From an uncultured Acidobacteriota bacterium (GTDB taxonomy: Bacteria; Acidobacteriota; Thermoanaerobaculia; Multivoradales; JAHEKO01), in assembly GCA_963713825.1 (NCBI GenBank), contig CAVQNG010000003.1:553794-617793 (forward strand): a stretch of 64,000 bases of DNA, given 5' to 3'. How positions within the stretch are numbered: the stretch's first letter is position 1; each line of letters begins with the position of its first letter. This document shows, one piece after another, positions 1 to 64,000 of this stretch. Both the position numbers and the translations under genes were made by a program. The notes under the pieces are model-generated. The model saw only the letters and a list, made by a program, of their open reading frames with translations. It was not told where the DNA came from and did not search any database.

Positions 1-850
1 GAATCCCAGTCAAGTTGATCTGGTGGAAACGTGAGCGACCCCGCCGATCGACCTCCTCGATCTCGGCCTCCTCGAGGTCGTAGTCGGACTTCGCGAACCG
101 ATGCAGCTGCTCCAGAACCTGTGGGTCGTCTTTGGGTAGCAGGCGTTCCAGCGTGGCACCCACGAGCTGTGATGGTGACTCCAGTCCGACCATGAAGGAG
201 AGCGCACTGTTGCATTCCGCGAAGTGTCCGTGCTCGTAGAGAAATTCGACCTGCTCGGCCAGGGGCAACGAGACCGGCATCGGCTCGTCGAGCTCCAGGC
301 GCCAGATTCCCTCGGCGCTGTGAGCCAGGAAGTCGCGATAGCGCTCCTCGCTGGCCCTCAACGCGGCTTCCGAGGCTCGGACCTCGGTCACGTCCAAAGC
401 CACCCCTACCGTTCCTATGACCGATCCGTCATCGTCCCGCAGAGGCTCCACCAGAGAGTGGAAGCTCTGTCCGCCCCACTCCAACTCGAAGGCGAGAGAC
501 TCGCCTGCGATCGCTTGGCGGTGGGCCACAATGGCCGGAAACTCCTCGTCATCCGTGCCGAAGTACTCGAAGATCGTTTGGCCGACCGCCTGATCCGGCT
601 GCAACCCGAGGCCCACCAGGGCGGCGCCCCGGCTCGAGGTGAACTCCAATTGGGCATCGGTGGTCCAGACAACGGCTGGGAGCTGCTCGAGCATGACCCG
701 CAGCCGCGCCGCGTCGTGCTGAAGCGTCTGTTCGACCTCCAGCAGTCTGTCCCTCTCGCGGCGCAATCGACGGAACTGCGCGACTGCCCAACCGACGGCG
801 CCCAGGGCGAGAGCCAGGGAAAGAGCCGCCAAAGCGAAGGAGCCTGTCAA
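1..850 (-). CDS. PAS/PAC-domain sensor protein with N-terminal TM helix; 3' end runs off the window edge. Start uncertain: TTG at 850 or 832, first ATG at 694.
   Basis: Manual minus-strand translation from ~850 to 1 is an unbroken frame (LTGSFALAALSLALALGAVGWAVAQF...MLEQLPAVVWTTDAQLEFTSSRGAALVGLGLQPDQAVGQTIFEYF...RASEERYRDFLAHSAEGIWRLELD...). It reads as a TM helix, a coiled coil and two PAS-like blocks. In-frame TAG upstream at ~877. It is absent from the ORF track because there is no in-window stop. Plus-strand ORF 224..955 is its antisense. Confidence 0.6.
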   Translation of the reverse strand, partial: MTGSFALAALSLALALGAVGWAVAQFRRLRRERDRLLEVEQTLQHDAARLRVMLEQLPAVVWTTDAQLEFTSSRGAALVGLGLQPDQAVGQTIFEYFGTDDEEFPAIVAHRQAIAGESLAFELEWGGQSFHSLVEPLRDDDGSVIGTVGVALDVTEVRASEAALRASEERYRDFLAHSAEGIWRLELDEPMPVSLPLAEQVEFLYEHGHFAECNSALSFMVGLESPSQLVGATLERLLPKDDPQVLEQLHRFAKSDYDLEEAEIEEVDRRGRSRFHQINLTGI

Positions 851-924
851 CGATGCCTCCAGAATCTCGAGCGTTTCCCGATCACGGCGATTGAAACTAT
901 CAGCTGGGTCTCCGGTGCGCTATC

Positions 925-1638
925 TCAGCTCTCAATGCCCAAGGCTGCCAACTGAGCTCTCGCCTGACCCTGCCAATCGCGATTGGCCGCCGGGCTCGCC
1001 GGACTTGGATGGAGGATTCCCGCCACCCGCACGTCGAGGCCCTCGAGAGCGCGTCTAGCGCTCGCCTCCGCGAACCGGCCGACGCCGATGACCCATGTCG
1101 GGTCGAGCTCCTGAACGGAGAGCCGCAGCGCTTCGTCACAGGCTTTCAATAGGGGGGCTCGCTCTCTCGCGGGTAATCGATCCGGCGTCCGATTGCGGCC
1201 ACTGGACTCGAGGAACATCAGCGGACAGTAATTGGCGATGAAGAAGCGTTCGAAGAAGCGCTCCGGCGTCTCGAAGCGCTCTTTCGCCCATCCCCAGACT
1301 CGCCGACCACTCACCTCACTCCTCGAACAGGCCAGACCTTCTACCGGTCGTTTCGGGTGCTCGGAGTCGGGGCGACCCACGGAACTTTCGATCGCCAGCC
1401 AGTCCTTGACGAAAGAGATCTCCCCGAAGGGGACTCCCGTCTGTGCCATGCCCCACGGGCCCGGGTTCATCCCCACCAGGACGACTTCCTTCGGACCCTG
1501 CCCGAAGCGCCGCAGGTACTCCCGATGCGCCGGCCAGGCGTAGTCGAGCGGGTCGTAGACGTGAGTCACCGGTGCAGCGAACCGGAGTGGGCGCAAAGCC
1601 GCCGAGAGGTTCTTCGCAACAGCAGGTAGACCAGACAC
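925..1638 (-). CDS. SMUG1-family (family 3) uracil-DNA glycosylase
   Basis: Motifs GMNPGPWGMAQTGVPFG and HPSPASP match the SMUG1 signatures GMNPGPFG / HPSPRN. Confidence 0.8.
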   Translation of the reverse strand: MSGLPAVAKNLSAALRPLRFAAPVTHVYDPLDYAWPAHREYLRRFGQGPKEVVLVGMNPGPWGMAQTGVPFGEISFVKDWLAIESSVGRPDSEHPKRPVEGLACSRSEVSGRRVWGWAKERFETPERFFERFFIANYCPLMFLESSGRNRTPDRLPARERAPLLKACDEALRLSVQELDPTWVIGVGRFAEASARRALEGLDVRVAGILHPSPASPAANRDWQGQARAQLAALGIES

Positions 1639-1654
1639 GCGGCGCCCTCTCCGA

Positions 1655-2194
1655 CTACCCGTGCGCGGTCACCATGTTGGCCAGGAGCTCTGCCGGATCG
1701 ACCCCCATGGCCAGAGCGACCTTTTCGAGCACATCGCCGAAGCGTTCCGGGTCGAGTACCACAAAGAGCCCGACCGCTTCGGCCAACGGCTCGCCACCCT
1801 CGTCGAGCAGCCTGCCACGAGTTGTCACCTTTCTACCGGTCGCCTCTTCGACCCACGCTTCCAGGAGGGCGTCCGTTCCCAGGGGAATCATTCTCGAGAA
1901 ATCGACCTCGAGATGTGCCGCCACCGAGGCGTAGCCACTCGACCAGGCTGCGACCCCCATGGCCTCATCGAGGACGGCAGCAATGCTGCCACCGTGCGCA
2001 TGGCTCGGTGGACCGGCCGCTCCCGGTCCAAACCAGGCCCGACCCACGACCGCACGATCGCCCCGTCGTTTGAAGTACTGGACCCGCAAGAGACCGCTCT
2101 TTGGCTTGCCGCTGACGAAGGACCTCTGTCCTCCTTCCAGAGCGAGAGCCACGAACGGCTCCCAATCGGGCTCCGCTACCACTTCGGGTGGCAT
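1655..2194 (-). CDS. PaaI/hotdog-fold acyl-CoA thioesterase. Track ORF extends to 2284; the start at MPPEVV (2194) is preferred.
   Basis: HAHGGSIAAVLDEAMG motif typical of PaaI-type thioesterases. The extended start would overlap divergent gene 2269..4722. Confidence 0.65.
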   Translation of the reverse strand: MPPEVVAEPDWEPFVALALEGGQRSFVSGKPKSGLLRVQYFKRRGDRAVVGRAWFGPGAAGPPSHAHGGSIAAVLDEAMGVAAWSSGYASVAAHLEVDFSRMIPLGTDALLEAWVEEATGRKVTTRGRLLDEGGEPLAEAVGLFVVLDPERFGDVLEKVALAMGVDPAELLANMVTAHG

Positions 2195-2268
2195 CTCGGA
2201 GAGGCCCACTTCACTCTTCGTACCGCGTCGATTTTCCACCGCTATAATCCCTGCAGGATATCGCCGAC

Positions 2269-4722
2269 ATGAGGCCATCTCCACCCCCCTCGCCCTCCCT
2301 GACTCAGGCCGAGCATTGGTTCAGAATCTTAGCTGAAACCATGCCGGTGGCCATCTTCGTCCACCGCGAGAAACTGCTCTATGTAAACCCGGCCGCCGAG
2401 GCGATGACCGGGTACTCGGCCCCCGAGTTGATGGACATGGGCTTGCACGATCTAGCCAAGCCTCTGTCCACCAGCGATAACGGGTCCACGGCACGCTCTC
2501 TTCCCGAAGACGAAGCAGAAATCTGGAAACTCCGCCGCAAGGACGGGCAGGAGCGCTGGATTCGGCTGACCTCCGGATACGTCGAGCTCGACTGGCAGCC
2601 AGCCACCCTGGTCACGGCCTTCGACGTGACCGTCCAGGAGCAGTCGGCCATCGCGCTCCACGACGTTCGGCAGCGGCTTGCATTTGCCCAACAGGCTGCC
2701 CGGTCGGTGACCTGGGAATGGGACCCCGACAACGACGCCCTGACAACGTCTGAGCTCATCGATCAGGTTTTTGGTTTGCCCCTGCACGACCAGATCACCA
2801 GTGGTCGCGGATTCCTGGAGCTCGTTCACCCGGAGGATCAACCGAGTCTGGAACAAGCGCTGCTGCGCCTGATCAAAGGCGAGGACGAGAACCTGTCTGT
2901 CGACATCCGCTGCCTGTCGCCTCGCGGCGAGATCCGTTGGCTGGCCGAGAGAGCGGTCGCGATGCGCCATCCGTCGGGTCGCGTGCAGCGGGTCATTGGC
3001 GTCGCGCACGACATTACCGAGCGAAAGATCGCTGAGAACGCCCTATTCCAGGAAAAGGAACGGGCCTTTGTCACGCTAGCCTCGATCGCCGATGGGGTCA
3101 TTCGGACCGATGCCCGGGGCATCATCGACTACCTCAACCCAGTCGCCCAGAAGCTCACGGGGTGGACCCTCGAGGAGGCGTACGGCCAAGAGGCCGAGGC
3201 GGTCTATCGAGTGGTCGACGAGGCGACCGGTAAGAAGGTCCTCGACCCGGTCCACCACTGCCTGGAAGAGCGCCGGGAGGTCGCCTTCCTCGGCCAACGT
3301 CTCCTGGTCCGCAGGGATGGAAGCACGTTTCCCATCCATGACTCGGCCGCACCGATTCGCAACCAGGAAGGCAAGGTCATCGGCTCGATCCTGGTCTTCA
3401 AAGACCTGACCCAGGTGCGTCGCGTGGAAGACGAAATGGAGCACCTGGCCAGCCACGACCCGCTGACCGGCCTGATCAATCGTCGCGAGTTCGAGCGCCA
3501 GCTCCGTCAGACCTTGCAGGCTCGCGACGGACTGGGTGGCAGACACGCACTGTGTCAGCTGGATCTCGACGCGTTCAAGTTGGTGAACGAGACCTGTGGC
3601 CACACCGCGGGGGACCAGTTGATCCGGAAAATCGCCTCGGTCATCGAGGACCGGGTCCGACAACAGGACGTCCTGGCGCGCCTCGGTGGCGACGAGTTCG
3701 GCATCCTCTTTCGAGACTGTCCCTCGGAGGAAGCTGAGAAGCGCGCCAAGGAGATCGGCGAAGCCATACACAGCTTTCGCTTCCATTGGGGCGGCCGCAC
3801 CTTCACCAACCGGGTCAGCGGCGGTTTGGCACCGCTTTCCACCTCACACTCCGGGGCGGACGCGCTGCTGAGTGCCGCCGATGCTGCCTGTTTCGTGGCT
3901 AAAGACAAAGGCGGTGGAACCATCCACATCTATCAGCCTGGCGACCGCGAGATTGCCGAACGGTATGGCGAGATGCAGTGGATCTCACGCCTCCAAAAGG
4001 CCCTCGACGAGGACCGCTTCAGGCTCTATCACCAGATCATCAAACCGCTTGGCGCGAGCAATAGCGAACCGCCCTTGAGCGAGCTCTTCATTCGATTGAT
4101 CGACGAGGAGGGCAAGCTCGTCTATCCGGGATCTTTCATCCCTGCAGCCGAGCGGTACGGGTTGATTCCAACAATCGACCGCTGGGTCCTGCGCACCGCT
4201 CTGCATCTGCTGGCGGACGGCGGCAAAACCGTCATCGCTGACAACAGCCGCTTTGCCATCAACCTCTCGGGTCTCAGCCTCGGTGCCGAAGGCTTTCTCG
4301 ACTTCGTCGTCGATGAGCTCGACAAGACCAGGATTCCACCCGACCGGGTCTTCTTCGAAATCACGGAGACCTCCGCCATCGCCAATCTGCCAACGGCCAT
4401 GCGCTTCATCTCGGTGTTGAAGGGCATGGGTTGCCGCTTCGTACTGGACGATTTCGGGCAGGGCTTAAGCTCGTTCGGCTATCTGAAGAATCTCCCCCTG
4501 GACTTCCTCAAGATCGACGGCGGCTTCGTGAGAGAAATGGTCGCCGACCCGATCCAGGCGGCGCTCGTGGCTTCGATCCACGAGATTGGCGAAGTGATGG
4601 GCCTTGGCACCATTGCCGAGTCGGTCGAAGACGAAGCTACACTCGAGGCGCTGCGCCAGATCGGAGTCGATTACGTTCAGGGGTACCTTTTCCAGCGGCC
4701 ACGGCCGCTGAGCAAAAGCTAG
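2269..4722 (+). CDS. PAS-PAS-GGDEF-EAL signalling protein (diguanylate cyclase/phosphodiesterase)
   Basis: Two PAS blocks, RLGGDEFGILF (GGDEF) and EAL-domain motifs (FEITETSAIAN, DDFGQG, KIDGGFV). Confidence 0.9.
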   Translation: MRPSPPPSPSLTQAEHWFRILAETMPVAIFVHREKLLYVNPAAEAMTGYSAPELMDMGLHDLAKPLSTSDNGSTARSLPEDEAEIWKLRRKDGQERWIRLTSGYVELDWQPATLVTAFDVTVQEQSAIALHDVRQRLAFAQQAARSVTWEWDPDNDALTTSELIDQVFGLPLHDQITSGRGFLELVHPEDQPSLEQALLRLIKGEDENLSVDIRCLSPRGEIRWLAERAVAMRHPSGRVQRVIGVAHDITERKIAENALFQEKERAFVTLASIADGVIRTDARGIIDYLNPVAQKLTGWTLEEAYGQEAEAVYRVVDEATGKKVLDPVHHCLEERREVAFLGQRLLVRRDGSTFPIHDSAAPIRNQEGKVIGSILVFKDLTQVRRVEDEMEHLASHDPLTGLINRREFERQLRQTLQARDGLGGRHALCQLDLDAFKLVNETCGHTAGDQLIRKIASVIEDRVRQQDVLARLGGDEFGILFRDCPSEEAEKRAKEIGEAIHSFRFHWGGRTFTNRVSGGLAPLSTSHSGADALLSAADAACFVAKDKGGGTIHIYQPGDREIAERYGEMQWISRLQKALDEDRFRLYHQIIKPLGASNSEPPLSELFIRLIDEEGKLVYPGSFIPAAERYGLIPTIDRWVLRTALHLLADGGKTVIADNSRFAINLSGLSLGAEGFLDFVVDELDKTRIPPDRVFFEITETSAIANLPTAMRFISVLKGMGCRFVLDDFGQGLSSFGYLKNLPLDFLKIDGGFVREMVADPIQAALVASIHEIGEVMGLGTIAESVEDEATLEALRQIGVDYVQGYLFQRPRPLSKS

Positions 4723-4870
4723 TGACTCTCGAGCCGACCGACACCCCTGTACCTCGGCCCAGCAGAGGTCTGACCTGCAGTCTTGCTGATATATTGAAAG
4801 TCTCCGAAACGGCGGCCGGTTCGGGCCCCGTGAGCCCGAAGTCCGACCAATAGAAGAAAGGCCAAATCCG

Positions 4871-6718
4871 ATGAGATTTACCTCGCCCCAAAAAGCTCCG
4901 CCTACCTCGAACCCGAAATTGCTGGCCTGGGTCGAGAGAGTCATCGACCTCTGCAACCCGGGCAAGGTCTGGTGGTGTGATGGATCGACCGAGGAGTATG
5001 ACGAGTTGGCCCAGATCATGACCGAGACTGGAACGGCTCGATGGCTGGACCAGGAGTTGCGTCCCAATTCGCTCTATGTGCGCTCAGATCCGGCCGATGT
5101 GGCCCGCGTCGAAGACCGCACATTCATCTGTTCCCAGCGTCATGAGGATGCTGGACCGACGAACAACTGGGGTGATCCTGCGGAGATGAAGGCCCACCTG
5201 CGAGGCCTCTACGACAGCTGTATGGAAGGCAGGACGATGTTTGTCATTCCCTACTCCATGGGCCCCATCGGCAGCCCCATCGCCAGAATCGGCATCGTCA
5301 TTACCGACTCGCCCTACGTCGTCTGCAACATGCACATCATGGCTCGTGTGGGCACGAAGGTCCTGGAGGCACTCGGCGACGGTGAAGACTTCGTTCGCGG
5401 GATCCACTCGGTGGGATACCCCTTGGACAGCCAGAAGAAGCCCGATCAGCCCTGGCCCTGTAACGCCGACAACAAATACATCTGCCACTTTCCCGAGACC
5501 CGGGAGATCTGGTCCTACGGCTCCGGCTACGGCGGCAACGCTCTGCTCGGCAAGAAGTGCCACGCGCTGCGCATCGCCTCGGTCCAAGCGCGCGATGAAG
5601 GTTGGCTGGCCGAGCACATGCTGATTCTCAAGCTCACCAACCCGCAAGGGCAATCCAAGTTCGTCGCGGCGGCCTTCCCATCAGCCTGCGGCAAGACCAA
5701 TCTCGCGATGATGAATCCCACGCTGCCGGGCTGGAAAGTGGAGACCGTGGGCGACGACATCGCCTGGATGAAGTTCGGTGACGACGGCCGGCTCTACGCC
5801 ATCAATCCCGAGGCCGGCTTCTTCGGTGTAGCACCCGGCACCAGCATGCACTCGAACCCGAATGCCATGCTGTCGCTGGCCAAGAACAGCATCTTCACCA
5901 ACTGCGCCCTGACTCGGGAAGGTGACGTCTATTGGGAGGACATGCTAGACGAGAAGCCTGCCTTCCTCGTCGACTGGCTGCGCCGCCCATGGACATCGGA
6001 AAGCAAGCGGTCGGCCGCCCATCCCAACGCCCGTTTCACCGCTCCGGCCAGTCAGTGCCCAGTCATCGCGGACGAGTGGGAGGATCCGGCCGGAGTGCCG
6101 ATCGACGCCATTCTCTTCGGTGGACGCCGGGCAAAGGTCGTGCCACTGGTGACCGAGGCCTTGGGTTGGGAGCACGGCACCTTCCTGGGATCGATCATGG
6201 CGTCGGAAAAGACAGCCGCCGCCTCGGGCAGAGTTGGCGTCGTACGCCGAGATCCCATGGCCATGCTGCCGTTCTGCGGCTACCACATGGGTGACTACTT
6301 CGCCCACTGGCTCGAAGTCGGAGCCAAAGGGGGTGCCGAAGGCAAGAGTGAATGGGGATCGATGCCGCGGATCTTCTACGTCAACTGGTTCCGCAAGGAT
6401 GAGGACGGCAACTTCCTGTGGCCCGGCTTCGGTGAGAACAGTCGCGTTCTCAAGTGGGTCTTCGAGCGCTGCAACGACGAGGGCGATGTCCAGGAGAGCT
6501 TCATCGGCCTCCATCCGACCGCCGGTGGTCTGGACCTGGAAGGTCTCGACATCTCACAGGAGGACCTCGATCAGCTACTCGCAGTCGATGCCGAAGACTG
6601 GCGGCGAGAGGTCACGCTGCTGCACGACCACTACTTCCAGTTCGGTGATCACCTGCCGAAGGCCCTCGCCGATCAGCTGGCCGAGCTCGAGAGCGTGCTC
6701 AAGGCGATGACGGACTGA
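4871..6718 (+). CDS. pckG: Phosphoenolpyruvate carboxykinase (GTP)
   Basis: Full-length match to GTP-PEPCK architecture (N-terminal RFTSPQ..., kinase motifs [35 protein letters not shown]). Confidence 0.95.
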
Positions 6719-6797
6719 CTCGACGTGGCCTGGCCTCCAGGTCACTTGTGAATCAACGAACGACCCAATTGCGATACGTTGAGCGAGGAGAACCAAC

Positions 6798-8426
6798 GTG
6801 GACATCGAAGGTAGCAAGGTACTCGTCCTGGGCGGCTATGGCCTGGTGGGGATGGCGGTCTGCCGGGAGTTGTTGGAGCACAAGCCGCGAGAGATCCAGA
6901 TCCACAGCCTGCGGCAGGAAGAATCGGCAGAGGCTCGTGAGCTGCTGACGCCGTTTGCGGAAGGCGTCAAGCTCTCGATCTCGAGTGGCGACATCTTCGG
7001 ACTTGCCGAAGAAGCCTCCAGAATAGAGCGCATCGCGGCTCAGCTGAGCCCCCTTCGCGACTCGGATTGGGGAAGGTTCCTGCTGTACCGGTTGCTGGTC
7101 GATGGCAAGCCGGACATCGTGATCGATTCCGTCAACACCGCGACTGGCATCGCTTACAGGGACGTCTATTCGGCCTCGGCAAAGGTGCTGAAAAGCCTGG
7201 AAGCCGGCAGCTCGCAGTGCGATCAGGTCGAGGATCTGCTCGAAGCCCTCTATGTGCCGCGACTGATCCGCCACATGCAGCTCCTGTATGGAGGCATGAT
7301 CGACGCCGGTACTCGTGCCTATTTCAAGGTGGGGACCAGCGGCACGGGTGGCATGGGCCTCAATGTTCCCTACACCCATTCCGAAGAGAAGCCGAGCCGT
7401 GTTCTGCTCTCCAAGAGCGCCATGGCGGGAGCCCAGTCCATGTTGCTGTTTCTCATGGCCCGCACGCCGGGAGCTCCCATCACCAAGGAGATCAAGCCGG
7501 CGGCCGCTATCGCCTGGAAGAAGATCGACCACGGGCCCATCTACCGTGGACGAAAGCCCATCTACATCATGGAGGCCACCCCCCAGACCCTGGGCGAAAC
7601 CTTCTCAACCAACGATCCGACGGCAGCCAAGGCCACCGAGAGCATTCTCGAGACGGCCTACATCGATACCGGTGAGAACGGCATCTTCAGCGTCGAGGAG
7701 TTCGCGATGCTCACCACGTCTCGACAGATGGAGTTCGTGACGCCCGAAGAGATCGCTCAGTACCTCATCTTCGAGATCGGCGGGGGCAACACGGGGCACG
7801 ACGTCATCAACGCACTGGACAACGCGGTACTGGGTCCCACCTATCGGGCCGGTCTCATGCGCCATTGGGCTCTGGAACGAATGATGGAGTTCGAAGCGCA
7901 GGGCAAAACCAAGAGCGTCGCTTTCGAGATGCTGGGGCCGCCACGCAACACCAAGCTGCTCTTCGAGGCTCACCTCCTCCGAGAGGCGTTCGTCACGATG
8001 ACGGCTGTTCGCGAAGCGACCCCGGACGAAGTTGTCGAGAAGATAGAAACGATGCTTCGGGAAGAGCCGCGGCTTGCCAACGAAGTGGTCTCGGTTGGTA
8101 TTCCCATCCTCTTGTCTTCAGGCGAGATCCTGCGGGGCCAGGAGGTCATCGTGCCAGCCGAGGCGGACCACGAGCCGATCACCCCCGAGAAGCTGGAAGC
8201 CTGGGTGCACGACGGGTGGGTCGACTTGCGGCGCGAGAACTGCGCCAGTTGGATCGATCGGATGCAGCGTATCCACGACGACACGGCGGCCATTCCCAAG
8301 GACGACACCTCGAGTCGCCATTTGCGGAATGTCAGGTTCTGGGACGAGGAGAAGAGGATTCAGCCCGGCAAGATCCTGGGGTGGATTCTCTCAGTCGAGG
8401 AGCACGGCGCCCGCTTCAAGCACTGA
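6798..8426 (+). CDS. Uncharacterised 542-aa protein with N-terminal Rossmann NAD(P)-binding fold
   Basis: GTG start with GAGGAG RBS 7 nt upstream. VLVLGGYGLVG glycine-rich dinucleotide-binding motif. The rest matches no family I recognise. Same strand, 80 nt downstream of pckG. Confidence 0.7.
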   Translation: MDIEGSKVLVLGGYGLVGMAVCRELLEHKPREIQIHSLRQEESAEARELLTPFAEGVKLSISSGDIFGLAEEASRIERIAAQLSPLRDSDWGRFLLYRLLVDGKPDIVIDSVNTATGIAYRDVYSASAKVLKSLEAGSSQCDQVEDLLEALYVPRLIRHMQLLYGGMIDAGTRAYFKVGTSGTGGMGLNVPYTHSEEKPSRVLLSKSAMAGAQSMLLFLMARTPGAPITKEIKPAAAIAWKKIDHGPIYRGRKPIYIMEATPQTLGETFSTNDPTAAKATESILETAYIDTGENGIFSVEEFAMLTTSRQMEFVTPEEIAQYLIFEIGGGNTGHDVINALDNAVLGPTYRAGLMRHWALERMMEFEAQGKTKSVAFEMLGPPRNTKLLFEAHLLREAFVTMTAVREATPDEVVEKIETMLREEPRLANEVVSVGIPILLSSGEILRGQEVIVPAEADHEPITPEKLEAWVHDGWVDLRRENCASWIDRMQRIHDDTAAIPKDDTSSRHLRNVRFWDEEKRIQPGKILGWILSVEEHGARFKH

Positions 8427-8600
8427 TCCCACCCGCCCTCCCGAGGGTTGAGGCGGCCGGGCGTACCTTCCGGCCGATCTTTGAGGGCCTGGGGGTTGAA
8501 GCGGCTGGACTTTGTCCGTCCGGTCTCTGGGGCAGTGGGGCGCAGGTGGTGTTGGGCCCGGCCTCCCCTAAGCCCTTAAGCCCTTACCCCCCTCCCGAAA
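8427..8600. repeat. Composite GC-rich intergenic repeat (family member 1 of >=9)
   Basis: Contains GGTTGAGGCGGCCGG, hairpin CGGCCGGGCGTACCTTCCGGCCG, TGAGGGCCTGGGGGTTGAAGCGG and CCTAAGCCCTTAAGCCCTTACCCCC. The same modules recur at 9820, 14181, 33100, 44391, 52059, 56740, 57840 and 63040. The last codons of the radical SAM gene are encoded by the repeat. Confidence 0.8.
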
Positions 8601-9692
8601 GTCGCTGAGGCGGACGGGTAGCCGGCGTGCACCCCAATCCCCCGGGCTGCCATCGAAGCGTCCCGCACATGGCGTGCCACAGGCGCGGCAACTGCCGTCT
8701 GCCGTCAGTCGCCAATCGTTCAAGACATACCAGTCACGACCGATGAGCCTCTCGCCACACTCGTGGCAATAGGTACTGCCGCCTTCGTGGTCGTGAACGT
8801 TGCCGGTGTAGACATAGCGAACACCGTTGCCCATCGCGATGCGTCGAGCTCCGCTCAGCGTCTGATGCGGCGTCGGCGCGCGGTCCATCATCTTCCAGTC
8901 GGGGTGAAAAGCGGTGAAATGCATCGGCACGTCTCGGCCCAGTTTGTCCACCACCCAGCGCGACATCGCGTCGATCTCTTCGGGTGAGTCGTTTTCGCCT
9001 GGGATCAGCAGCGTGGTGATCTCGAACCAGACATCCGTTTCGTGCTGCAAGTAGACCAGGGTTTCGAGGACAGGCTGTAGGTGTGAGCCGCAGATCTCCC
9101 GATAGAACGATTCGGTGAAGGCCTTGAGGTCGACATTGGCGGCATCCATGTGGCGGTAGAACTCCTCGCGCGGCTCGGCACAGACCTCTCCTGCCGTTAC
9201 CGCCACGGCCTGGATGTCGAGCTCATGACAGGCCTGGGCAACATCGATCGCGTACTCGTGGAAGATGACCGGGTCGTTGTAGGTGAAGGCGACGCTGCGG
9301 CAGCCCAGTTCTCTTGCTGCTCGGGCGATGGTCTCCGGAGCTGCCTGATCGGCCAGGGTGTCGAACTGCCGGGACTTGGAGATGTCCCAGTTCTGGCAGA
9401 AACGGCAGGCCAAGTTGCAGCCCGCCGTTCCGAACGACAGCACCGGGGTGCCCGGAAAGAAGTGGTTCAGGGGCTTCTTCTCGATGGGATCCACACAGAA
9501 GCCACTCGAGCGACCGTAGGTAGTGAGAACCACCTCTCCGTCCAGGCAGCCACGTACGAAGCACAGCCCACGCTGTCCCTCACGGAGCTTGCAGAAACGG
9601 GGGCACAGATCGCACTGCACCCGGCCATCTTCGAGCTCATGCCAATAGCGAGTCGAAACGACGCTGGCGTCACGAGTGATGGGTACGTCCAT
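8568..9692 (-). CDS. Radical SAM enzyme, AmmeMemoRadiSam-system type (PFL-activase-like Cx3Cx2C)
   Basis: N-terminal RYWHELEDGRVQCDLCPRFCKLREGQRGLCFVR and CNLACRFCQNW cluster. C-terminal CHECG...CRACGTPC zinc-ribbon-like motif. Confidence 0.75.
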   Translation of the reverse strand: MDVPITRDASVVSTRYWHELEDGRVQCDLCPRFCKLREGQRGLCFVRGCLDGEVVLTTYGRSSGFCVDPIEKKPLNHFFPGTPVLSFGTAGCNLACRFCQNWDISKSRQFDTLADQAAPETIARAARELGCRSVAFTYNDPVIFHEYAIDVAQACHELDIQAVAVTAGEVCAEPREEFYRHMDAANVDLKAFTESFYREICGSHLQPVLETLVYLQHETDVWFEITTLLIPGENDSPEEIDAMSRWVVDKLGRDVPMHFTAFHPDWKMMDRAPTPHQTLSGARRIAMGNGVRYVYTGNVHDHEGGSTYCHECGERLIGRDWYVLNDWRLTADGSCRACGTPCAGRFDGSPGDWGARRLPVRLSDFREGGKGLRA

Positions 9693-9819
9693 GCCTGAGG
9701 CTTCCTCTCAATGCAACCAACCAAGACTGCACCGAATTCCAGTCAATGACGTACTTTCGGAGGTCCGTTGCGGGGCGTAGGAGCGTGAGGGATGGGCCCC
9801 CCACTGCTCAGAGAATCAG

Positions 9820-9935
9820 CCGCCGGAGTCGGAGGCTGATTCAACCCCCAATGCCCAAGAGCCGGCTGGAGGTACGACGGACGGTCCAACCCCCAAGCCC
9901 CCAAAGAGCGCCCGGCGGTGAGCCGGGCGCCTCCT
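9820..9935. repeat. Composite GC-rich intergenic repeat (family member)
   Basis: CAACCCCCAAGCCCCCAAAGAG followed by CGGCGGTGAGCCGGGCGCCTC. The same pair occurs at 44507-44560 and 56795-56845. Confidence 0.7.
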
Positions 9936-9943
9936 CCCCCCGG

Positions 9944-12900
9944 TCAGGGATTCACGAGCTTCACCCAATTGCGCATTGCACCCAAACTGCAGCCGAACTT
10001 CTCGTGGCCTTTGCCCAGATGCTGCGCCTCGATGATCTGCTCGCAAGAGCAGCCCCCTGTGTCACCCACCGTGAAGAAATCGGTGGGGCCACTCTGGAGC
10101 CGCCTCTGGTTACCACGGCCACCGGGGGCCGTCGTATCGAACACCCCGTCCTCATCCACCAGCGCGTACCGATTGACTCCCAGACGATCCGTCGGTACCG
10201 ACTCCGGAATCACCGTCGCCGGACAGACATCCACGTCATCGGGCACCCCGTCGTTGTCAGCATCGCTGGCCACGAAGAGAACAAGCCCGTCGTGATCGGA
10301 TGAGCGCAGGGGCGTCGTGTCGTCGTTGATCAGATCGACGAAGGCGTCGGCGTTGCCACGACCGAACTCCAGACCAGCCAGGAAGTCGTCCAACCCTTCA
10401 CTCGTCAGCGCATGGTCGAGGGCTTGACCGTTCCCAGTGAAGATGTAGGAGTAACGTTCCGCCTGATCCAGTTTCGCTGTCTGATTCGTCAGATCGGGCT
10501 CCACCAGATCAGCGCATGGGTTCGTGTCGCAGACGAGATTGTCGGCTGGCTCGAAGTCACCCACGATCTGGCCGACTGCGTCGACGTACCCGTCGGTGAA
10601 TTCAAAAGCGTTGTAGTCACCGATCACCACCAGGTGCACTTCAGGGTTCGCCGACTGCAGGGCCTGGACCTTCTCGGCAATGGACTGGGCCTGTTCGTAG
10701 CGCTTCTGCCTTACCCTCTCGCCACCGCTTGGATCATCGATCCCACCCAGGGAACGATTGTGGACCGTCATGACCGCAATGGAGAACGACCCAAACTCGA
10801 GCTCGAAAGCACCCTCGAGTAGCAAAGGTGGACGATCGTGCAGTAGCGAGCCGTCATAACTCAAGATCTCGTCCTCGCCGAGTTGGGTGATCTGGTCAAT
10901 CGTCACTGTGTCACGCACCATGAAGCCGACATCGATGCCGCCAACGTCGTTGCCCTCGATCAGGATCGGCGTGTAGATCACAGACGAATCCTCGAAAGCG
11001 ATGTCCACGGCCAGGTCCTCGAGGACCTCGATTTTCTCCGCCTCCTGGACAGCCAAGACATCGGGGGCATCGAGAACGTCGAGGATGTAGTCGACAAACT
11101 TGGCCTTCCGTCCGAAGTACTCGGCATTGTCGAAGAAACGCAACATGTTCAAGCTGCCCACTGTAAATTCTCCTGCCGCGCGCGCTCTGACCGGGCGCAA
11201 CACATCCGGCACCGGCCCCACCGACATCATCTTGGGTACAACCTTGTATCGACCGAAGGTGAAGTTCAGGGGGCCATAGCCCGAAATCGCCTGGCCGGCG
11301 AATACGGGGTCGGAGATGCCATCCAGGCCATCCGTGTCGACGTCGAAGACTTCGGGGTTTCCATCCCAGACGGGAAGATCTGATAGGCCCGGAAAGATGA
11401 TGCCGGGCTCTCGGAAGGGCCGCGGATTATCGACAACGAGACTGACCTCGCCGAACCGATTCGTCGGCCCTGAAGCGATGCCATCGAAGCTGACCAGCAT
11501 ACCCTCGAATCGCTCGAGATCCGGAACCGGAAACGGCTGGTCCGAAGGTGTCGTCGCATCGAACGGAGTTACTGTAGGCAGGGGTTCGCCGCCCCCCAGG
11601 ATGTCCACAGTTGGCGAGTCCGTGATCTCCGTCAGTTCGAAGTACTCCTGCACCCGCCCAATGACTCGTACGCGGTCTCCAATAGAGACCATTGGTGGGT
11701 CCACGCCCGTGTAGACGTAGATACCGTCCGAGGTATAGGGATCATCATCGCTGTCTGCGTCAGGTGTCTGCATGTAAAAGCTGCGAAAGGCCACTGCTGT
11801 GACCACGTTTTCGGTTGTCTTGACTTCCATGCCCTCATAGGGCGAGTAGAGGCCATCGCCCTGGATCTCCCAGATCTCCACCGTCGGGGGTCCCGGCGGT
11901 GGCTCGACTCCAGAGGTGACCATGAGGTTCTGAAAGGCGATGGCCTCCGAGCCACCATCGGTATTCGCCGTCAGGATCAGGGTGAGCGTTGAGCCGGTGC
12001 CCGTGAGCGGCGCGTAGAACGGGGCCATGTCATTGTTCAGCAGGTCTCCGTTCACCAGCATCGGGTCACTTAGGGTGACGATCGCACCGCCCTCCATCGT
12101 GTAGTCCTGCGAGGCATCCTCGTCGATCGAGCTCTGAAACGCCGTCTGTACCGCGCCACCGTCGATGCTGTAGCTCCAGTTAAAGAAATCATTCGCCGCC
12201 TCGAAGTCCCCCATCGCTCCCATGTCGATCGACAGCCCGAGATCCGACGCACCATAGATGTCGAAGACCCAGGTCGCAACTACGTCACGACCCGAGGTGT
12301 CGCCATTATTCGTGTCGACAATCCCGAAGAACTCGTCCGTATTCCCTGTCTTGATGATGCCGAGCGTATCCCCCGGGAAGGAGCCCGCAGAGTCGTCCAC
12401 CACCGCAAAAGGAATCGACGCCGATACTCCCCGCTGGAACTTGTTGAAACCATCCCCGGCAGAGGTGAACGGAATTGCCGGGTCGTCCGTAAACGACAAC
12501 AGGTTCTGCGACGCCGAGCTCACCATGTCAAAAGCGATGACTGTCGGTGGCGGTGGTGGCCCGACTCCCGCGGTGATGACGAGGTTCTGAAAGGCGATCG
12601 CCTCCGAGCCACCATCGGTGTTCGCCGTCAGGACCAACGTCAGCTGCGAACCGGTTCCCGAGAGAGCCGTGAAAAACGGGGTCAGGTTATTCGTCAGCAA
12701 CACCCCATTCATCAACATCGGATCACTTAGGGTGACGATCGCACCGCCCTCCATGGTGTAGTCCTGCGAGGCATCCTCGTCGATCGAGCTCTGAAACGCC
12801 GTCACTGCCGGACTGCCGTCGATGCTGTAGCTCCAGTTGAAGAAATCATTCGCCGCCTCGAAGTCCCCCATCGCTCCCATGTCGATCGACAGCCCGAGAT

Positions 12901-13936
12901 CCGACGCTCCACTGATATCGAAGACCCAGGTCGCAATTACGTCACGACCCGAGGTGTCGCCATTATTCGTGTCGACAATCCCGAAGAACTCGTCCGTATT
13001 ACCTGTCTTGATAATGCCCAGCGTATCCCCTGGGAAGGAGCCCGCAGAGTCGTCCACCACCGCAAAAGGAATCGACGCCGATACTCCCCGCTGGAACTTG
13101 TTGAAACCATCCCCGGCAGAGGTGAACGGAATCGCCGGGTCGTCCGTGAACGACAACAGGTTCTGCGACGTCGAGCCCACCATGTCGTAGGCAACCGCCA
13201 TCGGCACAGCAGTACTGACGATGAGGTTCTGGAAGGCGATCGCCTCCGAACCACCATCGGTGTTCGCCGTCAGGACCAACGTCAGCTGCGAACCGGTTCC
13301 CGAGAGAGCCGTGAAAAACGGGGTCAGGTTATTCGTCAGCAACACCCCATTCATCAACATCGGATCACTTAGGGTGACGATCGCACCGCCCTCCATGGTG
13401 TAGTCCTGCGAGGCATCCTCGTCGATCGAGCTCTGAAACGCCGTCACTGCCGGACTGCCGTCGATGCTGTAGCTCCAGTTGAAGAAATCATTCGCCGCCT
13501 CGAAGTCCCCCATCGCTCCCATGTCGATCGACAGCCCGAGATCCGACGCTCCACTGATATCGAAGACCCAGGTCGCAATTACGTCACGACCCGAGGTGTC
13601 GCCATTATTCGTGTCGACAATCCCGAAGAACTCGTCCGTATTACCTGTCTTGATAATGCCCAGCGTATCCCCTGGGAAGGAGCCCGCAGAGTCGTCCACC
13701 ACCGCAAAAGGAATCGACGCCGATACTCCCCGCTGGAACTTGTTGAAACCATCCCCGGCAGAGGTGAACGGAATCGCCGGGTCGTCCGTGAACGACAACA
13801 GGTTCTGCGACGTCGAGCCCACCATGTCGTAGGCAACGACCTGAGCCTCCGACGCGGTCGGTAGAGCCAGCAGTAATGCCATCAAGGCCAAGAACAGAGT
13901 GGAAACCGAAACAAACCTCGAGGTCTTTGCGAGCAT
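9944..13936 (-). CDS. Secreted extracellular nuclease, COG2374/ExeM-NucH-like. Order is signal peptide, 3 tandem ~214-aa domains of unknown function, OB-like module, EEP (endonuclease/exonuclease/phosphatase) domain and a Cys-containing C-terminal tail.
   Basis: Start MLAKTSRF... with GGAGGAG RBS. Signal peptide ...ALPTASEA. Three repeats each beginning AYDMVGSTSQNLLSFTDDPAIPF. COG2374-like block FRSFYMQTPDADSDDDPYTSDGIYVYTG...GDRVRVIGRVQEYFELTEI. EEP motifs FTVGSLNMLRFFD and DVLAVQEAE. Confidence 0.85.
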   Translation of the reverse strand: MLAKTSRFVSVSTLFLALMALLLALPTASEAQVVAYDMVGSTSQNLLSFTDDPAIPFTSAGDGFNKFQRGVSASIPFAVVDDSAGSFPGDTLGIIKTGNTDEFFGIVDTNNGDTSGRDVIATWVFDISGASDLGLSIDMGAMGDFEAANDFFNWSYSIDGSPAVTAFQSSIDEDASQDYTMEGGAIVTLSDPMLMNGVLLTNNLTPFFTALSGTGSQLTLVLTANTDGGSEAIAFQNLIVSTAVPMAVAYDMVGSTSQNLLSFTDDPAIPFTSAGDGFNKFQRGVSASIPFAVVDDSAGSFPGDTLGIIKTGNTDEFFGIVDTNNGDTSGRDVIATWVFDISGASDLGLSIDMGAMGDFEAANDFFNWSYSIDGSPAVTAFQSSIDEDASQDYTMEGGAIVTLSDPMLMNGVLLTNNLTPFFTALSGTGSQLTLVLTANTDGGSEAIAFQNLVITAGVGPPPPPTVIAFDMVSSASQNLLSFTDDPAIPFTSAGDGFNKFQRGVSASIPFAVVDDSAGSFPGDTLGIIKTGNTDEFFGIVDTNNGDTSGRDVVATWVFDIYGASDLGLSIDMGAMGDFEAANDFFNWSYSIDGGAVQTAFQSSIDEDASQDYTMEGGAIVTLSDPMLVNGDLLNNDMAPFYAPLTGTGSTLTLILTANTDGGSEAIAFQNLMVTSGVEPPPGPPTVEIWEIQGDGLYSPYEGMEVKTTENVVTAVAFRSFYMQTPDADSDDDPYTSDGIYVYTGVDPPMVSIGDRVRVIGRVQEYFELTEITDSPTVDILGGGEPLPTVTPFDATTPSDQPFPVPDLERFEGMLVSFDGIASGPTNRFGEVSLVVDNPRPFREPGIIFPGLSDLPVWDGNPEVFDVDTDGLDGISDPVFAGQAISGYGPLNFTFGRYKVVPKMMSVGPVPDVLRPVRARAAGEFTVGSLNMLRFFDNAEYFGRKAKFVDYILDVLDAPDVLAVQEAEKIEVLEDLAVDIAFEDSSVIYTPILIEGNDVGGIDVGFMVRDTVTIDQITQLGEDEILSYDGSLLHDRPPLLLEGAFELEFGSFSIAVMTVHNRSLGGIDDPSGGERVRQKRYEQAQSIAEKVQALQSANPEVHLVVIGDYNAFEFTDGYVDAVGQIVGDFEPADNLVCDTNPCADLVEPDLTNQTAKLDQAERYSYIFTGNGQALDHALTSEGLDDFLAGLEFGRGNADAFVDLINDDTTPLRSSDHDGLVLFVASDADNDGVPDDVDVCPATVIPESVPTDRLGVNRYALVDEDGVFDTTAPGGRGNQRRLQSGPTDFFTVGDTGGCSCEQIIEAQHLGKGHEKFGCSLGAMRNWVKLVNP
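11964..13848. repeat. Intragenic tandem triplication with a 642-bp period. Units 12581-13222 and 13223-13864 are ~99% identical; unit 11964-12580 is diverged.
   Basis: Identical antisense ORFs at 12837..13190 and 13479..13832 (offset 642). Direct alignment of 12581-13206 against 13223-13848 shows only a few mismatches. The third copy from ~11964 is about 85% similar. Confidence 0.9.
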
Positions 13937-14180
13937 CACCATTCTCCTCCCAGGCATGCAAATGGATGGATACCAGCCAGAGACACGCCTCCCGTGTACA
14001 TGTCCTCGTACCGGGTGGCCTCCATGCCTGTCTCCCTCCAGACATTGCTCACCTGCGCTGCGGGTGAGCGGATTCCAGGTGTACTACTAACTTAGCCCAC
14101 CCAGCGAAGGAGTCAAGCAGGTATTGACACTTGTCTATGGGTCTTCCTCGCGTCGACACGCCGGCAAGGGAACACTCCCT

Positions 14181-14345
14181 CCCAATCGTCCAGAGGCGTG
14201 GGTCTTGGGGTTGAAGCGTCCGGTCGTCCCACCCGGCCGGTCCTTGAGGGCTTGAGGTTGAAGAGCCCGTCGTCCCTCCGGCCTACCTTTGAGGCAGTGG
14301 GTCTCCCTCCCGTTTTCCTAAGCCCTTAGGCCCCTACGCCCTTAT
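14181..14345. repeat. Composite GC-rich intergenic repeat, same module order as 63075..63252
   Basis: GGTTGAAGCGTCCGGTCGTCCCACCCGGCCGG, TGAGGGCTTGAGGTTGAAG, TTGAGGCAGTGGGTC and CCTAAGCCCTTAGGCCCCTACGCCCTTA. Confidence 0.75.
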
Positions 14346-14364
14346 TGCCTTCAGCGGTGCCAGA

Positions 14365-14546
14365 GGTTCGTCCCGGGGCCTCTCGACAAGCGCAGCGCAA
14401 GAGCCATGGCAATGCTAGACAGATCCGGTTCGCAGGTGGCGGCCCGCCCTTGAAGTAGGGGAGGGGCTTGCCCCCTCCCACTGGAGCCCTCAAGGGGCTC
14501 CCCTACATTGCCGACGCCGTCCCCCTGCGAGCCACCCGGACGGATC
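14365..14546 (+). mobile_element. MITE-like non-coding element with imperfect terminal inverted repeats (copy 1 of 3)
   Basis: Starts GGTTCGTCCCGGGG and ends GAGCCACCCGGACGGATC. Internal CTCGACAAGCGCAGCGCAAGAGCC, GCAGGTGGCGGCC and GCCGACGCCGTCCCCC are shared with 63253..63412 (same orientation) and 51899..52058 (reverse orientation). No ORF. Confidence 0.6.
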
Positions 14547-14631
14547 TCAATTCGAGAACGGCCCCGAGACACTGAATAAGAGAACGGCCGGCAGGGGCGC
14601 CGGCCGCTTGAGGATTCTCACGTATGTGATG

Positions 14632-14976
14632 TCAGTCGCTGGTGCCGCCCTCGAGGCGGTCGGCCTTGGCGGCCCAGACGAAGTCGCTTTCGGTCAGGCC
14701 GTCGATCTTGTGGGTCCAGATCTTCAAGCCTACCTTGCCCCAGGTCAGGAAGATCTCGGGGTGATGGTTCACCTCTTCCGCCAGCTCCCCGACCCGATTC
14801 GTAAAGGCGAGTGCTTCGACGAAGTTACCGAATCGATACTGCTTCTCGAGGTGATGGCTGTCCACCAATTTCCAGTCGTTCCCGAGCCGTTCGTAGAGAC
14901 CCGCCAGTTCTTCGCCTTCGAGAGGAGGTACGCCTCCCCTGCAAGGTACACAAATGCCATCCGCAAGCTCACTCAT
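14632..14976 (-). CDS. phhB: Pterin-4-alpha-carbinolamine dehydratase (PCD/DCoH)
   Basis: EEVNHHPEIFLTWGKVGLKIWTH matches the PCD signature [E]-x3-H-H-P...T-H. 114 aa. Confidence 0.85.
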   Translation of the reverse strand: MSELADGICVPCRGGVPPLEGEELAGLYERLGNDWKLVDSHHLEKQYRFGNFVEALAFTNRVGELAEEVNHHPEIFLTWGKVGLKIWTHKIDGLTESDFVWAAKADRLEGGTSD

Positions 14977-15023
14977 CCGCAGTCTCCTTCGGCTTGCCTT
15001 CGGTTCGCTGTCGCGTCACCGAT

Positions 15024-15752
15024 CTAGTTGCTGTCACTGTAGTTGACCATGGCCTGCGTCCCGTCGTCGGTAGCAGAGATGATCACCATTACCGTGCGAT
15101 CCTCAGTCTCTTGGGAAGCGATGACCTGGCCACCCTTGCCGTCGGGTCCCGAGTACTCGGTCTTCTGGACGCTCCACTCGTCGTCTTCGAGCTGCTCGAC
15201 GTAGAAAGCCAGCACGTCATCCACCGATTCCGAGGTGGTCAGTTGGAACGATCCACCCACGCCGTCGGGTGTCGACGCCGAGTAGGTGCCTGTCGTCGTG
15301 CCGCCGGGAAAGACCGGCACCCAATCCGGCAGGCTGTCCATGTCGGAGCTGCCGACTCGCATGGTCTCCCCACCATCCGTCGTCACTGTGAACAGACCCT
15401 CTTCGGGGTCGCCCGAGGCACTGAACTCCATCTCTCCCTCGTCCGTCTCGAAGCTCAGCTTGCCCTTTTCGATGTCGGCGTAGTTGACCGTGATGACCTC
15501 GCCACTGTCCTTCTCGCGAATCGTGATCGTGCCCGCATCCCGATCACTGTCCACGAGCTCGAGATCCGGGTTCATCTTGATCAACATCTCGGCCGCCGCC
15601 TCTGGATTCTCCTGAAAGTCCTCAGCGAAGTCACCGACCTTCTTGGCTACGAAGAAGCCGCTCACCGACACGATGATTGCACACACCACCAGCAGGCCAC
15701 CGCAGCCAATCGCCACCCAGGCCCACGGGCTCAGACCTTTCTTTTCGGTCAT
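15024..15752 (-). CDS. Membrane-anchored acidic periplasmic protein (single N-terminal TM); possible partner of the upstream ECF sigma
   Basis: Start MTEKKGLSPWAWVAIGCGGLLVVCAIIVSV (TM), then a D/E/T/G-rich soluble domain. Lies 137 nt downstream of the ECF sigma on the same strand. Confidence 0.6.
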   Translation of the reverse strand: MTEKKGLSPWAWVAIGCGGLLVVCAIIVSVSGFFVAKKVGDFAEDFQENPEAAAEMLIKMNPDLELVDSDRDAGTITIREKDSGEVITVNYADIEKGKLSFETDEGEMEFSASGDPEEGLFTVTTDGGETMRVGSSDMDSLPDWVPVFPGGTTTGTYSASTPDGVGGSFQLTTSESVDDVLAFYVEQLEDDEWSVQKTEYSGPDGKGGQVIASQETEDRTVMVIISATDDGTQAMVNYSDSN

Positions 15753-15889
15753 AGGATCTCCTTTCCGCGCTGTCTCTCGAACAGAGACAAAAACTACCAC
15801 AGCCCCGTCTCGGTCCCGCCTGACGGTGAACTGGGATCGGTGGAACCGCCAGAGGCAACTGGAGCCTTCAACCTGTCGAGGTCAGGCGG

Positions 15890-16690
15890 TCAGCCCGTCG
15901 ATACCTGGTCGAGGATCGACTTTCGAAGGGACTCCGGGAGTCGATCCAAGTCGAGCTGCCGACAGGCATCGAAGGTCAGGTCGAGCGTCGACATCACCGA
16001 CTTGCAGCGCGAGCAAAGCTCATCGGGAGGGACCGGAAACTCGACCCCTCGATCGAGGGCCTCTTGCTTGGCACTCAGAAGATCCAGGCAGACTTTCTGG
16101 GAGTGATCCGGTGGCGGTGCCGCCCGCTGGGGTAGCGAGTCGGCCAATTCCTTGCGCAGCGCCAAGCGGCCACGGTGAACCCTGGTCTTGACCGTCGCCT
16201 CTTTGAGACCCAGGATGTCGGCGATCTGCGACAGAGACAACTCGGTGATGTCCTTGAGAAGCAGCGGTAGCCGCAGATGAATCGGCAGACTGGCAAGCGC
16301 CTCATCGACGCGCTCCTGAGCCTCCCTACGCAGCTGCTCATCGAGTTGGCTCTCCTCGGGAGAGGGTAGCGTCGCGACCATTGGCTGGCCCGAGGGCAAG
16401 AGCTCCGAGAGCGACTCGACCCTGGCCGGCTCGCCCGACCGCAGCCGATTGCGCCGCTGACAGATTCTCGCCGCGATCGTGTAGAGCCAGCTACTCGGCG
16501 CGGAGCGCCCTTCGAACTGATCCCATTTCCGGAAGGCCTGCAGGAAAGTCTCCTGCACCAGGTCCTCGGCTTCCTCGCTGTTGCCGCAGAGCTTCATCCC
16601 GAGGCCGTACATCCGCCCGCCCTCCTCATCCATGAGGCGTTCGAGAGCCAGATCGCGGGGCTCAGCAGCGAGTGAATCAGTATCCGTCAT
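15890..16690 (-). CDS. ECF-type sigma-70 factor with fused C-terminal Cys/His (zinc-finger, anti-sigma-like) extension. The track start at 16726 is a TTG inside the tRNA terminator; ATG at 16690 is preferred.
   Basis: Sigma region 2 (LVQETFLQAFRKWDQFEGRSAPSSWLYTIAARICQRR) and region 4 (LSLSQIADILGLKEATVKTRVHRGRLALRKEL). About 90 extra C-terminal aa contain H...C...CSRC...C. Confidence 0.8.
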   Translation of the reverse strand: MTDTDSLAAEPRDLALERLMDEEGGRMYGLGMKLCGNSEEAEDLVQETFLQAFRKWDQFEGRSAPSSWLYTIAARICQRRNRLRSGEPARVESLSELLPSGQPMVATLPSPEESQLDEQLRREAQERVDEALASLPIHLRLPLLLKDITELSLSQIADILGLKEATVKTRVHRGRLALRKELADSLPQRAAPPPDHSQKVCLDLLSAKQEALDRGVEFPVPPDELCSRCKSVMSTLDLTFDACRQLDLDRLPESLRKSILDQVSTG

Positions 16691-16715
16691 GGGATTGGAA
16701 TCAGTCGGCCCAGGT

Positions 16716-16755
16716 CGAAAAAGCAACTGGCCGCCGGAGATAGCCCGGCGGCCAG
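16716..16755 (-). terminator. Rho-independent terminator downstream of tRNA-Asn
   Basis: Stem CTGGCCGCCGG / CCGGCGGCCAG (11 bp, loop AGATAGC) followed on the minus strand by TTGCTTTTTCG. Confidence 0.55.
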
Positions 16756-16765
16756 AAATTTGAAG

Positions 16766-16840
16766 TGGCTCCCCGGGAGGGAGTCGAACCCCCGACCAAT
16801 CGGTTAACAGCCGACCGCTCTACCACTGAGCTACCGAGGA
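16766..16840 (-). tRNA. tRNA-Asn (anticodon GTT), CCA encoded
   Basis: Manual fold: acceptor TCCTCGG/CCGGGGA, D-arm GCTCAGTGGTAGAGC, anticodon stem GTCGG/CCGAT with loop CTGTTAA, T-arm GGGGGTTCGACTCCCTC, 3' GCCA. Confidence 0.85.
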
Positions 16841-16932
16841 ATATGGGGCCTTTGAGAGGCCTTCAAAGGCGAGATATTAGGAGCCGAAGTCCTCTTTGTC
16901 AATCGCTGCCTGGTGCGCAATATCCAGTCGAA

Positions 16933-18648
<1,716 letters not shown>

Positions 18649-18652
18649 GATT

Positions 18653-20425
18653 TCATTCCTCCGGGCCGCGATGCAAGGCTCTACTGAGAGCAGTCTTCTC
18701 CTCGAGCAGGGTCCGCAGACGATCATCGTCACCGGCTCGTTGCGCTTCGGAGATCTCGCCCGAGAGAACTCGCAAGCGGTGCTGCACCCAACGCCGATTC
18801 AGCTGGCCCAATGCCACACCCAGGCCGTTCGCCCCTTCAGCGATCGAACCTTCTAGCAGAAGCCGAGCCACTTGGTCAACTTCTTCGCTGTCGAGGGGCA
18901 CGCTGGCCACGACCTCTTTCACTGCTGGCCGACGACCCTCTCCGTCCCTATATAGATCACAAAAAGTGCTGTAAATATTCCTGCAAGCAGGGATCAGGAA
19001 CGCCTCCGGAGGAGGTAAGTCGTCGAACGAAGGGAGCTCTTCGTCCCCAGCCAGTAGGAGTTGCAGCGTCTGTTCTTCCAGACTTCGCACCAACTTGGGG
19101 CTTTTCTGGACATCGTCGGACGGGGCCTTCGCGTCCAGGTCCGGCTTGCCGCCGACCCTGCGCCAGAGGATCTCGACTGGCACGCCGAGCCGTTCCGAGG
19201 CCTTTTGACTGTAGCTGTATCGCAGAATGCTGTCGCGAACCGACTGCAAAAGCTCGCTCACCTGCTTTCCTGCTTGGGCTTGCAGGCGGGGGTTCTGGTG
19301 AACGGCCGGCGGAATCAAGCGCTCGAGCTCCATCAGCACAGCATCCTCTGCCTCGGTCACCGCCCCGAGGACCGCTTCCGGTCCGTCCAAAGTGCGCAGA
19401 GAATCCGGATCCTGGTCTTGGCCAAACCGCGCACGCCTTACGGTCAGCCCCTGAGAAAGGAGGAGTGGAAGAACGCGTTGAAAAGCCTGCTCGCCCGCTT
19501 CGTCCCCGTCATAGCCCACCACCACCTCGCTGGCGAAGCGACTCAGCAGCCGCGCCTGATCTTCGGTGAGAGCCGTACCCATGGTAGCCACGGTGGCATC
19601 TACCCCGGAAGCCACGGCGCCCATGACATCAAAGTAGCCCTCGACTACCAGGGCCGTGCTGCTCTCCCGAATCGCCCTCTTCGCGAGGTCCAGCCCGTAC
19701 AAGACATATCCTTTGCGGAAGGCCGCGGTCTCGTGACTGTTGATGTACTTCGCCCGATCGTCGGCCAGAGTGCGCCCGCCAAATCCCAATAGCCGACCCG
19801 AAGCCGCCCGGATCGGGAACATCAGCCGCTGACGAAAGCGATCGTAGTACTTGCCGGATTTCTGCGAGATGCCGACCAGGCCCGCTGCCTTGAGGTCGGC
19901 CAGCGGAATCCGGGGATGCAGTGCTTCGAGAAGATGAGTCCACCCATCGGGCGCATAGCCGACACCGAAACGCTCCACCAGCTCCTGCGGCATCTGTCGC
20001 TTCTCGAGATAGGCCAGCGTTTCGGGCGACCGCTTCAAGGCGTCGATGAAGAACTGCGCGGCCGCCTCGAGTGCCGGCTCGAGATCCGGCTCCCGCGGGC
20101 CCCCTCTCTGCTGGCGCGGCGGCGGCAAAGGAACACCATAGCGACGAGCCAGCGTCTCGATGGCAGCGGGGAAGTCGTCGCCACTGAGTAGCATGTGGAG
20201 CTTGATGGCGTCACCACCACGGCCACAGCCGAAGCAATAGAACAGCCCCTGGACCGGGTCGACGCTGAACGAAGGGGTCTTCTCCCGATGCAACGGGCAA
20301 CGACCCATGTGCCGTCGCCCGCTCTTGCGGAGACGGGTGTGCTCGCCGGCGATATCGACGATATCCACCACGTCGCGCACCGCCTGCACGAACTGCGGCG
20401 TGAGTTGGATGTTGCTCAACGCCAT
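18653..20425 (-). CDS. dnaG: DNA primase
   Basis: Zinc-binding [13 protein letters not shown]...[11 protein letters not shown], then TOPRIM and C-terminal domains. Start abuts the mutS2 stop. Confidence 0.95.
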
Positions 20426-22834
20426 TTACGATCTCCTCATGGTGACCACGGTGGCCCCATCCCCTCCCTCGTTACCGCGCCCAGGTCTGGATCCCGACAC
20501 CGCCGGGTGGTCCCGAAGCGACTCGCGCACCGCCCGTCGCAGTCGGCCAGAGCCAAAACCATGAACGACTCGGACCTCGCGATGAGGGCTCAGCAGCGCA
20601 CGATCCAGATAGCTGTCCAACTCATCGAGGGCCGGCTCCACACGCCACCCAATGAGGTTCAGCTCCTTGTCCAGCTCGGCCTCGTCTTCAGCCTCGCGTT
20701 GTAGTCGCACGGCCGGCTTCGAATCGGCGGGACTCACATCAGAGCTGCCGGCCGGCGCCAGATCCTCCAGCTCACAGCGAAATCGCTTGCCCCGCACCAG
20801 AACCTGGGCTCTAGTATCCCGAATCTCCTGCAGGGTTCCTACCCAACCGAGGCTCGAGTGCCTCACCTCGTCTCCGACTTCGATCGACCCTGCCGTGAAT
20901 TCTTCCGCCAGCTCGACCCTCGGCGCTGCTTGAAAAAGGCGCTCCACCGCGGCCTCCGGCACTCTCTTCTTTCTGCCGGCCTCGAGCTGCTGCCGCATGG
21001 TCTCGAACTCGGCCTGGAGCTGCCCTCTCACTTTGCGCCGAAAGGAATCCAACTCCTCCTTGAGCTTGGTGCCCAGCTGGCGGCGCTCGTCTTCGAGGGC
21101 CTCCCGCTGTTCCGACAAGGTCTCCAGCTCGTCCTCGAGAGCGAGTCTGGTGCGCTCCTGGAGAGTCTGTTCGTCCGCCAACTGCCGACGCACGACCTCG
21201 ACCTCTTGAAGGAGCCGCTGCAAGTTGCGGTGCTCTGGGCCCAGGAGCTCTTCGGCCCGTTCGAGGAGACTGTCGGGCAGCCCCAGCCTGCCGGCCAGGG
21301 CCAAGGCTTCGCTACTGCCTGGAGCGCCGGGACGCAAACGATAGGTCGGTCGCCCGGTCTCTGAATCGAACTCCATAGCGGCGCAGGAGGCACCTGGACG
21401 CTCCAATGCCATGGCGGCCAATTGCGACAGGTGCGTCGTCAAGACCGCCAGAGGCTCTTTCTCCAGAAGCTCCTCGACCAGAGCAACGGCAAGGGCGGCG
21501 CCCTCGTCCGGGTCGGTTCCCGAGCCCAACTCGTCGAGCAGGATCAGGCTGTCGGGGCCGGCCAACTCCCAGGCCTCTTTCAATCGCAGCAACCGACCAC
21601 TGAAGGTCGAGCGATCAGCCAGCAGGTCCTGCTCATCGCCAACCGTGGCCACGACAGAAGAGAAGAAAGGAAACCGGGTACCGCTGTCTGCGGGAACCGG
21701 CAATCCACACTGATGGGCCAAGGCCAGCAGCCCGACTGTCTTCAGAGCCACGGTCTTGCCGCCAGCGTTGGGACCGGTAATGACCAACAGGCGGCGCTGC
21801 TCGTCGAGCTCGACATCCAGTGGCACAACAGGCTCGACATGGCCCGATTGCCCCAGAGCCAACTGCCTCAGCTCCGCCAAGGCTGGGTCGAGAAGCGGAT
21901 GCCTGGCGCCGATCAGCCGCAGCGAGTGACCCTCGGAGATCTCGGCCAAACGGCCCGAGCACAGGTCGGCAAAACGATCCATGCTCTGCAGCAGATCGAG
22001 CTCAGCCACGAACTCTACCGTCGCCTCCAGATCGACCAGGGACTCCCGCACCTCCGCCAAGAGCTCGATGAAAATCCTGCGGCGTTCAGCCTCCTCTTCC
22101 TCCAGGGTCTCCTGCAAGCCGTTGTTGGCTTCCACGACACTCAGGGGCTCGAAGTAGAGGCTCTGACCGGTCCCTGATCGACCATGCACCAAGCCCTTGA
22201 TACGACCGCGGGATCCGGCGTGGAGCAAGAGCATCAGCCGTCCCTCTTTCAGGGAGACGGTCTTCTCACTCAAATGCTCCTCGTGCTGGGAGACGGTTTC
22301 CTGCAGATTCTTGTAGAGGTCGTCCCTGATGCGGCGTGACCGCCGACGCAGAGCCGACAATTCCGGGCTGGCATCGTCTCGCACTACGCCTCGCTGGTTC
22401 AGTGTTTTGCTGATCCTGCGGCGCAGTGGTTCGAGATCCGGCAGGCTCGCCCTCAAGTCCTCCAGGGCGGGGCACTCCGACGCGCTGACCGCGATCCGAT
22501 GCCGCGCCTCGTGCGTCATCTTGAGCACCTGGGCCAGTTGCACCAGTTCTCGCCCCGTGACGGCGGCATCACCCTGTTCCAGATTCTCCAGCAGTGGCAG
22601 GATCGGCTCATCCTGGCTCTGCACCAGTCTGCCGTCATGCAGCAGCACTGCCACCTCCGACAGTCGCTGTCGATGGCCTTCCAGCTCCACTGACGACTCG
22701 ACCGGGCGTAGGGCTTCGGCGCGAAGGCGGCCCACATCTGTGACCGCCAACTCTGCCACCAGAGATAGGAGAACGGGCAACTCGAGGGCCGACTCGGAGA
22801 CTGCGGAGGTCACCCGCAATGGGCTCATTTCCAT
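20426..22834 (-). CDS. mutS2: Endonuclease MutS2 (MutS-family ATPase with C-terminal Smr domain)
   Basis: Walker A GPNAGGKTVALKTVGL, C-terminal Smr (VRVVHGFGSGRLRRAVRESLRDHP). 802 aa. Confidence 0.9.
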   Translation of the reverse strand: MEMSPLRVTSAVSESALELPVLLSLVAELAVTDVGRLRAEALRPVESSVELEGHRQRLSEVAVLLHDGRLVQSQDEPILPLLENLEQGDAAVTGRELVQLAQVLKMTHEARHRIAVSASECPALEDLRASLPDLEPLRRRISKTLNQRGVVRDDASPELSALRRRSRRIRDDLYKNLQETVSQHEEHLSEKTVSLKEGRLMLLLHAGSRGRIKGLVHGRSGTGQSLYFEPLSVVEANNGLQETLEEEEAERRRIFIELLAEVRESLVDLEATVEFVAELDLLQSMDRFADLCSGRLAEISEGHSLRLIGARHPLLDPALAELRQLALGQSGHVEPVVPLDVELDEQRRLLVITGPNAGGKTVALKTVGLLALAHQCGLPVPADSGTRFPFFSSVVATVGDEQDLLADRSTFSGRLLRLKEAWELAGPDSLILLDELGSGTDPDEGAALAVALVEELLEKEPLAVLTTHLSQLAAMALERPGASCAAMEFDSETGRPTYRLRPGAPGSSEALALAGRLGLPDSLLERAEELLGPEHRNLQRLLQEVEVVRRQLADEQTLQERTRLALEDELETLSEQREALEDERRQLGTKLKEELDSFRRKVRGQLQAEFETMRQQLEAGRKKRVPEAAVERLFQAAPRVELAEEFTAGSIEVGDEVRHSSLGWVGTLQEIRDTRAQVLVRGKRFRCELEDLAPAGSSDVSPADSKPAVRLQREAEDEAELDKELNLIGWRVEPALDELDSYLDRALLSPHREVRVVHGFGSGRLRRAVRESLRDHPAVSGSRPGRGNEGGDGATVVTMRRS

Positions 22835-22860
22835 TCACCCAAGTCTACTATCGAGCTTTC

Positions 22861-22900
22861 TACAAAAAGCAAAGAGAGCGGGGATCCCTCCCCGCTCTCT
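22861..22900 (-). terminator. Rho-independent terminator downstream of rpsU
   Basis: Stem AGAGAGCGGGGA / TCCCCGCTCTCT (loop TCCC) followed on the minus strand by TTGCTTTTTGTAG. Confidence 0.6.
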
Positions 22901-22927
22901 GGATCTTGCGAAGTTCGAAGAGCTTGC

Positions 22928-23137
22928 TCAGCTCAAACCGAGCCGACGCTCTTCCGACAGTTTGCGCATCATCTTCTTGCGCGCCTGGACTTCCTTGCGC
23001 TTGCGCTTGACCGAGGGCTTTTCGAAGTGTTGCCTCTTCTTGAGCTCAGTGAGAATTCCCGACTTCTCACACTTGCGCTTGAAGCGGCGCAATGCACCCT
23101 CGAAACTCTCGTCCTCTCGCACTGTAACCAACGGCAC
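22928..23137 (-). CDS. rpsU: 30S ribosomal protein S21
   Basis: 69 aa, [48 protein letters not shown]...; canonical S21. Confidence 0.95.
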
Positions 23138-23282
23138 TATTCAATCACCTCACCTTCTCTGCGACTCAAATTCGGCGCGGCCGCCGCCGCGAGGCGGAAG
23201 TCTCGCTGATCCGGCAGTCCTTGTCAATCGACCCGGGTATTTCGTCTCTGCTGGCCCAGGGCCTCTTCAGGCCCGGAAGGCT

Positions 23283-24098
23283 CTACTCTTCGGCGGCCTG
23301 TCCCGGCTTAACCGCCTCGAACTTCACCTGATAGACCGTCATGACGCTGGTCTTCTTGTCAGGCTGAAACCAGACCGCTGCGGCCTCTCCCGTCTCGCTA
23401 GTCGGGTAGAACCAGGCAGTGACGCCCTTGTCTTCGTACTTCCGAACGTTGTGCAGGTTGGCCTGACCGAGCAGCTGACGAATGTCGGCTTCCGTCATTC
23501 CCTTCTTCACCTGCGAGAAGCGCTCCGCTGACATGTAGCGGTTGGTCTCTGCCTCTGCCAGGGCGGCCTGCAGATTGGCGTTGTCCGGATCGAACATCAG
23601 GGCGGTGTTGTAGATCTCGATCGCTCGCTTGTAGTCGCCACCCTTCACGATCCACTCTTGAGCGAGAACGATGTCCTCGTCACTCTTCATCGCCAGCAGC
23701 GCCAATTGCCTTTCGGACGGGGGCTCGCCTTCGATCATGGGATCGGCGTTCAGAAGGCCGACCAGCCGCCCTGTGTACTCTTCCGTCAGGGCCGCTACCT
23801 CGTCCTCCAACTCTGCCAGCCGAGCCACCGGATCTTCGACAGGCTCCATTGCCTCACCCTCGACCTCTTCCGCCGCTTCCTCTTCGGCCACTTCCTGCGT
23901 CGCCGCCAGGGCCACGGCCTCTTGCAGATCGGCAAGCTCCTGCCGCTTGGCGCTGAGCTCCTGCTGTGTCTCTTGCAACCAGGTCCATTCTGCCTCGTTT
24001 GCCAACTCCTGCTCTGAAGGACCGCCGCCGCCACAACCGGTGGCTACGAGTGCGAGCAGAACTGCGGCAATCAGCAGGCCGTTACGGGTCCCAAACAT
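23283..24098 (-). CDS. Lipoprotein with acidic coiled-coil region, TPR-like helix and C-terminal BamE(SmpA/OmlA)-like domain. The track start is upstream; the start at MFGTRNG (24098) is preferred.
   Basis: Lipobox LVATGCGG. C-terminal GMTEADIRQLLGQANLHNVRKYEDKGVTAWFYP...VWFQPDKKTSVMTVYQVKFE resembles the BamE fold. Confidence 0.6.
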   Translation of the reverse strand: MFGTRNGLLIAAVLLALVATGCGGGGPSEQELANEAEWTWLQETQQELSAKRQELADLQEAVALAATQEVAEEEAAEEVEGEAMEPVEDPVARLAELEDEVAALTEEYTGRLVGLLNADPMIEGEPPSERQLALLAMKSDEDIVLAQEWIVKGGDYKRAIEIYNTALMFDPDNANLQAALAEAETNRYMSAERFSQVKKGMTEADIRQLLGQANLHNVRKYEDKGVTAWFYPTSETGEAAAVWFQPDKKTSVMTVYQVKFEAVKPGQAAEE

Positions 24099-24341
24099 GA
24101 TCCGTCCTCCTATCGAGTGCACTCGAGTGCACGGAATTCGAAGGTACCACAGGCCCCTGGCTCCCACAAGCTCGAAACAGCCTGAAGCAAGCCACGCGAC
24201 CACTGCGTTACGACTATCCTAAACCTCTCATCCTCAAGGAGTTTGGTGGTGTGTTACCTTGACACCGCCAACACGGCCAAGCATACAATAGGCGTCTACG
24301 AAAAAACCGTTTTCGACTTCGAAATTTGCTGGAGGATCCGC

Positions 24342-26192
24342 ATGTCTTCGCAGGAGTCTTTTGACGAACTCGAGCCCAAGATCATGGGCCTCGTAGAAGA
24401 GGCTATCCGAGAGGTCAAAGAGGAGTACCTGCGGCGCCTGCAGGACACTCGAAACGTGATCGATGAACTCCTCGGCGAGGCGGAGGAGGCCATGGAAGCG
24501 GGCGCCGTAGCTGAGGCCGATATCGCCGCTGTCGTCGCACCCGAGCCGGTCGAGCTTCCGGAACCCCCGAAACACTACCTGCCCGACCTGCATACAGCGG
24601 TGACCAATCTGGACCGTTGTCGGACCCAGGACGAGATTCTCTCGAGCCTGGTGGCGAGCGCCGGTTCCTTTGCGTCCCGTGCCGCCCTGTTCCTGACTCG
24701 CGAAGACGGGCTCCAAGGTTGGAGCAGTCACGGTTTTGCAGCGGGAGACGAGGCTTTCGAGTCTCTCATCCTCGAATACGACGAAGGTTCCCCTTGGGGT
24801 CGCCTTTCCGAAGGACGCGGGGTCATCGAACTCGATGCTGACGAATGCACGGAGCTCTGTAGCCGCATCGACAACAGTAGTCCTGTCAATGGCGCCCTCG
24901 TTCCAATCGTTCTCAGAGATCACCTTGCAGTGGCTCTCTACGCCGACCAGGACGAAGAGGACGACACGATCGGTCTCTTTGCACTGCAGCTGCTGGCCTA
25001 TGTAGCAGCCCAGGCGCTGGAGACTCTGCCACTTCGCGAGCGTTCTTCCACCGCGACCCTTCGACTCGCGACTGAAGCGCCGTACGGAGAGCCTGTCCTC
25101 TCCCTGTGGCAGTTCGTCGCTCCGCAGGCGGACGTCTCGATCGTGGAAGAGATCGAGGCGGCAGCGGAACCTGCCATCGAGGAAGAGGCCGAAGATCTCT
25201 ATGCCGCAGAACCGGTCGAGGAGGTCGAGGAAGCCTACGAAGAAGAAGTCGCTGAGGTCGTCGATTTCGACGCAGTCGAGGACGAGGTCGAGGTGACCGA
25301 AGAGGCGCCTGAGGAGACCGCAGAAGCTGTCGCCTTCGAAGAGGTCGAGGAAGCTTACGAGGAAGACGTCGAGGAGGCCGTCGACTTCGAAGAAGCCGCG
25401 GTGGCCGCAGAAGCACCGGAGGTGACCGCAGAGGCTGTCGCCTTCGAAGAGGTCGAGGAAGCTTACGAGGAAGAGGTCGCTGAGGAGGAGGCGGAAGCGG
25501 CTGAAGCCACTGACCTCGAAGAGGCGGAGGAGGCAGAAGCCGAGACGGCCGAGGAAGCGCTCGAAGAAGCGGTGGCCGAAGACGAAGCGGAATTGGCAGA
25601 GGCTGTCGACCTCGAAGAGGCGGAGCAAGCCTACGAAGAAGAGGTCGCTCGAGACGAGGTGGAGATTGCTACCGAAGCCGACCTACAGCCTGCCGAGGAC
25701 ACCGGATTCGAAGTCGAGCCGGCGGCCGAGCAGGAATGGGACACGCCCGCAGAGCACGAAGAAGTGCCTGCCATGGAAACCGCCAGCGATGAGATCGAGG
25801 CGCCACCCATGGAACCTGAGGTCGCAACCGAACCAGCCCCGGCAGTCGCCATCGACGGGGCTGAGATCAGTCCTCCCGAAGACGCTCAGGGACCGGGCTG
25901 GGCCTTCACCACCAACCGATTCAGCGCTGACAATGCCGGTGAGGCTGTGCATGAGGAAGCACGTCGACTGGCCCGCCTGCTAGTGACCGAGATCAAGCTC
26001 TACAACGAAGAGCAGGTGGAAGCTGGAAGGCGCAATCGCAACATCTACGAGGTCCTTCGCGAAGACATCGACCGGTCGCGTCAGATCTATGAAGAGAGAA
26101 TCGACGACACCGTCCGCACTGAAGCCGACTACTTCCACGACGAGTTGGTGAGGATTCTCGCTGCCGGCGAGTCGGAAATCCTGGGCCTGTGA
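24342..26192 (+). CDS. Acidic repeat protein: N-terminal GAF-like domain, ~300-aa Glu/Ala/Val-rich repetitive linker, conserved basic/helical C-terminal domain
   Basis: ATG at 24342 with GGAGGA RBS. GAF-like block (...DEILSSLVASAGSFASRAALFLTREDGLQGWSSHGF...). Repeats (AVAFEEVEEAYEE...) at 25221-25560. C-terminus EEARRLARLLVTEIKLYNEEQVEAGRRNRNIYEVLREDIDRSRQIYEERID. Confidence 0.7.
   Translation: MSSQESFDELEPKIMGLVEEAIREVKEEYLRRLQDTRNVIDELLGEAEEAMEAGAVAEADIAAVVAPEPVELPEPPKHYLPDLHTAVTNLDRCRTQDEILSSLVASAGSFASRAALFLTREDGLQGWSSHGFAAGDEAFESLILEYDEGSPWGRLSEGRGVIELDADECTELCSRIDNSSPVNGALVPIVLRDHLAVALYADQDEEDDTIGLFALQLLAYVAAQALETLPLRERSSTATLRLATEAPYGEPVLSLWQFVAPQADVSIVEEIEAAAEPAIEEEAEDLYAAEPVEEVEEAYEEEVAEVVDFDAVEDEVEVTEEAPEETAEAVAFEEVEEAYEEDVEEAVDFEEAAVAAEAPEVTAEAVAFEEVEEAYEEEVAEEEAEAAEATDLEEAEEAEAETAEEALEEAVAEDEAELAEAVDLEEAEQAYEEEVARDEVEIATEADLQPAEDTGFEVEPAAEQEWDTPAEHEEVPAMETASDEIEAPPMEPEVATEPAPAVAIDGAEISPPEDAQGPGWAFTTNRFSADNAGEAVHEEARRLARLLVTEIKLYNEEQVEAGRRNRNIYEVLREDIDRSRQIYEERIDDTVRTEADYFHDELVRILAAGESEILGL
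25221..25560 (+). repeat. Intragenic tandem repeats of ~108-120 bp (36-40 aa acidic units)
   Basis: GAGGTCGAGGAAGC(T/C)TACGA(G/A)GAAGA recurs at 25221, 25341 and 25449. Confidence 0.8.
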
Positions 26193-26289
26193 GGCGAGGG
26201 TCCGCCCCAGCAGCACGACCCTCGTCACTCTGCGCCTGTCTCGAACTTCACATTCTGCGCCCTGGGTGTAGGCGTACAATTCAGCTGAA

Positions 26290-28524
26290 GTGAAGCTCCG
26301 CGCTCAGCTGCGGTGGGTGCTTCTGCTCGCCGCCATCTCTGTTTCGGCCGCCCTGGTCCGGGAGTCCCCTCGCGCCTCCACCGGGACAATCAAGCCGACC
26401 CCTCCCAAGCGGCTGGAGCTTCGCATCGACCCCCTCTCTCCAGCTTATGAAGCAGCGGCGGAAGCGCATCGACAGCAAGACTTCAACGCTGCTAGTCAGA
26501 TCCTCTCGCCCCTCCTCGAGGGCCAATCTTCCACCAAGCTCGCCAGTCTCGTTCTCGGTTTCTATGCCTATACCAGCGATGAGATACAACTGGCGCGTCA
26601 GTACCTCGACACCGCCAGAGACCCTGATGGGATCTTCGAGGATTGGCGCCTTCTCGTCGTGGCGGACACGGCGCTGGCCAATGAAGACTGGTCTGTGGCG
26701 GATACGGCGCTCGAAACGCTACTGAGCCGGCATCCAGCCTCGCCCATCCGAGCTCACGCCGCCGTTCGGTGGGTCGAACTGGCTCGAGCGCAAGAGGAAT
26801 GGACAACCGCGCTCGAGCGCATCGAGCTTCTTCGTCGGCAAACCCTCCCTCCCAGCGCACTGCGAGAGATCGAGATCGCAGCCTGGGAGATCGGCGAGAC
26901 TGCCGGACAAACCAAGCTGCGTTCGAGCGCGGCGCGCCGACTTCTCGTCGCCTTTCCCATCGACGCCTCCAAGCTCGAAGTCATTGAAGTCTTCCGCTAT
27001 CCGAACGGCGACCTCCACTGGGAGGAGATCCTCTCCGACAACGAGCTCATGCAGCGGGCCAGGAACCTGCTGGCTGTCCGCTTGGAGGAGTCGGCGCTAG
27101 AGATGATCAACCAGGTCTCCGAGGAGGGTCGAACCGACGCCTGGACCCTGCTCCGAGCGGAAGCTCTCACCGCGAATCACCAGGGAGTCGAGGCGCTCTC
27201 CGCGCTCAAAGAGCTGAACCCGGCGGAGGCGGCATTCAAAGCCGAAGTCGCTTGGCAAAGGGCACTCGCCGCCCTGGATGGCGCCGCCGCCAGGCGCGGC
27301 AGAACCAACTTGCCCCAGTCGCAGCGGCAGCAGCTGCACAGTCTGGCTCTCGGCTACCTCGAGCTGGTCGTCGAGTTGGACCACGACCGCGACCAGGCCG
27401 TGGCGGCCCTCAACCGGATCTTCCGAGAGCTGGCGGATGAAGAAGAGAACTTCGACGAAACACTCCTGACCCTCCGGCGCCTGCGCCAGATGGTACCGAC
27501 CGACACCTCTGGTGCCAAGCATCTCTGGCAACTTGGTTGGAGAGACTTCGAAGACAGGAACTACAGCGGTGCCATCGGCCTGTGGGGCGAGCTTGCCGGC
27601 CTCTATCCGGAGAGCCGCTACTCTCGAAGCGGGCACTACTGGTCCGGCCGCTCCTATGAAGCTCTCGGGCAGGCTCAACGCGCCACCTCCATTTATCAGC
27701 AGATCACCGCTGCGGCCAGTACCGACTACTATCGGCAGCATGCTCTGGCCCGGCTGGAGAAGACCGGCTACGAGCCCGATCCAGCTCCTGCGCTGCCGAT
27801 CTCGGCCTGGCCCCAGGATCCGATCCTGGCCAGGGCCGGCTGGCTTCACGAACTCGGCCTCGACGACTTTGCACTCCTGGAGCTCGAAGGGCTGGAAGGC
27901 AAGGCCGAAAGACGAGCGCACTGTGGTCTCGAAGCCAAAGTCCTGGCTGGCCTGGGTCGCCGACGAGACAGCATCCAATCGCTCGCCTGCGCGTTTCCTG
28001 CCCTCGGTAAGTCCCACCAGTCGTCGGTACCCGAAGATGCTCTTCGGCTCTACTATCCGCTGGATTTCAGTGAGGTGATCACGCGGCGGGCACAAGAGCG
28101 GGATCTTGCTCCCCACCTGGTGTTCGCCATGATTCGACAGGAAAGCGCCTTCGACATGTCTGCCAGGAGCTGGGCGGGAGCCCGCGGTCTGATGCAAATG
28201 ATGCCGGCCACCGGCCGCGAGCTGGCTGGCCGCCTGGGCCTGAGTTACTCGAGTGACCGACTCTCCGACCCGGACTACAACATCCGCCTCGGGACCCTCT
28301 ACATCCGCCAGGTCCTGGATATGTTCGACGGCAACGTGGAGCTGGCACTGGCCGGATACAACGGCGGTCCATATCGCATCAAGCGCCTGTGGCGCCAGGC
28401 TGGCACCAACCCGGAGCTCGACCGCTTCGTGGAGGGTCTCTCACTCGAGGAAACCAAGACCTACGTCAAGCGAATCGTGCTGTTCAGCAACAGCTACCGA
28501 CATCTCTACCATCAGCCTGGTTGA
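26290..28524 (+). CDS. slt: Soluble lytic murein transglycosylase (Slt family), secreted
   Basis: Signal peptide, long superhelical N-terminal region, C-terminal SLT domain (ESAFDMSARSWAGARGLMQMMPATGRELA..., GYNGGPYRIKR). Confidence 0.85.
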   Translation: MKLRAQLRWVLLLAAISVSAALVRESPRASTGTIKPTPPKRLELRIDPLSPAYEAAAEAHRQQDFNAASQILSPLLEGQSSTKLASLVLGFYAYTSDEIQLARQYLDTARDPDGIFEDWRLLVVADTALANEDWSVADTALETLLSRHPASPIRAHAAVRWVELARAQEEWTTALERIELLRRQTLPPSALREIEIAAWEIGETAGQTKLRSSAARRLLVAFPIDASKLEVIEVFRYPNGDLHWEEILSDNELMQRARNLLAVRLEESALEMINQVSEEGRTDAWTLLRAEALTANHQGVEALSALKELNPAEAAFKAEVAWQRALAALDGAAARRGRTNLPQSQRQQLHSLALGYLELVVELDHDRDQAVAALNRIFRELADEEENFDETLLTLRRLRQMVPTDTSGAKHLWQLGWRDFEDRNYSGAIGLWGELAGLYPESRYSRSGHYWSGRSYEALGQAQRATSIYQQITAAASTDYYRQHALARLEKTGYEPDPAPALPISAWPQDPILARAGWLHELGLDDFALLELEGLEGKAERRAHCGLEAKVLAGLGRRRDSIQSLACAFPALGKSHQSSVPEDALRLYYPLDFSEVITRRAQERDLAPHLVFAMIRQESAFDMSARSWAGARGLMQMMPATGRELAGRLGLSYSSDRLSDPDYNIRLGTLYIRQVLDMFDGNVELALAGYNGGPYRIKRLWRQAGTNPELDRFVEGLSLEETKTYVKRIVLFSNSYRHLYHQPG

Positions 28525-28629
28525 GCCCTCCGTTCAGGCGAGATTCTCGCCTCCACAGCCCCTCCTACGACTCGGTTCTAGCCCCGGCAGGAGTGCTATA
28601 CTTTTCCTCCCCAGCTTCTGGGGAAATGG

Positions 28630-28702
28630 GGGTCCATAGCTCAGCGGTTAGAGCATCCGGCTCATAACCGGCAGGTCCCTGGTTCGAATCCAGGTGGGCC
28701 CA
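28630..28702 (+). tRNA. tRNA with CAT anticodon (elongator Met or lysidine-modified Ile2); no encoded CCA
   Basis: Manual fold: acceptor GGGTCCA/TGGGCCC, D-arm GCTCAGCGGTTAGAGC, anticodon loop CTCATAA, T-arm CCTGGTTCGAATCCAGG, discriminator A. G1-C72 argues against initiator. Confidence 0.8.
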
Positions 28703-28931
28703 TGAAGTGTGGAAACCGAGGTTTCATTGCAGGGAGATCAACAGCTGACGCGGTGCCGTAGCGACCGCTTGCCCACCGCCAGACGATCTTCAATGCCATC
28801 AGGCATGCGCAGGGGGTGTCCTTCGGAGGGACACCCCTTTTCTTATCTTCCACCCGAACGGCCCCGAAAGGTCTGCGCCGACTGGGCGGTGGAAGAGTCT
28901 CTTTTCGAATTCGTGGGGGAAACAAGGGTCC

Positions 28932-29666
28932 ATGGGTGACGAGCTCAAGATCATCGTCGAGCTGCAAGGTGCGATCGACGAACTGAAGGCGGCGGAAGAC
29001 CTCCTCGCCGGCATCCCGGACTGGATGCAGGAGTTGCACGAGGAGCACAGTCGGCAGCAGGCCGAAATGGACGGACTCCGGGCTGCACTGGAGGAGGCCG
29101 AGCAGGCCAAACGGCTAGCCGACACAGAGATCAGTGACCTGCAGACCAAGGTCAAGCATTTCCAAGAGCAGATCGGCATGGTCCGTAACCAGCGTGAGTA
29201 CGGTGCCCTGCTGCAGGAAATCGACACTGCCAAGGAACAGATCAGCGGCACTGAGGAGCGGGACCTGGCGGCTATGGAGCAGGGCGACGAAGCCCAACGG
29301 TTGCTGGACGAGCGCAAAGACGCATTTCAGGAGCTCGATGATCGCTACCAGCAGGAGCTCCAGAAATGGGAGGGGCAAAAGCCCGAGGTGGCCCGCAGAG
29401 CGGAAGAGCTCCGCCAGCAAGTGGCAGAGCTCGAGGGGAAGGTGCCGAAGGCAATCCTCGCCGTCTTCGAGCGCACTCGCCTGCGCTTTGGCGGCAACGC
29501 GATGGCCCTGGTCATGGAAGTGGAACGTAAGGGACCCCGCATCTGGCACTGCGGCGCCTGCAACTACCGTGTCCGCCCCCAGACCGTCGTCTCGATCCAG
29601 GCTGAGAACATCGAGACCTGTGACAGCTGCAGACGCATTCTCCACATCGAAGGTGATGTCGGTTGA
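28932..29666 (+). CDS. COG1579-type coiled-coil protein with C-terminal C4 zinc ribbon
   Basis: Long coiled coil, then C-terminal CGACNYRVRPQ...CDSCRRIL. Confidence 0.8.
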   Translation: MGDELKIIVELQGAIDELKAAEDLLAGIPDWMQELHEEHSRQQAEMDGLRAALEEAEQAKRLADTEISDLQTKVKHFQEQIGMVRNQREYGALLQEIDTAKEQISGTEERDLAAMEQGDEAQRLLDERKDAFQELDDRYQQELQKWEGQKPEVARRAEELRQQVAELEGKVPKAILAVFERTRLRFGGNAMALVMEVERKGPRIWHCGACNYRVRPQTVVSIQAENIETCDSCRRILHIEGDVG

Positions 29667-30115
29667 CCTCTCCTGCAACGCCGAGTGGCCGTGCCTGGAT
29701 CGATGGCGCGTCCCGGGGGAATCCTGGCGACGCCGGATTCGGAGTCTTCCTCGAGACGGATCGAACGCCTGAGGAGATCGTTGGATATCTAGGCAAAGCC
29801 ACGAACAATGTGGCCGAGTATGCGGCGCTGATCGCCGTCCTCACACTGGCCGCTGATCGGGGGATGAAGAAGCTCGTCGTCTACAGCGATAGCCAACTTC
29901 TCGTGCGGCAGGTCAGCGGTGCCTATCGAGTCAAGGCACCTCACCTGGTGCCCATTTTTCTGCAGGCGCTGAAGCTTCGACAGACGATCCCCGATTTCAC
30001 CATCGAGCACGTGGCCCGCGAAGAAAACAAAGAGGCCGACCGCTTGGCCAATCAGGCGATCGATCAGCGAGCCGAGCTGCCTTCCTGGTTGGAGTTTGAA
30101 GTTCCGATCCAATGA
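29663..30115 (+). CDS. RNase H (type 1) domain protein
   Basis: GASRGNPGDAGFG, NNVAEYAALIAVL, VYSDSQLLV and D-containing C-terminal motifs. 4-nt overlap with the upstream gene. Confidence 0.8.
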   Translation: MTSPATPSGRAWIDGASRGNPGDAGFGVFLETDRTPEEIVGYLGKATNNVAEYAALIAVLTLAADRGMKKLVVYSDSQLLVRQVSGAYRVKAPHLVPIFLQALKLRQTIPDFTIEHVAREENKEADRLANQAIDQRAELPSWLEFEVPIQ

Positions 30116-30819
30116 CAACTGTACCCACCGTCGCCGACCGTGTCCGTGGCATTCGCCAGCGCATCGCTGCAGCCTGCGATCGCTGTGGCCGAGACCCCGC
30201 GGAAGTGACTCTGCTGGGCGCCAGCAAGAGCCAGCCTCTAGAACGCATGCAAGAGGCCTGGGCCGCGGGAGTCGAGGTCTTTGGAGAGAACCGGGTCCAG
30301 GAGGCCCTGGCCAAGATGCCCAGTCTCCCAGCCGGAATCGATTGGCATCTGATCGGACCGCTGCAGACCAACAAGGTCAAGAAAGTCGTGCCGCGATTCT
30401 CGACTGTCCACGCCATCGACCGGATCAAGCTGGCCCATGCCCTCGACAAGGAGGCCCAAAGGTCAGAGCGCACCATCGACGGTTTCCTCGAAGTGAATCT
30501 CGGTGGTGAAGAGACCAAGCACGGCTTTCAGCCCGACGATGTGGTGAACGCAGCCGAGCAACTCGCCGCCTTGCAGTCCGTGCGCCTGGTCGGTCTCATG
30601 GCAATTCCGCCAGTCGAGAGCGAAGAAGCGGCGATTCGCGGCTGGTTTCGACAATTGCGAAGTCTTCGCGACGCTCTGCGCCCAGGGCTCGGCTGGCAGG
30701 AATCGGACGGCTACCTCTCCATGGGCATGAGTCAGGACTTCGAGGTCGCCATCGAAGAAGGTGCGACCCATGTGAGAATCGGCACGGCCCTGTTCGGTCC
30801 TCGCGAGATGCGACCGTAG
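30112..30819 (+). CDS. yggS: YggS-family PLP-binding homeostasis protein
   Basis: LLGASKSQP, VFGENRVQE, HLIGPLQTNK, MGMSQDFEVAIEEGATHVRIGTALFG. Confidence 0.9.
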   Translation: MTTVPTVADRVRGIRQRIAAACDRCGRDPAEVTLLGASKSQPLERMQEAWAAGVEVFGENRVQEALAKMPSLPAGIDWHLIGPLQTNKVKKVVPRFSTVHAIDRIKLAHALDKEAQRSERTIDGFLEVNLGGEETKHGFQPDDVVNAAEQLAALQSVRLVGLMAIPPVESEEAAIRGWFRQLRSLRDALRPGLGWQESDGYLSMGMSQDFEVAIEEGATHVRIGTALFGPREMRP

Positions 30820-30861
30820 CCGCCCGCAGATCCCCGGAGTTCATCGACCCCTCTGGACCTC

Positions 30862-31164
30862 ATGCCGAAGTCAGTTCCGCTCGCTGCAACGACCCGCAGA
30901 CTCCTGGCGCACTACAGCGAGAGCAGCGTAGAGCTCCCACAACACCAGGCCTTCTTGATCGGCCGTCTCTTCGAGGAAGGCGATACTCCAGATCTCCGTT
31001 GGCTGACAGACAACGTCAGCGAAGAGGAGCTCTCGGGCTGGCTTCGGACGTACGGAGGTCGCTCCCTCTCGCAACGCTCGCTGGCCTTCTGGGCGACCCT
31101 GCTGAGAGATCCACAAGCCATCGCCGACCGGCCCGCAGCCAATGAGGACCTATGGCCCCTTTGA
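30862..31164 (+). CDS. Small protein (100 aa), putative cognate partner/antitoxin of the downstream AbiEii-like nucleotidyltransferase
   Basis: ORF overlaps the downstream gene by 13 nt. No recognisable domain by eye. Confidence 0.45.
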   Translation: MPKSVPLAATTRRLLAHYSESSVELPQHQAFLIGRLFEEGDTPDLRWLTDNVSEEELSGWLRTYGGRSLSQRSLAFWATLLRDPQAIADRPAANEDLWPL

Positions 31165-31829
31165 CAATTCGCCATCCCGAGAGCCTGTCACCCAAGAGCA
31201 CGGCTCTTCTTTCTGAACTGGCAAGTCTCGAGTGGGCCACGGAGACTTATCTGGCAGGCTCGGCAGCCCTCGCTCTCTACTTGGGACATCGTCCCGTTCG
31301 CGACCTCGATCTCATGAGCCCTGTGCTGCGGCTGCGCGCCGTCGACCGGCGCGACATCCTGCAGGACCTGCTGAGTGTGGATCAAGCCTGCCGAGTGGAA
31401 ACGGCTCGCGATGGGTTCCTCTACGCCCGGATGAGCGGAGAAGTCGCCCTCAGGCTCTTCTACTACCCCTACCCACAAGTCGACGCCGTAACCGAGCACC
31501 AGGGACTCACGGTGGCTTCACCCATCGATCTCGGACTCATGAAGCTGGGGGCCATCATCAGTCGCGGCACTTGTCGGGATTTCGTCGACCTTTATCTACT
31601 CTGCCAGAACCTTCCCTTGGCAGAGCTGCTGGAGGCGTCGGTCCACAAATTCGGACATGTGAGGGATTTCCCCATCCAGGCCCTCAAAGGACTCAGTGAC
31701 CTCTCGCAGACGACAGGTGAGCCCATGCCTATCCTGTCCAGGCCTGTTGATTGGGAGGATGTGGTTGCCTGGACGAGAGAGCAAGTCGAGACCCTGGGCC
31801 GCGAACGCATAGGATTGGAACTGCCATGA
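31152..31829 (+). CDS. Nucleotidyltransferase of the AbiEii/AbiGii (DUF1814-like) toxin family
   Basis: N-terminal LAGSAALALYLGHRPVRDLDLM resembles the AbiEii GGTAL...R.S.DLD motif. About 225 aa. Stop overlaps the hutI start (ATGA). Confidence 0.55.
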   Translation: MAPLTIRHPESLSPKSTALLSELASLEWATETYLAGSAALALYLGHRPVRDLDLMSPVLRLRAVDRRDILQDLLSVDQACRVETARDGFLYARMSGEVALRLFYYPYPQVDAVTEHQGLTVASPIDLGLMKLGAIISRGTCRDFVDLYLLCQNLPLAELLEASVHKFGHVRDFPIQALKGLSDLSQTTGEPMPILSRPVDWEDVVAWTREQVETLGRERIGLELP

Positions 31830-33097
31830 GCGAACTGTTGATCACCAACCTGTCCGAAATCGCCACACCGATTGGTAACGAGGCTCTGACCGGAGTCGAT
31901 CAAGGCAAGGTTCGTCGCTTGTCAGGGGTCGAAGTCTTGTGCCGAGACGAAGAGATCGCAGGCGTCGGGACGAGGGACGAGATCGAGCGCCAAATGGGCT
32001 CCCTGGAGGCGGTCGAGCGACTCGATGCCGATGGCGGCACCCTGGTGCCGGGGTTCGTGGACCCGCACACCCACCTGCCCTGGGCGGGCAGTCGCGAGGC
32101 AGAGTTCGCTCAGCGCCTGGCGGGTAAGACCTACATGGAGATCGCCGCCGAGGGCGGGGGAATACTGTCCACCGTGCGCGCCACGCGTGAGGCTTCGGAA
32201 CCGGACCTCGCCGAGAGAGTCCTGGATCGCCTCGACCTGATGCTCACCCATGGCACGACTACCGCCGAGGCCAAGAGTGGCTACGGTCTGACCCTCGACG
32301 ACGAGTTGAAGCAACTGCGGGCAATCCGCCACGCCTCCGAGGAGCATCCGGTCGACCTGATACCGACGCTTCTCGCGGCTCATGAGACTCCGCCCGAGTA
32401 TCGCCAACAGAGGGACCGCTATCTCGACATCGTCTGCCAGGAGATCATCCCCGCCACCTCCGAGGCTGGGCTCGCCCAGTTCTGCGATGTCTTCTGTGAG
32501 GAGGGCGTCTTCACGGCCGAGGAATCCCACCGCGTGCTGACAGCCGGTGCAGAGAATGGCCTGGCCCCGAGACTTCACGCCGACGAGTTTGTCGACTCAG
32601 GCGGCGCCGAGTTGGCGGCCGAGCTCAAGGCCCTGTCGGCCGATCACCTCACCGCAGTCTCTCCGGCCGGCGTCGAGGCGATGGCAGCCACCGGCGTTAC
32701 GGCGGTTCTGCTGCCGGGAACCAGCTTCTTCCTCATGAAGCACAAATACGCACCGGCTCGTAGACTCCTCGAGGCGGGCGTGCCGATTGCCCTGGCCACC
32801 GACTGTAATCCGGGATCCTCCTTCACCGAGTCGGTGCCGATGGTCTTCGTACTGGCGGTTTACGAGTTGGGGCTATCGATCGAAGAGGCCTTGACCGCGG
32901 CGACACTGAATGCCGCCTGCTGCCTGGACCTCGGTGAGCGCATCGGATCGATCGAAGTCGGCAAGCAGGCCGACCTGGTAGTTCTCGCCGCACCGAACCT
33001 GCTGCACCTCGCCTACCACTACGGCATCAACCTGGTGAGCGCCGTCGTCAAGAGCGGCAAAGTCGTGCATCAGGCCAGCAACTACAAGCACCTATAA
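31826..33097 (+). CDS. hutI: Imidazolonepropionase. The track start at 31751 is upstream; the ATG at 31826 is preferred.
   Basis: GFVDPHTHLPWAGSREAEFAQRLAGKTYMEIAAEGGGILSTV and amidohydrolase metal ligands (HADE...DCNPGSS). Confidence 0.9.
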   Translation: MSELLITNLSEIATPIGNEALTGVDQGKVRRLSGVEVLCRDEEIAGVGTRDEIERQMGSLEAVERLDADGGTLVPGFVDPHTHLPWAGSREAEFAQRLAGKTYMEIAAEGGGILSTVRATREASEPDLAERVLDRLDLMLTHGTTTAEAKSGYGLTLDDELKQLRAIRHASEEHPVDLIPTLLAAHETPPEYRQQRDRYLDIVCQEIIPATSEAGLAQFCDVFCEEGVFTAEESHRVLTAGAENGLAPRLHADEFVDSGGAELAAELKALSADHLTAVSPAGVEAMAATGVTAVLLPGTSFFLMKHKYAPARRLLEAGVPIALATDCNPGSSFTESVPMVFVLAVYELGLSIEEALTAATLNAACCLDLGERIGSIEVGKQADLVVLAAPNLLHLAYHYGINLVSAVVKSGKVVHQASNYKHL

Positions 33098-33099
33098 AG

Positions 33100-33249
33100 A
33101 GGGGGCATAGGGGCGTAGGGGCTTAAGGGCTTAGGGGCGCGGGAGGGGGGGGGGCCACTGCCCTAAAGGTCAGCCGGAGCGAGCGACGGCTGCCTCAACC
33201 CCCAAGCCCTCGAGGATCGGCCGGAGGTACGACCGGCCGCCTCAACTCT
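33100..33249. repeat. Composite GC-rich intergenic repeat (family member) between convergent hutI and the M49-like gene
   Basis: GGCATAGGGGCGTAGGGGCTTAAGGGCTTAGGGG, G11 run, then CTCAACCCCCAAGCCCTCGAGGATCGGCCGGAGGTACGACCGGCCGCCTCAAC. Confidence 0.75.
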
Positions 33250-34923
33250 CTAGGCCTGCGGATAGCTCGGGCGAATGTCCACCGGCACGTCGTCCAGGCG
33301 TCCGATCGCTTCCAGTAGCGGCGCCGATGCCTGGCCGTAGGTCTCGAGGAACTTCGCGGTTCCCTCGTAGTCGCCAGTCGCCTGCAACATCAGCATCTCG
33401 TTCAGCAGGACCTCGATCGCGGCGGGGAACTTCTCCGACACCGCGTGGAATCGCCCTTCGGCATCGACTTCCAGAGCACCCTTTTCCAGCAGATAATTGA
33501 ACTGCGAGACCACGCCTTGCCCGTGCGCCTCGTGGACACCGAAGCGCGCTGCCCGGAACAACCCCGCCACATACGTCGCTTCCAGGGTCTCGCGCAGCTC
33601 CTTCGGCATCACACCCTTGTCGACCAAGGCGAGGATGTTATAGACGCCCATGACGTCGGCCTTGGCCTCCTCCATCGTGGAGTAGAGCTCCTTGAGCTCC
33701 AGTCGAACCTCGGTGTCGCGTCCGTCGAGTTGGATGAGACCCGGCCCCAAGCCGTGGCTCAACTCGTGATGCAGACTCTCGCTGAAGAACGCATCGAAGG
33801 AGACGCGGGACAGATCTTCCGGCGCCAGGACACGCTCGGCGATCGGCATCAGGATCTTGTCGAACTTGGCTCGCAGAATGTTGCGCAGCATCACCTTCTT
33901 CGATCCCTTCGCCTCGCGCACCCGCTCGTCGTTGGGAAGATTGAAGGCCAGGGTCTGGACTCCGGCCTTGGTGTCTCCACCAGCGAACAGCACATCGACG
34001 ACTCGGATCGGGCTTTCCGTGCCGCGGTCCAGGTTCTTGTGCTCCTCCGGAATGGGCAGGTTCATCTCCAACCACGGCAATTCCTGTTTGAAGCCATCAA
34101 GGGCCGCCGACTCCGCGGGCAAAGCCACGGTGACGAAGGCCTCGTAGGCAGCTTTGTAGCCGAAGAGGCTGTCCTCGTAGGTCTCATAGGGACCGATCGT
34201 CACCTCGACGGGCGAGTCCAGATCCATCCAAGCCACGTCACTGTCGTAGTAATCGTCGGTCTCGAAAGCGTCAGCCCGTAGGGATAGAAAGCTCTGAAGT
34301 GAGGCGTTGTCGGTTGCCGCGGCCGCCTCCCGCAGGTTGGCGATCGCCGGCTCCAGCCACTGGTGGTACTCCTGAGCGTAGGGCACTGCGACCAGTCCGC
34401 CGTCCTGCCGGCGAATCACCGTGAACTCAGAGGTAAAGGCCTCTTCATCCTCTGGGTGCTCGGCGAGCCAGGTCTCGAACTCACTCTGCGTCATATCTTC
34501 TGGGTAGTAGCCGGCCCCTGGTGGGTGCGGCTTGGCCCCGATAAAAGGCGCCATCTCTTCCAGGCGGTCCCACGGACCGAAGTTGACGCTGAAGTAGGCG
34601 CGGCCTGCATCCATCTCGGCACCCTGGGCGTCCTCGAGCTCCGCTTGCAGCGCCGGGTTACCCTGCCAAACCTGACGCAGAAAGATTTCGTCCATCGAGC
34701 GGGCCGCCTGGACCAGGATCTCCAGGACTCGAAGCTCGTCCTCGGACAAGCTCGAAACGTCGGCGACCAACTCGGTCGGCTCGAAACGGGCCAGCCTTTC
34801 GGCGACGTTGGCAGCCACCTCCAGGCCCTCTCCGGCTGCAGGACCAGGCCCCTGCTCGGCCTTCGGGGCGCACCCAGCGAGAACCGCGACGATCAAGACT
34901 CCACTGATTAGCCTCATGTTCAT
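33250..34923 (-). CDS. Secreted/lipoprotein zinc metallopeptidase, DPP-III (M49)-like
   Basis: Lipobox LAGCAP. HELSHGLG (HExxH) with downstream EEAKAD. Overall length and layout resemble bacterial DPP3-family hydrolases. Confidence 0.6.
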   Translation of the reverse strand: MNMRLISGVLIVAVLAGCAPKAEQGPGPAAGEGLEVAANVAERLARFEPTELVADVSSLSEDELRVLEILVQAARSMDEIFLRQVWQGNPALQAELEDAQGAEMDAGRAYFSVNFGPWDRLEEMAPFIGAKPHPPGAGYYPEDMTQSEFETWLAEHPEDEEAFTSEFTVIRRQDGGLVAVPYAQEYHQWLEPAIANLREAAAATDNASLQSFLSLRADAFETDDYYDSDVAWMDLDSPVEVTIGPYETYEDSLFGYKAAYEAFVTVALPAESAALDGFKQELPWLEMNLPIPEEHKNLDRGTESPIRVVDVLFAGGDTKAGVQTLAFNLPNDERVREAKGSKKVMLRNILRAKFDKILMPIAERVLAPEDLSRVSFDAFFSESLHHELSHGLGPGLIQLDGRDTEVRLELKELYSTMEEAKADVMGVYNILALVDKGVMPKELRETLEATYVAGLFRAARFGVHEAHGQGVVSQFNYLLEKGALEVDAEGRFHAVSEKFPAAIEVLLNEMLMLQATGDYEGTAKFLETYGQASAPLLEAIGRLDDVPVDIRPSYPQA

Positions 34924-35147
34924 CCTCCTGTTCAGACCTGTTTCACCGCAGCAGAGAACCCGACTCGAAACATCTCGGGCTGTATATCTTCCTCACTCCA
35001 GAGGCTATGCCTGTTGAGCTCTCCCGGCAAGGGTTTGGGCCTGTAAACCAGGTCATCACGCTCCTCGGACACGCTGAGCTACAATCCGCCCCGTATCTGG
35101 CCCCGGCCTCATTCGAGTCCGATCGTGGCCAGCCAAGGAGAACGGTC

Positions 35148-35639
35148 ATGAACAAACTCAGATGGTGCGGATTGATCACGGGTCTCCTGCTTCTGGTCTC
35201 TTCCTCTCCCTCGATGGCGGAGCTGGGCTACCAGACCTGGGGTCTCCGCGGTGGCGTCGGTGTCGATCCCGATCAGGGAATCATCGGAGTCCAGTGGAAC
35301 CTGGGCAACTTCACCCGCAGAATCCGGCTGCAGCCCAACTTCGAGCTCGGCTTTGGCGACAACGCCGTCATCGGCAACCTGGGGATTCCGATTCACTATC
35401 GGTTCGGGAACAGTCCAAACTACACCCCTTTCGTAGGGGGCGGAGTGTTGCTCGGCTACATCAACTATGACGAGAAAAAGTCCGGCAGCAGCAGCGACTG
35501 GTTCATCGAGCCCCTGGCCTTGGTGGGTATCGAGTGGCCCCTGAGTGGAGGCGGCCAGCTCTTCGTCGAGCTAGACCTGTCCTTCGGAGACGCCCATGAC
35601 GCCAAGTTACTCCTCGGCTGGATGCGGCGAATTCGCTAG
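35148..35639 (+). CDS. Small outer-membrane beta-barrel-like protein (signal peptide + alternating beta pattern)
   Basis: Start MNKLRWCGLITGLLLLVSSSPSMA. G/aromatic-rich alternating strands. The track ORF starts earlier at 35007. Confidence 0.5.
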   Translation: MNKLRWCGLITGLLLLVSSSPSMAELGYQTWGLRGGVGVDPDQGIIGVQWNLGNFTRRIRLQPNFELGFGDNAVIGNLGIPIHYRFGNSPNYTPFVGGGVLLGYINYDEKKSGSSSDWFIEPLALVGIEWPLSGGGQLFVELDLSFGDAHDAKLLLGWMRRIR

Positions 35640-35686
35640 GCGCTATCGCACAGTCTGTGGGTTCTAGAACCTCGTGTGGCACGAGC

Positions 35687-36322
35687 TCACTCGTCCACTA
35701 CAGCTGAACGGCTTGCCAGATCGAGAAGGCCCTCTCCTTCCATGATCTGCGATCGTCGCCGATCCGTCCGGAAGGTGAGAGTCAGCGCCAACGGATCGTC
35801 GCCACCCTTGGCTTTCGCCAACCAGGCTCGAAGCACCGACGCCGGCAGATCCTCGCGGCGATAGCCCCAGACTTCGACACTCAGGCGCTCGGTCGTGACC
35901 CGTTGCTCGTTCGGGTTCTGTGTTTCCCAGGCTAGTGCCGGACGGGTGGAGATACTCAGATGCGTCGGTGAGCCCAGCAAGATCAGCGCCCGGCCGCGAG
36001 CCGTCAAACTGCCGCGGATACCCTCCTCTGCGTACAGCACATCCGCCGCCGCAACACGCTGCTCGTAGGCCTCATGGTAGGGATTGCCGGGCTCCTCTGG
36101 GCGAGGATCTCGCCGCGACCAGAAAGCCTCGATGAAGGTGGCAGCCTCCTCCGGGTCCTGAATCTGACGGATCTCCCTTCGCTCGCTCGGCAGGAGGAGC
36201 CATCGGACGGGACCCTCTGCCCAGGCGCTCGGATCCTCCGGCCCCGCAGCCCAGGCGCGAGCCGGTGGCCAGCCAACACCAAGAACCACAATCACGGTCA
36301 AGCCGAGAGCCAGGTTCCGCAT
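35687..36322 (-). CDS. Secreted hypothetical protein, GWxTD-domain-like
   Basis: FIEAFWSRRDPRPEEPGNPYHEAYEQRVAAADVLY...ALILLGSPTHL follows the GWxTD-family pattern but lacks the GWxTD tetrapeptide itself. Confidence 0.45.
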   Translation of the reverse strand: MRNLALGLTVIVVLGVGWPPARAWAAGPEDPSAWAEGPVRWLLLPSERREIRQIQDPEEAATFIEAFWSRRDPRPEEPGNPYHEAYEQRVAAADVLYAEEGIRGSLTARGRALILLGSPTHLSISTRPALAWETQNPNEQRVTTERLSVEVWGYRREDLPASVLRAWLAKAKGGDDPLALTLTFRTDRRRSQIMEGEGLLDLASRSAVVDE

Positions 36323-36350
36323 GATCAGACCTGCCCCGAGGACGCCAAGG

Positions 36351-37718
36351 TTAGTCCTGATCGTCCTCGTGTGAAGGCAGCTTCCAGTGCACGGCCTCAT
36401 CGAACTCCCAACGGTAACGCGGGAAATAGACTCCCACTCCGCGCTCCGCGGAAATCATCGAGAAGCTCAAGAAACGGCGGTGATAGTCATAGGGGTACCC
36501 ATCTCGGGCATGGACAGCGACATCGAGCAGATACTCGCCGGGGGCCAGACGAAACGCTGGGCAAACGAGTCGCACAAGGGTCCGACCCTCGACTCCTTCC
36601 GAGGCGTATCCGGAGAGGCCCGTGTTGGTGCCCCAGACCTCGACATCCCGAGGCGTGAAGACGCCGATCCCGAAGACGAAGTCCGTCAACTCCTGATGCG
36701 CTTCGACTTCGATCTCGAAGCACACTTCCTCACCGCTCTCCAGGTTGTATTTCTCCTGACCGTTGGCGTCGAGTAACCGGACACCCAGGATCTCTGCCTC
36801 TCCCGAGCCCCATCGCCGCGGCTCCTCCGCGCCCTCGACACCAGCTTCCCCGTGTGATTGACTCCCCTGCTGACCATCGGCGTCGACGGCCTTGGTCGAA
36901 TCTATATCCGAAGCCTCTACGAGCTCTCTCTGGCGCGCCTCCTTGGCAGCCAGATGCGCCTCACCCTCTCGTTCGGCCACCGCCAATCGATAGGCATCCG
37001 CCACCCGCCGCGGTGAGCCGAGCAGTCGGTTGCGCCCCTTCTCGAGCCACAGCACCTCATCCGAAAACCGCTCGATGGTGTCCAGCGAGTGGCTGACCAG
37101 CAAGAGGGTGTTGCCCTTGGCGAGGAACTCCTCGATACGTCTTAGACAACGATGCTGAAAAGCCTCGTCTCCCACGGCCAGCACCTCGTCCACCAGCAGG
37201 ATCTCGGGGTCCGTATGGATCGCCACCGAGAATCCGAGTCTGACGTACATGCCCGAAGAGTAGTTCTTGACCGGCTCCTCGATGAAATCCGCCAACCCAG
37301 AGAACTCCACGATGTCGTCGTATCGGCGATCGATCTCCTTGCGGCTCAAACCCAGAACCGCACCGTTGATGTAGACGTTCTCGCGACCCGAGATCTCGGG
37401 ATGGAAGCCGGCTCCCAACTCGATCAGTGCGGCCACCCGGCCCGTCACGTCGACGCTCCCCTCGGTCGGCTGCAACATGCCCGCGAGGATCTTGAGCAGG
37501 GTCGACTTGCCGGACCCATTGCTGCCGATGACGCCGAACGCGGTTCCTTTCTTGACCGTGAAGGAGACGTCTTCCAGCGCCAGAATGGTGTCTTCCTCAC
37601 GATGACCTCCAACCAGGCTGCGTTGGAGCAGCGCACTCTTGAGCGTCCTCAACCGGAAGCCAGGCGCCATCCGCAGATAGGACTTGTGCAGGTTCTCGAC
37701 CTGGATGGCGACGCTCAT
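36351..37718 (-). CDS. ABC transporter ATP-binding protein, polysaccharide/O-antigen exporter type (Wzt/TagH-like) with ~200-aa C-terminal extension
   Basis: Start MSVAIQVENL (ATG 37716-37718), Walker A GSNGSGKST, signature YSSGM, Walker B LLVDEVLAVGD. 4-nt overlap with the permease. Confidence 0.9.
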   Translation of the reverse strand: MSVAIQVENLHKSYLRMAPGFRLRTLKSALLQRSLVGGHREEDTILALEDVSFTVKKGTAFGVIGSNGSGKSTLLKILAGMLQPTEGSVDVTGRVAALIELGAGFHPEISGRENVYINGAVLGLSRKEIDRRYDDIVEFSGLADFIEEPVKNYSSGMYVRLGFSVAIHTDPEILLVDEVLAVGDEAFQHRCLRRIEEFLAKGNTLLLVSHSLDTIERFSDEVLWLEKGRNRLLGSPRRVADAYRLAVAEREGEAHLAAKEARQRELVEASDIDSTKAVDADGQQGSQSHGEAGVEGAEEPRRWGSGEAEILGVRLLDANGQEKYNLESGEEVCFEIEVEAHQELTDFVFGIGVFTPRDVEVWGTNTGLSGYASEGVEGRTLVRLVCPAFRLAPGEYLLDVAVHARDGYPYDYHRRFLSFSMISAERGVGVYFPRYRWEFDEAVHWKLPSHEDDQD

Positions 37719-38521
37719 ACCGCCTCCACCAGGCTGTCGCTGAGTCGGCCGAAGAGCCAGCAGCCCGCGACCCACAGAAGGGCACCCCAACCGACCATTT
37801 GAATCCAGATCTGCAATGACGGCACCACGCCCTGGAACAGAACAGCTTGGTAGGCCCGAGCGTACGGGGTGAAGGGATTGAGCCACTCGATCGCCCATAT
37901 CAGAGGAGGGTAGGCCTTGAGAAAATCGAGAGGGTAGATGATCGGCGTCAAGTAGAAAAGAAGCGCCAGCAGATTGCCGACAATGTCCTTGACGTCCTTG
38001 AAGTGGACATTGAGAGCCGACAGGCCCAGAGTCAAGCCGCCCAGAGCCGGTAGCTGTAGCGCCACGACGATTGGAAACAACACCACCGTCCATCCGCCGA
38101 TGGGATCGCCGAGGATCCGACCGATGATCAATCCGGCTACCAGAATCGGTATCGCGAAGACGAAGTGAACCAGGTTTGAGAGCACCGAGACCATGGGCAA
38201 GACCTCGGCGGGAAAGACAGCCTTGCGGATCAGCCCGGAGTTGGCCGTCAACGACTGGGTGCCCTCCATCAAGGAGGTGGCAACCCAGGTCCATGGAAAC
38301 AGACCGGTCATCAAGAAAAGTACGTACGGGTCCGTGCCTTCGAAGCGAGGCTTGAAGACCACGCTGAAGACGAAGGTGTAGACCCCAAGCAGCAACAGCG
38401 GAGTGACGAGTGACCAGAAGAACCCGAGCACGGAGCCCCGGTAGCGCGCCTTGAGCTCCCTCGACACCAGGGTGGCCAGCAGGCCGCGGAATCGGAACAG
38501 TCTGTCCGCAACTTTGGTCAT
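37715..38521 (-). CDS. ABC-2 type transporter permease (Wzm/TagG-like)
   Basis: MTKVADRLFRFRGLLATLVSRELKARYRGSVLGFFWSLVTPLLLLGVY... with six predicted TM segments. Confidence 0.85.
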   Translation of the reverse strand: MTKVADRLFRFRGLLATLVSRELKARYRGSVLGFFWSLVTPLLLLGVYTFVFSVVFKPRFEGTDPYVLFLMTGLFPWTWVATSLMEGTQSLTANSGLIRKAVFPAEVLPMVSVLSNLVHFVFAIPILVAGLIIGRILGDPIGGWTVVLFPIVVALQLPALGGLTLGLSALNVHFKDVKDIVGNLLALLFYLTPIIYPLDFLKAYPPLIWAIEWLNPFTPYARAYQAVLFQGVVPSLQIWIQMVGWGALLWVAGCWLFGRLSDSLVEAV

Positions 38522-38718
38522 TCTGAGAATCGGACTTTCACTCGGTCGCCCTGACGAGCCGGCATCGCCAACCCTGCCAAAGGCCTGTCCCGCTTGGCGC
38601 CAACGCAAAGAGTACAGCAACGCGACGCAACCATGGTGAACTCAAGCGGAGGCGATGAGAAACACCCCTCCAGATTAGCGCGAAAGGCTGCTATTCAGGT
38701 GACGTGCCGAGGACTGGA

Positions 38719-39906
38719 TCAACCACCCGTCTCGGCGCGGGTCCGCCGCTGATCTTCTTCCAGCCGTCGCAGGCGATCGAGCAGCTCCTGACGACGATGC
38801 TCCACCTCCGCCTCGTAGTCGATCAGCTTGCCGTTGTTGACGACATAGACCCGAGGATATTTCTGGACGTCGCCCCTCTCGTCGAACTGGATGGTACCGG
38901 CGGCACCCGTGAAGTCACGCAGCGATCGCACGGCGCTCCAGAATTCGTTTGGTATCGCACCGGATCGGCGCAGCGCCTCGGCCAGAACCATCATGGCGTC
39001 GAAGCCGTGCACGGCGTAGAGATTGGGGTCACTGTTGTACTTGGCTCGGTAGCTCTCCACGAAAGCCTTCGTCTCGGGCTCTTCTGAGTCGAGATCGAAG
39101 GCCGCCTGGGTCAGAAAAACGCCCTCTGCTGGCCGCCCCACCTTGGCAATGATCTCTGGCGCAGCAAAGGCCGAGGTCGTGAAGATGGTCTCCTTGTAAC
39201 CCTGGTCGCGCAGATAGCCGATCATCTGGGCCAGGTCGTCGGCATAGGCCGCCAGATAGACCGCGTCCGGCTGTAGGGTCATCACCCTCTCGATGACGCC
39301 GGACAGATCCGAGGACAGGGATGGAAACTCGATGGTCTCGACCACCTCTCCTCCGTGGCGCTCGAACTCCTTCCGAAAGACCTCCTGAATCCCCATGGCG
39401 TACTCACTTTGCTTGGCCAGGACCACGACCCTTTCGGCATTCATCTTCTGGGTCGCGAAGTTGCCCATCGTGGCACCCTCGCGGGCATCCGAAGGAAAAA
39501 CCCGATAGAAATTCTTCGAGATTCCGGTGAGCTGGGGCGTCGAGGCCGACGGCGACATCAGCACTCGATCGTTCTCGTCAGCCACTGCCACCATCGACAG
39601 AGCTTCGGGCGTCGTGACGCCGCCGATCACGGCCAATGCATCCTGTTCATAGAGATCCGCCAGGAGCTGCTTGGCTTTCTCTGGATCGCTCTCGGAATCG
39701 ACCACGACCAGCTCGAGCTCGTAGGGAAAGTCACCCAGCGTCTGGAGCTGCTCGATGGCCAGCTCCACGCCCTTGCGGATCGGCTCTCCGTAGACCGCAG
39801 CCTCCCCAGTCAAAGGCAGCACGGCCCCGAATTTGACCGGCTTGTCCTTTTGGCAGGCGACAACTGTCGAGAGCAGAACGAGCAGGAGAATGCTTTTCTT
39901 CGTCAT
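38719..39906 (-). CDS. ABC transporter substrate-binding lipoprotein, branched-chain amino acid (LivK/PBP type 1) family
   Basis: Lipobox VVACQ. KFGAVLPLTGEAAVYGEPIRKGVELAIEQ is typical of Peripla_BP_6. C-terminal coiled-coil tail. Confidence 0.8.
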   Translation of the reverse strand: MTKKSILLLVLLSTVVACQKDKPVKFGAVLPLTGEAAVYGEPIRKGVELAIEQLQTLGDFPYELELVVVDSESDPEKAKQLLADLYEQDALAVIGGVTTPEALSMVAVADENDRVLMSPSASTPQLTGISKNFYRVFPSDAREGATMGNFATQKMNAERVVVLAKQSEYAMGIQEVFRKEFERHGGEVVETIEFPSLSSDLSGVIERVMTLQPDAVYLAAYADDLAQMIGYLRDQGYKETIFTTSAFAAPEIIAKVGRPAEGVFLTQAAFDLDSEEPETKAFVESYRAKYNSDPNLYAVHGFDAMMVLAEALRRSGAIPNEFWSAVRSLRDFTGAAGTIQFDERGDVQKYPRVYVVNNGKLIDYEAEVEHRRQELLDRLRRLEEDQRRTRAETGG

Positions 39907-40070
39907 GGTCGATTCACCGGCTTTCCGTTGATTGAACCAAGAACCTTTCTAACCCACGACCTACACACTATCAAGCCATCGCAACCCTACCTCGAAAGAT
40001 TGCCACAGATCGACCTCATACCGCTAGTCGAGGCACCACAAATGTAGAAGAGCTAGAATAGACACCCGCC

Positions 40071-40379
40071 ATGACAAAGACACGGTCTCTCACCATTCGC
40101 TGCCCCGATTGCGACGCCCACCTGGTCATCGATGCTGCCACGGGTGAGATTCTCGCCCACCGCGCCGCCAAGCAACCCTTGGCCGGTGGCAAGGACTTCG
40201 AAACCCTCCTCGAGGACCTCGATCGAGACAAGGACGCGGCCGAGGAGGTCTTCGCTCAAGAGATGGCCGCGATGAAAGACCGGGACCGGCTCCTCGAGGA
40301 GAAGTTCAAGCAAGCCATGGAGCGGGCCAAAGAAGAGCCTGACGACGTACCTCCCCCGCGGCCCTTCGATCTCGACTGA
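40071..40379 (+). CDS. Small hypothetical protein with N-terminal CxxC and acidic coiled-coil tail
   Basis: RCPDCDAHLVID... 102 aa. Confidence 0.5.
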   Translation: MTKTRSLTIRCPDCDAHLVIDAATGEILAHRAAKQPLAGGKDFETLLEDLDRDKDAAEEVFAQEMAAMKDRDRLLEEKFKQAMERAKEEPDDVPPPRPFDLD

Positions 40380-40406
40380 TCCCCGCAGGTTTTCTGCCCA
40401 GGCCCC

Positions 40407-40799
40407 CTACTGAACTAGGAAGTCCTCGCTTCTGAGGATCGAGATGGCTCGTTGCAGGCTCGCCTCTTTGACGAGTAGGTAGTCCGTGTCGAAGGTGGAG
40501 ATCGCGAACACGCTGACTCCCGCCGTCGCCAGCGGTCTCGTCAGTGAAGCCAGGATTCCCACCTCCGTGAACGCCAGCGGACCCTCGACCATGAGGCAGC
40601 GCCAACCTGTTTCGGCCTCAATCTCGGCGGGAACATTGCCCGCCTCGCAGACGATGGATAGCTCCAGCAGGGTCCGGGTCACCGACGAGAACGTGCCGCG
40701 TTGCGCCCAGTCCGGTACGGCCTCGCAAGCGGACAGGCGACAGACGGCAAAGCTCGGCTCCAGCAGAACCAGGTCGACCGCAGTTCCAGCCATCACCAA
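40407..40799 (-). CDS. ACT-domain protein (COG3603-like)
   Basis: 130 aa; the layout resembles small regulatory ACT proteins. Confidence 0.55.
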   Translation of the reverse strand: MVMAGTAVDLVLLEPSFAVCRLSACEAVPDWAQRGTFSSVTRTLLELSIVCEAGNVPAEIEAETGWRCLMVEGPLAFTEVGILASLTRPLATAGVSVFAISTFDTDYLLVKEASLQRAISILRSEDFLVQ

Positions 40800-40806
40800 G
40801 GGCCCT

Positions 40807-41178
40807 TCAAGCTTCGTCCGGCTCCGCCGGGGAATCTCCTTCGGCCAGCGGTCGCAGCAGCTCTTCGGCTTCCCGGGCGCGCCCTTTCTCGACCCGTATG
40901 GTGGCGGCCAAGCCGCGGCCCGACTGGCTGATTCCGGCCCCCCAGCGACCCACCGGTAGAACGCTCAGCGCCTCCTCGCCCTGCACGACACAGGGGATCT
41001 CGGCGGAGGCCAGGAGTGACTTGACCACCGGCAACAGCGAGACATCAGCGGTCTCGAAAACCGGTACCAGATCCGCATCAGGATCCTCGGGGGGCAAAAC
41101 TGCAACCAATTGGACTTCGCAGTCCGGACAGGACTCGATCTCATCTCGATACTCGGCTCGGCAGTCGGGACAATACAT
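40807..41178 (-). CDS. Zinc-ribbon + DUF2007-like (putative signal-transducing) protein
   Basis: MYCPDCRAEYRDEIESCPDCEVQL, then a DUF2007-like region. Confidence 0.5.
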   Translation of the reverse strand: MYCPDCRAEYRDEIESCPDCEVQLVAVLPPEDPDADLVPVFETADVSLLPVVKSLLASAEIPCVVQGEEALSVLPVGRWGAGISQSGRGLAATIRVEKGRAREAEELLRPLAEGDSPAEPDEA

Positions 41179-41391
41179 TCGATTCCTCCATGGCCCACCT
41201 GTGACAATTCTCGAAACCGGTGGTTCTCCGGGTGGGCGTTCCTACTCCCGAGACGATATCCCAGATGAGCTCTGCGATATCATTTCAGAGTCCTTGGCAA
41301 CGCGATCCGATACCGCTCGAAGAAGTCCACGACGCCGTTCCAGCATCGGAGTCGGGCCCACTGTCAATGCTCGACTCTCGAGGAGCCACCC

Positions 41392-41988
41392 ATGACACGC
41401 CCCCATTTCAACAAGAGCCTGCCGATCCTGCTTCTCGTCCTCGGAGCCCCTTGGGTAGCTCTCGGTCTTCCTTCTGCACAAGAAGTGCCGTCGGAGGGCG
41501 AGACCACCGAACTCTCGGGCCCTGGCGATCCACAGAGCCATTTGGCGGCCACGGTCGGAGAGTGGGACATGACCATCCACGTTTGGACCAGTCCCAACAG
41601 TGAGCCGGTGGAGACCCGCGGCTCCGCCACCAGTCGCTGGATCCTGGGCGAGAATTTCGTCGAGACCCGGCTCGAGGGTGAGGTGCTGGACAGTGCTTTC
41701 GAAGGACTGAGGGTCGAGGGCTACGATGTCGCTATCGGCGAGTTCGTCAGCACTTGGCGAGACAGCCGAGGAACCTACACGTTGGTCTTCCAGGGCAAGT
41801 GCGATGCCAATTGTGCCATTCGCACCATGACTGCCGACTTCACCGATCCGGTCTCCAAGACCGCGCTCACCATCAAGAGCGTCACCACCATCGTCGACGA
41901 CGACAGCTATCGGTACGAGTCCTACATCGTCACCCCGAGCGGCACCGAGATCAAGAACATGGAGCTCGTGGCGGCCCGCAAACCCTGA
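41392..41988 (+). CDS. Secreted hypothetical protein (DUF1579-like)
   Basis: Signal peptide LPILLLVLGAPWVALGLPSA. About 170-aa mature domain. Confidence 0.55.
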   Translation: MTRPHFNKSLPILLLVLGAPWVALGLPSAQEVPSEGETTELSGPGDPQSHLAATVGEWDMTIHVWTSPNSEPVETRGSATSRWILGENFVETRLEGEVLDSAFEGLRVEGYDVAIGEFVSTWRDSRGTYTLVFQGKCDANCAIRTMTADFTDPVSKTALTIKSVTTIVDDDSYRYESYIVTPSGTEIKNMELVAARKP

Positions 41989-42046
41989 ACGCGCGCCGGC
42001 AAGCGAATCGAGCCAGCTGGACTTCAAGGCAATCGACGAGGAGCGA

Positions 42047-43339
42047 GTGAAAGAAACAACTCTCACCGCCGCCGACCATTCCTGGCTTCGCCTGCAAGAG
42101 GCTGCCAATCCGATGGCTTCGCTGGCGGTCCTATTCTTCGCCGATGTGCTACCCATCGACGCCCTGAAGGCCCTGGTCGAAGATCGACTGATGTCCTACG
42201 AGCGTTTCCGCCAGAGCATTCAGCCCTCCAGGCTGCCTCGGGCCCGACCCCGGTGGCACGAGGGAGACGACTTCGCTCTCGATCACCATCTGTACCGCGC
42301 CACCCTGTCACCGCAGGGCACGGAGCGAGACCTGGAGACATTTATCGGCCGGCTCCTTTCCGAACCGATGCCAGAGGACCAACCCCTCTGGCAACTTCAT
42401 CTGGTCGAGGAAGTCGCTGGCGGATCGGTGCTGGTGGTAAAGATCCATCAGAGTGTGGCCGACGGCACCTCAGCTTCCAGGATCGTGCTCGGACTGGGCG
42501 ATGTGGAGTCGAGCGAAGGCGCTCCAGAGATCGTCGACCAGGGGCTGGGGAACCACATCGAGACCGAAGAGATCGTCGAGGCCGCCAACCAACCGGGCTC
42601 CACGGTTCGCTCTCTATGCCGTCTGATCGCTCAGCGTTCGGACACCGATTCCCCACTGATGGGCAAGCCGACAAACCCGCGACAGGTGGCCTGGTCGCAG
42701 GGTTTTCCCATACTCAGGCTCAAGAGCTTCGCAACCCGACTGGAGGCCACCGAAACCGAGCTCCTCATCGTCGCGGTTGCAGCGAGCCTTCGGCAGGAGC
42801 TCACGCGACTCAACCTGCTGCCAGAATCGGCGCTCTTGCGCGCGGTTGTACCGTGCAACCTTCGCAGTCCGGATCAGGAACTTCTCGGCAGCCGGTTCAG
42901 CCTGGCAATGCTGCCTCTGCCCGTCGGCAGAACCACCGTCCACTCCCGCCTCCGGAAGCTCCGCCAAGATCTCGAGGAGCTCGGATCCGCACCAGGGTCG
43001 CTGGCCACCTTCCAAGACCCAGGAGATCCCGGATTCCGGATGTCGGAGGTTGAAGATCAGATCACGCGGCAACTCGCCAAGAAGACCACCCTTCTTCTCT
43101 CCTTTGCGCCTCAACCGACGGAGCCACTCTATTTCTGTGGGCAGAGGCTCGAGCATTGGCTCTTCTGGCCCGCCCAGGCCGGCCCGCAGAGACTTTGTTT
43201 CGGGCTGTCGGCGACCTCCGACCAACTCCGTCTCGGAGTCACCGTCGATGCAGGATCAGCCGCCGATCCTCGTCGCCTGACCCAGGCCTTCGACCAGGCT
43301 CTGGCCGAAATCGCCGCAGCTTCCGGCGAGACAACTTGA
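42047..43339 (+). CDS. WS/DGAT-family acyltransferase homolog with variant active-site motif (HQxxxDG)
   Basis: FALDHHLYRA, PLWQLHLVE and KIHQSVADG align with WS/DGAT FDLDHHF, PLW and KIHHAMVDG. The second His is replaced by Gln. Confidence 0.7.
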   Translation: MKETTLTAADHSWLRLQEAANPMASLAVLFFADVLPIDALKALVEDRLMSYERFRQSIQPSRLPRARPRWHEGDDFALDHHLYRATLSPQGTERDLETFIGRLLSEPMPEDQPLWQLHLVEEVAGGSVLVVKIHQSVADGTSASRIVLGLGDVESSEGAPEIVDQGLGNHIETEEIVEAANQPGSTVRSLCRLIAQRSDTDSPLMGKPTNPRQVAWSQGFPILRLKSFATRLEATETELLIVAVAASLRQELTRLNLLPESALLRAVVPCNLRSPDQELLGSRFSLAMLPLPVGRTTVHSRLRKLRQDLEELGSAPGSLATFQDPGDPGFRMSEVEDQITRQLAKKTTLLLSFAPQPTEPLYFCGQRLEHWLFWPAQAGPQRLCFGLSATSDQLRLGVTVDAGSAADPRRLTQAFDQALAEIAAASGETT

Positions 43340-44080
43340 TCAATCGAACGGGTTGGCTTCCCAGGAGCCGTAGCTCGGATTCGGAAAGATGAAGAATCGG
43401 GAGCCGTAGTCACCAAAAGCCTCTGGAGAAGAGAGTCTCGATTCCTGGCTCATTTCGGGGAAGTCGTTGATGTTGTCACCGAGCCACATGACGATCTCGA
43501 CCGGCGGCACGCCAGGTGATGCCGTGCCCCCCTCGATCTTCTCCCAGCGTGGCTCCTTTTCGCGGTCATCAGTGCGGCAGAGCAGAACGTCGAACGGTAT
43601 GTCGGAGGCTTCCAGGTTGGCTCGGGTGTCGGGGCAATCACGATCCCTCCTGTTGGTCACAACGGCGATGTGCCCACCCAACTCCTGAATGAGACCCAGA
43701 AATTCCAGGGCCCCCGGCAAGGGCTCTGCGGCTTGCTTGGCCACCCAGGCCACCCACAGCTCGTCCGTGGAATCCTGACCGAGTTCTACCAGTTCCTTCT
43801 CGTAGTCCAGATTGCTGATCAGGGTCTCGTCGGCGTCCAGTGCGACCGCCCAGGTCCCTGGCTTCTTCCCCTCCACGCTCTTCCTGAGCTCCTGCCCAGC
43901 GAGAGAGTACGTCTGCAGAACGATGGCCTGGAATTCTGCAGAGTTCCGCATCCAATGTACGGCGCGCTTCAGGTCCGAATTGGTCGGGCTGGTGGATTGC
44001 GCGGGCTGTGGCGGAGCGGTCCCGCCTGATGAGCAGGCAACTACAAAAACGCAGCAGGCGAGAGAGGCGAAATGCTTCAT
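43340..44080 (-). CDS. HAD-superfamily class B acid phosphatase / 5'-nucleotidase lipoprotein e(P4) family
   Basis: Lipobox VVACSS, ALDADETLISN (DxDET), LGDNINDF. Confidence 0.75.
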   Translation of the reverse strand: MKHFASLACCVFVVACSSGGTAPPQPAQSTSPTNSDLKRAVHWMRNSAEFQAIVLQTYSLAGQELRKSVEGKKPGTWAVALDADETLISNLDYEKELVELGQDSTDELWVAWVAKQAAEPLPGALEFLGLIQELGGHIAVVTNRRDRDCPDTRANLEASDIPFDVLLCRTDDREKEPRWEKIEGGTASPGVPPVEIVMWLGDNINDFPEMSQESRLSSPEAFGDYGSRFFIFPNPSYGSWEANPFD

Positions 44081-44174
44081 TGGGGAGACCCTCCGTTCGA
44101 ATCGAAACGCCGATTCTACTAGCTCGGGCGATCCTACGCTCGACCGACGAACTCACGGTACACTGACGACCATC

Positions 44175-44390
44175 ATGAAGACTTGGCTACTCGAGATCCC
44201 GTGGTCACTGCTCATCCTCGCTTGCCTGACCCTCGGCCTGGCACCCTTTGCTCCTCCCCATATCGTGGAGAAGCTGCGCATGCTCTTTCGCGGCACACTG
44301 GTGCGGCCCATCGACTGGCTCGATCTGGTGTTCCACGGAATTCCCTGGCTGCTCCTCATCCTCAAAGCCTGGGCCACCGCCACGAAATAG
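44175..44390 (+). CDS. Small membrane protein (72 aa, two TM)
   Basis: MKTWLLEIPWSLLILACLTLGLAPFAPPH...IPWLLLILKAWATATK. Ends immediately before the octamer microsatellite. Confidence 0.4.
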   Translation: MKTWLLEIPWSLLILACLTLGLAPFAPPHIVEKLRMLFRGTLVRPIDWLDLVFHGIPWLLLILKAWATATK

Positions 44391-44564
44391 AGGACAGGGC
44401 GTAGGGGCGTAGGGGCGTAGGGGCGTAGGGGCGTAGAAGACAATACCCAATAGCTCAAGACCTCAGTGCCCCTCAAGCCCCCAAAGGCAGGCCGTAGGAA
44501 CGCCGGCCTCCTCAACCCCCAAGCCCTCAAAGAACGTCGGGCGGTGAGCCGGACGCCTCAACCC
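44391..44564. repeat. Composite GC-rich intergenic repeat including a (GGGCGTAG)x5 microsatellite (44406..44445)
   Basis: Five perfect tandem octamers, then CCTCAACCCCCAAGCCCTCAAAGAACGTCGGGCGGTGAGCCGGACGCCTCAACCCTCAAGG. Confidence 0.85.
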
Positions 44565-46538
44565 TCAAGGTTCCGAGTCCTCGAGGGGCCGCAAGAGCCT
44601 GAGCCCGTTGAGGACGACCAGAATCGTGCTGCCTTCATGGCCGATGACACCAACGGGTAGCGCCAGGCCGTGGATCAGGTTTACCACCACGAGAATGGCA
44701 ATGACGGCACAGGCGAATGCCAGATTCTGGCGCACGATTCGCTGCGACTTGCGGGCCAATCGAACGGCATAGGGAAGCAGCTTCAGCTCGTCGCGAACCA
44801 GCACCAAATCGGCCGTCTCCAGAGCGGCATCGGTACCGGAGACGCCCATGGCCACACCGACCGTCGCGGCAGCCAAGGCTGGCGCATCGTTGACCCCGTC
44901 GCCCACCATGGCAACCCGCTGCCCTTCTGCCATCATGGCGCGGACGATCGCCACCTTTTCTTCGGGCATCACCTCGGCGTTCCAGTCGTCCACCCCCACG
45001 GCCTCGGCCACCCTTCGGGCCACAACGGGGTTATCGCCGGTCATCATCACCGTTCGATGGGTGCCCAGCCGCTTCAGCTGCTCGATTGCCGACCGCGCTT
45101 CTGGCCGGACCTGATCTTCGATCGCCAGAGCGCCTGAGACCCCATCGCCGGAGAGAAAGACCACGGTTCGGGCTTGCGCCTGCAGAAGCTCGACCTGCTT
45201 CATCTCCTGAGCATCTGGCGCCTGCCCACCCATCTCGATGATGAAGTCCAGGCGGCCAACGGCGATCTCTCGACCCGAGACCTCGGCCACCGCGCCTCGA
45301 CCCCGATGATTCACCAGACCGTGAGCCAAGGGTACCGAGAGGTTCCTCGCCTCCGCTGATTCGACGATTGCACGCCCCAGATGATGTTCCGAAAGGCGCT
45401 CCACCGCAGCCGCCCACCTCAGAACGTCGTCAGCTGCTGACTTCCCGAATGGCACAACAGAGGTCACCACGGGGTGACCTCCGGTGAGGGTGCCCGTCTT
45501 GTCGAAGGCAAAGCTGTCGATAGAGGCTAACTCCTCCAGGGGCGATCCGCCTTTGAAGAGTAGCCCCTTGCGAGCGGCATGTCCGAGGGCCGCCAGAATC
45601 GTGGCCGGGGTCGAGATGACCACGGCACAAGGTGACGCCACGACCAGGAGTGTCATGGCACGATAGAACGCCGGCCGAAACGCCTCACCGAGGGCAACCG
45701 GCAAGACCACCGCAACAGCCGCCGCGAAGATCACCGTCGCTGCATAACCCTGCTCGAATCGATCGATGAACCTCTGGGTCGGAGCTTTGGCCTCGCGCGC
45801 TTCCTCCACCAACTCGATGATGCGGGCCAACGTCGACTCCGAAGCTCGCCGCTCGACCGAGACTTCGGCCGTCCCACCCACGTTGATGGAGCCGGCAAAG
45901 ACCCGATCTCCTGGCCCCTTGGGCTCCGGTGTGGACTCCCCCGTGATGGCGGCCTGGTCCGCTGCCGTATGGCCCGAGACGACCTGGCCATCGACCGGAA
46001 TGCGCTCGCCCGGCCGAATTCTGACGATCTGTCCAGGCTCGAGCTCCTCTGCCGCCACCTTTTTCTCGCTACCGTCCGGTGCCAGCAGCATGGCCTCGTC
46101 CGGCCGCAACTCCATGAGCGACTCGATCGCGCGCGTGGTGCGCCGCAAGGCTCGCGTCTCTAGTGCGTTGGAGAGCGAGAAGAGAAAGAGCAGCGCCGCT
46201 CCCTCGGCGTACTCACCGATGCTTGCTGCACCGAGCGCGGAAAGCAGCATCAGCAGGTCGATGTCGAGGCGCCTGTCCTTCAAGCTCTGAATCGAGCGCC
46301 CGAGGCTGAAGGCACCACCCGCAGCATAGGCTGCCGCAAAAGCCAACATCTCGGCCCACCGGGGCCACCCAAACAGGTCCGGGCCGAGCCATCCAACGAG
46401 CGCCAACGCGCCGCAGACCACCGGTGTCCAGATGGGTTCTTTGCCGTCCGCCAGGGCCTGAACCCAGGCGGGAAGAGCCTCCTGTTGACCTTGTCTTGGA
46501 GTGCTCATGAATCGAGAAGGGACGCGCCAGCTTGCCAT
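44565..46538 (-). CDS. Heavy-metal translocating P1B-type ATPase (Zn/Cd/Co-like); alternative start at 46507
   Basis: ITGES, CPC-equivalent TM region, FDKTGTLT, MVGDGVNDAPALAAATVGVAMG. No N-terminal HMA domain. Confidence 0.9.
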   Translation of the reverse strand: MASWRVPSRFMSTPRQGQQEALPAWVQALADGKEPIWTPVVCGALALVGWLGPDLFGWPRWAEMLAFAAAYAAGGAFSLGRSIQSLKDRRLDIDLLMLLSALGAASIGEYAEGAALLFLFSLSNALETRALRRTTRAIESLMELRPDEAMLLAPDGSEKKVAAEELEPGQIVRIRPGERIPVDGQVVSGHTAADQAAITGESTPEPKGPGDRVFAGSINVGGTAEVSVERRASESTLARIIELVEEAREAKAPTQRFIDRFEQGYAATVIFAAAVAVVLPVALGEAFRPAFYRAMTLLVVASPCAVVISTPATILAALGHAARKGLLFKGGSPLEELASIDSFAFDKTGTLTGGHPVVTSVVPFGKSAADDVLRWAAAVERLSEHHLGRAIVESAEARNLSVPLAHGLVNHRGRGAVAEVSGREIAVGRLDFIIEMGGQAPDAQEMKQVELLQAQARTVVFLSGDGVSGALAIEDQVRPEARSAIEQLKRLGTHRTVMMTGDNPVVARRVAEAVGVDDWNAEVMPEEKVAIVRAMMAEGQRVAMVGDGVNDAPALAAATVGVAMGVSGTDAALETADLVLVRDELKLLPYAVRLARKSQRIVRQNLAFACAVIAILVVVNLIHGLALPVGVIGHEGSTILVVLNGLRLLRPLEDSEP

Positions 46539-46630
46539 TCTAGCTCGCAGGCTCCGATCTGCAGGTCGAACCGACGCCGACTCGACCCGGGGCCCCGAGT
46601 CTGATTAACTCCCATCACGAACTCTCGAGC

Positions 46631-47506
46631 ATGACGACCTACCTCATCGATGCGAGTCCGTACATCTTTCGGGCTCACTTCTCCATGCCTTCGTCCCTTG
46701 TGGACCCGGAAGGCCGGCCGGCGGGTGCCACCTACGGATTCGCCTCCTTCCTTCTCAAGCTCCTCGCCGAAGAGCAACCCAGCCATCTGGCCGTGGCTTT
46801 CGATGGCAGCCTGACCACGAGTTTTCGCAACGAGCTCTACCCGGAGTACAAGGCCAAAAGGGAGACTCCACCAAAAGAGCTGGTGAGCCAACTGGAAGCC
46901 TGCCGCCGTGTGGCGGAGTGCTTGGGGATGGCGACCTTTATTGACCAGTCCTACGAGGCCGACGATCTGATCGGTACCCTGGTGGATCGGGTAACCGGCA
47001 GCGACCAGGCGGCTGTCATCGTGACCTCTGACAAGGACCTGGCGCAGCTCGTCTCCGAGGATGTCACCCTTTTGGACTTCGCTCGGGATGCCCGCTATTC
47101 GATCCCAGCGGTGCAGGAGAAGTTCGGTGTGCGACCCGATCAGATTGTCGATCTTCTGGCCCTGGCCGGCGACGCCGTGGACAACATCCCGGGTGTGCGG
47201 GGAATCGGTGGCAAGACCGCGGTTGCCCTGCTGCAATCGTTCGGCGATTTGGAGACTCTGTACGAGCGCCTGGACGAAGTCGAGGAGCTCCCCATTCGCG
47301 GCGCCGCTTCGGTGCGCGCCAAGCTCGAGGTCGGTCGCAACATGGCCTTTCTCTCGCAGGAGCTCGCCACCGTCGACTGTCGGATCGCCCTCGAAGTGAG
47401 ACTCGAAGACCTGGCCTATGTCGGTGCCGACCGAGATTGTATCGAGACGCTATTCCGGGAGCTCGGCTTCGAACGCATCCGCCAGCGAATCAAGATATGG
47501 GCTTGA
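46631..47506 (+). CDS. Stand-alone 5'-3' exonuclease / flap endonuclease (Pol I N-terminal domain family)
   Basis: YLIDASPYIFRAHF, YEADDLIGTL, H3TH motif GIPGVRGIGGKTAVALL. Confidence 0.8.
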   Translation: MTTYLIDASPYIFRAHFSMPSSLVDPEGRPAGATYGFASFLLKLLAEEQPSHLAVAFDGSLTTSFRNELYPEYKAKRETPPKELVSQLEACRRVAECLGMATFIDQSYEADDLIGTLVDRVTGSDQAAVIVTSDKDLAQLVSEDVTLLDFARDARYSIPAVQEKFGVRPDQIVDLLALAGDAVDNIPGVRGIGGKTAVALLQSFGDLETLYERLDEVEELPIRGAASVRAKLEVGRNMAFLSQELATVDCRIALEVRLEDLAYVGADRDCIETLFRELGFERIRQRIKIWA

Positions 47507-47720
47507 GATCACTGCGGCTAGAGCCAAGGGCTCTTGTGCACAGGCTCCTGAGGTAGACTTTCCACCTCTTGTCGAAGAAGCGAGACCGATCCTGCCTCGA
47601 CAAGGTCGGAGCACCTTCTCGAGGGTTGGCAGCGCTGACCGGTGGCGGGTTTCTCTCTCGTTTTCGTAAAGGATGAGTAGAACACCAAGTATCCAGGCCC
47701 TCGAAGGAGAAACAACAGAA

Positions 47721-48629
47721 ATGAGAAACCTCCGAAGATCCGTGTCTCTGTCGACTCTGGCCCTAGTAGTAGCCCTGGTCTTCCCAGGCCTCGCCACGGC
47801 GGGTCACTACTACGAGGCCGTCACCACCAGCGATACCGGCCAAAAGAAGAAGCAGCAGGATGTGATGCAAGTGCGAGCCTGGGTGGACGGTGAGGCCGCC
47901 AAGGTGGAATTCGTGACCGGCGAGAAAGAGGGGCCCTTCTCTGCGGGCTCCTACCTGGTCACCAAGGACGGTGGTGAAACGGTCTACCTCGTCAACCCGA
48001 AAGACGAGACCTACGGCTCCTTCGATATGGAAGCGATGATGGCCGCCGCTGGTCAGGCCATGAACGCTCTGAGCCAAACAGGCGGCATGGTGAAGATGGA
48101 GTTCACCAACGTCTCCAGCGAAATGCTCTCCGAGGAGGCCGGCGGCAACGTGCTCGGCCATGACACAACCCACTACCGCTGGCAGAGCGGCTACACCATG
48201 CGCATGAAGATGATGGGCTTCAAACAGGAGAACCGGGTCGACACGATCCAGGATGTCTGGAGCACCGATGCTCTGGATGCCAGAGGTTTCGGCGTCTGGA
48301 TGCGGCCGGACCGAGCCTTGAGAACCGGCAATGAGGAGTTCGACAAGCTCATCAGCTCCCAGGTCGCAACGGTCAAGGGCTTCCCGCTGAAGACGGTCAA
48401 CGTCTCGACCACGACCGGCAAAAAGGGCAAGTCGATGCAGACCACCTCGACCACCGAGGTGACCACACTGCGTGAGGAGTCCATCCCGGGCTCGACTTTC
48501 GGCTGGCCCGACCACTACACCGAGGTCGAGATCCTCCCCCAGATGCCCCAGGGCTCCGATCAGCAGGGCGAGACCCAGGACGATGGCAAGAAGAAAGGAC
48601 TCAAGGGCCTCTTCAAGCCGGGTGGTTGA
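47721..48629 (+). CDS. Secreted hypothetical protein with Lys/Thr-rich C-terminus. The track ORF starts at 47673.
   Basis: MRNLRRSVSLSTLALVVALVFPGLATA signal peptide. Confidence 0.55.
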   Translation: MRNLRRSVSLSTLALVVALVFPGLATAGHYYEAVTTSDTGQKKKQQDVMQVRAWVDGEAAKVEFVTGEKEGPFSAGSYLVTKDGGETVYLVNPKDETYGSFDMEAMMAAAGQAMNALSQTGGMVKMEFTNVSSEMLSEEAGGNVLGHDTTHYRWQSGYTMRMKMMGFKQENRVDTIQDVWSTDALDARGFGVWMRPDRALRTGNEEFDKLISSQVATVKGFPLKTVNVSTTTGKKGKSMQTTSTTEVTTLREESIPGSTFGWPDHYTEVEILPQMPQGSDQQGETQDDGKKKGLKGLFKPGG

Positions 48630-48779
48630 TCGGAAAGGAACCACCTCATGATTCGACGAACTCTGGCCTGTGAGCTCTGCCCCCAGTTCGCCGACGTCAT
48701 CCTGCAAGAGTCAGGGCCGGCTCCGGCTCCAGTGGTAGAGTCTCCGGGCATCTCACGAACTCGAGACAGGAACGAGCCC

Positions 48780-49937
48780 ATGAAGCCGCCGCGCTCCATC
48801 ACTCTGCTTGTCGTTGCCGTGCTTTTCGGCGCGGTGTCGGCCCAGGCCCAGTTCAACCTCAACAAGCTGAAGAAAGCTGCCGAAACAGCGCTCGACGTGG
48901 CTGATACGGTGGACGACTTCACCTTTTCCGAAGCTGAGGAAGTCGAACTGGGACTGGCTATCAGTAACCGGATTCGAGCTCGATATGGTGTGGCCCAGGA
49001 CCCCGAGGTGACGCGCTACATGAGCCTGGTTGGCGCCACGGTAGCGCAGAAGAGTGGACGGCCCTCCATTCCCTGGCAGTGGATCGTCCTCAATTCCAAC
49101 ATCGTCAACGCCTTCGCTGCTCCGGGCGGCTATGTCCACGTCACCCGCGGTGCGTTGGCGGTGATCGAGAGCGAAGCGGAGCTCGCCGGGGTACTGGCCC
49201 ACGAGGCGGCTCATGTCACCCGCAAGCACACGCTGAAAGCCCTGCAGAAGTCCATGGGAATGGATCTGGCCCAGAATCAGGCCTCGTTCACCGTGGGCTC
49301 GGCTCTGTTCGAAGCGGCCGCGGACCAGGCAGCCAAGGCGGTGCTGGCTGGCTTCGGCCAGGCCGAGGAGTTGGAGGCTGACCAGGTAGGCATCGAGATC
49401 GCCGCCCGGGTCGGATATCAGGCAGCTGGCTTGAGCAACTTCCTGGGCTCCTTGAATACGCTAACCTCTGGATCTTCTTCGAGCTCTGCGCTCTTCCGCT
49501 CCCATCCCGAAACCGACGAGCGGATCAAGAAGCTCGACAAGACGATCCGGCAGGATCACCTTGACGGTGGGGTTTGGCTGGCGGAGCGCTACGCTGCCGA
49601 GGTGACCTACGAGGTGGCGACAGCAAGCACAGGCGGACCCGGAGTCGCGGGGGGAAGGGGCGTAGCCGGCGCGAGCGAAGGCGATGCACCCGCAGAGGAC
49701 GAGGTTGCAGAAGAGGAAGAAGAGGATAAGGCTGGGTTCTCGCTCGCCAAGCTCGCCAATCCCTTCGCCATGGGTGAGGAAGAGAGCTCTGCAGAGGTAA
49801 CGGGTGCCGGAGCGGGACGGGCCGTGGGTGAAGAAGCTGGAGAGGCAGAAGGCGGTGTCAAGAACACCGAGATCGTCGAGATCCAGCTGACACCCGAGGA
49901 GCTCGCGACCTTCCAGAAAGAGGGCGGCCTGAAGTAG
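48780..49937 (+). CDS. Secreted M48-family zinc metallopeptidase with acidic C-terminal extension. The track ORF starts at 48648.
   Basis: Signal peptide MKPPRSITLLVVAVLFGAVSAQA, HEAAHV (HExxH), downstream EELEAD. Confidence 0.75.
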   Translation: MKPPRSITLLVVAVLFGAVSAQAQFNLNKLKKAAETALDVADTVDDFTFSEAEEVELGLAISNRIRARYGVAQDPEVTRYMSLVGATVAQKSGRPSIPWQWIVLNSNIVNAFAAPGGYVHVTRGALAVIESEAELAGVLAHEAAHVTRKHTLKALQKSMGMDLAQNQASFTVGSALFEAAADQAAKAVLAGFGQAEELEADQVGIEIAARVGYQAAGLSNFLGSLNTLTSGSSSSSALFRSHPETDERIKKLDKTIRQDHLDGGVWLAERYAAEVTYEVATASTGGPGVAGGRGVAGASEGDAPAEDEVAEEEEEDKAGFSLAKLANPFAMGEEESSAEVTGAGAGRAVGEEAGEAEGGVKNTEIVEIQLTPEELATFQKEGGLK

Positions 49938-49946
49938 GGTCCCTCT

Positions 49947-51872
49947 GTGAAGAGGCCATCCAAGCGGTCCGCTCTCGTAGCTCTCGCACTGACCTGTGCC
50001 CTGCTTGGCCTACTTGCGAGCCAGACCACCTTTCTCCGCACACTGGAGCTCAAGACTCTCGACCTGCGGTTCCGCCTTTTGGGCGATCAGGGCGTGGCTT
50101 CGATCGATATCGTCCTCGTCGCCATTGACGACGCCAGTCTCAAGACTCTCGAGCCGGCGGTGGGTCGGTGGCCATGGCCAAGGGAGGCTCACTCCGTCCT
50201 GCTGAGCTACCTGAATCGTGCAGGCGCTCGCCTGGTGGTCTTCGACCTTCTTTTCCTCGAACGCGATCTGCAGAACCCCGGGAGCGATGAAGCCTTCGGT
50301 GAGGCAACCACACTGTCAGGCAATGTTGTCCATTCCATCCACCTCGGCAATCAACAGACTTCTGAAGCCCCACCAGACCTGTTGACCAGCACTTCGATCC
50401 CCTCTGTCGGCAGCTTCGACCAATTCGCTGGCGCCGACTTTCCTCTGCAGCCGATCGCGCGGGGAGCCCAAGGCCTGGGTCACGTTGCGATGACCTTGGA
50501 CCAGGACGGCCCCTGGCGACGTTACCTGCTGCTCGCGGCTCACAACGGTCGGCTGCTGCCATCCCTCGGACTGAGCAGCGCTCTTGCCAGCGAGGGAACC
50601 GAGCTCGGGTCACTCGCTTTCGATGAGCGTCAGGTCCGCGTCGGCGATGCCGAGATTCCTCTCGACAGAGACTGGCGCCTGCCCATTTGGTTCAACGGCG
50701 GTCCCGGTACCTATGCAAAGTACCCTTACGGCCAGCTCTTCTACTCTGAGCTGCAGCTGCGCGAAGATCAGGAACCAGGCCTCGATCCGTCTCTCTTCGC
50801 CGACAAGATCGTCATTGTCGGGCTCTCCGCAGCGGGCCTGCACGACATCTTCACAACTCCCTACAGCGGAGGCAAAGGTGAGCCGGGCGAGGGTCTCGGG
50901 AAGATGAACGGCTTCGAGATCCACGCCAATGTGATCGACGATCTTCTGCACCAGCGCTTCCTGCGACAGTCCCCTCCTTGGCAACGATTGGGACTGGTCC
51001 TATTGGTGGCCCTGGTGACCGTCGGCCTGACCCTGTACACCGGTCTGGCGCCCGCACTGGCCGGCGCGGTACTGGTGCCCCTGGCCTATCTGGCCTTCGT
51101 GCAGTGGGACTTCGGCTACCGAAACCAGTTGCCAGTGGTGAGCGTGATGCTCTCCTGGGCCCTGGCGCTGACCGCGGGGCTCGTCTACCAGTACTGGGTG
51201 GAGTCGGCCGAGAAGCGCAAGGTCAAGCGGATCTTCTCCCGCTACGTCTCACCCGATGTCTACCGGGAGTTGTTGGACAATCCCGACGCTGCCTCACTCG
51301 GTGGGACTCGGCGCGAAATGAGCGTTCTCTTTTCCGACCTTCGAGGCTTCACCACGTTCTCCGAAGGACGCACACCCGAAGAGGTCATCGACCAGCTCAA
51401 TGAGTATTTCGCCGCCATGGTGGAGGTGGTCTTCGCGCATCGCGGCACGGTGGACAAGTTCGTGGGCGACATGATCATGGCTCTCTTTGGGGCTCCCCTG
51501 GAGGATGCCGAGCACGCCGACAATGCCGTGCTCTGTGCGCTGGCAATGCAACAGCGTCTGCGGGACCTCAACTTGATCTGGAGGAAAGAAGGTCGCCCCG
51601 AGCTTGCCAGCGGCATCGGTATCAATAGCGGCGAGATGGTCGCCGGCAACCTCGGTTCCGAGAGAATCCAGAGCTACACCGTGATTGGCGACAACGTGAA
51701 CCTCGGAGCCCGCATCGAGTCACTGTGCAAGGAGTTCCAGGCCGAGATCCTCACCAGCGAGTACACCGAGACCCGGCTCACCGCTGACTACGCCCTCGAG
51801 GAGCTTGGCGAAGTCACCGTCAAGGGCAAGACCCGGCCGGTACGGATCTTCCGCGTGCCACTTTCTATCTGA
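49947..51872 (+). CDS. Class III adenylate/guanylate cyclase with N-terminal CHASE2 sensor domain
   Basis: CHASE2-like periplasmic region, TM helices, cyclase motifs (VLFSDLRGFTTFSE, FVGDMIMALFGAP, YTVIGDNVNLGARIE). Confidence 0.85.
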   Translation: MKRPSKRSALVALALTCALLGLLASQTTFLRTLELKTLDLRFRLLGDQGVASIDIVLVAIDDASLKTLEPAVGRWPWPREAHSVLLSYLNRAGARLVVFDLLFLERDLQNPGSDEAFGEATTLSGNVVHSIHLGNQQTSEAPPDLLTSTSIPSVGSFDQFAGADFPLQPIARGAQGLGHVAMTLDQDGPWRRYLLLAAHNGRLLPSLGLSSALASEGTELGSLAFDERQVRVGDAEIPLDRDWRLPIWFNGGPGTYAKYPYGQLFYSELQLREDQEPGLDPSLFADKIVIVGLSAAGLHDIFTTPYSGGKGEPGEGLGKMNGFEIHANVIDDLLHQRFLRQSPPWQRLGLVLLVALVTVGLTLYTGLAPALAGAVLVPLAYLAFVQWDFGYRNQLPVVSVMLSWALALTAGLVYQYWVESAEKRKVKRIFSRYVSPDVYRELLDNPDAASLGGTRREMSVLFSDLRGFTTFSEGRTPEEVIDQLNEYFAAMVEVVFAHRGTVDKFVGDMIMALFGAPLEDAEHADNAVLCALAMQQRLRDLNLIWRKEGRPELASGIGINSGEMVAGNLGSERIQSYTVIGDNVNLGARIESLCKEFQAEILTSEYTETRLTADYALEELGEVTVKGKTRPVRIFRVPLSI

Positions 51873-51898
51873 GCCCTACATAGCCACCAACGAGCGGA

Positions 51899-52058
51899 GG
51901 TCCGTCCGGGTGGTTCGCAGGCGGACGGCGTCGGCTACTCAGACTGCAACGGGCGGGCCGCCACCTTGTCACGTCATCGCGCCTCATCTCTTGTGTTCTG
52001 CGATGGTCCTTGCGCTGCGCTCGACGTGGCACCCCCTGTCGAACCACCCGGACGAACC
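51899..52058 (-). mobile_element. MITE-like non-coding element (copy 2 of 3, reverse orientation) with 19-bp terminal inverted repeats
   Basis: Starts GGTCCGTCCGGGTGGTTCG and ends CGAACCACCCGGACGAACC. Internal GGCGTCGGCTACTCAG and GGCCGCCACC are the reverse complement of 63335-63390. Followed at 52095 by GGCGTAGGGGCTTAGGGG. Confidence 0.65.
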
Positions 52059-52291
52059 TCTGGCACCGGTGGTCGCATTGAGGCAGTGGGGCACTGAAGG
52101 CGTAGGGGCTTAGGGGACAGAAGACTCGTAGGTACAGAAGTACAAGGCCGTGCCCAGGGTTCGGCGTGGGGACCTCCAGGGGGTTCTTGCAGCGGAAGGG
52201 AGGATAGCCCCCTGGGGGCCCCACGGTGAACGCCTCCTTGGAAGAACGGTTTGGGTTGACGCACAAAAGGGCCGCAGAGGCGCCGGTCGAA

Positions 52292-53809
52292 TCAGGAAAG
52301 CGAGAAGAAGGATTGGATCTTCCGCAGAAAGGTCTTCTCATCTTCCACGGAGACTTCGGCTGCCGCTCGACTGCGGCGATCTTCCAGCGTCTCGAGGGTG
52401 TCAATGCGGCGGGCTGCCAGAGCTCGACTCAGGAGCTCGGCAATACGGGGGTCGGCTTCCAGGGTCAGGGCCAGTGCCTGCTTGGTGAGGACCAGAACAC
52501 CGCACGCATCTCTGGCGATGATCGTTGCGCTACGCGGCTCGCCAGTCAGCAGCGACATCTCGCCGAAGAAGGCTCCCTCTTCCAAGATCGCCAGGTCGAC
52601 GTGCCTGCCCTCTGCCTCGGGATCCGACTTCGTCACCCGAACGGCACCCTTCTCGACCACGAACAGGGAGTCGCCATCCTCGTCCTCTCGTACGAGGACC
52701 TCGCCCGCATCGAAGAGCTTGCGCAGTGAAGATGCGGCGAGCTGCCGTACGATCTCGTCGTCGAGCTCTCGGAAGATATCGACCCTCGAGAACAGCTCGG
52801 ATGCCTTGCGCAGTGCTTTGCTTTGCCGATGCTCCTCCATGTCGGGCGCTTCGTGCATGTGGATCGTGCGGATGGGGAAGGGAATCTCGATGCCGTGCCG
52901 CTTGAGCTGATACCAGATGCGCGAGTTGACACCATCCTTGAAGCGAGAGATGTTCGCCGCTCGCCGCGTCCATACCCGCATGAAGTACGTAATCGCGTGG
53001 TCGTCGAAGCTCTCGAGATGTACCCGCACCGGAGGGCGATCGAGTGCTCCTGGCGCAGACAGCGCCGCCTCCTGTAGGACTTCCTTGATCTCGGCTGGCG
53101 GAACTCCATAGGGAAGACCTATGCGCAGCTCGACTGCGAACGGTCTCTCTCCGGAGCCGTAATTAATCAGCCGAGACACCGAGAGATTGGCGTTCGGCTC
53201 ATAGACGTCGAGGCCCTCCTTGGTGCGCAGGTGAGTACTGCGCCAGGACATGTCCACCACCTGGGCCCGGACGCCCCCTTCGATCACCAACCAGTCACCC
53301 GGACGAAAGGGCTTCTCCAGATCGAGCGCCATGCCCGAGAAGACGTTCTTCAGCGTGTCCTGCAAAGCGAGGCCGATCACGGCGGACAGCACGGTCGAGG
53401 AGACCAGCACCGGCCCGATCGGCTGGTGCAGGATCTCGGTAACCGCGAAGAATCCGACGGCGATCAGGAGGCCCAGTCGTAAGACGTCGCGCGCCAGCTT
53501 CGGCACCAATGGTCCCTGGTCTCTGCCCCAGGGTCGTTGAAGAACCAAGGCATCCATGAAGGCATAGAGAACCAGGGTGGAGAACAACAGTGCAACGGTA
53601 GTAGCAATGCCACCGAAGGCGGATCCGAGCAGGTCGATCCCCAGGGATCGCAGAATTGCCAGCACCGCTAAGCTCAAAGCCCAGAGGTGATAGACGACAT
53701 TGAGGCTGAACCTGGGGACTTTCTTCCTCAACAGGAAGTACAGCGCCTCCAAGAACAGAAAGACTCCCGCACCAACTGCCAACGCCATCACCCACTGTCT
53801 CCAGGCCAT
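52292..53809 (-). CDS. Mechanosensitive channel (MscS family) with C-terminal cyclic-nucleotide-binding domain
   Basis: TM region and MscS beta domain (FRPGDWLVIEGGVRAQVVDMSWRSTHLRTKEGLDVYEPN). C-terminal cNMP-binding domain (DSLFVVEKGAVRV...FFGEMSLLTGEPRSATIIA). Confidence 0.85.
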   Translation of the reverse strand: MAWRQWVMALAVGAGVFLFLEALYFLLRKKVPRFSLNVVYHLWALSLAVLAILRSLGIDLLGSAFGGIATTVALLFSTLVLYAFMDALVLQRPWGRDQGPLVPKLARDVLRLGLLIAVGFFAVTEILHQPIGPVLVSSTVLSAVIGLALQDTLKNVFSGMALDLEKPFRPGDWLVIEGGVRAQVVDMSWRSTHLRTKEGLDVYEPNANLSVSRLINYGSGERPFAVELRIGLPYGVPPAEIKEVLQEAALSAPGALDRPPVRVHLESFDDHAITYFMRVWTRRAANISRFKDGVNSRIWYQLKRHGIEIPFPIRTIHMHEAPDMEEHRQSKALRKASELFSRVDIFRELDDEIVRQLAASSLRKLFDAGEVLVREDEDGDSLFVVEKGAVRVTKSDPEAEGRHVDLAILEEGAFFGEMSLLTGEPRSATIIARDACGVLVLTKQALALTLEADPRIAELLSRALAARRIDTLETLEDRRSRAAAEVSVEDEKTFLRKIQSFFSLS

Positions 53810-53939
53810 CGTGGTCTGAGCTTACTAGAAAGGCCGACTCTCACCCGAGAGATGAAAGGCTCTGATCCGGCTGTTCAGAGATAGACTTCCCATTCAAGAG
53901 TTGAACGACCGATCGACCGGATCGAGGAGAGAAAAGCTC

Positions 53940-54344
53940 ATGAGAATCAAGCAGCCTTGGCTGGTGATTGTTCTAGCCGTCGCCCTGTTCAGCCTGACCA
54001 TCGCCTGCTCATCTACCAAGACGGTCAAGGAACGGCCCTACAAAGGCCAGGCGGGACGCACTTTCATCAACGAGGAGTCAGGGCCCGCCTACGGTCTCGT
54101 GGTGGAGCTCTCCGGGAGCGCGATCGTCGTCACGGATCCCCAGACCGGCATGGCGGGACCATTCAAGAACGTCCAGGGTAATGGCACCACGCGCCTCACC
54201 TTGAGCAATTCCTCGGCGCCTATCGCCGTCGGGGGTGAAGGGTTCAAGCTCATCTTCCGGTCTTACCCTTCCGGCCTCAAGATTCGCAGCTGGTGGTGGA
54301 TCAACCAAAAAGGCAAGCGGCTCGGTAAAAAGAAGTCTGGGTAG
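53940..54344 (+). CDS. Small lipoprotein, hypothetical
   Basis: MRIKQPWLVIVLAVALFSLTIACSS lipobox. Confidence 0.5.
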   Translation: MRIKQPWLVIVLAVALFSLTIACSSTKTVKERPYKGQAGRTFINEESGPAYGLVVELSGSAIVVTDPQTGMAGPFKNVQGNGTTRLTLSNSSAPIAVGGEGFKLIFRSYPSGLKIRSWWWINQKGKRLGKKKSG

Positions 54345-54518
54345 ATCATTCCGTGATGTCCGTGGTGCGAGATGAGCTCGCCCGCTGGGTGGGGGCTGCG
54401 ACTGCTGTTGTCTTTCTTCTCTTCGGCAAGGGCTTGACCGACCTCGGTCGAGTGACCTGGTACGGCCTTCTGTGGGCAGCCCCTGTTGTCCTGATCTTCG
54501 CGTGAGAACACAGGCACC

Positions 54519-56330
54519 ATGAACGAAGTCTTCCTCATCCTGCTGGGCGCAGCGATCCTCTTCGCCAGCAACCGGGTGCGGCCCGATGTCGTGGCGCTGC
54601 TGACGGTGCTGGCGCTCATGCTGACCGAAGTCTTGACCCCGCGCGAGGCCTTGGCCGGATTCGGTGACCCCGTGATCATCGTGATCGCCGGGCTTCTCGT
54701 GGTCGGAGAGGCTCTGACCCGCACCGGAGTCGCACAGGCCATCAGTCGGTGGATCATGCGGTTTGCCGGCAGCAACGAAACTCGGATTCTCATCCTGCTG
54801 ATGGCTTCCGCGGGGCTTCTCGGGGCCGTGATGAGCTCGACAGCCGTCGTCGCGATCTTCATTCCGGTCGCTTTGGCGATTGGGCGCAAGAGCGGTGTCG
54901 CACCCTCTCGGCTGCTCATCCCGCTGAGCTATGCGTCTCTGATCAGCGGCATGCTCACGCTAATTGCCACGACACCCAATCTCGTGGCCAGCTCCGAGCT
55001 CGACAAGGCCGGATTCGAACCCTTCAACTTCTTCGATTTCACCCCGCTTGGCCTGACGGTCTTGGTATTGGGCATCGCCTATATTGTTCTGTTCGGCAGA
55101 CGCTTCCTGCCGGGTCAAGAGAGAACCCCGGTCGAGACTGTGAGGCAGGGAATGCGAGAGCTCCTCGCCGAATTCGACATTCCGGGCCAGGCCGACCGAC
55201 TGCGGATCTCTCCTCTATCGCCGCTCGTCGGCCGGACCCTCGTCGACTCGGAGATCGGGACCCGCTACGACGCCTGGATCGTCCTGCTCGAGCGAGAGGA
55301 GCGCCTGGGACGGGTCACCAAGGCTTCGCCCAGCGGTGATCTGACGCTGCGGGCCGGAGATGTGCTGGTCGTCGGTGGAGCGCAAGAGAGCATCGACCAA
55401 CTCGTCAACGAGACCGAGCTCGAGCGACTGCCCCTGGAGGATCGACATCGGCGGCGCTGGCTGCGGGATGTTGGACTGGCCATCGTTCTCGTTCACCCTG
55501 AATCCCGGATGTTGGGCAAGTCCCTGAAGAAAGGCCGGTTCCGTTCGCGATACTCACTGAATGTGCTGGCCGTCCGTCGAAAAGGCAAGATCTTGGACTC
55601 GTTCCTCGATAAGTCACTCCAAGTCGGCGACGAGCTGTTGCTGCTGGGCTCATGGGATCTCATTGGAAGACTGCAGCGATTCGGTCATGACTTCGTGCTT
55701 CTGGCCCTGCCTGCGGAGCTTCAGGAGATGGCACCAGCGAGACGCCTGGCCCCGGTTGCTCTGCTGATCCTGATCGGAATGGTTCTGCTCACCGCCCTCG
55801 AGATCGTGCCAATCGTCGTGGCGGTGATGTTGGCCGCCCTGGCCGTGGTCGCAACTCGCACACTGACGATGGAAGACGCCTACAGATCCATCCACCTGAG
55901 CAGTCTGGTTCTGGTCGCAGGCATGCTGCCGGTGGCAGATGCCCTACAGAAGACAGGCGGCGTGGATTTGGTCGTTGGTGGTCTGGTTTCGGGCCTCGGT
56001 GACTCAGGCCCCTACCTGATGCTGTCAGCGCTGTTCTGGATGACGGCTGGTCTGGGGGTGTTTCTCTCCAACACCGCTACGGCTGTGCTCATGGCTCCAA
56101 TCGCCATCGGAGCAGCCCAAGCGGTGGGGGTTTCACCCTACGCCTTCGTCATGACCATCGCGATCGCCGCATCAGCGGTCTTCATGAGCCCGTTTTCCAC
56201 GCCCGTAGTGACCCTGGTCGTGGCTCCAGGGGGCTACCGCTTCTCTGATTTTCTCAAGGTGGGGACACCATTGGTAATCCTGACGTGGCTGGTCGCCTTA
56301 CTGCTGATTCCGCTGCTCTTCCCCTTCTAG
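54519..56330 (+). CDS. SLC13/DASS-type anion permease with two central TrkA-C (RCK_C) domains
   Basis: N- and C-terminal multi-TM halves. Central RLRISPLSPLVGRTLVDSEIGTRYDAWIVLLER and LKKGRFRSRYSLNVLAVRRKG blocks typical of TrkA-C. Confidence 0.8.
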   Translation: MNEVFLILLGAAILFASNRVRPDVVALLTVLALMLTEVLTPREALAGFGDPVIIVIAGLLVVGEALTRTGVAQAISRWIMRFAGSNETRILILLMASAGLLGAVMSSTAVVAIFIPVALAIGRKSGVAPSRLLIPLSYASLISGMLTLIATTPNLVASSELDKAGFEPFNFFDFTPLGLTVLVLGIAYIVLFGRRFLPGQERTPVETVRQGMRELLAEFDIPGQADRLRISPLSPLVGRTLVDSEIGTRYDAWIVLLEREERLGRVTKASPSGDLTLRAGDVLVVGGAQESIDQLVNETELERLPLEDRHRRRWLRDVGLAIVLVHPESRMLGKSLKKGRFRSRYSLNVLAVRRKGKILDSFLDKSLQVGDELLLLGSWDLIGRLQRFGHDFVLLALPAELQEMAPARRLAPVALLILIGMVLLTALEIVPIVVAVMLAALAVVATRTLTMEDAYRSIHLSSLVLVAGMLPVADALQKTGGVDLVVGGLVSGLGDSGPYLMLSALFWMTAGLGVFLSNTATAVLMAPIAIGAAQAVGVSPYAFVMTIAIAASAVFMSPFSTPVVTLVVAPGGYRFSDFLKVGTPLVILTWLVALLLIPLLFPF

Positions 56331-56739
56331 CTAGCAACTTCTCGGCGGCCGACTGGGGGGTTCAGGCGGGGTCGGTTGGATTCGAGGAGTCAGCACCGGG
56401 CTCGGCCTCGGTGTCGTTTGGACTACATTCCTTCCGGCGACCTGCCGGATTGGGCACCCCTCACGTAGGCACCCCCAGGCGCGGCAGTACCACGTACTGC
56501 AGCAGGATCCAGCCCACGATGATGCCGATGAAAAGGAGATTATCCATAGTTCTCGCTCTCGTCCTTCACCTTAACAGGCTGGACGCCTGTTTCATTCCAG
56601 ATACGGTCCTGGGGTCGTGAGGTCTTGGAGTCCTGCAACATGCGGGAGTAGGGACCTAGGTGAGCAGGGGGGCGAATGAGACCGCGGGTTGCTTTGGGGC
56701 AATGGACCGTGAGGGAGGGGGTCCCACTGCTCAAGGAAG

Positions 56740-56880
56740 CGGCCGGCAGAGGCGCCGGCCGCTTCTGTCCTCAAAGATCAGCCGAGGCACGCCGGCTGCC
56801 TCAACCCCAAGCCCTCAGAGAACGCCCGGCGGTGAGCCGGGCGCCTCGACCCTGACGACCCGAGCCGATAGCAATCGCTA
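56740..56880. repeat. Composite GC-rich intergenic repeat (family member)
   Basis: Hairpin CAGCCGAGGCACGCCGGCTG, then CCTCAACCCCAAGCCCTCAGAGAACGCCCGGCGGTGAGCCGGGCGCCTCGACCC. Confidence 0.7.
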
Positions 56881-56945
56881 GCGGTGAAATCGAATACACT
56901 TGCGCCGACTCGAAGCAGGGGCATAGCCCTCGAGGGAGGCTGACA

Positions 56946-57811
56946 ATGCAAGAGATGTTCTCGAAGCGATGGTTCCGAATCCTCATTGGCGTTCTGGCCG
57001 TGTTGGCGTCGGTGTTCATGGGCCGCTATCAGCGCCAGACAGGGCCTACGTATCCGGTTCCCGTGAGTGAAGAGCTCGCCGGTTCGAGCATCTCCGGCAA
57101 ACTGATACGCACCCACGGCGGGGCAGGAGATGCCCATGTCACGTTGAGCGTCGCGTCCTCCACAGCCGAGGGTGAGGTTCTCTGGCGACGCTATCCCACC
57201 AACGAGGATTGGGGCCGGCTCCCCATGCAGCGCGAGGGGGGGAGCTCGCGGCAGACCTGCCTCATCAGATCCCAGCAGCGAAGCTCGAATACTCCGTGCG
57301 ACTGACCGACAGTGGGCAGGAGGTAGTCCTCCCGCACGGCGAGACGGCAGTCATCCGCTTCCGTGATGACGTACCGGCCTGGGTTCTCATACCTCACATC
57401 ATTTTCATGTTCGTATCCCTGGCCATCGTCTTCAGGGCAGCGTTTGGTGCTTTGCTGGGGGAGGACAACGTACGCCGCTTCATTCCCTGGGCTCTCGGAT
57501 TCCTGCTGCCGGGGGGATTCCTGCTGGGGCCCCTCGTTCAGAAGTTTGCCTTCGACGCTTACTGGACGGGCTGGCCCTTTGGTGGCGACTGGACCGACAA
57601 CAAGACACTCGCCGCACTGGTAGCCTGGTTGATCGCCTGGTACATCTGCCGGCAATGGCCTCGCTTCGAACGACTCGCCATCCTCTTTGCCTCCGTCGTC
57701 ATGCTGGGGGTCTATCTGATTCCCCACAGCATTCACGGCAGCGAGCTGGATTGGTCCCAAATGGAAGCGGTAGCAACCGAGCCAGCCCCCGAGGCGGCCG
57801 ACGGAGGCTAG
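56946..57811 (+). pseudogene. Membrane protein gene split by a -1 frameshift in a G7 homopolymer (57236..57242); intact with G8
   Basis: Track ORFs 56946..57305 and 57209..57811 overlap in different frames. Inserting one G gives the continuous ...EDWGRLPMQREGGELAADLPHQIPAAKLEYSV... This may be a sequencing error rather than a true pseudogene. Confidence 0.5.
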
Positions 57812-57839
57812 ACACAGATTCGCTGTTGCAAGGCGTCAG

Positions 57840-57960
57840 GATCTCGAGACCCCTACGCCCTGAAGCCCCTGAGCCTCTATTGCCCAGGACCCAAGCCCTC
57901 AAGGACCGGCCGAGACAAAGTCCGGCCGCCTCAACCCCCAAGCCCTCATTGCCTCAGTGC
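57840..57960. repeat. Composite GC-rich intergenic repeat (family member)
   Basis: CCCCTACGCCCTGAAGCCCCTGAGCC, then hairpin CCGGCCGAGACAAAGTCCGGCCG and CCTCAACCCCCAAGCCCTCA. Confidence 0.7.
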
Positions 57961-59501
57961 TTGTGCACGTCCTTGTGCATCAGGCGCCGGCTGGCCTTCA
58001 GGCGCTCACCGGCGGGTAGAGCCTTCAATCGGGCATTGAGCCCTTCATCGGACTCACCTTCGAGCTTGCCGATCACGAGATCGATGAGGCGAGGCGACAA
58101 ACCCCGTGCCTCGAAGAACTCCCGATTCTCGCCAAGGCTACGAGCGGCGGCCACGGCGCTTGCCGGTAGCTGGTCCAGAGAGTCTCCTGCTTCCGGTGTC
58201 TCAGCCCTGCCGTCGCTGACTTCGAGCTGGCGAGCCAGATCCTCCGACTCGGCCGATGAAAGTCCCTCTTCGACACAGAGAGTCACGGCAGCCAAAAGGA
58301 GCTGCGAGAAAGCACTTCCATCTGGGCTTCGATACTCCACCGTCGTCCGCGCCAGGCTCTCGGGGTAAGAACCGGTTTCTGCCGAGTTCGTGACCTGATC
58401 CAAGCGACCCTCGGTGGCGAAATCGAGGGGAACTCGGATGAGACTCGTGCGATTCCGCTCTCCCCAGCAGACGTTGGTCGGCGCTTCCTGTCCCGGTACC
58501 AGTCGCAGATAGCTCGCCGCCACGGTGTTACCGAAGGCCGTCAGCGGTGCCGCTCTCTCGAGCAAGCCGCCGATCATGCGGAGAGATTCTCCTGAGAGCT
58601 CGCCACCAGCATCGCGCATGACGCTCTCACCAGACCGCTGTAAGGCCAGGTGAAGGTGCAGACCGCTGCCAGCCATGCCCTGATCCAGTTTCGGCACGTA
58701 GGTCACCGACGCATCGTGGCGATCGGCGATCACCCTGACCAACCAACGCGTGACGGCCAGCCAGCAGGCCAGGTCCTCGACCGGCATGAGGTCGAACTCC
58801 AACTCGTACTGCTCTACTCTGCGGCCATCGAGCTCGGCCTCCTCGGACTCCAAACGATCGATGTAGCCCACCTCGCTGTGGCAGTACTTGACCTTGCCGG
58901 AAACAGCCGACGCCACACGCAGGATCTCGTCGGCCACGGTATGACCATGCAAGTAGGGCGCACTCTGGTGATAGTTGCGCTGCGATTTGCCGGTGAACCT
59001 GTCGTCGGATCGCTCGAGGACCAGGTAGAACTCCAGCTCGGCCAGGGCCTCCAATTCGAGGCCGGTCCTGTTGCGTAGGCGCTCGGCCGCGGTCACCACG
59101 ACATTGTCAGGTGTGCTGACACAGGGTTGCCCCCGATGGTCGACGAAGCGACAGACGATGTCCAGCTCATCGTCGGCGAAGGGGTTCAAGAAGGCCCAGC
59201 GATAGACCGGCACGGCGTAAAGATCACTCTCCCCAGTGGGGAAGAGCCCGGGGAAGAGACTCGACCCATCGACGCGCTCACCACCCGCCAGGATCCGCTC
59301 GAGGTATGCACGGTTGTTCACCGGCAACCTCAACTCCCTCAGCTTGCCGTCGAACGAGGTGTAGCGGAAGTTCACCACCTGAATGCCATCGGCCAGGCAG
59401 AGCTCCAGCAGATCGGAGCGCTGCCATTGCTCCGGAGGCTTACCCAGCCGGCGTACCAGAGGCCGGATATCCCACGTCAGATCCCCTGATTTCGATTCCA
59501 T
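57954..59501 (-). CDS. Glutamine synthetase-family protein (GS catalytic domain). The track ORF extends to 59687; the start at MESKSG (59501) with GGTGGAG RBS is preferred.
   Basis: GSGLHLHLAL (cf. GSGMHxHxSL), NRTSLIRVP (cf. NRSASIRIP), N-terminal beta-grasp region. Confidence 0.75.
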   Translation of the reverse strand: MESKSGDLTWDIRPLVRRLGKPPEQWQRSDLLELCLADGIQVVNFRYTSFDGKLRELRLPVNNRAYLERILAGGERVDGSSLFPGLFPTGESDLYAVPVYRWAFLNPFADDELDIVCRFVDHRGQPCVSTPDNVVVTAAERLRNRTGLELEALAELEFYLVLERSDDRFTGKSQRNYHQSAPYLHGHTVADEILRVASAVSGKVKYCHSEVGYIDRLESEEAELDGRRVEQYELEFDLMPVEDLACWLAVTRWLVRVIADRHDASVTYVPKLDQGMAGSGLHLHLALQRSGESVMRDAGGELSGESLRMIGGLLERAAPLTAFGNTVAASYLRLVPGQEAPTNVCWGERNRTSLIRVPLDFATEGRLDQVTNSAETGSYPESLARTTVEYRSPDGSAFSQLLLAAVTLCVEEGLSSAESEDLARQLEVSDGRAETPEAGDSLDQLPASAVAAARSLGENREFFEARGLSPRLIDLVIGKLEGESDEGLNARLKALPAGERLKASRRLMHKDVHKH

Positions 59502-59828
59502 TTTTGTCTCCACCCGAGCGAGCTTAGCAGGGTGGTTCATATTTCTGCAGCGCGGCATCCCACATTCTTGAATCTGCACCAGCCCATGAAAGTCACCACC
59601 ATAAGTTGCTTCTTTACAGCTATTTACACTCCCATCTCTCGATGGGCCGGCGACAGGGTCCGTCACTTCGGAGGAGAAATTCTTCAAGATTCTGCACCTG
59701 CACTAGGAAGTTCCAGTCACCTGAATCCCTGGGTACACGCTTCACGAAATTGAATCCGTGTCCCGAATCGTCAATGTTCCTCTTGCTCCTCAGCCAGATG
59801 CGGCCAGTCGTTCGCTCGAGCTTTCGGC

Positions 59829-59845
59829 GTTTGGCACCCTCCTTG
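59829..59845 (+). promoter_or_regulatory. Candidate sigma-54 (-24/-12) promoter for the TonB-dependent receptor gene
   Basis: TTGGCACcctccTTGCT matches TGGCAC-N5-TTGCW, about 110 nt upstream of ATG 59956. It lies in an AT-richer 454-bp intergenic region. Confidence 0.45.
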
Positions 59846-59955
59846 CTCTAGGCCCACCTGACGAGAGCGATTCACAGCGCGCAGATCCACGTGGAGTTCC
59901 GTTCTCGCGAGCAGCACGCAGCCACATCGATCCAACTACCCAAGGAGGATCACCC

Positions 59956-62900
59956 ATGAGAACAAACAGATGGTTATGGCCGCTAGCGTTGGCATTTGCA
60001 CTACTGCTGAGCACAGCGGCAATCACAAATGCACAAGAGGAGACCGGGAACATTTACGTCCAGGTCACCGACACCGCAGGACAAACTCTGCCAGGCGCCA
60101 GTGTTGAAATGGTGGGTGGCGGAGCGCCCAGACTCGGGATCACCAGCGCGCAGGGTGAAACGCGTTTCCTCGGTCTGGCCCCAGGCAATTACAGCCTGAA
60201 GGCCACCCTGGACGGTTTCTCCACCGTTGAGTACCCGAACGTCAACGTCAGGGTCGGCCGTAACACCACGATCCAGGTGCAGCTCAGTGCTGCCATTGGT
60301 GAGGTGATCACGGTGACTTCTGAGAGCCCACTGTTGGATGAGCGCCGGCTCACCGCCGGTACCACGATCAGTCAGGTCGAGCTCGAGAGCATTCCGAGCG
60401 CGCGTGACCCGTGGGCCATCGTGCAGCAGGCTCCCGGAGTCATGACCGACCGCATCAACGTCGGTGGTAACGAGAGCGGCCAGCAGGCCGTCTTCCGTGG
60501 CCAGGCCAACAACGGCGACGAGAACGACTTTCTTGTCGACGGTGTCCAGATCACGGACATGTCCGCCATCGGCTCCTCACCGACCTACTACGACTTCGAC
60601 CAGTTCTCCGAGATTCAGCTGGCAACCGGTGGTCCCGATGTAAGCAAGGGCGCAGCCGGTGTCTCGGTCAATATGGTCACCAAGCGTGGTACCAACGAGT
60701 TCCGCGGCACGGCACGCTTTCTGCTGACGGATGCCGCTGGTTACTTCGGCGCGCTCGAAGCCGCGGATCCGGGTTACTCGGACAGCGACCTCGGACCGGG
60801 CCAGGACAACTACTCCGGTGACACGGTCGATCGGATTCAGGAATTCGGCTTCGAGGCCGGTGGTCCGGCGTGGCGGGATCGCGTCTGGCTGTGGGCTTCG
60901 TGGGGTCAGAACGACATCAATCGGATCGTCGGTAGTGGCCAGTCCGACCGCACGATCCTCGAGGGCACCGCGGTCAAGTTGAACGCCCAGTTCACCGCGG
61001 CCAACTCCTTCGTTGCCTCCTTCAACAACGGCGACAAGGTCAAGTTCGGCCGTGGTGCGTCGCCGGACAACGATCCGTCGTCGACCCGTAACCAGCGTGG
61101 TCCGACGGGGATCACCAAACTCGAGGACACGCACGTCTTCGGCTCGAACCTGTTCCTGACCGGTCAGTACTCCTTCGTCGATGGCGGTTTCTCGCTGACG
61201 GCGCTGGGCGGCTCAGGCCCAGACCTTCCCGCGATTCCGTTCCCTGGCGGCGAAAAGTACACCAACGGCGACGGTTTCGTGACCAACAACTCTACCGGCG
61301 GCAACAGCCGTCCGACCGAGGAGTTCAAGATCGACGGTTCCTACTTCTTCACCACCTCGAGCTTGAACCACGAGATCAAGTTTGGTGGTCGAACGCGCGA
61401 AGCCTCGACCGAGAGCGCCTGGTCGTATCCTGGCCGCAACATCTTCCACTACGACGGCACCTATGCCGGCGTGGCGGGCGACAGGGAACTCGGTGCCTCG
61501 CTCGGACTGCCTGTGGCCCGTGCGGACGACTACGCTGCGGTCTACGCCTACCGTCAGGGTCCCGTACCTGTCATCACGAACTACGATTCGTTGTGGGTGC
61601 AGGACACGATGACGATGGGCTCCTGGACCTTCAACGTCGGCTTCCGTTGGGACGATCAGTCGGGTGAGAACACGGCTGGCGTCGTGGATGCCAACCTCGG
61701 CTTCCCGAATGAAATGCCGGCCCTCGACTTCGCGGGCAACAACGCCGACGGCCTCAACTGGTCGAGTATCACTCCTCGCCTGGGTGTCACTTACGCCCTC
61801 GGTGAGGAGCGCAAGACACTCATCCGCGGTAGCTTCTCGCAGTTCCCGGATGTCATGTCGTTGACCAACATCAGCCGCGTGAACCCCTTGTCCGGACAGT
61901 TGGCGTACATCGTCTTCGTCGACGATCCGGCTGGTTTCCCGGGCTTTTACGATGACGGCGAACAGTACGCAGTGGCAGCCGGCTACTGGGGCTACAACCC
62001 GAACGACCCGGCGGCTCTGTCGTCCTCGAACAAGAACGATCCGGGCATGGATGCTCCGCTCACCAACGAGTTGATCCTTGGTGCCGAGCATGCCTTCCTG
62101 CCTGAGTTCGTGGTCAGCGGTACCCTCACCTGGCGTAAGGTCACGGATGTACAGGACTTCCAGCGGTTGTTCACGCCGCTCGGCAACGACAACGCGACAC
62201 CGCAGACGATTCCGGCCAGCGAGTACATCACGGACCCGACACCACTCGTGATCACGATCCCGGGTATTGGCGGCCCTGCTGCAACCGAGTCGTATACCAC
62301 CTACTCGGCGGATCCGTCGAAATGGAACTACACAGGTGGTCAGCTGTTCACCAACGGTGATCGTGAGATCGACTACCTCGGTGCAACCATCGGCTTCACG
62401 AAGCGACTGGCGAACCAGTGGATGATGCGTGGCTACGTCCAGTACAACTTCGACGAGTCCTGGAGCGTGCCGGGTAGCTACTTCAACAACAACGATCCCA
62501 ACCGAGTGCTGCCTGGTGTGGCGTCCGGTGCTGTCATCGATGGCTCGACCTACGTCATCCAGTCGACCGGTTCCGGCCGCGACGAGTCCTGGCTGCAATC
62601 GGAATGGGGTTGGAACTTGAACGGCATGTACCAGGTGGCGCCCGACAGGCCCTGGGGCTTCAACGTCGCCGCCAACATGACCGGCCGTCAGGGCTATCCG
62701 ATTCCGTACTACCGGAACAGAACCGGTCTGGACGGAATTTCACGGTCGATTCAGGCTGCACAGAACATCGACGACTATCGCATGGACGATCTGTTCTCGA
62801 TGGATATGCGGCTCGAGAAAGAGTTCAGGACGGCGGGCAACCTCGGCCTGACCTTCTCGATCGACGCCTTCAATATCTTCAACAACGGCGTCGTGCTGGA

Positions 62901-62997
62901 CCGCAACCGCAACACCACCTCCGGCAACGTGGGGTGGATCAGTACCTCGCTGGCACCGCGGGTCTTCCGACTCGGTGTCCGCTTGAACTGGCGGTAA
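59956..62997 (+). CDS. TonB-dependent receptor-like outer-membrane protein with N-terminal carboxypeptidase-regulatory-like domain
   Basis: ATG 59956 with AAGGAGGA RBS. Signal peptide; CarboxypepD_reg-like block (NIYVQVTDTAGQTLPGASVEMVGGGAPRLGITSAQGETRF), plug-like region, long beta-barrel ending FRLGVRLNWR. Confidence 0.8.
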   Translation: MRTNRWLWPLALAFALLLSTAAITNAQEETGNIYVQVTDTAGQTLPGASVEMVGGGAPRLGITSAQGETRFLGLAPGNYSLKATLDGFSTVEYPNVNVRVGRNTTIQVQLSAAIGEVITVTSESPLLDERRLTAGTTISQVELESIPSARDPWAIVQQAPGVMTDRINVGGNESGQQAVFRGQANNGDENDFLVDGVQITDMSAIGSSPTYYDFDQFSEIQLATGGPDVSKGAAGVSVNMVTKRGTNEFRGTARFLLTDAAGYFGALEAADPGYSDSDLGPGQDNYSGDTVDRIQEFGFEAGGPAWRDRVWLWASWGQNDINRIVGSGQSDRTILEGTAVKLNAQFTAANSFVASFNNGDKVKFGRGASPDNDPSSTRNQRGPTGITKLEDTHVFGSNLFLTGQYSFVDGGFSLTALGGSGPDLPAIPFPGGEKYTNGDGFVTNNSTGGNSRPTEEFKIDGSYFFTTSSLNHEIKFGGRTREASTESAWSYPGRNIFHYDGTYAGVAGDRELGASLGLPVARADDYAAVYAYRQGPVPVITNYDSLWVQDTMTMGSWTFNVGFRWDDQSGENTAGVVDANLGFPNEMPALDFAGNNADGLNWSSITPRLGVTYALGEERKTLIRGSFSQFPDVMSLTNISRVNPLSGQLAYIVFVDDPAGFPGFYDDGEQYAVAAGYWGYNPNDPAALSSSNKNDPGMDAPLTNELILGAEHAFLPEFVVSGTLTWRKVTDVQDFQRLFTPLGNDNATPQTIPASEYITDPTPLVITIPGIGGPAATESYTTYSADPSKWNYTGGQLFTNGDREIDYLGATIGFTKRLANQWMMRGYVQYNFDESWSVPGSYFNNNDPNRVLPGVASGAVIDGSTYVIQSTGSGRDESWLQSEWGWNLNGMYQVAPDRPWGFNVAANMTGRQGYPIPYYRNRTGLDGISRSIQAAQNIDDYRMDDLFSMDMRLEKEFRTAGNLGLTFSIDAFNIFNNGVVLDRNRNTTSGNVGWISTSLAPRVFRLGVRLNWR

Positions 62998-63074
62998 GTC
63001 GTCCATTCAAACCAGGCCACACGCTTCACCGCCGGGGGGGCAACTCCCCGGCGCTTTTTGTTCCCGCCTAGCCG

Positions 63075-63252
63075 ATGGCTAGGCAGTCAAGGGTTGAGGC
63101 GTCCGGTCGTTCCTTCCGGACGATCTATGAGGGCTTGGGGGTTGAACCGGCCGCACTCCGTGTCGGCCGGCCTTTGGGGCTTGGGGGAACAGCCGACAAA
63201 CAACCCTCGCGCCCCTACTGTCCTATGCCCTTACGCCCCCCTTGGTGCCAAA
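63075..63252. repeat. Composite GC-rich intergenic repeat, same module order as 14181..14345
   Basis: GGGTTGAGGCGTCCGGTCGTTCCTTCCGGACGATC, TGAGGGCTTGGGGGTTGAACCGG, TTTGGGGCTTGGGGGAACAG, CCTATGCCCTTACGCCCCCC. Confidence 0.75.
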
Positions 63253-63412
63253 GGTTCGTCCGGGTGGTTCGGCAGGGGGGGCTCGACAAGCGCAGCGCAA
63301 GAGCCGTCGAAGTTCACGGCCCATCCGGCGCGCCGGAGAGCGCAGGTGGCGGCCAAACCCGTCAAAGCCTGAGTAGCCGACGCCGTCCCCCGGCGAACCA
63401 CCTGGGCGCGGA
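63253..63412 (+). mobile_element. MITE-like non-coding element (copy 3 of 3)
   Basis: Starts GGTTCGTCCGGGTGGTTCG and ends CGGCGAACCACCTGGGCGCGGAC. Shares CTCGACAAGCGCAGCGCAAGAGCC and GCAGGTGGCGGCC with 14365..14546. Confidence 0.6.
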
Positions 63413-63506
63413 CCCCCACTACCAGTTTCTCGATAGGATCAAGTGGACCGATCAGCGTCCCAACAGACGCTTTCAGCTCACCAGCATCTGATCGAGGAGT
63501 CACCCC

Positions 63507-64000
63507 ATGTCCGACCCCCGTCACACCAAGCTGTCCGAGATCCTGGTCCACTACTCCTGCGAACTGAAGGAGGGAGACAAGGTCCTCATCGAGGCCGTCG
63601 ACATCCCGCACGCCTTCACCACCGAGCTCATCCGTGCCGCTAGCGAGGCCGGAGCCCAGCCCTTCGTGACGCTCAAGAACCAGTCGGTCTGGCGAGCGTT
63701 GCAGCTGGCTGGCAGCGAGCCGCAGATGCAGCTCATCGCCGAGATCGAAGCCAAACGCATGGCGGAAATGGATGCCTACATCGGTGTGCGGGGCACCGAC
63801 AATGTCTCCGAGTGGTCCGACATCCCGACTGACAAGATGGGTCTCTATGAGTCCAACGTCTGGAAGAAGGTCCACATCGACATCCGCGTACCCGACACCC
63901 GGTGGGTCGTGCTGCGTTGGCCCAGCCCTTCGATGGCGCAGCTGGCTCAGATGTCGACGGAGAGCTTCGAGAACTTCTACTTCGACGTCTGCAACATCGA
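63507..64000 (+). CDS. M29-family aminopeptidase (PepS/AmpS-like); 3' end runs off the window
   Basis: MSDPRHTKLSEILVHYSCELKEGDKVLIEAVDIPHAFTTELIRAASEAGAQPF parallels the PepS N-terminus LVDYCLELKEGEKLYVRS...AIKAGAHPH. Open frame to the window end. Confidence 0.7.
   Translation, partial: MSDPRHTKLSEILVHYSCELKEGDKVLIEAVDIPHAFTTELIRAASEAGAQPFVTLKNQSVWRALQLAGSEPQMQLIAEIEAKRMAEMDAYIGVRGTDNVSEWSDIPTDKMGLYESNVWKKVHIDIRVPDTRWVVLRWPSPSMAQLAQMSTESFENFYFDVCNI

Follow-up and report, generated by a model that had tools for sequence, protein, structure and literature searches.

The whole stretch of DNA analysed here, called the window below, is 64 kb long and contains three copies of one non-coding element of approximately 170 nt each, which we named M1. 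M1 is read in the orientation GGTGCCA...CCTC, which is the minus strand for the copy at 51899. This copy (copy 2), which is the finding itself, occupies positions 51895-52067, has the standard length of about 170 nt, and is the best preserved of the three. On the minus strand it reads, from 5' to 3', GGTGCCA, the 5' strand of a helix P1, the core, and the 3' strand of P1. The GGTGCCA flank covers 52061-52067 and lies outside the inverted repeat. The 5' strand of P1, GAGGTTCGTCCGGGTGGTTCG, covers 52040-52060 and is the right-hand terminal inverted repeat of the preliminary description; the 3' strand, CGAACCACCCGGACGGACCTC, covers 51897-51917 and is the left-hand one. The ends quoted in that description were exact, with GGTCCGTCCGGGTGGTTCG at 51899-51917 and CGAACCACCCGGACGAACC at 52040-52058. 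The predicted MFE of copy 2 was -92.1 kcal/mol (z = -3.9).

Copy 1 lies at 14356-14548 on the plus strand. It is a decaying long variant that has lost part of its 5' arm (approximately 14 nt). An optional insert of 52 nt (14455-14506, plus strand) sits in its P5 loop and is predicted to form a small three-way junction with two hairpins. The loops of this insert are CUUG and UCAA, and 7 of the 8 long copies have GCAA as the second loop. Copy 3 (63244-63416, plus strand) belongs to subfamily D, and its 3' arm is slightly damaged by a T mismatch and a 2-nt insertion. A plus-strand gene begins 90 nt downstream of copy 3, and orthologues identical to this copy were present in L130, L139, and L209.

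Block matches and a profile search both placed the three copies where they had been reported. Three independent conserved M1 blocks had exactly three matches each in the window, compared with 0-0.2 in shuffles. The nhmmer profile E-values were 1.6e-58 for the copy at 51899, 1.6e-43 for the copy at 63253, and 1.2e-36 for the copy at 14365, and the identity among the three was 74-77%. The internal blocks said to be shared by all three copies were not identical. The copy at 51899 reads CGTCGAGCGCAGCGCAAGGACC, and the block CTGAGTAG is missing from the copy at 14365 because the latter is the long variant with the 52-nt insert. The statement that no ORF is present held only in part: mechanical ORFs do overlap M1, and no frame is open in all 67 distinct copies that were aligned. 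In these 67 copies, 1-nt indels were common and the core was without codon periodicity. Coding potential was rejected on these three grounds.

Mosaic organisation of the M1 loci

Each window copy lies inside a composite-repeat locus, as had been described. The upstream partner module of copy 2 is M2, a conserved long hairpin of about 95 nt at 52142-52238 on the plus strand. The spacer between copy 2 and M2 (52068-52141) holds degenerate 8-mers, GGGGCNTA on the plus strand. An 8-mer array, CCCTANGC on the M1 strand, lies directly upstream of copy 1 (14319-14342), and C-rich 8-mer units lie directly upstream of copy 3 (63210-63240). Such degenerate C-rich 8-mers (CCCTANGC) usually precede M1 elsewhere too. 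M2 was found 25-180 nt upstream of M1 in approximately 40 of 93 copies, always in the same relative orientation. A frequent order of the modules is distal arm, M2 hairpin, 8-mer array, and M1. The distal arm repeats the 3' end of M1 in inverted form and lies upstream of M2 in approximately 15-25 composites, and its inverted repeat sometimes reaches outward into GGTCATCTGTTC(AGGACCC)n. No distal arm was present at the three window copies.

When the whole window was compared with Rfam 15 at gathering scores, only two tRNAs reached the threshold. At E <= 10, the window locus gave chance-level matches only; the best were sub-threshold matches of M2 to DUF3800-IV, which scored 23-29 bits where the cut-off is 60.7. 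A full composite from another contig, searched at the same E-value, matched no family.

Tandem arrays of the 8-mer, (GGGGCNTA)n, were located at 33102-33141 and 44396-44435, where they are G-rich on the plus strand, and at 8569-8592, 14319-14342, and 57854-57885, where they are C-rich on the plus strand. With at least four G-runs separated by 4-nt spacers, these arrays match the G-quadruplex motif. Nearly every M1 has such an array ahead of it, on its antisense strand, and some arrays stand alone. Many M1 copies outside the window (L205, L056, L014, L151, L168, and others) are followed by TACGAGAAGATGGTCATCTGTTC and then by 7-mer arrays of (AGGACCC)n. In some composites the TACGAGAAGATGGTCATCTGTTC/(AGGACCC)n sequence is inverted outside the distal arm, and the result is a nested palindrome with sides of some 60 nt.

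A second repeat family, also abundant, occupies the same intergenic regions. It consists of GC-rich, REP-like hairpins with the linker GGGCTTGGGGGTTGA between them (families D5, D7, and D10), and was located at 8485-8499, 9841-9900, 33195-33209, 44512-44526, 57931-57945, and 63131-63145, together with flanking hairpins. Another hairpin, CGGCCGGCAG(G/A)GGCGCCGGCCGCTT, lies just past gene ends at 14585-14609 and 56740-56764 and is common in the metagenome loci. It resembles a terminator module of the GC type that has no long T run. The ORF at 9944-13957 on the minus strand encodes 1337 aa with a weak endonuclease/exonuclease/phosphatase match and contains, at 11889-13515, three direct repeats of 300 nt that are 642-657 nt apart and 86-99% identical; these repeats represent a recently duplicated domain array. 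At 25223-25702 there is a degenerate tandem repeat with units 72-120 nt apart, rich in GAG/GAA/GCC codons, which probably encodes an acidic low-complexity protein segment.

Family size, host range, and gene context

Additional copies beyond the window were abundant, about 90 of them full-length, and all came from Thermoanaerobaculia/Acidobacteriota MAGs or related metagenome contigs. A profile search over all fetched DNA gave approximately 93 full M1 copies, as well as fragments, in many distinct gene contexts. The first pattern used to scan genomes, GCCGACGCCGTCCNCCNGCGA, was too loose, and 107 of the 112 loci that it gave were chance matches in unrelated GC-rich genomes. The metagenome scan with the block GWCRAGCGCAGCGCAAGRRCC gave 117 contigs. 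Among the genomes fetched by the chance matches, M1 was absent from other Acidobacteriota and from all other phyla. Among the named genomes, a true M1 was present in only three MAGs, of which two carry the label Thermoanaerobaculia and the third the label Acidobacteriota. The viral contigs that were searched for M1 gave no match, and a literature search found no paper on repeats in Thermoanaerobaculia. As far as the data show, M1 represents a large, undescribed family of intergenic repeats of a marine-sediment clade of Thermoanaerobaculia (Acidobacteriota).

The median pairwise identity among the 67 distinct copies was 83%, and the copies fall into size classes of about 125, 170, and 215 nt. 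Three copies were found in the 64-kb window and four in 24 kb of one metagenome contig. Extrapolation from this local density suggests that the copy number of M1 per genome is in the hundreds. Eight contigs terminate within M1, which is expected of a repeat that breaks assemblies.

M1 is strictly intergenic, with 0 of 89 copies lying within genes. Among the copies for which both neighbours were called, 30 lay between convergent genes, 9 between divergent genes, and 8 and 9 between tandem genes in the sense and antisense orientation, respectively. These counts indicate that M1 avoids promoters and favours the 3' ends of genes, and that its orientation is independent of transcription. The 465 neighbouring proteins formed only small orthologue groups after clustering, and there was no constant partner. 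The neighbours examined were ordinary genes, such as those for a CHASE2 cyclase, an MscS/cNMP-binding channel, a pterin dehydratase, a TonB-type receptor, and hydrolases. Near M1 no transposase was seen, either among the 465 neighbouring ORFs that were clustered or among nine neighbours compared with Pfam. Where a gene is bracketed by inverted M1 arms (GGTYCGTYCGGGTGG), only ordinary genes and nothing IS-like were found.

At the window locus, neither a sigma-70-like promoter nor an intrinsic terminator was predicted. The antisense of the GGTGCCA flank contains TGGCAC, the -24 box of sigma-54, at 52053-52067, 14356-14370, and 63244-63258. A sigma-54 promoter on this antisense flank was rejected because the GC element is at 11 nt and not 10, and the -12 region is unconserved. 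We also considered a cis-regulatory leader, in which GAGAAGATGGTCATC, present downstream of many copies, resembled a ribosome-binding site with a start codon. The leader reading was rejected because GAGAAGATGGTCATC is itself one more repeat module, with (AGGACCC)n after it, and because the genes that lie downstream are unrelated.

Predicted fold, strand specificity, and conservation

The structure of M1 was analysed in an alignment of 67 distinct copies (A3), with copy 2 as the first row. An inverted repeat of 19-21 bp was found in nearly all M1 copies. In the predicted fold, its two arms are the strands of helix P1 (21 bp), which is 97.3% paired over the 67 copies. The consensus fold was computed with the internal helix P3 fixed from covariation and has five helices. 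The P1/P2 rod of approximately 27 bp leads into a tight three-way junction, from which the arms P3/P4 and P5 extend; P2 is GGGG/CCCC. In a mutual-information scan of A3, the top pair was columns 44-108 (U-A 40, C-G 16, G-C 6) and the second-best was columns 48-104 (A-U/U-A/G·A), and these two column pairs define P3. Standard pairs occupied 91.7% of 3336 cells in the proposed structure of 68 pairs. In the control, pairing fell to 39-55% when the partners were slid by 1-3 columns. Both the covariation score and the double-sided changes were above all 500 shuffles, with the covariation coming mainly from four subfamilies and hence from few independent events.

P5 is the variable arm of M1. It is deleted in some copies, of standard size in most, and enlarged in others. 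The deletion occurs at GCGG microhomology in several copies. The enlarged P5, found in 8 of the 67 copies and in different subfamilies, is predicted to form a small three-way junction with CUUG and GCAA loops. Near-invariant blocks of M1, GAGCGCAGCGCAAG and CUGAGUAGCC, are unpaired in the fold. With a conserved predicted fold, covariation, and strand-specific wobbles, the modelled M1 has the generic features by which a structured ncRNA is recognised.

The inverted repeats are not demonstrably the termini of M1, because conserved sequence continues outside both. The conserved unit begins 9 nt ahead of the inverted repeat with the invariant GGTGCCAGA. GGTGCCA precedes the 5' arm without change in every copy and is without counterpart on the 3' side. 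Beyond the supposed 3' terminus, conservation continues in many copies (CYACGAGAAGATGG).

The pairing of M1 differs markedly between the two strands. Summed over the 67 copies, the M1 strand has 326 G·U and 31 A·C in the fold as a whole, and 210 and 15 in P1 alone. Pairing between the 5' and 3' arms of 19 composites gave 59 G·U and 0 A·C, and variation in the 3' arm falls exactly on the A/G positions that face a U of the 5' arm. Because G·U wobbles are mismatches on the complementary strand, the data indicate that the fold has been selected on one strand only. The CUUG and GCAA tetraloops of the insert fall on the same strand as the M1 fold. M2 folds on the strand opposite to M1, with 97 G·U and 10 A·C on its own strand and a consensus fold energy of -45.6 compared with -23.7 kcal/mol on the other strand. 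Since the adjacent M1 and M2 thus have opposite polarity, a mutational strand bias of the region was ruled out as the origin of the G·U excess. The strand signal fits RNA and ssDNA alike, since G·T wobbles and GNA-type loops are tolerated in ssDNA.

The distal arm was also considered as the true partner of the 3' arm and was rejected. Its pairing with the 3' arm gave 24 A·C and 23 G·U, compared with 0 and 59 for the proximal arm. Mismatches of the A·C type being about as many as G·U, this pairing is not kept as a helix.

In four orthologous groups, the identity of M1 was 0.84-0.93, compared with 0.57-0.69 at codon position 3 of the neighbouring gene. The conservation of M1 was about level with that of codon positions 1 and 2 of the adjacent gene. 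Judged by these sequence comparisons, M1 appears to be under purifying selection at orthologous sites, with a constraint that is general and not universal, and gene conversion among copies (concerted evolution) could mimic part of this signal. An exception was the close pair L191/L193, in which M1 is more diverged than the neighbouring gene. The 5' arm is degenerate in one orthologous group. Truncations or internal deletions are found in many M1 copies, and it is by deletion that single copies decay. Copy 1 of the window and its counterpart in the close relative L134 carry different deletions or truncations of the same ancestral copy. An 11-nt remnant of the M1 3' arm, CGGAGGTCCGT, lies at 9758-9768 on the plus strand of the window, at a site where L134 has a whole M1. 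We regard it as the footprint of an imprecise M1 loss.

Mobility and possible role of M1

Three comparisons of filled and empty sites were available. In the first, L203, L014, and L197 have an M1 mosaic of approximately 390 nt, and L210 has 13 unrelated bases. In the second, L153 has a mosaic of 445 nt between convergent genes, and L217 has 6 bases. In the third, L134 has a full M1 and the window has the 11-nt remnant (9693-9891 compared). In L121, the orthologue of the 51899 locus, the modules are rearranged. The preliminary description had taken M1 for a MITE, a transposable element of the miniature inverted-repeat kind, and had proposed to inspect the flanks for target-site duplications and related strains for presence/absence polymorphism. 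The polymorphism was found, for M1-containing mosaics and not for M1 alone. No target-site duplication was seen as a direct repeat at any of the three filled/empty junctions. The three comparisons also gave no precise insertion or excision of the size of M1; the unit gained or lost was a mosaic of 390-445 nt, or the deletion was imprecise. In the same description, a lack of duplications, of further copies, and of an IS with matching ends was said to favour a structured REP-like repeat over a mobile MITE. Our results point to such a repeat, though extra copies are abundant.

M1 shares features with several known families of bacterial repeats. The ERIC/IRU elements of enterobacteria and the Correia/NEMIS/CREE elements of Neisseria are likewise non-coding, 100-170 nt long, with inverted ends and a long stem in the transcript. 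They are also intergenic, with size variants that arise by internal insertion or deletion at fixed points. ERIC and Correia elements occur at co-transcribed locations and affect RNA processing, and a comparable RNA role of M1 is what we infer by analogy. RNase III cuts Correia elements at the inverted repeats, and ERIC elements influence transcript levels (PMC10969869). At ERIC elements the processing is by RNase E (PMC10969869; PMC2229807). Unlike Correia elements, which have a TA duplication and an IHF site, M1 shows no duplication at its junctions. M1 is GC-rich and not AT-rich, and its predicted fold is a five-helix junction and not a simple hairpin. It also belongs to an ordered mosaic with an opposite-strand partner, unlike those elements, and has no sequence similarity to either family.

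The BIMEs of E. coli (REP/PU) and the RIMEs of Rhizobium are closer to M1 in organisation. As in the M1 mosaic, their modules have a preferred order and orientation, are extragenic and lie mostly at gene 3' ends, and vary in content across orthologous loci; GC-rich hairpins occur in the same regions. REP units are simple palindromes of 20-40 nt, whereas M1 is approximately 170 nt long and has covarying internal helices and near-invariant unpaired blocks. The criterion of a 20-40-nt palindrome fits the short GC hairpins elsewhere in the window better than it fits M1. With REPINs, which go with RAYT transposases, M1 has in common a strand-specific palindromic repeat, no duplications, and long persistence at orthologous sites in a lineage. 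A REPIN consists of two inverted REPs in one hairpin of about 100 nt, whereas M1 forms a three-way junction and has a separate partner on the opposite strand, and no RAYT was seen near any M1 copy examined.

Overall, we believe that M1 is a module of a new group of structured, REP/BIME/ERIC-like mosaic intergenic repeats and most likely acts as RNA, and we assign this reading a probability of roughly 0.55. M1 would act once the intergenic region is transcribed, by read-through or from a start inside the mosaic. By analogy with REP/BIME, ERIC, and Correia elements, the P1/P2 duplex with its compact junction may serve as a module for 3'-end protection or RNase III-type processing, and M2 may do likewise for transcripts of the other strand. 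A mosaic that worked on both strands would explain why M1 has no orientation bias and prefers convergent genes. The mosaic could have spread by recombination of modules or by a trans-acting enzyme encoded elsewhere. The tandem contexts (sense 8, antisense 9) count against the RNA model. With sense and antisense about equally frequent, a strand-specific role on read-through transcripts could apply to every copy only if the mosaic had a promoter of its own. The lack of a predicted sigma-70-like promoter or intrinsic terminator at the locus counts against the RNA model as well.

A classical MITE would be a deletion derivative of an IS, moved by cut-and-paste by a transposase encoded elsewhere that binds the 19-21-bp repeats as dsDNA, with the core as a passenger. 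Part of this signature stands. M1 is small, non-coding, and multi-copy, is dispersed in both orientations with inverted-repeat ends, breaks contigs, and is present or absent at given loci in related genomes. Classical MITEs such as QMITE, Nezha, and Chunjie (PMC10969869) similarly have many copies, TIRs of 19-29 bp, a core of 110-150 bp, and a stable predicted transcript fold, and MITE transcripts form stable stem-loops (PMC10969869). The distal arm is also in line with a MITE, in that it bounds larger composites and its mismatches are without strand bias, as for a protein-binding repeat. The direct repeats of MITEs can also fade over time (PMC10969869). However, no duplication and no precise gain or excision of M1 was seen at the three junctions, and several other features are unlike those of a MITE. 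Conservation extends asymmetrically past the repeats, the wobbles between the arms are confined to one strand, the internal helices covary, and, where orthologous copies are compared, the interior is better conserved than synonymous sites. No transposase or cognate IS was found near the copies (465 ORFs), and the identity of only 74-77% among copies within one genome argues against a recent burst. We consider a classical MITE quite unlikely. The strand-specific pairing and the missing duplications would be explained by an ssDNA mobile element, of the REPIN/RAYT type or derived from IS200/IS605, in which an HUH (Y1) transposase, acting during replication, reads the fold on one strand. REP-like GC hairpins do occur in the same intergenic regions of the window, and REPINs persist for a long time at orthologous positions, as reported in PMC3116915 and bioRxiv 10.1101/2021.07.10.451892, and so does M1. 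Yet M1, at 170 nt, has several helices and conserved junctions in its fold and is not a simple REP doublet. The ends of IS200/IS605 are read on one strand, whereas M1 and M2 fold on opposite strands, and copies occur in both orientations within 2-10 kb as well as within the 64-kb window. In the IS200/IS605-derived PATE, the subterminal hairpins are on the same strand and the ends are not complementary, whereas the ends of M1 pair with each other. No Y1 transposase gene was seen among the neighbouring ORFs examined, and we find an ssDNA element very doubtful.

M1 could instead be an independent multi-copy RNA gene with its own promoter in the mosaic, acting in trans or on itself as an sRNA, a ribozyme, or a guide/scaffold, and M2 would then be its divergently transcribed partner. 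Divergent transcription out of the spacer would agree with the folding of M1 and M2 on opposite strands, and the orientation of M1 is independent of the flanking genes. The five-helix architecture, the nearly invariant unpaired blocks, the tetraloop-capped variable arm, the covariation, and the purifying selection are all features that such a gene would have. What makes an RNA gene unlikely is the combination of a locus without promoter-like or terminator-like signals, a non-canonical spacing of the TGGCAC box to the GC element, and the lack of a constant protein partner nearby. A copy number estimated in the hundreds per genome, with decay in many of the copies, would also be unusual for a trans-acting RNA gene. 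A broader proposal is that M1, possibly together with M2, represents a new class of functional multi-copy structured RNA with a three-way-junction fold of approximately 170 nt. On the modelled fold, such an RNA might be a self-processing ribozyme or the RNA part of an undescribed mobile or regulatory system, and not a passive REP/MITE repeat. This proposal is tentative, and we hold it to be rather improbable.

Whichever role a single copy may have, the structured mosaic repeat that we favour is a previously undescribed family in a poorly studied class, and its predicted fold stands out for its complexity and its conservation. Marine sediments are rich in Thermoanaerobaculia, which have hardly been studied at the molecular level. 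Repeats of the M1 type occupy many intergenic regions at 3' ends, interrupt assemblies, and give rise to false ORFs; their annotation therefore improves gene calls and gives strain markers. By combining a complex, strand-specific, selected fold with the dispersal of a repeat, M1 is a candidate for studying 3'-end processing in a new phylum, and for asking whether structured repeats are RNAs that are useful to the host or junk.
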